A stretch of DNA of 63,803 nt, the filler included, from Collodictyon triciliatum (lineage: Eukaryota): assembly GCA_043381765.1 (NCBI GenBank). It is 8 parts of 8 records of this genome, joined end to end, with 100 filler letters (N's around TTAATTAATTAA, not from the genome) between each part and the next. Parts side by side here need not be neighbours in the genome. Positions count along the whole stretch, not along the records: positions 39,957 to 47,837 come from JBHJMP010003696.1; 7 more parts are not named here. One strand, 5' to 3'. The number at the start of each line of letters is the position of its first letter. The stretch's first letter is position 1. Of this stretch, positions 1 through 63,803 are shown piece after piece. The translations under genes and the position numbers were made by a program. The notes under the pieces were generated by a model. The model ran no database searches, was not told the origin of the DNA, and saw only the letters and a program-made list of their open reading frames with translations.

Positions 1-13081: not shown

Positions 13082-15224
13082 TTAAGCGTTCATGATTGAC
13101 AGGATTGTTCCTAGGATAGCAACAAAAATGCCAAAGAATAGCATGAAAAGGTCTGGGAATCGCTTCCAGCTCATCAGTGGGATTTGTGGCGTCAGCTTGA
13201 TATAGAACAGCGACGGGAAGACGAAACTGATGAAAGACGTGACAGATGAGCCAGTAAAATTGAAAATCAGTTCGATATTTGGAAGCAGAAGTGCCATAGT
13301 GAATGCAGCGGCTGTAGCGAAAAAAAAAAAGAGTGTTAGTTCATTACAAGAAAGCAAATAAACAAGTAAATTAGAGTGTTAAACACAAAAGGGAAATAAA
13401 CCTGTGATTCCCAGTGTGATGAATGTATGAGACCTCCATGTGAATGGTTGGTCAGGAAGGAAAATACCGCGCAAGCATTCTCTGCATGGGAAAAGCAGCA
13501 AAGGGTACGAAAATATCAGGATTGTGGACACAAAAATGCGGGCTACGACAACAGCCGGATCATCTTCGCTCTTCGGTCAGAGAAGGGGAGCATCATCATT
13601 ACCCACAAGATAGATTTTTGCGTAGGTATACAATAAATAATCAAACATTTAGAAAAAAAACATATATACGGCAAAAATAAATTCAAAAAAAGCTTTGAGA
13701 TTGAATGCAATACATTACAGCAAAATTATGTCGTTTCTTTTTTCTTTTGACTAAATTTGATACAAATTTATATTCCTGAAGGAGATAATTGCTTTACATA
13801 GCTGTCCAAGATATTCGGTTCAACATCGTCATAGTAGGTAAGGTAACCAAAGCTCCCGACAAGCAGATATAGACAAGCACAAATCCAGACGGATGCATGA
13901 TTAATTGTACTGAGACGCCCAAATGTTGGTGTTTCCAGTTCACGGACAATCGGGAAAATATTAAATTGGCAACACAACGACAAGCTGATGACGGGTATGG
14001 CCTAGGTGATGACAAAGGAAACGATGACAACCAAGTCAAGAGCTATGTAATGAATCATATTTTATTATACTCATTATGCAGATAAAAATGCGAATAAGAA
14101 ATTGAACAACTTACAGTAACCAAATCAATACTAGCGTTCACAGGCTCAAACTTCCCGTCCGTCTCGATTGAAAAAGACTTCACGATGACCAAGATGACCA
14201 AATAAATGATGGCAACAAGGGCAACAGTGGATGTATGTCTCAAGGAATTCAAATCGCGCATCATGGAGAGAGGGAACACGATAATCCATGTTATAAGCGT
14301 GAGAAGAAGCCTGCGGTTGCTCCCAGTCGAATCGTCATTTGTAATCAGCCCCATGACAGACGGAACAAGGTCACCGACGATGATAAGATAGGCCACGCAA
14401 ACACCGAAGGTCTGAAAAATCAAACAGCTATCTAGAAAATGTGCCATGCGGCGTCCGTACGTCTCGTATGCTAGATCTTGATAGCTGGTCTTGCCTGTCA
14501 AGCGGCAACAGTGAACAAGATTCGACAAGGAACGGTCCATCAAGATAGCAACACCGAAAAGAAGGAACCAACTCATAAACAGACCACCATTCTGGATTAC
14601 GAAATGAAAAGATATGATAAGATTGCTCGATTTAACACAAGTATATATTACACATGTGTTTTTTATTTTATTTTGTTCCCTGGACGATTTTTTTTTTGTA
14701 TTACCTTGAAGGCATTTGGGAGTCCAAGGACACCAGCACCTATGCATAGTTTTCTTTGGGTTAGAGTTGGACTGAAGCGTGGCGGAAACTAAACTAAACT
14801 AAGATAAACAAGCATAAAAATAACATAAAACATGCAGCCTAAAAGGTACGCAGGAGATATTTAATAAGACTAAAGAATTCAAAATTAGATAATTACTGAT
14901 AATGAAATATCATGAAAAATAGAGGAATTGAGGCAAACCGATGATTGTGTTGCACAGATTGAAGATAGAACCGGATATGTTTGCTGTGGGAGTTTTTCCA
15001 AACAGAGGAGAGGCCGGACCTTCGTAGTTCTTGAAAATATGGTCCAGGTCATCCACCGACTGACGAGGAAGCAGCTCAGCACCGGTGGTGTTTGGGGTGG
15101 AAGGGAGCAGCATTTCCAAATAAGCGGCAAGTTGTTGCCTAGCCAAAAATCTACGCAGAATACCACCATCAGAAGAGCTCTCAAGTGCTCTTCTATTTTG
15201 CGCACAGAATTCGCCGAGAAGCAT
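13082..15224 (-). CDS. Amino-acid transporter (SLC38/AVT, Aa_trans family), multi-exon; 5' end possibly further upstream or missing
   Basis: SIFNLCNTIIG/AGVLGLPNAF, SYQDLAYETYG, FGVCVAYLIIVGD, PLSMMRDLNSLRHTS, CCQFNIFPIVREL, GSFGYLTY, FPLLLFPCR, ISFVFPSLFYIKL. Confidence 0.9.
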
Positions 15225-15890
15225 TCATAATAATTGAATAGGTGCTCATAACCCCTTGCAAATCCACAAAATGAAGTATTTTTTTCTTCAATTAAGCACA
15301 TCCATTGTTGAAAGCATAGATTGCGATACTATGAGGTTGTTGGGTGTGGAGGTATTTTGAGCTGTACTTGAAGAAAACAGGCCAGCTTGCCGACCATTGT
15401 GGGAATATTAATGGCTTCAAAATGTACAGCTTATCGAAATGCAGTTCTGATAATTGATTTTCCTGCCTTATTGTACTAAAATTATTTTCGTCGCGTCGGA
15501 TGGGAATAAATACGTTGTTTCACATCATTTTGACAGAAAATACGAAATTGAAATAAATGCCATGGGTTATTTCAGACAAGTGAACGGGCAAAGGTAGCGA
15601 TATTAGGTTTCAAGAATAACAGTTCTCAAAATGCTCCGTTCTCATGAATATATGATTAAAAGTCCAGAATTGTTTTGTTTATTCAAAATGAAAAATGTTA
15701 ATGAATGAACTATGACTAGATATATATGAGTTATTCAAAGAGAATACATGAAGATGAAAAGCTTTTGTGTATTAAAAAAAAATCATTCCTTCCAAAAGCC
15801 AGCTGTGGAATGCATACAATCAATTTCATTTCGCATTCAGTCGCAGCCATCTAATTCCTCCAGGAAAATACATAGTAATTACGAAGAACT

Positions 15891-15990
15891 NNNNNNNNNN
15901 NNNNNNNNNNNNNNNNNNNNNNNNNNNNNNNNNNTTAATTAATTAANNNNNNNNNNNNNNNNNNNNNNNNNNNNNNNNNNNNNNNNNNNN
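15891..15990. other. Artificial contig-joining linker
   Basis: N-run, TTAATTAATTAA, N-run. Confidence 0.98.
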
Positions 15991-16161
15991 TCATTTTCAT
16001 TTTCATTTTCATTTTCATTTTCATTTTCATTTTCATTTTCATTTTCATTTTCATTTTCATTTTCATTTTCATTTTCATTTTCATTTTCACTTTCATTTTC
16101 ATTTTCATTTTCATTTTCATTTTCACTTTCATTTTCACTTTCATTTTCACTTTCATTTTCA
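15991..16161. repeat. (TTTTCA)n microsatellite at contig start
   Basis: Tandem hexamer. Confidence 0.95.
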
Positions 16162-16239
16162 TGCCTTATATTCTTTCTGTTTTCTTTTCTCACTTCTGAA
16201 CTTGAACACGTTTTTCAAAAAATACCCTACTGGTTGCAG

Positions 16240-18875
16240 GACCTAAAAGACAGACTTGCTCTGAAAGTGGAGGAGTGTAAAGAACAGGTATTCTTTCTCG
16301 CTTTTATTTCCACGCTTTCATTTTTATGTGAATAGTTTAGTGTCATTGGGCGTGCAGTTGAGGAAATAACTCAGATATCTACTAATCTACTTTATGCTTT
16401 CATTTATTTTATTTTTTGCTTAAGAAAATAGAGATCGAGGAACTCAATAACGTGATAAGTGATTTGAAGAGAAAGATGAAGCTGACCGAACAAATGAATA
16501 AGTCCAAAGTATAAATAAATCACAACATCCCATCATTATTTTTTCGATTGTCTTGAATGAAATGCCGTAGATGTATAAATACTTTGATAAATCTCATGGT
16601 CCATGTTGTAATATCGATTCATTCTGACATTAGACACACGGTTCAAAAAAGGGGATACATTTTGGCCTACAAAAAGAATTTTCCTTGGCAGATAAGGATG
16701 AATCCAAAACAAATACTGTACGAAAAAAAAAAAAAGAGCTCTGCAAAAAGAAGGAAAATATCATTTGAACTACTGTGTCCAATAGATACTCACATCATTA
16801 AATACATTCTATCGATTAAAATGATTAATTATTAAATACTTTCATAGGTGTTTGGAACGTCACCCCTAGATGGGGTATGCATAATTTTTTTTTGGATTTA
16901 ATGAAGAAATGATTGGCTTTTATACATAAATTTTATGGAAAGATGTTGCATCACTATTGCATTAAGAAAATATAAGCCTTATTTTTTCTTATAAAATTTC
17001 CTTTATTTTGTAGTTTAAATCGAAATCAATAACTATTCAATAAAGAATGTCGCAGAAACTAAAGCAAAGTTAAAAGCCGAGGAAGATAACCTTCGCATCA
17101 AACTGCAATTCTTGGAATCAAAGGCACTGGAGTTGCTCGAGAGAGAGCACCACCTATCAATTATGGAAACGAATATGAAAGAGACAAAAGTACCAGTTGC
17201 AGACAAGGATGAAAAAGAACACGGCTCCATTGCCTTTCAGGTATGCAAAAAAAAAAAGTAAAATTTCTAAATAGTCTAATAATGAAAAAAAAAAAGGAAA
17301 TTTATTTACTAAGTTCGATTAATGTCTCTAATTCGATTTCTATTTGATTAATTCCACCACTTGATCGTAAATGAACCAAATTACAATCAGAAGAGCACCC
17401 AGGGACATACAACGGATATGGACCAACAACAAGAGAATGAGAACAAAGCAGCAGTTATATTATCCCTTCGAGAGTACTTACTTTATTTGAATATAATCAC
17501 CTTATATTTGTCTTGTAGCATTTGACACACGAATTTATCAAAGTTAAAAGCCATAAATAAAGACAGAATAGACACCTTCAAGCCGAAATTGAGGAACTTA
17601 AGAGGCAAAACAAAAACCTGCAACAGCAACTATCGAAGCGCCAAAGCCAAATAAGTGATATGCAGAGAACCTTGGAAGATGAAAAAACAAAGCGAAAAGC
17701 GCAAACGACGCAAAACATGTAATTTTACCATCAGATTGATATTCAAACCATAATTGAATAAATTGAATAAATCGGAAGGATTATTTTGGAAGAGCTTCGG
17801 AAATCAAAAGACTCGGTTATGCCAACAAGAACAGCCACATCAACGAATTCTATCGAGGAAAAGGAAGACAAGGAGGAAAATTACGATGTTGATACACCAA
17901 AGGTTACGATGGGCCTTTTTCATATCTGTTTTCATACGCACACTAAAACATATAAGTTTATGAACCTAAATCACGATTCTTTCTTTGTTATTATCTTTTC
18001 ACCAAATAGAATGCGCTCATGCGCAAATTAAGAGAGGAGCAAAAAAAGGTTGCATACTATAAAGAACAGGAAATGGTTTGGACTCGAACTCTTGAGAATG
18101 AGGTTGGTCTTCAGATTTTTTTCATTCTAAAATAAAGTCTCACAGTCAATTAATACAAATAATCTGCATTATCTGTAACAAAAAAAGGATGAAAAAAGAG
18201 CATGTTGCTTTATTCTGTATTCGACTCTATCTTTATGGGGGGACAGTCTCGAACAAACAACAATGCCAGCTATTTGATATTTTATGAAGTGCCAATAAAT
18301 GAATTATTTTTGATTCAATACCACAGATGCAAACAAGAGCTACTTTGGAAAGAAATCTAATTTCTCTAACCAGTGGTAAAAATGTTCCAGAAAGATATCA
18401 CTTTCGCGACTCACAACCAATCTGTGAAAAGGAGAATATTTTGAAGCCACACAGCAGAGTCTATTCAACACAGCCGCCCTTCAGTAGCGATGGTTGCGAA
18501 AGAGGCCAAAGTTCATCACCACCAATCCATGCGCATGGTCGCCGTTGGGACGCCTTTCACATCGACCAGACATTTGACATGCGTGCTATATCACCGTCAC
18601 AAAAGTACTCACAGCAAAGAGTCCGGTCTTCTCCCACAGACAAGTTTGACGAAAGCAGCTCATTTAACAAACCCTCATCACTCTCTGACTTCATGAAGCC
18701 CCAGCTAAGGCCGTTTCCGTCAGAGATATCGGGTATATCTTCAGTCTCGACATACGGACCGCATTACCCGAGCGCGATTGCGTCGGAGAGTACAGAAACG
18801 TATGAAGACAAAGGGAAAGTTTTCTGGATGATTGATGAGCTCCGAAGACATGTCCAGCATTCGTTCGCTGAGTAG
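16240..18875 (+). CDS. Multi-exon coiled-coil protein with Ser/Pro-rich C-terminus (5' end missing), function unknown
   Basis: Exons DLKDRLALKVEECKEQ, EIEELNNVISDLKRKMK, KAKLKAEEDNLRIKLQFLE and QAEIEELKRQNKNLQQQL; final exon 18327-18875. Confidence 0.65.
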
Positions 18876-19286
18876 ATGGACTGATAACATGTCATAAGGC
18901 TTTTTCGTAGTTTTCTTCTGGCTTCATCTAGACCCAATTAAAACATATCGCAATCTATTATGTTTCTCTCCTTCTCTCTATTTTTTTTGACAAATTAAAA
19001 TTTAAGAGCCTTCCATAATCCTCCTTGTCTCAAATGGGACTTATGTAATCATATCTTCATGGTACTTTACAAAAGTCCCAAAATAAATACCATTATTACA
19101 AAAAATAATAATAATAAAAGAATTAAAATAACCCAAGGTGACTGCTAAACTACCCACACAGTAAAAAAAGAGCCGAAAAGCGGGGATATCAATGTCTCTT
19201 CTTCCGTAGGAAATGAAACTTCATGCCAACAAATGTCTTTATTGATGAAAAGCCCTACGGACTATTTAATATCCACCAAGAAACAA

Positions 19287-22200
19287 TCACCAAATCTTCA
19301 TAGAGTTTTCAAACAATCCAGCGAGCTCCTCCTCCCCTATAAACACACAATATTTTATTAAATAAGCAGTGTTTAACATGTCACATGTCTGTTTGGTACA
19401 TTATTCAAGAGAATTCAAGTATTTTTTTTCGGGTAGCCAGGGCTCCAAGAATTATGCCAACCAGCGGGTTTGGGAGAGAGCTTTGTGACACGATGTTGCG
19501 GCAGTGTTCCTTTGACGAGGTCCGGAATATCGTTCTTTGTGAAGCCGACGGCTTCGAGTCCGTTTGGAACCTTCAAGCGCTGCATGAATCGAATAACTTG
19601 CTCCGATAGAATCTCCCCAGCTGATTCTGCTGATGCACGTTCTATGTTGGCCCCTAAGGCATTAGCAGCCTCCAAGTGCCGCTGTTGCGCATAATGGAAA
19701 GTCAAACATGCATTTCTAAGTCAGACTGTTTTGGTACTTCACAAGGTAAAAATAACAGTCACACCAAAATAGAAATAATCGAATAGTGGCAATATTAAAA
19801 AAAAAAAAAAAACTAGAGGGGTTGCGAATTTTAATAATAGGGTGCATATGCTATCTTAATTGTGTATTTTGATTATGACTATGGGTGTGACTACTTTTTT
19901 ATTTACCTACGCAAGGGTTGGGAGCTGTATAAAGATTTTCACACTTTTTTTTTTAAAAAAAAATAGTAATATAGAGATATTGCAACGTACTGTTGGGTCT
20001 GTGGGTGCAGTGAATCGGAAAACTGCTGGTGCATGCAAAACGACTGAAATGCCGTGGGGAATCATCGCTAATCATACCGCCATATTATAGATATCATGTG
20101 AGACTTTTGGTGGGTAGCGTAATTTGGGTTTTGAGTCAAATTCCTTATTGCAAGAGATTAATAAATCTTCTGTGCAGTGATGAAATTTTTTCTGTTATTA
20201 CAGGCTATATAATTCATGCCACAAGTTTTTCTTACGCTCGTTGACCTGATAACCAGGAGGCATGTAGTCGCGGACACCACCGGAGACTGGATAGCTCATC
20301 CCATGGCTGAGAGACGGAAAAAGAAAATATGGTTTTTTTTTTAAATCTAAGTGCAAAGGGCATCCTAAAAAGAGATTGTTGAACGGTAATATTTATTATC
20401 TTTTCGTAAAGGAGCATACCACAAATGAACGCCAGCATTTCCAAAACCAATCTAGCGTGAAGGAAATATACTTATCAGTTATGCCCAAATAAGATAAGTG
20501 GATGGAAAGGCCTTTTTTCCCTTCAAAATTTTTTTAATCGAAATCCATAATCTTGAGAGAAAATATGAAAAAAAAGTTAAGAAACAATAATAAATACATC
20601 CAACAATCAAATATAGCTTCTCACAGCCTGCTACTTTGTATACAAAGGTCTTACGCCAGCAAAAGTCGCTGCAAGGAGCATATTCGAACGGGCTTCTTCA
20701 TCACTAGGGTCTTCCACAGCTCGGACAAAATACTTTTTCATCATCTCTAATGATTTCATGGACCTAAGACGAATTGCAGGTGAGAAGAGAAAGTTCTGTA
20801 CAACATAAATTTTTGGCTCGCTGAATATGTAGCATGAAAACAAGATGCAAAATTTCACCAATGATCTGATATGGGATTAGAGCCTTGATAAGCCGGTCTC
20901 AGCAGAGGGCGGGATGGGCGAGGCATTCGTTGATAGAAAGGAATCGCTGTGTATGACTCAAGCGCGTGGCACAGAACATCGAATCCTGTGTGGTGATAAA
21001 AAAAAAATAAAGAAAGTTACTCAATATGTTAAGTGGCCAAGTAGCCTACTCACACTTCACTACGATAATAGCATAAAAAGAACATGAGCGAAGAAGCAGC
21101 AAACACACCAGAGGCTGCAGCAACTTCCGGCGGGAGACTTTCAGTGTTTTCAGGGTCGATGATACCCAATCTACATATAGAAGAAAATCATGTTTGAAGG
21201 GGGAAAAAAAAAAGAATGAAGATGGAAACATTCGTAAGAGCCACATTTATAGATAATACAACACATAAGATACGCATTAGCATCCATGGTTTAGACATGT
21301 ATAACTAGTCATGGTCTAATTTTACTGAGTACATGTATATATTTCAATAAGGGAATACAAGAGAAGAAAAGAAAAGAGAAGAGAAGAGAAGAGAAGAGAA
21401 GAGAAGATAAGAGAAGAAAAGAAAAGAAAAGAATAGAAAAGAAAAGAAAAGAAAAGAAAAGAAAAGAAAAGAAAAGAGAAGAGAAGAGAAGAGAAGAGAA
21501 GAGAAGAGAAGAGAAGAGAAGAGAAGAGAAGAGAAGAGAAGAGAAGAGAAGAAGAGAAAAAGAGTAAAAGAGTAAAGAATAAAGAGAAACAAAGACTGAA
21601 ATACTGACTAATTTACGAATCATACGTTGGCTTCAAGTGGCGATGTGCAATGCCTGTTTTCGCCTTCAGCTCTAGAAAATCGAAGATGGCAGTCCCGGTT
21701 GCTTCGGACCCCGTGCCTGCAGTCGTTGGAATAGCTATAAGGGGTTTGCAGGGACCAGGGACAGGAAGACCCTTTCCAATCGGCGGGTTGACATAGTCTA
21801 GAAACGAGGCTGGATAAGACGTGTATAAGTTTGCCACTTTTGCTGTGTCCATGACCTGGACGATGAAGGAAATAACTGATTCATGTGTGCATTGGTTTGT
21901 TGGAGAGATGCAAATACAGATGACACTTGATAATGACAATGATGATGATTATTATATTGATGGTTTGATTTAATTGAGAAATAGCGCGCCGGAAAAGAAA
22001 GATATGAGCCATACAGAGCCACCACCGACAGCAATCACCGCATCAAAAGAGACTTTCTCGGCATATGCAATTGCGTCTTTGAACGAAATATCAGTAGGTT
22101 CAACACTTGCTCTGGAATAGGCGTAAGCGAGGATAAGAAAACAGAATAAAAGGAAAGAGAATAAAATATGACCATCGAGATGAATGCAACATTTAATAGA

Positions 22201-23410
22201 AGAAAAGTCCACATGATTAATAGGCTATGCAAAAGCTGTGTAATCATATAAACATACTTATCGTAAAGGGCATATTGAATTCTGTTTCTTTCCAAAGATT
22301 CTATCACAGTTCTTACCTAGAAATGATCGATAAGAAGTGCAATTATCTTTATAATTGCTATATAATAGAGATAAAATCTACTACATAGTAATCAATCCAT
22401 AATAAAGAGTTCATACAGGTTTCAGCTTGGACAAAACAGAATCTGTGACAACAAGCACTTTCTTGCACTTCCAGTCGACCATATCCAATCCAACCTACAA
22501 CCACATACAAAACAATCATTCATTATAGTCGATAAGATTAGAGCACTTTCAAAATGATATGAGAAGAGTTTAAAAACAGTATAGCATTGATATTTAATTG
22601 TTTTTACGATATTGTTTGTTCCTTTTCCTTTTCTCTTGTATGAACCCAATGGCATATGCAAAGTCTGGATGGTTCATTTTACCTCTGCAGTGACCCCTTT
22701 TCCAAAACGGATGCTGCTAGTTGCCATCTCGAATGCATATTCTGACATCTCCTATATAAATGAAATAATAGAAATAATAGAAATAATAGAAATAATAGAA
22801 ATAATAGAAATAATAGAAATAATAGAAATAATAGAAATAATAGAAATAATAGAAATAATAGAAATAATAGAAATAAAAATTAAAGAGGAATCTAAGAGAA
22901 TACCAGGTAAAACGAGAGATGAAATACTAAGTTAAAAATAATAGCCGGTCGACAAATACGCAATTACTCGTAAGAGTATGACGCGGCCCATACTTTGGTG
23001 TCCATATGAGCAGCCTGCGTCGATGTGTGGATGAGTCTGTGCCGAAAGACTCTTTGGACGGGTGGGATGATTGGCCGAGACTTGTCGAAGCGGCACTCTG
23101 GAGAGTGTGGCAAAACTGCACGGTCTGCGTTGTGGAACCAACTCACACGATCACCGCTTTGCAGGAAAGCCAGGTCGGCCTTTGGCTCTGATTGCTGGCC
23201 CGCATCCACGTCTGCATCCGCGAAAAACCCCGAGCCGAAGCCGAAGCCAACGCTGGCATTGGCCGAGTGGGAATCCTGTAAAGTGTGCGGCCGAAGCGCA
23301 GCAGCCAAAGGAAGAACAGACGATCCGTGACAAGGACAGTTCGGGCCGTGGCGGAGGAACGAGTGCATCACGCGGTGAATGCTTTCTGCCGAGCGCTTCG
23401 CCCCAGACAT
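19287..23410 (-). CDS. ADHFE1: Hydroxyacid-oxoacid transhydrogenase (Fe-ADH family), multi-exon, apparently complete
   Basis: [135 protein letters not shown]-terminal extension carries CPCH. Confidence 0.93.
21360..21590. repeat. (GAGAA)n/(GAAAA)n intronic microsatellite
   Basis: Tandem pentamers inside an ADHFE1 intron. Confidence 0.93.
22762..22875. repeat. (ATAATAGAA)n intronic repeat
   Basis: Tandem 9-mer inside an ADHFE1 intron. Confidence 0.93.
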
Positions 23411-23761
23411 GCTTGTGTCTTGTGTCTGTGTCTGTGGTGGACTTGACAAAAGCGTCGTGTTTGGGTAGGGCAGCTTACTTTTTGCTTTTCTTCTTATTGT
23501 CTTCACTTTTGAAATATTTTTATCATTATCATTATTATTGCTGTTTTTTTTTTTATTTTATTTATTTATTCGTATTTGTATTTATATTTGTGACAGATCA
23601 TTGCCGACTGTTTTTTCTGGCTTCCGAAGCGTCGTCTGATTGCTTCTTGGGCAAAGAGAGTCGACCTGCTAAATGTCAGATGGAATGTTTTCGCGCTTTT
23701 TTCATTTCTGCCTCATTAACTGGTATTTCGAAATCGAAGCACGCTTCGAAAAGTCTGGTAT

Positions 23762-23881
23762 TAAACAAATAAACAAATAAACAAATAAACAAGTAAACAA
23801 GTAAACAAGTAAACAAGTAAACAAGTAAACAAGTAAACAAGTAAACAAGTAAACAAGTAAACAAGTAAACAAGTAAACAAG
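23762..23881. repeat. (GTAAACAA)n at contig end
   Basis: Tandem octamer. Confidence 0.93.
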
Positions 23882-23981
23882 NNNNNNNNNNNNNNNNNNN
23901 NNNNNNNNNNNNNNNNNNNNNNNNNTTAATTAATTAANNNNNNNNNNNNNNNNNNNNNNNNNNNNNNNNNNNNNNNNNNNN
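23882..23981. other. Artificial contig-joining linker
   Basis: N-run, TTAATTAATTAA, N-run. Confidence 0.98.
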
Positions 23982-24088
23982 TATTATTATTATTGTTATT
24001 ATTATTATTGTTATTATTATTATTGTTATTATTATTGTTATTATTATTATTGTTATTATTATTATTGTTATTATTATTGTTATTATTA

Positions 24089-24132
<44 letters not shown>

Positions 24133-24204
24133 GTTATTATTATTGTTATTATTATTGTTATTATTATTGTTTTTATTATTGTTGTTATCATACTCTATTT
24201 TTAG

Positions 24205-24754
24205 ATGTGAAATCTACACCAGGCTCATCGTGGATTCCCATCCAACCAAAAGAACTAACCCTGCAATTCCTTCACAAGTAAGCTGATAAGTCTGATAAAA
24301 CCCTTCAAGTACTTCTACATACAATCTGCAACACAAAATCTATAGCATAAGCTTGTGCCATTAAACGCCGATGAGAAATCTAGGGGTTTGATAAACTATG
24401 TCCTTGGTGTCAGCTGCGCCTCACGGGTTGAAGATGTAAACAATGTCCACGTTTCTGGGTTTGTCAAGATGTAAGTACACGATAAGCACTATTCAACTAT
24501 CCTGACATCATAACATGTCATGTAAACAAGTTTATTTGATTAAGATGGAGCTATTTCATTGTTTGTTTATTTTTTGTACTCGTTTGTTGTACCGTGAAAG
24601 AAATAGATTTATTACCTCATATCATGACGACTCTCATTCTCAACGTAGTTTGGATGTAAATACGGAGAACTCCACAATCACTCTGCTCAAGCTTGGTGCC
24701 GACCCGCTAAAATCGAACTTGTTTATAATCGGCTCACTGATTCACTTTCCGTAG
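24205..24754 (+). CDS. CLP1-like polynucleotide kinase, C-terminal three exons
   Basis: Spliced LINYVLGVSCASRVEDVNNVHVSGFVK...LDVNTENSTITLLKLGADPLKSNLFIIGSLIHFP* resembles the Clp1 C-terminal domain (HHLLSVS...VAGFIVVT..D......TVLSP...LP...L). The kinase domain is outside the contig. Confidence 0.6.
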
Positions 24755-24970
24755 ACAAGTGTGGACTCACTCTCCTCGCATCTTAAAGCGTCTTTCAATC
24801 ACAAGGCAAGATTTATTTCCATTTGGCATGCAGTATTCTTTTGTTCTTTTATTTCTTTTTCGCCGTTAAAATCATGGAGCGGCTCGATGCTTGATAAGTA
24901 CAGTAAATATCTCAGTATAAAAGAAAATGAATCGTATTGGTTGCTGGTTTCTAATTATAATGTGATATAA

Positions 24971-27900
24971 CTACGCGTCAATCTCTTCCAGTGTGATGGT
25001 TTCATGAGAGGCAGAATCTGAAATTGATGGGGCTGCCCCCTTCTCGATATTTTTTTCTGGTTCATTCTCAGCTTCGTCGCCATCCACCTCGATGGTGATA
25101 GCGGCAGGCTTTTCAACATAATGCGCAGAGGGTTCTTCCATCCAATCAACAAACTTCATAAAAATTTTCCAAATATCCCGAACAGGCTCTGCATAGTATT
25201 GCCGACCGTCTGACCCGATGTGTAGGTCGAACTCAAACTCTCCGTTACCTTCGAGTGATTGTCTGACTTGGTCACTGACCTAATATATTACGAAATACGA
25301 TTTTCGGTTGTAGAGTGACCGATGAATCCAATCCCATTATTTTGGTTGGGAGGACAGATATGTAGTGAGCTTCAATCGCCCAAAAGTATGCTCAAGTACG
25401 AATAGCAACGTAACTGTATGTCTGTTAATCTTGATTGAGCTACGAATTATGAGAAAAATACCCGAGTTCGCCCTGGAACACAATTCTTCTGAAGGTAATA
25501 CGCATGGTTAACTACATTTTGAATATGGTTTGTGAGTTGGAGAAAGGGTTGTATTTGGAAGAATGGATTTATAACCTGTTTCACCCCAAATGTCGAATGA
25601 GAACCGACTCTTTCCTACACAAGGGTTTTAGGGCTTCGAGGCACGAAGAGCATATGCAGATGTGGTTGATGAGTATAAATGAAATGAAAGACATATGAAA
25701 TCAGCGTCACCAATAACTCCGCCCATACAGGGCCCTGTATTCACTGCTACACGAAAGCATATCTCTGGTGAATCCTTATCATTTATAAGTACTGCACCCG
25801 CATGAAGCTGTGAAAAACACCGTAATTTTACCAATCATAGTTTTATTTGATCGAAATAAGATGTTTTTTTTTTTTTGAAAATGACGATAAAAAAATCAGA
25901 CTTCAAACCTCGTGAGCAAAATGCAGGATTCTTTCTGTGTCATTCACCTCTGCTCCCCGAACACCAGCTACTACCTTAAAAACATTTTTAATCAAAAGAA
26001 AAAAGCACGCATCGCACATCATTCAATCGAAGGAAATAAAAGCGTTCCACTCAATTTGAAAACTTTATTTGAGAATTTGTATAATGGATTATTTTTTTCG
26101 TTTTCCAAAAAGGAACAATTACGATGTATGTATCACCACAGCTTTTGATAAATTCGACATTGTGCCTATCGCATGTTTCCTCAATTAAGTTCATTATATC
26201 TACAAAAGAGGCGGCAATTAAAAATAAATGTGTGTTTTGTACGTATTATATGCTCGAAATCCTATCATATATTGTTCGGTTTTGGGCGACTTACTTGAAG
26301 TATGCATTATGATGTCCTTAGGAAGGCAATTCTTTGTAGTTTTTGTGAAGGAGCATATATCAATATATGCAATTGTGATCTTTTTGTAGTATTCAGCTTT
26401 AGTTACTTGATGTTCTTTTAATTTTGAATATATCGTAGGAGTGATTGCAGACATCAGAACAGATTCGATGATGTTCTGTCTCTCAGATATGGCGTTCATT
26501 TCCTATTGAATTGGAATTATTTCTTCAGGATTCGAGAGGGAGACATAATCAAAATTTAGATATTAAAGTTGGTATGTGATATTGAACCCTTCAGAAAGAG
26601 ATCAAGGATTCATTTTAATTAACTTACAAATTTTGTTCTCAGTCTCAGTCGAAGCTCTTCGGCTAATAAAAGATTTTTGTAGATACATGTTATTGCAAAT
26701 ATCCCCAAAGCTGGTGTCACAACCATGATAAAATAGCTTGCACCTCCAAGAAAATCTGGATTTATTCTAAATGTGCATCAGTATCAACGACAGAGCATAA
26801 TTTACAAGTAGGATTGTTTTATTTAAATAAACAAAAAAACGCGATGATATTTTAAGGTTCTCTTAGAGAAGTTATGAATATCTAACCCGGTATTTTCTTT
26901 GAGATAGAGCGTACACACGCCAAAATAGGTGTACCAACCAAAGAAAACAAACATGCTTCTTTTGATTGATGTCATTGGACATGAGACGTACAAAATCATC
27001 CAAGTAAATCCTTCGCTGATGATGAACATGACATCATACGATTGGATATGTTGCACTTGTCCATGAGACAAATACAATATGGTTTTGGTAAAGATAAACG
27101 ATGCATAGACCAACATCTGAGTAAAAGGTACTAAATGTGCTACTTTTGTATGCAAAGGATTATCAAATGTGGCATCCCACAAAAAGTGGTAGGCTTTGTA
27201 GAGAAAAAGAATCAAAGGTCCAACCACGAAAAACCTTAAAAATTCTATCACAAACTCTACACTTGAACCTGATGAGCAAGGAAAAAATAAAATCCCTTCA
27301 AAAATTCCCCATAAAAAGAATGCAAGGACAACCCAGAACAAGTGGACTCTACAGCACACAGTTATATTCATAGTCAAGATTGGTATTGATTGTAAATTGA
27401 TATGAGTACATATATATACATAATTAAAAAAAAATCACTTGGTCATTTCTGCCCTCTCTTTTCTCTGGCTATATGTATCCGAATTTTCCTCCTCGTCTTT
27501 TTCCAGCAGAGATTCATTAAGGGAATTTCCATTTATTTTGTTGTTACTCTGCAGTAAAAGTAGAAACGTAAGCAGCTAAAAGAAAAAACGAAAAGCACAA
27601 GATACCCTTCGGATGATTCAAAAATCCATCATATTAAAGTCATTCATGCCTCAACTTTTGTGCTCATCAAAGCGGATGGGTACTGTGGCTGATTTGGAAG
27701 TGGGGCATTTCCTTTGGTCCCATGATTGTCTCCGCCCTCTAATATGACTTTGGAGATTGAATGTAGCTCGTAATGCTGGGCGCACTCACCAGAATGACAA
27801 GTAAAATCCATATACTCCTTTATTTAAAGAATTTGATTGAAAATTATCATAAAATAGAATCTAGAAACATAATTATCTAACCATGACATCAATTTATACA

Positions 27901-30900
27901 TTTTTCCTTTATTTGATTCAAAGAATTCATACATAAATATTAACCAACCTTTGCATAAGAGTAAGAATTGTGGCAGACAGAAATTTTTCCGTTCTCGATT
28001 CTCCTGGAGAGATTTCTTGCGTACTTAGGTCCTATGTGTTTGTGCATAAAAATATTCGTTTATATTTGCTTCTTGGTCTCGCATTTTCTTCATCCAATTA
28101 TTGAAAATAAAAAAGAAAGAATACATAAAGTCCCTCACTGATAAAGCCTGAATATATTTGTGATTACCCTCCCCAAATATTTCAAATAGCTTTTTGGATG
28201 ATTCGGTGACAATACCAAAGGCAGGTCCATTACTGATACCAATTCTGAAGAGTGCCTTGTCGGATGATTAAGGTGTCAAAGATATATTTGAATCGAATAA
28301 AGGGTGTAAAAGTGTCAAAGATATAATATTCAAATTTTTTGAGATAGAAACGATTTCACGTGTCAAAATACATGTTGTTTCGTCGTTTCATGGTTCGCTT
28401 GTATTTTAAGAGCAGCTTTGCAGGCTCTCAACACAGAACTTCGAGCGGCTTCTCCAAATAGACCGCAAATACCCTGATATTTGTCCGTTCGGGGTTAATG
28501 AAGTTGTCGAAAGTGGTGTTATCACTGTAATCAGTTCTGGAATTATCTTTTGGAGCTATATATGCATTGCTTACTGTGTATTGTAGCCCTGCATCGTGAT
28601 GTGGGAGGAAAAAAGTAGTCAAATCATATAATGTGATTATTTTTTGCGGTATGCATTTCATCTACTCACCCAGTGTGGATATTTTCTCGATTTTGTATCT
28701 GGATATGTATCCAACGAAGTTAGTCGAGAAATTAAAACATGCGCGATTAAAAACGTGTTGCAATTCCTTACTTGGTCATGATCGAATCCAACCGGCTAAC
28801 GGATGGTACAGAATGAGATATTAATTGAGTGGTTATTATTTTCTCGTTTTTTAGAGCATTTACGTAATATTCATAGTCTATCTCCCTACTGATTCCAAAC
28901 CGTTACCTGTGGATTTTTTGCAAGTGGCGAATAAAATCTTCAGGATCCTTTGTTTTTGTGTAATGAAATGGTAACTCTATTTGTATGAATATTGTTGTGC
29001 ATTCCAAGGAATAGTAAGATGGGGCTGTGCTCGATACAGAGTCTATCATTTTTTCAGCAACAGGTCTATGTTTGATTTGAAAGAAAAAGTACTTTAGCAC
29101 TATAATTCACGTGCAACCAAAGGGAGTTATTCAAAAAAATGTCAATAATAAATCAAACTAACTACTTTGGATAAATAGAAAGTAAAATATCCATCGTTTT
29201 ATTTTTCTCTGTTTCTAAAATGACTTTTTGCTGCTCGATGACTTTGTTGGTCATAAATATTCTAATAATGTGAATTAATTGTTCAAGAATAGCCCAATAT
29301 TGCATAATTGGTTTTTTAAAAGGAAAAAATAGCCATAGAGTTTCTCACTGCCGATCATATTTCTCCAGAACATAGCAGGCAAGGACTTGACTAGACCCGA
29401 CCACTGTCATTACCAGCCACAATCTCAAACAAAGCAAAAGAGATGAAGATATGAAGATATTCAGCAGGGAATATGCTGTAGATATCACAACAGTCCAAAA
29501 AGCAGAGTTCAAGAATGGAGTTCTTGTCACGTTGAGAAATATCTAAAAAGATCCAATTATTTTTTTAGAAAAAAAAAAGGTGGGGCATACATATGTGTGT
29601 CCAAATAGCATCCCTATATTTTCCATTATCGTTGCTGTTGATTAGCAATACCATGATGTACAGTTGATTCAAAACTGATGGATTTAGATTATTGGTCGCT
29701 ATATTAGATGCCATGACTGTGAAAGCGCTTGTAAGGTATGCAATCAAGACGTTCAATTTGAAGAACCTATGGTATAGATATCTTTTCAATTTCAGAACAT
29801 CAAAATAATAACTTTTATTTACGTAATGAGTATCACTTCTGAGCTAGTTTATCTGTGATAATTCCAAGCAGAAGCATCATAGCGATAATACCACACAGGC
29901 CGTAAGATAGTGCTGAAATCATGTGCCTATTTTATTTCGATTTTTTTCAGAAACATCACAAATTATCAAAGAAACAAACTAATGGCAATATGTTCAACAA
30001 AGCTATATCAGAAACAAACCCTTGGTAGTATTCGCTCGGAACAAAAGAAAAGCACCCCAAAATAAACAAAACAAAAAGAGCGCGAATCGGCTTTGCCATC
30101 TTTTTAGGTATCATCTCCATGTACATTCTTTCGTCCTCTATATTACTAAACCTAAATAGAAAAATAAATATATGAGTACGATTTTATACTTTATCACCAT
30201 ATGTTATTTAAAATAAATAGAAATAGAAATAGAGAGTGTGTGAGAGTAGAATGCAAGGTTGACTCCAAGAACCGTAGATGACCGCCATAATGAAAGAATA
30301 CATACTTCAATGTCCAGACATGAATTTTGGAGGACCACCCCGCATCCAAGTCGGTATTCAGAAAGAAACGAGCAACCTTATGTGCCTCACTCTCTGTGTG
30401 ATGGTCACCAGTCTCGCTGGCCCCGAAGTTGACCGACGAGGCGTGGATACTCTGCTGGGACGCATCTGCGTGGGACTGAGCAACTCTCAGCACCATGTAC
30501 TTCCCTTTGCGCTCCGCCGTGGCAAACTTTACGCCGCTTCGGCCGGACTTTGAACTCACGGTCTCTGCATCCGCCCCATCGGCCCCGAGTGACTTGCCTT
30601 TGCGCTTGGCAGGATATCCCCTGTGAGAATGGCCGGATGACGATGCTCCGATGACAGAACCCTCTCCGTTCTCACTCTTTTCGATGCCGGGCGCAGCGTA
30701 TTTGTTTGCTCCTCTGGGCACAGAACTCATGTCCTTCCTGTCAGATGTGTCTCTTTGTATCGGACGTGGTGCCTCGCTTGTTCGTGGGTTGCTTTTCCTG
30801 CTGCTGCCGTGGCCGATGGAGAGGTGTAAACACGGGAAGAAGGAATGATGGAGCTGACAGATTCGTTCATCACACGAGAGTCTGGGATTGAGGGAAATCG

Positions 30901-31119
30901 CCACAGACTCCTATTCGCCCAAGCAGACGAAGGAATGCCTTCGACAAGAGCGGCTGAGTGATTTTCTTGCACTTGGCTATGTGATGCGTGCGGTATCAGA
31001 TTACTCTCTCCTATTCTGGAATATATGGAAATGTCGTGGCTAACTTTCTCGGCTGGAACGGATACTGTCCATTTATGGAGACCGTTGAAGCTCTCTTTGT
31101 CGCTGGTGAGTTCCCTCAT
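24971..31119 (-). CDS. Transmembrane class III adenylyl cyclase-like protein (TM block, C1, TM block, C2), multi-exon
   Basis: C2: ITIAYIDICSFT, VEFIKSCGDTYI/VAGV, FRVAVNTGPCMGGVIG/KSRFSFDIWGET/VNHAYYLQ. C1: FRIGISNGPAFGIV...FEIFGE. Two hydrophobic multi-TM blocks (26823-27377 and 29345-30120). Confidence 0.85.
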
Positions 31120-31455
31120 TTGGATTAAATGTTCATTTTGCCAATTATGGTGTGTTTCGGGTAATTTAGCTTAATGATTGCGCCTGAATTCGTCACGATG
31201 ACTTCAGTACCTTGTCCTAGATAATTTTTCATGTCTTACGATACATAATGTATTTTTTTGTTGTATTGTGCCGTTAGTATACTTACATGTTAATAAATAT
31301 GTGTAATACAATATGTATAAATTATATTCCATAAATGTATAAAATGATCTAAGCCCACGAATCTCGCGCCCTGTTCTTCCTCTGAACGCGCAGCTCCGCC
31401 TCCAGATTGAATCGCGTCTTGTGAACCGAGCTGCAGAGCCAGAACCGACACAACG

Positions 31456-31638
31456 ATGGGAAATCAACCCGGCAAAGGTGGGAAGCATGGAAAGTTCGAG
31501 CAGGCGAAGCAGGAGGACGATCGTTTCGAGCTGCACAAAGCAGCGTATATGGGCGAGGCTGATCTTGTTCTGCGGCTGCTTCAGAAAGGATCGCCCCCAA
31601 ACGCCCGGGACGAGGACGGCCGGACGCCTCTTTACTGG
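31456..31638 (+). CDS. Ankyrin-repeat protein, first exon (rest lost at contig end); possible N-myristoylation (MGNQ)
   Basis: ELHKAAYMGEADLVLRLLQKGSPPNARDEDGRTPLYW followed by a GT donor. Confidence 0.8.
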
Positions 31639-31750
31639 GTGACGACTTTATTGCTTGCAGAGCTTTCGATCTATTTTTGATCATTCACACCTCGCAGTTT
31701 TTTTAATTGAATCTTTGAGCAAGAAAAACAGAGCCGCAAACTGCAAGACC

Positions 31751-31871
31751 ATCATTATCATTATCATTATCATTATCATTATCATTATCATTATCATTAT
31801 CATTATCATTATCATTATCATTATCATTATCATTATCATTATCATTATCATTATCATTATCATTATCATTA
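31751..31871. repeat. (ATCATT)n at contig end
   Basis: Tandem hexamer. Confidence 0.95.
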
Positions 31872-31971
31872 NNNNNNNNNNNNNNNNNNNNNNNNNNNNN
31901 NNNNNNNNNNNNNNNTTAATTAATTAANNNNNNNNNNNNNNNNNNNNNNNNNNNNNNNNNNNNNNNNNNNN
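31872..31971. other. Artificial contig-joining linker
   Basis: N-run, TTAATTAATTAA, N-run. Confidence 0.98.
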
Positions 31972-32325
31972 AAGAAGATAAAATAAAATTATAATGAAGT
32001 ATTGCGATATAGCACCCTATCGATAAGCCACACACATTATTACTTTCATGACTATTGGCAGATATAACTTTGGGATGCAAGCTGCGTTTGAAAAGTCATT
32101 TGGATGTGAGCTGATGCTTAAATAACTATCCATTCCATTATTTAGGCTGATGGTTCTTTTTCACTAGAACTCGCCTTTTGCACCAGCGCAGACTATGGGG
32201 AAATAATATATTTAGAAATCATTTACTTAGAAAAGAAAAAAAGAAAAAACAAATAACGAAAAGTGCAAAGGATTCAATGTTGATGTATTCATATAGATTG
32301 TCTCATCATAGTTTTACAAGAAGAA

Positions 32326-32396
32326 GCGCTCGTGGTCTAGTGGTATGATGATCGTCTGCCACGCGGTCGACCCGGGTTCGATTCCCGGAGAGCGCA
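32326..32396 (+). tRNA. tRNA-Gly(GCC)
   Basis: GCGCTCG...AGAGCGCA acceptor (6/7 paired), D loop AGTGGT, anticodon loop CTGCCAC, T arm CCGGG-TTCGATT-CCCGG, downstream oligo-T. Confidence 0.9.
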
Positions 32397-33671
32397 TATT
32401 TTTGATGTCTTGCACCCTCGCTCAGTCCTTGCTGGTAGCCTTATCTTTCGCCTTACCTTTTTTTTTTTTCTCCTTGTCCTCTCTTATCCTTCTACGCCCC
32501 TTCCTCGATTCCTGCCAGCCTCGAATTTTCGAATCCAAATCACCACCACCATACTCATGATAGTATAACACATCGAACTCGATGCGTGTCTGCATGTTGT
32601 CTACTGAAAGTGTCTGCGGAAGCGCGCCATGATGTACGCCTTCGCTCTGTGTTATATGCTTCTTTTTCTTTTAAATACATCAGTTTAATATCCCCATATA
32701 TCAGGAATCATATATACTGTCATGCCAACCATGAAGCCCATTTCAGTTCGTGCGAGAAGCTTCGGATTGGTCTTATGAACGACTCCGTAAAATAGTGCTT
32801 TACATATCTATTACGAAAAAGAATATCACACTCTTGTTTGGGGACTGCAATAACAGCTTATTCAAAAGTTTACATTTGTCGAGGTATGCTGCCCGCACTA
32901 GAAGTAAGGAATTACTGCCTGAAGTGTTTGTCTTTGTGTTGTCTGTGAACGAAAAGGAAAAAGTAGCCACATCGACAATCTGCACACTAGTTTTTTCTTC
33001 TCATTCCAGCGCAATCAGGGAGCTCACCTACTGGAGCAATACCTCTCCAATTGCACAAGCCGCCATTAATATGGCTGATATGTAGTCGACCGCTGTTGGT
33101 ATCTATGAGATTTGTGTATCTCGTCCACTGCGCCTATTTTTATCGGTATAGTATCTAGGTTTAATTATGAAATTTCGTCGTGGGAAACTGGCTTCCTGAT
33201 GTATTAGCAGACAAGGGACAGATGTATGTATCAGAAGTATTAATACGGACTGACGCCGCTCATATGTAATCCAATTAATCGTTCTTAGCCTCCGAAACTA
33301 TATATTCCAAATATGCTCAAAAAGATGACAGAAAACAAAACCGTTACAATTCAGAGTTGCCATCCAGATTCAGAAAAACAAAATCTCAACAAGCAGGAGA
33401 ATCGACACTTCTGGAAAATATGGAAAGCCAATGCGTCGGAATCAACAGAAGCCAAGAAAGCGTGGCCTCTGTTTGCTTCAAACCCACAAACTTCGCGTCC
33501 TGCGTGGTGTAAACAGGTTGGGAAAGCACATTCGTCGGCTGAGATGAAGATCTCTCGAGTATTCATGAGCCATTTCTTTCCGTCGATAAATGTGAAAAGA
33601 AAATTGCAAAGAATGAAACTAGTGCGCGAAGGCTCGCCCTGAACAATATCCTTGAAGATATTGGGCTTCGA

Positions 33672-33760
33672 GAAGAAAAGAAAAAGAAAAAGAAAAAGAA
33701 AAAGAAAAAGAAAAAGAAAAAGAAAAAGAAAAAGAAAAAGAAAAAGAAAAAGAAAAAGAA
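33672..33760. repeat. (AAAAAG)n microsatellite
   Basis: Tandem hexamer. Confidence 0.95.
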
Positions 33761-34301
33761 AGTTAAATTCAAAAAGAAAAGGTGGGGTTCTTTCTGCTTC
33801 TTCACACACTTGTTTTGTACTTTTCACTTTCTGAAAAACCATAAGTCGGAGGCGATACATTTGAGATAGAAGGCTTTGGATGTTGTGTACATGTTGTTCC
33901 CTTCCTTATTGCGGTTGATCTCTTCGTTGTTTTGAGTACTTTCCGTAGCGGAATTTGGAAGGATATATTAAATACACCCAACCACCCAAGATATGTTCTT
34001 CCCCCGTTCACTTACATTTCTCCTTTCATACACACATACTTTTTTCTGCATCATTTCCTTTCTTCTTCTCTTTTGTATTTCTATATTATCATATATTTAA
34101 TCATTCATCATCACATATCAAGAGCGACGACATTCGTACACATTCCTTTATATATTTATTATAATACAGTTGAAAATATTAAGAAGTTAACCCATTATTA
34201 TATATATTTATTTATTTATCTATTTATTTATCTATTTATTATTTATTTCATGAGGTATCACACAAACAACCCACACTGGCCAACTATAGCCCAATCTCCT
34301 G

Positions 34302-37300
34302 ATGGACGCTAGCAAAGGGTTCTCCTTGGATCTGAATGTCCCGCTTCCAAGTGAGGCCCAACTGGTTCAACCGCCAGACAGCACAAATAGTCGCCCGTTG
34401 CGACACATCCATAGTATTACTTGAAGTCTATTTGATTCGTTATTTCTTTAAACTGTGAATATGCGACTTTTTGTGCAGCGTTTGTCATTTACCTAACTTC
34501 TCCTCCCCTCTCAAACATTGTTGCACTATTGGCCCACCCTAACATAATTCTTTTTTTTTTCGCGTAACATGTAAAAAGATCCACCGCACAAACACATCCA
34601 GTCACAATCGGGCCATGATCCTCGCCTACTAGACCAGGAACTAACAGGACAAACAAATGAGCATTCAAATGCAAACAGCGATATTAATTCATCACCTTTA
34701 TCTTCAGATAATGGCTCTGTCCCAAACAAGACAAGATTACCTCCATTACTAACGAAAAAAGGTATACACGATGTAAATATCGCCACAAAGCTGCACCAAT
34801 TCAATGAGTCGAAGGCAGCTCTGACTGATTTTTGCCACATGGATGATACTGAAAGAAAGGCAGTTCTGTCTGATTGCAATCGTCCACCTAGTACTGCTTT
34901 CGCACCAGGTCTGTGTAGCTATTACCCTTCATCTGAAAGGGCATAGTTAGCCGGCGCATCATGAATTCTTATTCGACTGATATTCTTTCATTATTCCTTA
35001 TTTAATAATATTTATTTGTACCTGGTAGTTTGATCACTACCATAAAACTATTTTAAAAAAATGAAAATGTTCCTTCATATATATAATTCACGAATACCCA
35101 CTACTTTCTTTCTGTTGGTAAGAAAATTGAACATACATCTCTCTTCCATGATGCAGATGAGCAAAACCGCTATCAAGATAGTTTAGAGATTTGTACCACC
35201 AGGCTATCACCTCGTATAACGTCTACCTCAGATAATGGAAGTTCTTCTGAGTTCGGAAAACCTGAAAAAGGTATTTTGTTTTTCTTTATCTGCAGAAATC
35301 TTGTTCCTATATATCTTCCAAAAACCCTTCATGAAAATTAATTTTTTTTATTTCAGATGAAATACACGAACTTCAGTTCAAAATCGCAACGAATGTGGTG
35401 AACAAGAGTAATCATGAATTGAGGCATTCTGATTCTTCAGATTCAACAAAAATTGCGCAAGACATTGTGGATAATGCAAAGGTAGTCAGCACTACACTGC
35501 AAAGCCCTGACCAAGGTGTCGATATGAATTCAAGATCCGCCTCTGTGAATGGTGATGTTAGTGATGAAATCAAAGGGGATGTAGAAAATGGCGATAACGG
35601 AGACGATGGTGCAAATGCTGGCGAGAATCAAGATGTTGAAGGAGAGGAGGATGTCCCGGCAGAAGATGAAGATGATTTTCCCTCTGAAGATGGGGGGTTA
35701 TCGAACGCATTTGCAGATGTTGTTGTAAAAGTTGAAAAAGAAGCAATGAAGAAAAATTCGGTGTGGATGGTAAGATATGATAATTTTTCTTCCCACAATA
35801 CTAATCATAAATTTGATTCGATATGACTCTAACAACATCAAACACAAAATGCAGGGAAAGTCACTTTGGCTGTTCTCAAAGGAAAACACTCTGCGGAGAT
35901 GGTGTATTTACTTAGTGCAACACTTGTAAGCCATTGAAGAAATCTTGCGTTTTGTTTACATGGATACTTTTGAAAAGACACGAAACGGGGCATGACGAGG
36001 GGTTATAATAAAGTGGCAAATAATTACGTCATTACAGATGGTTCGATCGGTTCATAACGCTCTGCATCCTTGTCAATTGTACGCTTCTTGCATCCAGAGA
36101 TCCACTGCAGCCCAAAGACTCGAGGCGGAATATGGTGTCCTCTCAAGTAAATGTTTTATGAATGATTGTTGGGCATTACGCGCAGTGCATTTTCCCATAT
36201 GAATAAATTTTTGTTTCTATTAGTCCGAGCACATATTTATCGCTGTGTTCGGAGCTGAAATGCTTCTAAAAGTGGTCGCATACGGATTTGCATTCGGAGA
36301 GGGAACTTACTTGAAAGATAGGTGGAACTGGATTGACTTTGTATCCACCTTAATAGGGTAAAATCTTTATACCAAGTTTACTGATGATAGAGTTATTTGT
36401 TTAAGCCAGTCAATTTGTTAAAGATTTGATGAATACCCCTAGATTTTTATCTTTGCTGCCGAATGTGGATAATTATTCGAGCATTCGAACTGTGCGGGTA
36501 CTGCGTCCTTTACGGGCTTTAGGTCGAATAAAGGTTGTAATTTTAAAGAATCAAATAAAATATGAGTAGAGTTTCGCAGTGTTTAACCCATGCAATTATG
36601 ATATTCAGATAGGTTTCAAGGAAAAATTAACGTCTAAACATATATGCATGAATCACTAGGGACTTCGTGCGATAGTTGATTCCATCATGCAGTCTGTTAT
36701 GGCACTTATTGATGTGCTGGTGTTAAGCATGTTTGTTTTCTCCATTTTCGGTGTATTCGGCCTTGAGCTTTTTTCTGGGGCTTTGAAGTACCATTGTGTC
36801 AGCAAGGAGACCGGTTTTTTTTTTAAAATTTTGGGAATACATATCTCTTTTCTTCCTTCTTATTTTCGTGTATTTTATTTTATTTTTTGGACCCTTACAA
36901 TTAAAAATTGGTTTACCCTCACAACTATACCTATAATGCTTCATATCATGCATTTATTCATTCACATGAGAGCAGGCGAAATAGAGGATGAGTCCTTTTC
37001 TTGCGGGGCGACATGGAGCGCTAGGTCATGTCCTGATGGTATCACTTACATCATTTGTATGTGAATTAATGTAGAACTCAAATATACAATGATACCAGAA
37101 TTGCGTTTCTTAAACAAGTATTTCATATTTCAAAAGGATATCGCTGCTTGAAAACATCGATAAACCCGGATGACGGGTACACCAGTTTTGACAACGTTGG
37201 GTCGGCATTCATTCTAATATTTCGAGTAATGTCTTTGGACAGTTGGTCGATGATTATGTATCAGGTATTTACAAAATAGACACGATTCATTAATTGAACT

Positions 37301-39856
37301 GCTTCGGCAAATATAAAAGCTATAAATAATAAACATAAATGAATCAGATACATTAACTTTTCTTAATTTTACCCTTAGACTATGGATTCGACTTCCAGCT
37401 TCAGTGTTGTATACTTTATTCTTCTCGTTGCTGTCACTTCGTTTTTTGTCATTAACCTAGCACTTGCCGTGATTACGAATTCATTCAATACTCTCAAGAA
37501 GGGAGGTAATATGAAGTTTTCTAAAGTTTATTCTCAATGTTACTGATTTTCTAATCAATGTGAATTATGTATGCTTATACGTACACTTATGTTTATGTTC
37601 ACACAGAGAAACTGGAAGATGACATTTCGAGCAACGGAGAACTTGGGTATATTTTCTCACCAGTCCCATGAATAAATAACAAAATAGGGAATATTTTATT
37701 TTTTCATGACTGTTAAAAACAACAACTAACAACAACAACAAAAACAAACAAAAATAACTAACAACGATCTAAATTACAAAAACCTTTCGAATGCAATTCT
37801 TGAAAAAGAGGGTCATCTATATGGAGTCTTGATAGTATGGAGCCCAGAAGCAATAATCCCATAATACTATTCTTTTTCAAGGTCAGCTAAGAGATCAACC
37901 TATATTATCATAAATTGAGCGAATATATGTCCATGAAAGACTAATTGGACTGCAATTATAAAAAAGATTGCAACAAGCTCAACCTTCAATAAAGTAACCT
38001 TGGCTATGATAATTTCAAATACAATATTCCTTGCACTGCAAACACCCTATATATCAGAGAGAAAAGCCATGATATTGGGTAGTGTACCTTTATTCCTTAT
38101 ACTAGGGATTTTAATTTATTGTTCTTATTTTATCCATCCATTTTTATGTCTTTGTACATTGCTGTAAGCTCCTTTTAATGTTCTGCTAGGAGAATTGCTT
38201 ACCAATAGATTATCAAGCATACCATATTTGATTGCTGTCATGATACTAACAATAAATAAATAAATAAATAAAAAACAGGTATTGGGAACATGATTTTTTC
38301 GTATTTCTTCTTTTTTGAAATGATTATAAAACTTATCGGATTAGGAATTGTTGAATACATTCGTGACAAGGTATCATCAATAAAATTCATTAAAATCAGA
38401 ATCATCTCTTCATCCTTTTCATACCAATACCAATACTTGAAATTTATAGTTCAACATATTTGACGGAGTAATTGCAATCCTGAGTATGGTTGAGATATGG
38501 CTGGTTGGGAGTGCTATCTTCACGATATTGAGGCTGTTTCGCTTGATTCGGGTTGCCAGGCTACTGAAGATTTTCCGGTACTTTTTCAACATTTATTTAT
38601 AGATATTAACACATTATCGTTATTTACTAAATCATGATACAAAATTAGAGCTTTCCAGTCCTTGCGTATATTATCTGCCACGGTCATCAAAAGTCTCGGT
38701 TCCGTTGCCAAGTTGTTGTGGATTATTTTGATTTTTATCGTAAGTTGATAAAAGAAATCATCATAATCCTATATTTACTCGATTGAAAAATAATTAAAAA
38801 TTGTTGCAGTTTATTTTTGCATTGTTGGGTATGGAACTATTTGGTGGAAAGCTTGACCCATTGGTTTATCGACCAAACTTTGACACTGTGTTTTCATCTA
38901 TGCTAGTTGTATTTCAGGTTTGTATGATACTTATTTTTATTCTGTTCTATTCTATTTTGTTGTTGGTATTCCTTCGGTTCATTTATCACACATCAAGCGT
39001 GTAATTTATTTTCATTTTTAATTAAAGGAACACTGATGATGTGTATGTGAAAAATTGTAATTTCTAGATACTCACACTCGAGGGATGGTCTGACATAATG
39101 TATGGTTGTATGAAATCCACAAGCGAAGCAGCGGCACTCTATTTTGTCATGCTTGTTCTATTTGGAAATTGTATCCTGATATATTATAGCTGTTCCCATA
39201 TTTATATCTACCTATGATGGTAAGAGTGATTAGTTGAATCAAGTTCCTTAATGGATTTCAGACATCATATTGTATCTATTTCTTGCCATCCTAATAACCA
39301 CATTCTCAACATTAAGTGATCAAGCAAGAGCTGCTCGAATTTCTTATTCATCGCAAGTTTTTATCTATTTTGCAAATTGAAAATTATGTGAATTACTAAA
39401 ATTCATCGTCTGTTTGCTAATAAAAGATAATATCAATAGATTCACAATCAGTAGAATATTCTCCTGGGTTCGCCCCAACCCGACATTTGTTACCCCTGTT
39501 AGTATCAATAATAATCATCATGATGAAAAATCAATACCGAGGAATGGCCAACCTGAGTTAAAAAAATCTCCAGTTTTAACAGCAGTAGGGGATATCGGAA
39601 AACATGTGTGATATTTTCCCTAAAATAACCTTAAAAGAGCCATTTAATGTTTTTATATTCCCTCTTCTCATTTTGATGATACCTTTGCTAATGTGTAATC
39701 GGTTCCTTTTCTCATGGCCACAAAATTTGTAGAGCGAGCCAATTACATAAAATCTTCATCCCCGCACACCTTTATAACAAATCCTTTTAATTTTGAATTA
39801 TGCAGGGGCATGATAGCTCATTGAGCATTAATCTAAATTTGATCAAAGATGACGGG
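34302..39856 (+). CDS. Four-domain-type voltage-gated Na+/Ca2+ channel alpha subunit, N-terminus through domain II (truncated at contig end)
   Basis: DI: WFDRFITLCILVNC, YLKDRWNWIDF, S4 IRTVRVLRPLRALGRIKGLR, GLELFSGALKYHC, NPDDGYTSFDN, pore FRVMSLDSW, S6 SFFVINLALAVI. DII: FNIFDGVI, S4 LRLFRLIRVARLLK, RPNFDT, pore FQILTLEGW, S6 LFGNYIILYLFLAIL. The start ATG at 34302 is inferred. Confidence 0.92.
39171..39261 (+). other. Candidate U12-type (minor spliceosome) GT-AG intron
   Basis: 5' site GTATCCTG, branch point TTCCTTAAT (39244-39252) ~9 nt before the AG, no polypyrimidine tract. Removal restores LFGN-Y-IILYLFLA. Confidence 0.8.
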
Positions 39857-39956
39857 NNNNNNNNNNNNNNNNNNNNNNNNNNNNNNNNNNNNNNNNNNNN
39901 TTAATTAATTAANNNNNNNNNNNNNNNNNNNNNNNNNNNNNNNNNNNNNNNNNNNN
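39857..39956. other. Artificial contig-joining linker
   Basis: N-run, TTAATTAATTAA, N-run. Confidence 0.98.
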
Positions 39957-40028
<72 letters not shown>

Positions 40029-40209
40029 CAAAACATAAAACAAGGAAGGAAAGCAGACAGGAAACAAAATCGAAATATAAAGAAAATAATAGAAGAGTCA
40101 AAGAGCCCCTTTTTTGTTTTGTTTTTTTTTTGTTTCTTGTTTTTATTTTATCTTATGTCATTATTATTTTTTTTTTACCGCGCACAGAGAGACAAGAGCC
40201 CGAGCCACG

Positions 40210-43200
40210 ATGGATCCGCTCTCCAAATACCCTGCGTGCCGCTCCTGGCCGGTGGTGGAGCTGCGCGAGGAGGACATCAGCCCAGGGCCGCGCTTCCCAG
40301 CGGAGGCGGCGCCACGCATCACGGCCGACGCGGCGCCACCAGAGATGCGGTCGGGATTGTTCCCGCCGGGCAGCAGCACGCTGGGGTCGTCCTACGCGGG
40401 GACGACGTACGGGGCGCCGGACGCAGCGGGGGCCACAGCCGTCTCCGCGTCGGACGCGGCGAGCACACGCAGCGAGCTCAACTACATCCACGTGGCGCGG
40501 ATGCAGCCGCAGGGGCACTGCGTGGGGCTGATCGGACTGCCGCAGGCGCAGGTGCAGCCGCAGAGCCGGATCCGACGGGCACAGGCGGAGGCACAGGCGG
40601 AGGCACAGGCGGAGGCACAGGCGGGCACGGGCACGGGCACGGGGCGGGCACAGGCGGGGCGGCTGCAGGCGGCGTCGTGCGGGGCGCTGGGCCCACTGGC
40701 GGCGCTGCGGCACGCGCATCTGGTGCGGCTGGTGGGGCTGCTGGGCACGCGCGAGTGCGAGTGGGCCGCGTTCCTGTGGCCGGACCAGCACGTGCCGGGG
40801 GCGTGCGTCTCCCTCGCGGCCCTGCTGGAGCCCGGGACGCCGCTGCCGCTGCCCGCCGTGCTGGCCTACGCGCGCCAGTTGGCCGCCACGCTGCACTACG
40901 TGGCCACCGTCCTGCCGCGCCACGCCTGCCTCATCCGCCCCGCCGACGTCCTCATCCACAACCACAGCCACAGCCATGACCATGCACGCGCCTACTGGAT
41001 CCCCTTCCGCACGCGCCTCCCCGATCTATGCACCACCGACCCGGAGCTGCTGCCCTACTGCGCCCCGGAGGCTGTGTGGCCGCAGGGCTCCGCCACATAC
41101 ACGCGCACCACGACCACACCCGCAGCCACAGCCACGGCCACTGCTGCGCAGCCACACGACCCCGCCGTCGACCCCGCCGCAGCCATCTCGATCTTCTCGT
41201 TCGGCGTGCTGCTGTGGGAGATGCTGACGGCACAGGCCCCCGCCCCGCCCATCGACCGCACCACGCACTTCATCACCCTCGACCGCGGCGCCCGCCTGCA
41301 CATCCCGGACGCCGTCCCCGACGCGTGGCGCAAGTGCATCCGCATGTGCTGGGCCCACAACCCGCGCGACCGCCCCACGTGGCTGCACCTCTGCACCTGG
41401 CTCCACACGAGGCACGACGCCCACTGGGCCGCCTCCGCCTCTGCCTCCGCCTCCGCCCTGTCCTCCTCGTCCACCGTCTACAGCGACTTTTCGTCCGTCG
41501 CCTCTTCCTCCGCGCCCTTCAGCCACAGCCACAGCCACGGCCACGGCCACAGCCACGGCCTCCCGCCCGTCCCGCCGCCCCCGCCCATCTTCGGCTTCGC
41601 CCCGGCCTCCGCGCCCGTCTTCGGCTCCTTCCCGATGCCCGCCCCGCCCCCGCCCGCCGACTGCTTCGTCCCCCACCCGGTCGGCCTCCCCGACTTCACC
41701 CCGCAGCCTGTTGCGCCGTACCCCGCCGCCCCGACCAGCCCCCTCCGCTCCCCCGACAGTGCCCCGCACGCCTTCCTCGCCCACCTCCCCTCCCCGCCAC
41801 ACTCCCTCTCGCACGCCCATTCCCAGCCACACTCCGGCATCGGTCTCGGCAGGTCTCTGCAAACCCCCACCGCCGCCACCGCCCACCATGACAGGCCCGA
41901 GCCCCGCTTCCCTAGCTTGAGTCTGTGCGATGTCGACGCAACCTGGGTAATTGGACGCTCAAAAGAGATAGATAGAGAGAGAGAAAAAAAAAGAACAGTT
42001 GTTGTGTTTACCCCTCTACCTATGTGTATGATATTTTATTGTTTTGTCTTTTTAATTTATATCTTTTCTTTTCTCTTTTATTTTTTTCTCTATCTCTATG
42101 TATATTAATATTATTTATGAGTAAAGGTCATGATGATCTCAAAGAGACCGTTGTTGCTTATTGAATTTGTAATTATTCATGCAGGAGGTGGAAGAGAAAA
42201 TCACTTTTCAGGCTGCAGATAACACCTACAAGAGCGGCAACATCACTACTGGTATCGACATGATGTCTCAATTGGCTATGGCAGGAAATCAGAAGGCAAT
42301 ATACTTTTTATCCTCCATCCACCAGAGCCATGAATCGCTCATGGATATCGGGCTCTACATGTTTGAATTACGAGAATACAGAGTTGCCTACGAGTACTTT
42401 AAACTCACCCTGGAAAAGTACCCCAATCACTACGGAGCTCACATCGCTCTCGGTTTACTCTATGCTGAATACCCCCGAGCAGCACCCATCACTCAACAGA
42501 CAGATGTCATGCTCTTGTGTCGCAAACAAGCCTTGGAGTCTCCAGTCGAATCAAAGCGTGATTCAATTTCCTTTTTTCGTAATCGTTGTGCTTCTCAGAT
42601 AAAGGCACCCACCACTTGTGGTGCTATATTCTTTACAATGCTAGCCACTTGTCGCCGTTTGCTGCTCTTCGCTCCTCCTCGCCCTAACCCTGGGTCCATC
42701 AAATCATCCAATACACAGTCGGAAAAGCCATCAACATCCTCTCCGCCATCCTCTTCATCATCAAAATCCCCTCCTTCCTCTGAACTTCCAAAATATCTCG
42801 ACGCTAACCCTGAAGAGGACTTGAAACTCTTGTGCGATGCCGTGGATCGAAGCCAAACAGTCGCTGAATATGAACTGGGTCTTGTTTATCAACATGTATT
42901 GCTTCCCAACGTCGATGTAAACTTGGAAACAGCCCTAAAGATGTACAAGCGTGCAGCTGACAAAGGTCACGTTGCAGCAATGTGCGCCATAGCCGATCTT
43001 CATGTTCTTGGTACAGTCAAATCAATTGGTCTCTCACAGGACATGACTATGGCCCTTGGACTCTACCAAAAGGCTGATTCTCTCGGCTCATCATACGCCG
43101 CTTATGCTCTGGGTTGGTGCTATCAATACGGAAAATGCGTCCATGCAGATATACCCACAGCAATTGTTTTTTATATGCGCTCAGCACAGGAAGGAAACAT

Positions 43201-44597
43201 CGATGCACAAACAGCTATTGGGTTGTGCTACTTACAAGGGTGCGGAGTCCCACAGAGTATCAACGATGCCCACTACTGGTTTCGCCTCGCTGCTCTACAA
43301 GAAGCTGCCCCCGCCTTATATCATCTTGGAATGAGTATATTAGAGTCGAAATCAAATCCAACTGACTTGACTCTTCAAGTACTCACTGGTGACACTACCG
43401 AGACTAATTCAGTGAAACAGGAACCCAGTTTACAAAAGGGCATAAGCTTGAGCTCAGTCACTGTTGAACCCTCGGCCAAACCAACCCTAACAAATAGATT
43501 CCAATCCGGCATTGATCTCAAGGCAGTCACCCAAAAAGGTAATTTTCACTTCTTTTTTTTTTTCTGTTCTTTTTCCTCTTGTGTTTTTTTTTATTTATTT
43601 ATTTTTTTACATTCATATTGCCACTCGATCTTTTTATGCAACACACGTTGTTAAAGAATATTCCGTGTTGTCGTGGTGATTAAAAGCTATTCATATATGT
43701 GTTTCAGGTTCAAGTGAGCAATCTATTGGTCCAACCACTCCAAGGATGGTTGAGAATCACCAAGATACTCCTCTCTACCAGCTGGCTTTTGGTTTGTTCA
43801 AGCTAGGGACTGAGAAGAACCACACTCGCTCTCGCTATCAAATGGCTTTGTGCCTCTTGAATGGTATGGGTACAAAACCGAATGTTGATGCTGCTGTGGA
43901 GCATTTGAAAATGTGTGGTGACCATGGGCTTACTGAAGCATTTGCAAAACTCGGTGACATTTATTTCCAAGGAACTTTTCTCACCAGAGACTACGGTACA
44001 GCCGCAAAGTGGTACCAAAAAGCATCAGACGCTGGTCATTCATATTCTCAGCGAATGACGGGGTACCTCCTTCAGGAAGGTCTCGGAGTTACTAAGGACC
44101 CTGGCGAGGCTATCATGCGCTATCTTCAGGCCGGAAATCAAAAGAGCTACCAAGTGAATCTGACAACGCAAGGACACCCTGAACCTGATAACCCTTCAAA
44201 AGGTGCTCCGGCCTCGCCAAGAAAAGCCATTCCCTCCGTTATCACATATGCCAAAGATGCAGAGTTCGCTCCGACAATCGACGTACGGACAGATTTGTGC
44301 CAATTTATCTTTGATAATGGCGACCGAGAGGCCCAATTCATTTTGGGGACTCGCTTTGCGACAGGCAAAGGTGTTTCGAAGGATATGGCACAAGCGTTTG
44401 ATTGGTATAAGCTTGCAGCCAACCAGGGACACGCAGAGGCCATGAGAAATGTTGCAGAATGCTTTGCCAAAGGCCTCGGCACGATGAAAAACCTTCGAAG
44501 TGCTGTGGCTTGGTACGGTAAAGCTGCTGACGCAGGTGACCTTGTAGCCCAGCAGAAACTCGACAGGGCTGGTTCCAGCAATTGCTCCTCCAGCTAA
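40210..44597 (+). CDS. TKL-like pseudokinase plus Pro-rich linker plus Sel1-like repeat protein (3 exons: 40210-41946, 42185-43538, 43708-44597)
   Basis: Kinase-fold motifs LRHAHLVRLVG, ARQLAATLHY, YCAPE, FSFGVLLWEMLT, CWAHNPRDRPT. Sel1 repeats AQTAIGLCYLQGCGVPQS and AQFILGTRFATGKGVSKDMAQAFDWYKLAANQG. Both introns are phase-compatible. Confidence 0.82.
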
Positions 44598-45673
44598 CCT
44601 CTCTTTTCTTTTCTCTTTTTTCATATCTGAGGTTTTCTCCCTTGTCACCACTCACCCCACCTCCACCCACTTGTCATGAGAATATCTTCCCTCCTGCTGC
44701 GGGGGTATGACAAGGAACACAACAAAGCGACACACCTATCCTAAAATTTTCCAGAGTTGGTTGTTTCTTTGTTTCTCTGTTTCTATGTCAGATCGTTCCA
44801 GCCCAGCCGGCGCCCAAATTCCAAATTTGTAAAATACTCGAATCCGGAAATAAAGGGAGGAAGCAAGCGATCAAAAAGGATGAGACCACCTACCAGCGCT
44901 GCCTCATGGATTGCCTACCGATCGTACGCAAACCGAGAAGGCTGGCGCAACCAACCCAGAGAGCAAAAAGGTCACTTTACCACATCCCTAACAGCAAAGG
45001 CTATGCGCCGAGACACACCGACGATCAAGAGACCAGCTGCCACCGACCCGTGAGTATAACAACTTAATAATAAGACGGAGTGAGCTCTTTGAAACGAATA
45101 ATAATGGGGGCAAAAAGACGGAATGAGCTGTTATGATGGAGCAAAGTAGAGACGAGGTAGTAGACTTTTGCACACAGGGCATGGGCACGCAACGTGCAAT
45201 AGGGACAATGCCGTGGCATGGACGACTTCGACGCTCCTAGCCTGCTATCAGTATGAGATCTCAAAACACACAATATTACAACCCATAGAACAATACAACA
45301 AATATCTTTCATTGTTTGGTATTAAGTTTAAGTGTAAAATGAAAAATCAAGTAAGGTCAAACATTCCCCTCGATGAAGTGGGTTAAAACAATTACGTAAA
45401 AAAAAGTCAATAAATTTTTTGTCATTTAAAATTATTGGGGTGCAATATAAACGGCTCTTATGATGATAATTGATGTTTTAAGAAGTTTGAATATCGAACG
45501 GCATATTAATATAGATAAAGAAAACTATATAGATCGATTTGACGGAGCAAGAAGATAAGCCAAAAAAAGTCATTTTATCGCGTCCAGTCAGCGCGAGCGA
45601 TGATGAAGTTTTCAAATATTTGGGTAAAAAAAAAAAGTTAAGAAAACCGGCTGTAAAATGAGGAGCGAGATGA

Positions 45674-45726
<53 letters not shown>

Positions 45727-45737
45727 GAAAAAAGAAG

Positions 45738-45768
<31 letters not shown>

Positions 45769-45809
45769 GACAGGGAGAGAAAAAGTGGTCTTGCAAAGGT
45801 TCAGAGGCA

Positions 45810-45990
45810 AAATGAGACTCTGGAGAAATGGAGGCAGAATAGCAAAGATGCGGGTTTCCGATAGACAAAGACAGCAAAGGGAGATACCCAGCAAATAGAT
45901 GAAAGGCTCAGTGCATAAGCGACTCGTGCAAGGAATCGAAGAGAACGAGAAACACCCGAAGAAAGGCTGAAAGGCCTCAAGTTCAAGCTA
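45810..45990 (+). mobile_element. Decayed STPR-type 23-aa repeat coding fragment (Helitron RepHel N-terminus-like)
   Basis: ETLE.., EIP..IDERL.. and ETPEERL units start at 45814, 45881 and 45949 (~69-nt period) with frameshifts and stops. Confidence 0.5.
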
Positions 45991-46090
45991 TCGACCCACG
46001 GGAAGCAAGATAATTATGATTATAGTGCTCAGTATTAGTTGCTCAAATTCAAAAATCAATAATAATCAAACCTCCCCCCCCCCCCCCCAA

Positions 46091-47104
46091 GAATGTGTTT
46101 GTATAGATAAACTTTCCGAAGAGCAGTTATCTTTATTAGCGACAAAAAAATAGTTGGAGTGGACGCAGGCAAGTTTAATTTTGTTTACATGGTGGACGAG
46201 ACAGGTAAGAAATTACGTTACGCGGCTCACCAAGGAAGACACGATACCAAATCTCGAAAAAATCACAAAATACTCGCGAGAAAAAAAGAAAAGTAGAGTA
46301 TAATTATTCAGGGATACGCATGGCAACACATTTACAAAGTGATGTTTCTTTTGGTTACATGACTTTTGAAGAGAATCAGCTGTTTGAAAGATTAAGAGTG
46401 TCTTTAATCGATTTAGGGACGTAACTGAGTAAACATAATTCATGCGCGGTCGATTATGAAAAATTTCCAAAATGTGTATCTATGAAATCAAGTTACCAGA
46501 TACAATTATCCAGATTTTATGAACAAGTGACTTTTCGAAAGATGAGATGGAGACAGTATGTTAATACAAAAAGAAGTGAAGAATTGTTTATGGACCGAAT
46601 CGAAAAGGCATTTGGCAAGGATGTTGTAGTGGCGTATGGAGACTGGAGCAGAAAATGTCAGATGAACCATTCTAAGCCAACCATCGGAAGAGGATTACGA
46701 AAAATACTATCCAAACGTTTTGAAACAGTTAGTGTAGAGGAATTTAGAACCTCCAAGATGTGCCACAACTGCGAAAAAGAACTGGAATTTTTGAAACTGA
46801 AAGGAAATTCAAAAAAAAAAAAAAAAAGGTGCATAGATGTCTCATATTTAAAGAATGCAATCGCTCAGAAAGCAAACAAAGTGTATCCTTGACAAGGGAC
46901 TTTATCAGCGCTAATAATATACTCAAGAAAGTTCTTTTAATCCTTCAAAATATGCCTAAACACCTTTCTCTAAAAAACAGGCTGTCGGGTCTTTCCTGGC
47001 AGCCTTCACCACTACACGATCTTTGTGAAAAAAGTGGTGAGGCCTTGGATACTAGCGCACCAGGTTTACCAACCGAAAGATTGGTATTCTTCCAGTATGA
47101 ATAA
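46091..47104 (+). pseudogene. Fanzor1 (TnpB-derived RuvC nuclease), C-terminal half, disrupted
   Basis: IDKLSEEQL..DKKIVGVDAGK (RuvC-I), KLRYAAHQ, NSCAVDYEKF, FRKMRWRQY, FGKDVVVAYGDWS, PTIGRGLRKIL, VEEFRTSKMCHNC, HRCLIFKEC, TRDFISANNI (RuvC-III). Disrupted by frameshifts, stops and a ~110-bp insertion. Confidence 0.85.
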
Positions 47105-47143
47105 ATAGAGATCCCCATAACACCCAAATGCCATTTAAATTTA
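46990..47143 (+). ncRNA. Candidate Fanzor omegaRNA scaffold / element right end
   Basis: Hairpins at 47002-47043 and 47067-47086 (GAAA tetraloop) directly 3' of RuvC-III; the position fits Fanzor/TnpB guide scaffolds. Boundaries are inferred. Confidence 0.5.
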
Positions 47144-47732
47144 GGCTCGACGAAGGAAAGTGGGTTGGAGCTCTATGAGTACCTTTTTTCTTTTCTTAAA
47201 TATGTATTATGCTTTCAGTTTATTCCATCATTCCTTGCCCTTAGTCAAGCGGCAAGGTTAAAGAATTGTTTGATAAAGCAGCGTTGGCCTGTAGAAAAAA
47301 ATATATCTCGAGATGTATAAAGCTGCACAAGTGCGGGGAAAGAGACAGACAAGCAGACACACATAAACAGCTAAAAGGCTAAAAGAGCGAAGAGGATGCC
47401 AGGAAAGCTGTTATTGCCGTGTCAGGGTTGTGCAGCCCACCCCGCGGTTTGTGAAGAGGACATCTGTGTGTATGTGTGCGTGCGTGCAGACTAGGGCAGA
47501 TTTGGGGGCTTTGGTGGGTCTGGAAGGTCAGGGACGTCAGGAATCTCCGGTAAGTCCGGGATGTCGTCTTTGCTTGGGATGGGAATCTGCCCCACGGGAA
47601 AATGTGTTAGAACGAAGAAAAAAGGAAGAAAAGGTCGTGTATGCTTCCTGAATGAACAAAAGTTTCAAGAGGGCAAGAGAATAAGGATGGCAGGGGCAAA
47701 AATAAGAGGGCCTGGTACTCAAGATTGCACTG

Positions 47733-47837
47733 GAAGGAAGAAGGAAAGGAAGAAGGAAAGGAAGAAGGAAAGGAAGAAGGAAAGGAAGAAGGAAAGGAAG
47801 AAGGAAAGGAAGAAGGAAAGGAAGAAAGAAAGAAAGA
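47733..47837. repeat. (GGAAGAAGGAAA)n at contig end
   Basis: Tandem 12-mer. Confidence 0.93.
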
Positions 47838-47937
47838 NNNNNNNNNNNNNNNNNNNNNNNNNNNNNNNNNNNNNNNNNNNNTTAATTAATTAANNNNNNN
47901 NNNNNNNNNNNNNNNNNNNNNNNNNNNNNNNNNNNNN
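47838..47937. other. Artificial contig-joining linker
   Basis: N-run, TTAATTAATTAA, N-run. Confidence 0.98.
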
Positions 47938-48046
47938 AATTGTTGGAAAGGAGCTGGTCGGTCGATCGATGGCGGAGCCGAGTGCAGGAGCCGGGGTTTG
48001 CCTGCTTCATACATATTTTATTCTATTCTTTCTTCGTCTCTTTCTG

Positions 48047-48152
48047 TCTTTCTATCTTTCTATCTTTCTATCTTTCTATCTTTCTATCTTTCTATCTTTC
48101 TATCTTTCTATCTTTCTATCTTTCTATCTTTCTATCTTTCTATCTTTCTATC
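48047..48152. repeat. (TCTATCTT)n upstream of the NEK start
   Basis: Tandem octamer. Confidence 0.93.
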
Positions 48153-48214
48153 CACTCGCAATCTTCGCATGTGGTTGATAATAGGCTTCAGAGCCGACGC
48201 AAAACATCGTCAAC

Positions 48215-51200
48215 ATGGATCCATCTTCGAGTCACAGCCAGCTCTCAGACTTCAGTTTCCTCTGCCAACTGGGAAAAGGCAGCTTCGGAAGTGTGTACAA
48301 GGTTCGGCGAAAGAGTAAGTTCTCCTGCCATCCGGCTCACACACCCCTTAAGCCTCGCCTATACTCCACCAATCGTGAAAAATTCATATTGCTTAGATAT
48401 AAAACTCAAGTACATTTATTTTCGTTTTTTAAAATGGATGTATATCAAACGATATTAAATATCTAATTATTTATCTTATCTGTTTGAAATTAAATTATTC
48501 AGAGGACCAAGCCCTATACTGTGTAAAACAGATTGTTCTCACAGGACTTAGCGAAAAGGGACGGAAAAATGCAATCAATGAGGTATGGTTTTACGCAAGA
48601 GTATGATATATGCCCTATCGTTTCCTCTTATTTTTGTTCATGTGAAGAGGTTTCACGTGGATACGCTATAAACCTGTACCTAGGTTAAGATATTGGCCTG
48701 TCTCGACCACCCCTATATCATTCGATATTACGACGCATTCTTTTCAGGAGAAAAGCTGAATATTGTAATGGAGCTGGCAGACAACGGGAATCTTTACAAT
48801 TATTTGAAGGTGGTTAAATCCTTTCATTTCTACATAATTAGATGACGAAGATAAAAAAAACTTATGGAATCAATTCTTTTTATATCACATAAATTTTGCA
48901 GAGTTGAATTTTCCTTCGATCTCATAACTACTGACATAAAAAATCGGTTATCTACATTTTTAAATCCGTTTCTAACCAACACGTCACTTTTTTTAAAAAA
49001 TAAAATAATAATCACATGAACTCATTCTGTCCTTACAGAAGCAGAGCTCAACAGCCAAAAAACTCCCAGAAGATGCAGTCTGGAGGATATTTATTCAAGT
49101 ATGCATCGGTGTTTATCGTAAGTGAAATATATATCCCAAACTGTCTCAATATTCCATGAAATTTAAACATTTTTTTCATTCATATCCGACTCATGAAACT
49201 GCACAGCTGAAATCTCATTTGGTAATAGACATCCACCAGAAAAGCATTCTTCACAGAGACCTTAAGAGCCTGAACATTCTACTCGATAAAGATAGCAATA
49301 TGAAAATAGGTAATCTCGTAATTAAAACAAATGAATTTTTTTTCTTATTTTGGTTTACTCTTTTCTATTTGTGTTGGTTTTTTTTTAAAAAAAAAAATAA
49401 TAGTTTACATCCTTAAAAGAATCCATACTTTCTCTATTTCTCATTGCACAGGTGACCTCGGCTGCGCCAAAATTCTTGATTCTGGGAACACTCACACGAA
49501 CTCAAGAGTCGGCACCCCTTATTACCTTAGTCCTGAAATGTGCGAGAAGAAGCCTTACAACGGTTTGTAATTTATTTATTTCACAAAGAATACTTTTCAT
49601 TAATAGCTATAGTTTCATTATTGCACCAGATGCGTAGCGTAAAAGAATGTGTTTGCTGCATATTCTGATATTGTGATAAAATTTGTGCATGAACTCAAAT
49701 TGCGATTACATCACCAGATCGAGCCGATATATGGGCTCTGGGTGTTATTTTGTATGAATGTAAGCCAATTTTTTTTTTTTAAAAAAAACTGTCTTTATCT
49801 CTGTTACATTGAATCATTATCATTGAATCAAACTGTTGAAGTATTTGTGTTTTTAATATTTAAATGGAAATATAATGTTATTTATCATTCCAGGTAGCAC
49901 ATATAAGCATCCATTCGACAAAAAGGATTTCGCCTCCCTTGTTCCTCAAATATTAAGAGGAAAGTACCAACCAATCAGGTTTTGACTATAAAAAACAAAT
50001 TTTTACTAAATTTTGACTCTGCTACATATATTCAACATGCCAATTGTATTCATAATTTGGTTTAATGATTGCTAAACAAAATTGATTCTTAATTGATATA
50101 TATGGTAACTCTACCATAGCGCCACATATTCGAGGAATTTGTCTGAAATGATTCGCCTATTGTTAACAAAAGACCCTAGCACTCGCCCTGATATATCTGC
50201 GGTTCTTTTCACTCCCTTTTTAGTAGAAAAGGTACAACACATGCTCCAAATTAACAAAAAAAAAATTATACTTATTACTGGAGCGAATCACTGCTTTTGT
50301 AAAATAAAATTTCTCGTTCATATGTGAATTCATAATAAAAACAAAGTTCATTCAATAAGGCCAAAGACTTGTCACTTCCAATGCCAACGCGTACAACGAC
50401 ATCCCCAACGACACATGAGCATCGGGCAGAAAATGTTTGTTCTGTGGTACTTCAAATTTATAGAAATAATTTTATCAAGTTACGACATACCTAGACTCTA
50501 TTCTTTACAAAATAACTCAAACCAAGCCTTCCTCACCGTAGTCTTCCAATCATTCCGGGGTTTCCAAACATGGTATATAAAATAAACATGTTAAATTAGC
50601 ATCCATGGTTTTGTTTCATTTTGTAATACTGTAATAATTGTGCAGGTGGGATTCACATACCATCAACTACCCCGCGGGCAGTGGCACATATAGTTCTCGC
50701 TGGGAAGCAAATACCAGCAGCAAAGCCTTCAGAAAACGGCGGTGTGGAGAAGGTGAATGATAAAATACACAAATGATTTCCTGCCTAATGTACTTGAGTG
50801 CAGGTGCTATCTTGGGGTATGTATATGTGACAAATATATTATACCCATATCAATTTTTGTGTGAAATAGCCTCTTGTCGTTGCTGGAAAAAGACCTCAAT
50901 CAGCAGCTCCCAGTCGACCAGAAGAAAAAGCAGCACCGTAATAAATACGCTGGCAAATGATCAAATGATCATTGTGAAATTATAATCATTTTTTCTTTTC
51001 CTCCACAAAGGCTTAATTTAACCAAATGCTAAAAATTAAACAGAAAGCAACCGCTAAAGCAGCCTGACCAGAAGAAGCCTACACCAGGTGCTTCAAACCC
51101 ATTTATCTGATCAACTTATACTATCTTTTTTATGTTATGGAAACAAGAAAACAAATTACCAACAAAGGCACCCTGTTACTCATCATGCTCGCTTTGATTA

Positions 51201-54200
51201 TCCAGCAGAAAACGAAAATAAGGAACGCTCTCCCAGAACACGACCTGGTAGCGCTCCTCCTTCCAGCGGACCTCGTGTGATTATACCATATCGTCCTTCG
51301 TCTGCAGCTGCCAAGAAAACACCCAGTGACGCGGCTGAAGCGCAAATTCAACCGACAAATGCTCCCACGTCGGCTCCAGTGCAGAATCCGAACCCACCTT
51401 CCAACCCGCGGCCAGCCTCTGCGCTGTCAAATGCCGAGCGAGAATCTCCGCACACTTTTGTGTTGAATAAGTATCACCAAGTCGTTTCTGAAAATCGACC
51501 GGCGAGTCCGCAGACAGGAGCATCATCGGCCAACAGCGCGCAACAAGCCCTTTGGTATCGTAGAAATGATATTATTCAGCAAAGAGCTGCGGAAAATGGC
51601 GGGACTCCTGGGAATCCAACAGCCGAAAAAGAAAAGTATTACTATATACTTCTGCTATGCTTTCTTTTGTCTTTTTTTTTCTTTCGAGTTTTTATATAAT
51701 TTTCAACCTCATGGCAAACATTAAATATGACACAAAGATAGGAGAAGAAAAGCTTTTCATCGAGACGCCAGAATATTTATAATTCATCGAACTTTAAGGT
51801 CTTCAGTTGCAGGCTTATTTCGAGTGGACGCAGATAAGTCGATTCCCTCGCAAGAAATAATAACGGACGCTGATAAGGAGGATGTTGTTTCAAAGATTGG
51901 TAAAGGCAGCTCCAGAACTTTAATGTCCATTTTGCAGTATTGACTTGAATTTTTTGAAGAAAAAGACACAACCATAATCCCAATCTCAAAAAATTATTCC
52001 GATGATGTCGCTAAACAAAAGCACTTCAATATTTATATTTAGTCAACACTTTCAAACAAAGCAACCTGTCAAATCCTGCCCCTCAGCCTGAGGCAAATCC
52101 TATTGAAGCTATCCAAGAAAGTGAAAAGCCAACTGTATCCTTCCCCACGCCGAGTACTACAGAATTGAAGAAGAAAGCTTCTGATATGAATCATGCTGCT
52201 TTTTGTCCGACCTCGGCTGATGCCAATCACCACATGGCTCAAAATGAATCAGGCGAGTTGGAGGATATCGAAAACGACGATGCATCCTCCGAATTTGTTG
52301 AGGAGATTGTGGAAGAAAATCAAATAACCGGAGCTTTTGCCAAAGCAGCGCAAATAGACAACCAAAAACCAAGCACTAGAGTCAGAAGCATGTTTGCGAA
52401 TGTGGAAAAAGAAAGGTTTATTTAAGTTCTCGTCTGCGATTACATAAATGTGTTTAAAGTGAAAGCTATTTTATTTAAGCATAAACTAATTATTGGTGCT
52501 TAATTTCAAAAAAAAATGGAATGTTTTTCTTTATTCTAAAAGTCTTAGCTGTTGAGCCCGTCTCAACAATCTAAAATATGGAATGTTACCTTAGCTGTAC
52601 CTCATAATATAATAATAATTAACATAATATTATGATACTAGCCAAGATAGTAAGCTTATGCCTCAATCGAAATTTACAGCTCATCGACTGCAAAGTGATG
52701 TATGTGTCCAGTTGAATCTTATTGTTAATGCAAAAAAAAAATAAATAAATTATGACACTATGGTTTTATATTCACAAAATGCTTTTGGTATATTTTATTT
52801 ACATAAACTCTGTAGATAGGAAAATACAATGATATCAAGCAAGCGACAGAAAAACCTCAGGTCCTCTATTTATTTTAGCAAAATCATTGTGATACGGACA
52901 GCGGAATTTATTAGCTCTTTTTCTTGTTGGATTTTAATATAAAAAGGGAGAAGGAATTATAACAAAGAATTTGTACTACCCATCACATCTTCACTCTGAC
53001 CCTATGCATCGACACATTCTAAATATATTCGCTATGTATAGAAAACTGACAAAGAGAATAGCCAAGGAAGGTAACTGTGCTTTACCATACGAATCAATAT
53101 AATAACTCGCTTTGTGAAATGTTTTTCAAGTTTGTTTTAAATTGCTTTCATCACTTGTTTCTACCTCTGCTAACCTACATTATACCTTATGCAAAATCAG
53201 AATCATATTTGCAGATAATGGTCTCTTTGGGCCTGAGCAGTCCAGCACTCAGAATATGAGAATCGGGACACGGGCTCGGGTAGCGTCTCCCATAGTGTTT
53301 CATGACCCACGAAAGATTGTGAAGACCGAAGAGCATGAGGCCGGGGACAGTGACGGAGAAAACACACTTGACCCGCATAAACAATCTATGCAGTTTTCAA
53401 TCAAAATGGCGGCAGTGACTCCGCGGAAGGAGACAAACACCGTCCTGATGAAGCAGAGATATATGCGTGGCCCGTCGTCTCAAGAGCCCTTTGGATATGC
53501 TCGCAATGGGCATGATTTGTATGAAGGCTTGGGCCACCTTATGAACGACAATCAAGAAAGGCATTTGCAACACGACGGGAAGAGTGTATCAAGCTCGTCG
53601 CAACTTGGGTCCAAGTCGCCAAAGAGCCCGGGTACAAAAGCCGTTCAAGCAGCCTCCAAAATAATATACGCTTACCAGAACAACGGAGGAAACCCTGTCG
53701 TGCCATACCCGCGCTCGGCATCGTCCGACAAAGCGTCAAAAGGACTACTCGCTGACTCATCGCAACCCTCACAACCACAAACTGTAGTTATCATGAACAG
53801 ACCATCGGTAAGAGCATCGAGCTTATATTTCCTTCTGTCAATCCAGAGAAAGCCATCTCTAATTTGCAAGTGTCTTGATGAAGGTGGTGTGTGTTTGAAT
53901 CGGTTATTTTAATAATATAATAACCTCATTATGACTCAGAGTGCTCAAGCCAAAAAGAGATTTCCGGAATACGATACCCGACCAGTAGTTTTCCAGGGAA
54001 ACGCACAAGGTAATAGATTCATACTAGGCGACGAAAATTTATCACATATGTATATACGTGCACAGGGATATGAGTTCATTGAACGTTTGATTGTGATATC
54101 TTGTTGAAGAGACACCGATTAATCTGAATAAAATAAAACAAAATAAACATTTAAGCTCGATTACTTTCGCTTTCTGTCTAGAATTGATAGCAAAATACCG

Positions 54201-54606
54201 CTCCCCTCAACAAAAACCAAACGTCAATAAGGTAATATATATATAAACCATCACAATCCACAAAATCATGGTAAATTCTCTTCGGATGGAACAGCTCTTA
54301 CACTTTCATTTCATCTAGAATTTCCAAGCGGTTGTACGCACAAAGCCTCGGAATAGTAATTATTCAACAACAAACAACAAACAAAAAAAAAAAAAACCTC
54401 TAAAACCCTGTGTCACTGCCTTCCTGATTTCCGATATGCTTTGTGTTTACTTCATCCTTGACGAGGCTCGCAAATGTTGGTATCTAGAAAATCAGCTTTT
54501 CTTCCACGACGTTTACTCTGTAATCTGCAATCTCTTTGTAGGCCCCGTTCATGACGATATACAGGCAGTGGCCAATCTTCCAGACTACGGAACCAATCCT
54601 CGCTGA
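48215..54606 (+). CDS. NIMA-related (NEK) Ser/Thr kinase with long low-complexity C-terminal tail, multi-exon
   Basis: LGKGSFGSVYKV, CVKQI...AINE/VKILACLDHPYIIRYYDAF, LNIVMELA, ILHRDLKSLNILL, IGDLG, VGTPYYLSPEMCEKKPY, ADIWALGVILYE, HPF. Tail exons run to DIQAVANLPDYGTNPR*; assignment of the whole tail to one gene is less certain. Confidence 0.88.
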
Positions 54607-55088
54607 TATGCAAATCCCATGAAGAGGATGAATTCTTGATGCAAAAAGGCATGTAGAGGAAATAGTGAAGTAGTGAAGGGCAAAGATTATCTTCATCTCT
54701 GGATGGACTGTCTTATTCATTCACCACACACTTGTCCGCTGCTGATTTTATGCTTCTAACCACCCTGCCACACATTTGTTACATATTGTGCGTAATTGTT
54801 GATCTTTACATTTTTTTTTTAAAAAATAATAATAATCCATTTTGCATAGTCAATATACTAATTGGTGAGTGTTGTTCAATATCCCAATCCAAAGGCACTA
54901 TCTCATATTCTTATTTTTCTTTAAAAGCAATTAAATAAGAACCCATCGTTCTCTACACATTTCGAGAGTGATTATTTGGAACAAATTATTTGAAACAAAC
55001 AAACGCAGCTTGCGGCGAGCATGCGATTTATTGATTCGTTTTTATTTATACGAAGGCCCTTTTTTTTTCAAAGACAGAAAAGTAATGA

Positions 55089-55645
55089 TTAAGAGAAAGG
55101 ATTTTCGATGACTAGTTTCACATATTTTCCTCGCGATTGACGAACAGAATCCTACAGTTAAAAAAGAAGCGTATGTTATGAGGAAAATATCAGTTTCGGT
55201 TGTGAGTGAAAAATAAATATTAGAAGAAAACAGCAATCTCTCTTTTAAAAGATACTAGAGTGGCGGTTGTAAAAAGGACAAGCAATCGAATTGTCAAGAG
55301 TGACAAACTTTCCATTCAGAGTCGTTGCAAAGGATAATTGTCTTTTGGGTCGGGGAAATCCATGATAAGAGATAACGCGGTGGTAGACTTCAAGCAGGAA
55401 CATCACAATGGATACAGTTAAATGCGGTGAAAATGAAAGGACAGATACATGTTATGCTAAATATATGTGGTGGATGTATCTGGCTTACTGTAGAAACGAC
55501 TCCCTCATCTTTCGACATAGATCCAGAAAAGACGCGTCCTCGGCGATAAGCAAATGCTTCGCTTCCTCTTCCAGAGAACACTCAACAATGACTAAGGATT
55601 TAGGACTTTCTTCATGATTGTCCAAATGAATTGAGTCTGGATGCG
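55089..55645 (-). CDS. 3' end of a gene ending in a PB1-like domain
   Basis: Three phase-compatible exons give VIVECSLEEEAKHLLIAEDASFLDLCRKMRESFL/HLPPRYLLSWISPTQKTIILCNDSEWK/DSVRQSRGKYVKLVIENPFS*, a beta-grasp/PB1-like pattern. Confidence 0.55.
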
Positions 55646-55726
55646 ACTTGAAAGGTTAATATCTCGATTGTCCAGTGAGGAAAAATAATGGACCGCCACA
55701 GACAACGATGTCTCTCTATGATAATG

Positions 55727-55727
<1 letters not shown>

Positions 55728-55822
<95 letters not shown>
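55728..55822. repeat. (AAC)n at contig end
   Basis: Tandem trinucleotide. Confidence 0.95.
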
Positions 55823-55922
55823 NNNNNNNNNNNNNNNNNNNNNNNNNNNNNNNNNNNNNNNNNNNNTTAATTAATTAANNNNNNNNNNNNNNNNNNNNNN
55901 NNNNNNNNNNNNNNNNNNNNNN
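55823..55922. other. Artificial contig-joining linker
   Basis: N-run, TTAATTAATTAA, N-run. Confidence 0.98.
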
Positions 55923-56480
55923 TGATTTATTCTCATGTCCCAATAATAATGAGGCTAATTTACATGAGTCCCATAATTAATATTGTTTTCCGTATGTCGT
56001 AAATTGATATATTTGTTTTTAATACATGATTCAACTAATAATTGATTAGTGATTTCCCTTAAAGTATCAAATCAAAACCTACATTTTGGTGATAGAAAAG
56101 TGATTAAAAATATTACATTGGACGAATAATTTTTATCATTTTATCAAAATTTGTGAGTTGATATCGAGTTATTTTGATATGTTGACTGTTTTGCATTTTT
56201 TGTAATTATCATAAATCGACTGATTAAGTCACTATACCATCAAATAAAATAGTCATATTTATCAATGGATGTAAATAATAGTATTCATATTTTGAGAGAT
56301 TTTTAAATTAAATTTATTGAAGTTATGAGTAGATAATCTATCTATGTATTTTTGAATCAATAAATGATAATTGAGTAGAATGGTTCGATATTAGATATTT
56401 AAGAAAATTTGTTGATTGGGTATTACACCACTTCATAAAATTTTGTATAAATGTTTAAATACTTGTCATAATAGTTTAGA

Positions 56481-59400
56481 ATGAGACTGAACTCAAAGTC
56501 GTTTGCAGCTGTGTTGCTGTTGGGTGAGTTTTACTTTACTTGTTTTAATTTTATTGACTTCAAATTACATATAATTTTTATAATATATCTTTAGGATTGA
56601 TACTCCATTGCCAAAGATGTCTTGTTGAAGGGCAAGATGATTCGATTCGCACATTGACTGGTCATAATAATGATGTTAACGGTGTTGCGATTACTCGGGA
56701 TGGCATAAAAATTGTGTCTGGAAGTAGTGATAAAACAATCAAAATCTGGAATCTTTCTGATGGAGCCTTGATTCGCACATTGACTGGTCATACTAGTACT
56801 GTTACAAGTGTTGCTGTTACACATGATGGCTCGAACATTGTTTCTGGAAGTTATGATAATACAATCAAAATTTGGAGTCTTTCTGATGGAGCTTTGATTC
56901 GCACATTGAATGGTCATGCTATTATTGTTGAGAGTGTTGCTGTAACTCCGGATGGCTCAAAAATTGTTTCTGGAAGTTATGATAAAACAATCAAAATCTG
57001 GAATCTTTCTGATGGAGTTTTGATTCGCACATTGACTGGTCATACTGATTGGGTTATGAGTGTTGCTGTTACTCCTGACGGTTCAAAAATTGTTTCTGGA
57101 AGTGATGATAAAACAATCAAAATTTGGAATCTTTCTAATGGAGTTTTGATTCGCACATTGACTGGTCATACTGATTGGATTCGTAGTGCTGCTGTTACTC
57201 CGGATGGCTCAAAAATTGTTTCTGGAAGCTATAAAGAAATCAAAATTTGGAATCTTTCTGATGGAGCTTTGATTCGCACAATAACTGGTCATACTAGTTG
57301 GGTTTGGAATGTTGCTGTTACTCCTGATGGCTCAAAAATTGTGTCTGGAAGTGATGATAAAACAATCAAAATTTGGGGACTTTCTAATGGAGCTTTGATT
57401 CGCACATTAATTGGTCATACCTATTATGTTAATAGTGTAACTATCACTCCTGATAGCTCAAAAATTGTATCTGGAAGTGGTGATGGTACAATCAAAATCT
57501 GGGGACTTTGTGTCGCTGGTCAGTTTTATGATACCGTTTCAAAGTCTTGTCAATTATGCACATCTGGTAGCTATAGTGCTGCAGGAACGTCATCTTGTTC
57601 TTTATGCCCTTTCGGTACATACAACCCATCTATTGGTCAAGTAACTTGTCTTTTATGTGCAGCTGGTACATACAACCCATCAATTGGTTCTACAAGTATT
57701 GGTGCCTGTCTTTCATGTGCAGCTGGCACATACAATCCATTTACTGGTCAAGCTACCTGTATTTCATGTGCAGCTGGAACATACAATCCATCAACTGGCT
57801 CTACAAGCTCTGCTTCCTGCATTTTTTGCCAAGAAGGAAAATACAACAACAAAACTGGTCAGATATCATGCCCTAATTGCGAACCAGGAACATATAGTCC
57901 ATCAAAAGGACAGACTTCTTGTTTTGGCTGCCCATTAGGATTCTACAATCAAGAATCAGGAAAAACATTTTGCACACCATGCGGCCCAGGAACGTACTCG
58001 AATTCGACAAAAGGGAAATCTTGCGAAAAATGTCCAGCGGGGACTTTTAATCCTAATGTTGCATCTTCTAGCATAAGCAGTTGTCAACCGTGTCCACGAG
58101 GGAAATTTTCACCTAAATCAGGTGAATCAATATGCGAAATTTGTCAATCTGGTTCGTACAATCAATATCTAGGTCAGACTGGGTGCACTAATTGTACTGA
58201 TGGAACATATAATCCAAGATTTGGCTCAACAAGCAACAAATCATGTGTTGAGTGCCCGCAAGGAACCTATGGTAATGAGCAAAGAGATGAATGTTTATCA
58301 TGCCCAGCTGGTACATTCAACATTGAAACCGGCTCATTTAATCAATCATCGTGTATTTCATGTCCAAATGGAAGCTATAGCTCAGAAAGAAGCTCATCAT
58401 GCAGTTTATGCTTACCAGGATTCCATCAAAAAGATGGAATCACAAAAGACTCACAATCATGCTACGCTTGTCCGAAAGGCACATTCAACTCAAACTCCGG
58501 CTCATATGGAAACAAATCATGTACTGAATGTCCACAAGGTACTTGGAATGATAGAGATGGTCAAGCGTCATGCACATCATGTCCGGCTGGTACATTCAAC
58601 AATAAAACAGGCTCATATAATCAATCATCATGCATTTCATGTTTAAACGGAAGCTACAGCTCAGAAAGAAGCTCTTCATGCAGTTCGTGCTTATCAGGAT
58701 TCTACCAAAAAGAAGGAATCACAAAAGACTCACAATCATGCTACGCTTGTCCGAAAGGAACATTCAACTTGAACTCCGGCTCATATGGAGACAAATCATG
58801 CATTGAATGTCCGCAAGGTACTTGGAATGATAGAGATGGACAAACATCATGCGCATCGTGTCCAGCTGGTACATATAACAATAAAACTGGCTCATTCAAT
58901 CAGTCATCATGCATCTTATGTCCGAATGGAAGCTACAGCTCAGAAAGAAGCGCATCATGCAGCTTATGCTCACCAGGATTTTATCAAAAAGAAGTAATCT
59001 TAAAAGACTCAAGCTCATGCTATGCTTGTCCAAAAGGCACATTCAACTCAAACTCCGGCTCATATGGAAATAAATCATGCGTTGAATGCCCACAAAGTAG
59101 TTGGAATGATAGAGATGGTCAAGTATCATGCACATCGTGTCCAGCCGGTACATTCAATAATAAAACTGGCTCATTCAATCAATCATCATGCATTTCATGT
59201 CCAAATGGAAGCTACAGCTCAGCTGGAAGCTCATCATGCAGCTTATGCTCATCAGGATTCTATCAAAAGGAAGGAATCAATAAAGACTCACGCTCATGCT
59301 ACGCTTGTCCAGAAGGAACATTCAACTCAAACTCCGGCTCATATGGTAACTCATCATGTATTGAGTGTCCACAAGGTACTTGGAATGATAGAGATGGGCA

Positions 59401-62400
59401 AGCGGCATGCACATCATGTCCAGCTGGTACATACAACAATAAAATTGGCTCATTCAATCAATCATCATGCATTTCATGTCCAAATGGAAGTTACAGCTCA
59501 GCTGGAAGCTCGTCATGCAGTCTATGTTTATCAGGATTCTATCAAGAAGAAGGTATCATAAAAGACTCAAAATCATGCTATGCTTGTCCAAAAGGCACAT
59601 TCAACTCAAACTCCGGCTCATATGGTAACTCATCATGCATCAAATGCCCACAAGGTACTTGGAATTATAGAGATGGTCAAGCATCGTGCACATCGTGTCC
59701 AGCCGGTACATTCAACAATAAAACTGGCTCATTCAATCAATCATCATGTCTATCATGTACAAATGGGAGCTACAGCTCAGAGAGAAGCTCTTCATGTAGT
59801 CTATGTTTATCAGGATACTATCAAAATGAAGGAATCAATAAAGACTCAAGCTCATGCTATGCTTGTCCAAAAGGCACATTCAACTCAAACTCCGGCTCAT
59901 ATGGTAACTCATCATGTATTGAATGTCCACAAGGTAGTTGGAATGATAGAGATGGTCAAGTATCATGCACATCATGTCCAGCGGGTACATTCAATAATCA
60001 AACTGGCTCATTCAATCAATCATCATGTGTGTCATGTCCAAATGGAAGCTACAGCTCAGCTGGAAGCTCATCGTGCAGTTTATGCTCATCAGGATTCTAT
60101 CAAAAAGAATACATCACAAAAAACTCCAAATCATGCTATGCTTGTCCAGAAGGCACATTCAATTCAAACTCTGGCTCAAATGGAAACAAATCATGTACTG
60201 AATGTCCACAAGGTAGTTGGAATGATAGAGATGGTCAAGTATCATGCACATCATGTCCAGCTGGTACATTCAACAATAAAACCGGCACAGTCAACGAGTC
60301 ATCATGCATCTTATGTCCAAATGGAAGCTACAGCTCAGCTGGAAGCGCATCATGCAGCTTATGTTTATCAGGATTCTATCAGCAAGAAAATATCATAAAA
60401 GACTCAAAATCATGCTATGCTTGTCCAAAAGGTACATTCAACTCAAACTCTGGCTTATATGGTAACAAATCATGTATACAATGTTCACAAGGTACTTGGA
60501 ATGATAGAGAGGGTCAGGCATCATGCATATCATGTCCAGCGGGTACATTCAATAATCAAACGGGCTCATTCAATGAGTTATCGTGCATATCATGTCCAGA
60601 TGGGAGCTATAGCTCAGAGAGAAGCGCATCATGCAACTCATGCTCATCAGGATTCTATCAAAAAGAAGAAATGATGAAAGACTCAGAATCATGCTATGCT
60701 TGTCCAAAAGGCACATTCAACTCAAACTCTGGCTCATATGGAAACAAATCATGCATTGAATGTCCACAAGGTACTTGGAATGACAGAGATGGTCAGGCAT
60801 CATGTACATCCTGTCCAACTGGTACATTCAACAATCAAACTGGTTCATTCAATCAATCATCATGTCTATCATGTACAAATGGAAGCTACAGCTCAGAGAG
60901 AAGTGCATCATGCAGTCTATGTTTATCAGGATTCTATCAGCAAGAAAATATCATAAAAGACTCAAAATCATCCTACGCTTGTCCAAAAGGCTCATTCAAC
61001 ACAAACTCTGGCTCATATGGAAATAAATCATGTATTGAATGTCCACAAGGCACTTGGAATGATAGAGATGGTCAAGCGTCATGCACATCGTGTCCAGCCG
61101 GTACATTCAATAATAAAACTGGCTCATTCAATCAATCATCATGCATTTCATGTCCAAACGGAAGCTACAGCTCAGAAAGAAGCGCATCATGTTTTTCATG
61201 CTCATCTGGATTCTATCAAAAAGAGGGAGTAATAAAAGACTCAAAATCATGTTATGCTTGTCCAAAAGGCACATTCAACTCAAACTCCGGCTCATATGGG
61301 AACTCATCATGTATTGAATGTCCGCAAGGTACTTGGAATGATAGAGATGGTCAAGCATCATGCTCATCATGTCCAGCTAGTACATTCAACAATAAAACTG
61401 GCTCATTCAATCAATCATCATGTGTTTCATGTCCAAATGGAAGCTACAGCTCAGCTGGAAGCTCATCATGCACATCATGTTCACCAGGATTCTATCAAAA
61501 AGATGAAATCTTAAAAGACTCAAGCTCATGCTATGCTTGTTCAAAAGGCACATTCAACTCAAACTCCGGCTCATATGGTAACTCATCATGTACTGAATGT
61601 CCACAAGGTACTTGGAATGATAGAAATGGTCAAGCATCATGCACATCATGTCCAGCTGGTACATTTAACAATAAAACTGGCTCATTCAATCAATCATCAT
61701 GTGTTTCATGTTCAAATGGAAGCTACAGCTCAGAAAGAAGTGCATCATGCAACTTATGTCCCACACGCTCAACGACAACCTTAAAAGGTTCTAAATCAAT
61801 CGATCAGTGCAAATGTATATATTCCTATATATCATTCAATGGTGCTTGCACATGCCCTCCGGGACAGTTCGAAGATGGTAATAAATGTGTTCCGTGCAGA
61901 ATAGGTTCATACAAACCAACAAATGGCACGAATTTCTGCCTATCCTGTGACGATAAATTTACAACAAAAAATAATGGCTCGATGAATTCAACCGATTGTA
62001 TCTGTAGTACTGGATTTGAACACAGAAACTCCAATTGCGAATGCAAACCTGGATGGTATGAAAAGCAGAAGAACTGCTATGAATGCCCAGCAAGCGCTTA
62101 CAATGGAAACTTTGGACAAAGCTTTTGCGAAAAATGCCCAATAAACTCATACACAAATATGACTGCATCAACCTCAATATCAGATTGCAAATGTCTTCCA
62201 TTTACATATTTCGACTCAAAGACCGAGCAGTGTAAGTCTTGCCCAACAGGATTTATTTGTGATGGAACCAGTCAACCGAGTGTTGCACCTGGATATTGGA
62301 AAGCGCCTACATCAAATGGAGAATACATTTCTTACAAATGTCTTAATGAAGATGCTTGCAACGGAGGTAATAACACCTGCGCTGAAGGATATACTGGGGC

Positions 62401-63670
62401 TTTATGCAGTATTTGTGAAAAGGGTTTTGGTAAAACAGGTGTTTATTGCACTAAATGCCCCAACCAAAGAACGAGTGGATTTTTAGTATTCCTAAGTATT
62501 GCAGTACCTTTATTGTTTGTTCTGTTCATGATAGAGCAATCGAGACAACCAAAGACGGCAAAAATACAGATTCTAAAAACTCTTTCATCGCATTTCCAAG
62601 TTTTGTCATATCTGGCGAACTTTGATGTGAACTGGAGCTCCACTATTATTTCAATAATGAAAATACCAGCCTCCTTTTCATTTTCTTTATCTATAGACAC
62701 GTATCCTATTGAATGTAGATTTGAAATGACAATTTACGATAAGGTTCTGTATTCGATGATGACCCCTCTTATGTTAATAGGACTAGTTCTTTTTATAGTT
62801 ACAGCCAAGATTGTATGGAAACTAAGAAACCATCAAATTAATAGCAGGGATGTTACTTTCTTCAAAATTAACCAAGAGTTTATATTTTCCATGCTGGTCA
62901 TGCTATTTTTTGTTCATCCTACGATTATGTCGTCAATATCAAACATCTTCCGTTGCGAGAGGTTTGGTGATGAAAGATACTTGAAGGCTGACATGTCCAT
63001 AATGTGCGATGATGCAAATTATATGGCTTGGAAAAACATATCTCTTGTTTATGTGATTCTGTATTGTATTGGTGGCCCGTTTATTCTCGCGGCATACATG
63101 TTATATAAAAGGTCATCACTGATTGATCCAGCATCAAGCACTTACAACTTACTCCGATTTTTGGTTGATGGATACAAGGAAGAATGCTTTTACTGGGAAA
63201 TCGTGACTATGATGCAAAAACTGCTTGTCGTTTTGATAAGCATTTTCTTTTCTTCAGCCTTACAAATTTACTTTGGATTGTGGTTACTTTTAATGACGAT
63301 TGCATCATCTCTGTATTTCAAGCCATTCATGTCCAACGTGCTCAGGAAGTCACAACTTTACTCAATATCGGTCCTTTACTTTACCTTGATGACAAGCCTT
63401 CTCTTCAGATATACAGAACTTAGTATATTGTCGGAATATTTTCTTGTGGCACTGGTTGTTTTGTTGAACTTTATGATTGCAGCTGTCTCTTTAATGAAAG
63501 CTGGGCCTGCTCTGCTCGTGTCTTTCTTGATTAAAATAGAAAGATTTGTAGAGCCAATTTATGAATACATGATGGAATCATCCGTCATCACTTACATGAA
63601 AAACAAATTGGCAATAAACAAAAAAGATATCGAAATGACAGATTTCAATGATGCTGCCACATCTCTTTAA
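56481..63670 (+). CDS. Large surface protein: signal peptide, 7 WD40 repeats, Cys-rich GCC2_GCC3/TNFR-like repeats, EGF-like module, ~9 TM helices (CRMP-like)
   Basis: Exon 1 (56481-56523) plus exon 2 (56595-63670) give MRLNSKSFAAVLLLGLILHCQRCLVEG, then GH...IVSGS.DKTIKIW x7, CPAGTFN/CPQGTW repeats, CAEGYTGALCSICEKGF, and a hydrophobic C-terminus with FYWEIV. Confidence 0.9.
56644..57505 (+). repeat. Seven near-identical 126-bp WD40-coding repeats
   Basis: ATTCGCACATTGACTGGTCAT recurs every 126 nt; the fifth unit is one codon short. Confidence 0.93.
58290..61770 (+). repeat. ~12.5 tandem 279-bp (93-aa) Cys-rich coding repeats
   Basis: TGGAATGATAGAGATGG (WNDRDG) and CPAGTFNNKTGSFNQSSC recur every 279 nt. 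Confidence 0.95.
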
Positions 63671-63687
63671 AAAGATTACTTAAATTT

Positions 63688-63803
63688 CTCTCACTCTCTC
63701 ACTCTCTCACTCTCTCACTCTCTCACTCTCTCACTCTCTCACTCTCTCACTCTCTCACTCTCTCACTCTCTCACTCTCTCACTCTCTCACTCTCTCACTC
63801 TCT
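63688..63803. repeat. (TCTCAC)n at contig end
   Basis: Tandem hexamer immediately after the stop codon. Confidence 0.95.

Follow-up and report, generated by a model that had tools for sequence, protein, structure and literature searches.

The window analysed here is a stretch of 63,803 nt, filler included, from the assembly GCA_043381765.1 of Collodictyon triciliatum. It consists of eight separate contigs of 7,881-7,896 nt each, joined by linkers of the form N44-TTAATTAATTAA-N44, and simple repeats abut six of the seven contig junctions. On the plus strand of one contig, at 46103-47028, lies what is very probably a pseudogene fragment, which covers the back 45% or so (the RuvC and zinc-finger part) of a Fanzor1 gene and belongs to a dispersed multi-copy family. 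Fanzor1 is a eukaryotic, transposon-borne relative of bacterial TnpB and is found in many eukaryotes and in giant viruses; the intact protein binds a guide RNA from the 3' end of its element and cuts matching DNA. The first-pass annotation had recognised a decayed Fanzor1 gene at 46091-47104. Similarity to solved Fanzor1 proteins and to a family profile, together with the mapped lesions, bears out this reading, and the locus is right as well; its right end has to be moved, as homologous reading stops at TGA 47026-47028. Because the window joins eight separate contigs, only 39957-47837 is taken as the physical context of the relic.

How is the fragment put together? An AT-rich stretch ending in a run of 13 C (46042-46090, plus strand, as are all features given in this paragraph) lies directly upstream of the start of Fanzor homology and is the probable left boundary of a repeated unit. 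The first homologous piece (46103-46150, frame 2), found by tblastn and frame-aware alignment, corresponds to residues 344-359 of the intact protein P0001 introduced below and ends at an A7 run. It is followed by the RuvC-I piece in frame 1 (46138-46293, P0001 residues 356-407), found by the family profile, and then by an A-rich run (46281-46298) in which translation and frame-aware alignment place the second frameshift together with TAG 46294-46296. The main piece, in frame 3 (46299-46826, residues 408-580), was found by the PDB comparison, the profile and the frame-aware alignment alike; it contains TAA 46422-46424, a Gly codon at 46638-46640, a Glu codon at 46740-46742 and the zinc knuckle C-H-N-C at 46761-46772. 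The third frameshift falls in an A17 homopolymer (46811-46827), where P0001 has only two Lys codons. A frame 2 piece (46829-46957, residues 581-620) then brings the second zinc knuckle, F-K-E-C, and the RuvC-III Asp at 46898-46900, and after a fourth frameshift the C-terminal tail in frame 1 (46958-47028, residues 624-642) has KKQAVG in common with P0001 and closes with the TGA. Two strong hairpins, so judged by folding against shuffled sequences, overlap the end of the reading frame (46979-47040), and the right boundary of the repeated unit falls at 47072-47123, where depth drops and AATAAA stands at 47100-47105. On translation, all peptides quoted in the first-pass annotation are present in the frames that it implied: ...IDKLSEEQLSLLATKK in frame 2, DKKIVGVDAGK...KLRYAAHQ in frame 1, SKHNSCAVDYEKF, FYEQVTFRKMRWRQY, FGKDVVVAYGDWS, KPTIGRGLRKIL and VEEFRTSKMCHNC in frame 3, and HRCLIFKEC and TRDFISANNI in the second frame 2 stretch.

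To which family does the fragment belong? A 155-aa frame within it (46425-46889) is similar to three solved Fanzor1 proteins, with E 1.7e-12 for that of Parasitella parasitica, 1.3e-06 for that of Spizellomyces punctatus and 1.7e-05 for that of Guillardia theta. Longer proteins were sought by a word-indexed search, which led to P0001, an intact metagenome protein of 648 aa that has 66% identity to the 155-aa piece. In the frame-aware alignment the relic and P0001 are identical at 188 of 297 positions (63%), with P0001 residues 344 to about 642 laid on 46103-47025, and P0001 itself aligns end to end with the solved Fanzor1s (Guillardia 2.1e-28, Parasitella 2.7e-24, Spizellomyces 3.7e-23). A family profile of 630 positions was built from 12 full-length relatives (alignment A1) and run against 2,468 six-frame pieces of the whole window. 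Only the three pieces of the relic match this Fanzor1 profile, with E values of 3.8e-54, 5e-17 (the RuvC-I piece) and 1.3e-12, the first of which upholds at profile level what had been put forward from motifs; the next best of the 2,468 pieces has an E value of 1. When the profile was compared with PDB chains, the three solved Fanzor1s came out on top (3e-78 to 5e-64), the fourth match was LaTranC (E 0.046), and Fanzor2, TnpB and Cas12 chains were absent at E <= 10. Since the profile ranks Fanzor1 chains first and has no Fanzor2, TnpB or Cas12 chain within that limit, the family is assigned to Fanzor1; membership in Fanzor2 or TnpB was considered and dropped on the same comparison. Of general domain models, the Pfam Cas12f1-like TNB domain gave a weak match to the relic (E 0.0061) and the NCBIfam TnpB model a match to the RuvC-I piece (E 7.6e-04), both below cut-off.

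The three acidic residues of the RuvC site had been described as retained, and they are indeed all in place, at GAC 46162-46164, GAA 46740-46742 and the Asp codon 46898-46900. The first, of RuvC-I, corresponds to D364 of P0001 and does not vary among the 12 relatives. The second is the alternative Glu of RuvC-II, in the context E-F-R-T-S-K-M-C-H-N-C six residues before the first CxxC; it corresponds to E555, again invariant in all 12. The third belongs to the R-D pair of RuvC-III (46895-46900), which aligns to R603-D604, also invariant throughout the 12 relatives. The Gly at 46638-46640 (YGDWS), which may stand at the canonical RuvC-II Glu position, falls in the column where the three solved Fanzor1s also have Gly, in G-N-W-S, G-D-W-S and G-N-W-G. 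These solved proteins (PDB 9cf0, 8gkh and 9cer, from Parasitella parasitica, Spizellomyces punctatus and Guillardia theta) have the same RuvC and zinc-finger core as the relic, with G-D/N-W-S/G at the corresponding place; ahead of the first CxxC, the E-F-R-T-S-K-M-C of the relic stands against D-E-F-R-T-S, D-E-Y-K-T-S and P-E-H-Y-T-S.

Are these features specific to Fanzor1? According to two published surveys, the canonical RuvC-II position is Gly or Pro in Fanzors generally and in a subset of TnpB (Jiang et al., PMC10530073), and the Glu is relocated to six residues before the first CxxC in Fanzors in general and a TnpB subset (PMC10711439). The relocated Glu is common to Fanzor2 and a TnpB subset (PMC10530073, PMC10711439), and bacterial TnpB and viral Fanzor2 have the same RuvC D-E-D logic and a zinc finger as in the relic. 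Gly together with a Glu next to the CxxC had been called the Fanzor1 signature at first pass; the arrangement is found in Fanzor1 but, by these sources, is not peculiar to it. Nor is the retention of the three acidic residues evidence of function at 63% identity, because about one copy in four at that identity keeps any three given positions by chance. The D-P-G motif of RuvC-I, near-exclusive to Fanzors (PMC10711439), reads D-A-G in the relic (46162-46170, Ala codon 46165-46167), where 12 of 12 relatives have Pro. The first zinc Cys pair, C-H-N-C, is intact. In the second, F-K-E-C, the Cys at 46856-46858 is kept and TTT 46847-46849 gives Phe in place of a Cys found in 11 of 12 relatives, so the Cys-to-Phe change suspected at first pass is real. 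Pro365 and Cys587 in P0001 numbering, now Ala and Phe, are the near-invariant positions lost.

Is the relic a single copy? The best of 11 listed sequencing runs contains 0.09 of the sampled words of 45900-47400, and the four best runs were aligned at 80% likeness. Two of them, X1 and X3, are two organisms of one study and are only guessed to be RNA, while X4 is a lake metagenome. Over 45900-47072, contigs related at 80-99% likeness number 163 in X1 and 181 in X3; by class of likeness (at least 99%, 95-99%, 90-95%, below 90%) they fall into 9, 27, 68 and 59 in X1 and 10, 55, 61 and 55 in X3. As two organisms carry 163 and 181 related contigs, the Fanzor1 family is multi-copy. The uppermost class, with 9 contigs in X1 and 10 in X3, suggests that X1 and X3 come from the same host lineage as the relic. 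There is no sign of transcription: the sole metatranscriptome contig aligned (X2) covers just 47251-47400, outside the relic.

How far has this copy decayed? Alignment to P0001 places each frame lesion that the first-pass annotation had named: the frameshift near 46140 lies in the A7 run 46144-46150, the stop near 46292 is the TAG at 46294-46296 and adjoins a frameshift in the A-rich run 46281-46293, the stop near 46422 is the TAA, and the poly-A frameshift of 46811-46827 lies in the A17 run. The fourth frameshift, near 46958, was absent from that annotation and is outside any long homopolymer, which brings the reading frame to four frameshifts and two stops in total. Three of the four frameshifts are in A-runs, which are error-prone in assemblies, and the frame damage could be overstated. 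In the related contigs, an extra A is found at 46143-46150 in a depth of 36 of 174 (X1) and 30 of 161 (X3), several indels occur at 46924-46971, and the alignments are apparently cut at 46799-46835. At 46422 the related contigs read G, giving GAA, in 16/16 contigs of X1, 9/9 of X3 and 1/1 of X4; at 46848 they read G, giving TGT for Cys, in a depth of 310/316 in X1, 206/226 in X3 and 2/2 in X4. Since 26 of 26 contigs in the first case and nearly all depth in the second read otherwise, TAA and Phe are both peculiar to the relic copy. A ciliate-type code for TAA and TAG was considered and dropped: a frame of 2,370 codons in the window is open under the standard code, and the related copies read GAA at 46422. 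Among invariant columns, the relic keeps 23 of the 28 covered and changes 5; a leave-one-out count gives 0 to 6 changed columns for intact relatives, so point substitutions alone are no proof of decay. Judged from its sequence, the relic is unable to act as an RNA-guided nuclease, because it has lost its N-terminal half, a zinc ligand and the D-P-G Pro, on top of four frameshifts and two stops.

The lack of an N-terminal half had been noted at first pass, and neither tblastn nor the family profile finds one in the window. P0001 residues 1-343 have no tblastn match in the whole window, and profile positions 1-361 match nothing at E < 1 among its 2,468 six-frame pieces. Thus the N-terminal 57% or so, with the guide- and target-binding domains, is absent, and since the contig extends to 39957, 6 kb upstream, the truncation is not an effect of the contig end. 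An intron acceptor at the C13 run was rejected, because the profile finds no upstream exon for the N-terminal half in the 6 kb upstream or in the window. Unlike the solved Fanzor1s, the relic comprises only the last 45% or so, is broken in frame, and is without one zinc ligand and the D-P-G Pro; neither a guide RNA nor ends of the element were recognised for it.

What surrounds the relic? On the same contig, 1.5 kb upstream, is a spliced kinase/Sel1-repeat gene. Its kinase-like first exon has a GC content of 68%, and a GT...AG intron at 41947-42184 links this exon in frame to the Sel1 exons, the last of which ends at 44597. Because of this in-frame intron in the neighbour gene, the relic is placed in eukaryotic nuclear DNA. 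The product of the Sel1 exon has a best identity of at most 34% to named proteins. Pfam gave nothing at E < 0.05 for eight flanking ORFs, which lie either in the 1.5 kb separating the kinase/Sel1 gene from the relic or downstream of the relic, and by Pfam on these ORFs no viral hallmark or virus-like gene lies beside the relic on this one 7.9-kb contig. A search of 44600-47837 against Rfam gave no family at E <= 1.

Where are the intact relatives found? Of 1.84 billion cluster representatives, 1,888 count as relatives at E <= 0.001 and 696 still do so at E <= 1e-10; most are 600-700 aa long. Relatives are encoded by 552 of 599 pattern-matched stretches of JGI metagenome contigs and by 412 of 597 pattern-matched stretches of a viral collection, many of the latter on contigs named GVMAG, which agrees with the first-pass impression that the motifs resemble those of giant-virus Fanzor1s. 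P0001 alone gave 36 pattern matches in the viral contigs, none of them confirmed. The best 80 loci of each collection were kept (L001-L160), part of them duplicates, so that the 160 loci give 133 distinct proteins; one GVMAG contig of 254,533 nt was found in both collections. Loci were assigned to viruses by the GVMAG names of their contigs and by neighbouring genes, among them Hsp70, topoisomerase IA and SNF2 helicase, which are found on the long relative-bearing contigs. Four long contigs with relatives have a GC content of 26-33% and are about 80-87% coding. The closest relatives of the relic, P0001 and P0005, are unlabelled and come from contigs of 0.8-2.6 kb. P0007 is the next-closest full-length relative after P0001; it is 99.8% identical to the ORF of locus L003 and 88% identical to the ORF on the 254,533-nt GVMAG contig, and the relic piece is 52% identical to the P0007, L003 and GVMAG-contig proteins. 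The GVMAG Fanzor1 loci belong to the same family and are 37-47% identical to P0001 over full length.

A tree of 62 rows and 151 columns was built by a quick method from the relic piece and 61 relatives (11 chosen and the next 50), drawn from 140 left after clustering at 75%. The relic forms a clade with P0001 and P0005 (SH-aLRT 97), and its terminal branch is 0.54 compared with 0.15 for P0001. This clade is nested in a group of 29 rows (support 93, not starred) that holds all five virus-labelled rows. The order deeper than this group is poorly resolved.

Intact Fanzor1 elements in viruses often come with further parts. Is there any trace of these at the relic? In the viral loci L001, L002 and L036, a protein of about 340 aa with DDE_3 and HTH domains is encoded just upstream on the other strand; L012, the remaining one of four viral loci examined, is without it. 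Among the 121 loci with at least 1,500 nt upstream, a DDE_3-type transposase is encoded no more than 3 kb upstream in 46, and on the opposite strand in 44 of these. In this respect the viral loci are like the endogenous giant virus elements of Chlamydomonas, which combine Fanzor1 with a Tc1/mariner-type transposase (10.1101/2024.09.03.611062). On the other side of the gene, 120 of the 146 loci with enough downstream sequence have a conserved 3' motif, which mostly starts 45-54 nt past the stop; in loci of the giant-virus clade a near-invariant motif closes the 3' element, which is part of a block of some 150 nt with a sharp end. For 82 non-redundant 3' elements RNAalifold predicted 9 pairs, 8 of them with compensatory changes. 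We suggest that this 3' element may be the guide-RNA scaffold and right end of the viral clade.

Thus the GVMAG loci often have a DDE_3 transposase and a conserved 3' element, and neither is detectable in the window. Three viral DDE_3 transposases run by tblastn against the window had a best E value of 0.19, with no match near the relic, and the viral 3' element, searched for with a covariance model, had no match at the relic (46950-47120, plus strand) at E <= 10, its best match in the window (E 0.29) being on another contig. A likeness of the relic tail to the viral 3' element seen by eye was dropped, as the covariance model has no match there. A search for terminal inverted repeats around the relic gave only short, weak pairs, and no target-site duplication was found. 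The tail does fold: over 136 nt its fold reaches z = -3.09, and 3 of 200 shuffled sequences do equally well. The predicted hairpins at 46979-47040 might form a guide-RNA-like structure, which we take only as a lead.

How, then, did the back half of a Fanzor1 gene come to this place? The family would have come or spread as a passenger of a DNA transposon, was possibly exchanged with giant viruses, and the relic copy would since then have drifted free of selection. On the truncation itself, one explanation, possible though doubtful, is that left end, back half and right end make up a non-autonomous deletion derivative, which was copied as a unit and mobilised in trans by full-length elements. 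Three contigs of the X4 lake metagenome enter the Fanzor part at 46086-46096, with upstream letters resembling the 46042-46090 stretch, so that a junction just upstream of 46091 is common to them; other copies of the upstream repeat diverge past 46041, with loose ends in X1 and X3. As the left boundary is common to at least three X4 contigs, the truncated form may have been copied as such instead of arising by a private deletion. Most related depth also has the same A count as the window at 46143, the extra A given above being in the smaller part. The right boundary is sharp: summed depth is 95 (X1) and 43 (X3) at 47022-47072, 7.6 and 3.2 at 47073-47123, and 0 at 47124-47225. Partial and degraded forms are, moreover, common among the Chlamydomonas giant-virus Fanzor1 elements (10.1101/2024.09.03.611062). 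However, a mobilised unit would sit poorly with the missing terminal inverted repeats and target-site duplication at the relic and with a window that holds no transposase trace; contig-level data are unable to count genomic copies of the exact form, and depth dips at 46053-46103, around the C13 run, which may mean that the junction is not common to most copies. A more far-reaching picture, which we regard as rather unlikely, is that a high-copy Fanzor1 family is still spreading in this freshwater eukaryote, with exchange with viruses, intact nucleases of about 650 aa, a scaffold of non-viral type and the back-half unit mobilised. The first-pass idea that the genome may have intact copies which could serve as a new nuclease has indirect backing in the many related contigs of X1 and X3 and in the intact P0001 from metagenomes.

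Could the relic instead be an endogenous viral element, left by a giant virus that had integrated, and not the remains of a host transposon? Its closest relatives with a label come from giant-virus MAG contigs, among them the protein of the 254-kb contig at 52% identity, and all five virus-labelled rows fall in the 29-row group around the relic clade. We nevertheless consider this improbable. The same contig carries a spliced host gene, and the eight flanking ORFs show no viral or other Pfam domain; the sequence behaves as a dispersed repeat of about 1 kb with well above 100 related contigs in each of two organisms; and the closest relatives are the unlabelled P0001 and P0005, on short contigs. 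That the gene is functional, its frame breaks being homopolymer errors of the assembly and its N-terminal exon lying upstream of an acceptor made by C13 and AAG (46078-46093), can hardly be right: three frameshifts do fall in A-runs, C13 followed by AAG does resemble a splice acceptor and the acidic residues are all kept, but the first 361 profile positions are unmatched in the 6 kb upstream and in the whole window, TAA 46422 and Phe 46847 are substitutions rather than homopolymer errors, the former missing in all 26 contigs and the latter in nearly all depth, and the frameshift near 46958 is outside long homopolymers.

Taken as a decayed fragment of a dispersed host family, the relic at 46103-47028 belongs to an ordinary, already known family, and the same type of host fragment has a precedent in print. 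The Chlamydomonas reinhardtii study describes a Fanzor fragment on host chromosome 17 akin to endogenous giant-virus Fanzor1 elements (10.1101/2024.09.03.611062). Like it, the relic is a Fanzor1 piece in a host genome with relatives in giant viruses; the Chlamydomonas fragment has 80% nucleotide identity to a viral copy, whereas the relic reaches only 52% identity with the most similar virus-labelled protein. By itself the relic is of little weight: Fanzor genes are known by the thousands (the catalogue in PMC10530073 counts 3,655 clusters), many decayed copies are already catalogued, and this copy is inactive. Its value is that of a marker that a freshwater host lineage has hosted a multi-copy Fanzor1 family whose closest labelled relatives belong to giant viruses. 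The relic also leads to the intact 648-aa P0001 as a candidate for functional testing. The giant-virus clade, with its bounded 3' element and frequent transposase of the IS630/Tc1-mariner type, may be more useful than the relic.

Some observations concern the rest of the window. Ten further ORFs gave one weak Pfam match in all. Rfam over the whole window found only two tRNAs, both on contigs other than that of the relic. The 2,370-aa ORF has a WD40 end, the matches of which are spread over fungi, bacteria, archaea, Stentor and Reticulomyxa.

How close is the relic, the decayed Fanzor1 gene fragment of this window, to other Fanzor1 proteins? An insertion of 24 residues (window 46305-46376) corresponds to residues 410-433 of P0001, an intact 648-aa metagenome Fanzor1 protein, and it is confined to these two copies, the other 11 aligned relatives having a gap at this place. 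Since the insertion is theirs alone among the aligned relatives, this feature of the sequence alignment supports a close kinship of the window copy with P0001.

The relic belongs to a multi-copy repeat, the Fanzor unit. Upstream of the relic, window 45900-46041 is itself multi-copy in X1 and X3, the sequencing runs of two organisms with many related contigs, with a summed depth of 28-159; past 46041, the other copies of this stretch run into different sequence. It is probably a separate repeat adjoining the Fanzor unit. A short way downstream of the relic, two contigs match the window with zero differences: X2, from a freshwater metatranscriptome, at 47251-47400, and X4, from lake DNA, at 47284-47393. 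The ORFs in 47251-47400 gave no match in Pfam. This region may be a transcribed part of the host genome, and the two matches hint at a freshwater habitat.

In the giant-virus Fanzor1 clade, a conserved 3' element with sharp bounds straddles the Fanzor stop codon, covering about 60 nt on its upstream side and about 100 nt on its downstream side (loci L001-L160, on metagenome and giant-virus MAG contigs). Its motif occurs at 120 of the 146 loci with enough downstream sequence; among the 9 predicted pairs, 8 show compensatory changes. The element is a candidate for a ready-made guide scaffold of this clade. A DDE_3/HTH transposase often lies upstream of these Fanzor1 genes, on the opposite strand.

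The window consists of 8 contigs, each of 7,881-7,896 nt and nearly sorted by length, joined by linkers of the form N44-TTAATTAATTAA-N44 (7895-7994, 15891-15990, 23882-23981, 31872-31971, 39857-39956, 47838-47937 and 55823-55922). As several molecules are thus joined, findings across a linker are physically meaningless. Simple repeats adjoin 6 of the 7 junctions, and microsatellites and homopolymers are plentiful throughout the assembly. The relic's contig begins inside a very long A tract of about 68 nt (39957-40024); another, of about 89 nt with a few G interspersed, lies at 45680-45768.

Upstream of the relic, the first exon of a kinase-like/Sel1 gene (40211-41946) has a GC content of 68%, compared with 31-43% in the rest of the assembly. 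It contains low-complexity stretches rich in Ala/Pro/His-Ser, and its kinase domain is recognised for the C-terminal part only. At gathering score, the Rfam matches in the whole window are two tRNA genes (2524-2595 and 32326-32396) and no others. Finally, an intronless frame of 2,370 codons (56558-63670) encodes a protein that begins with a WD40 propeller and continues with 32 Ephrin-receptor-like repeats, and the nearest protein of matching architecture is P0281, an unnamed protein of 2,369 aa.
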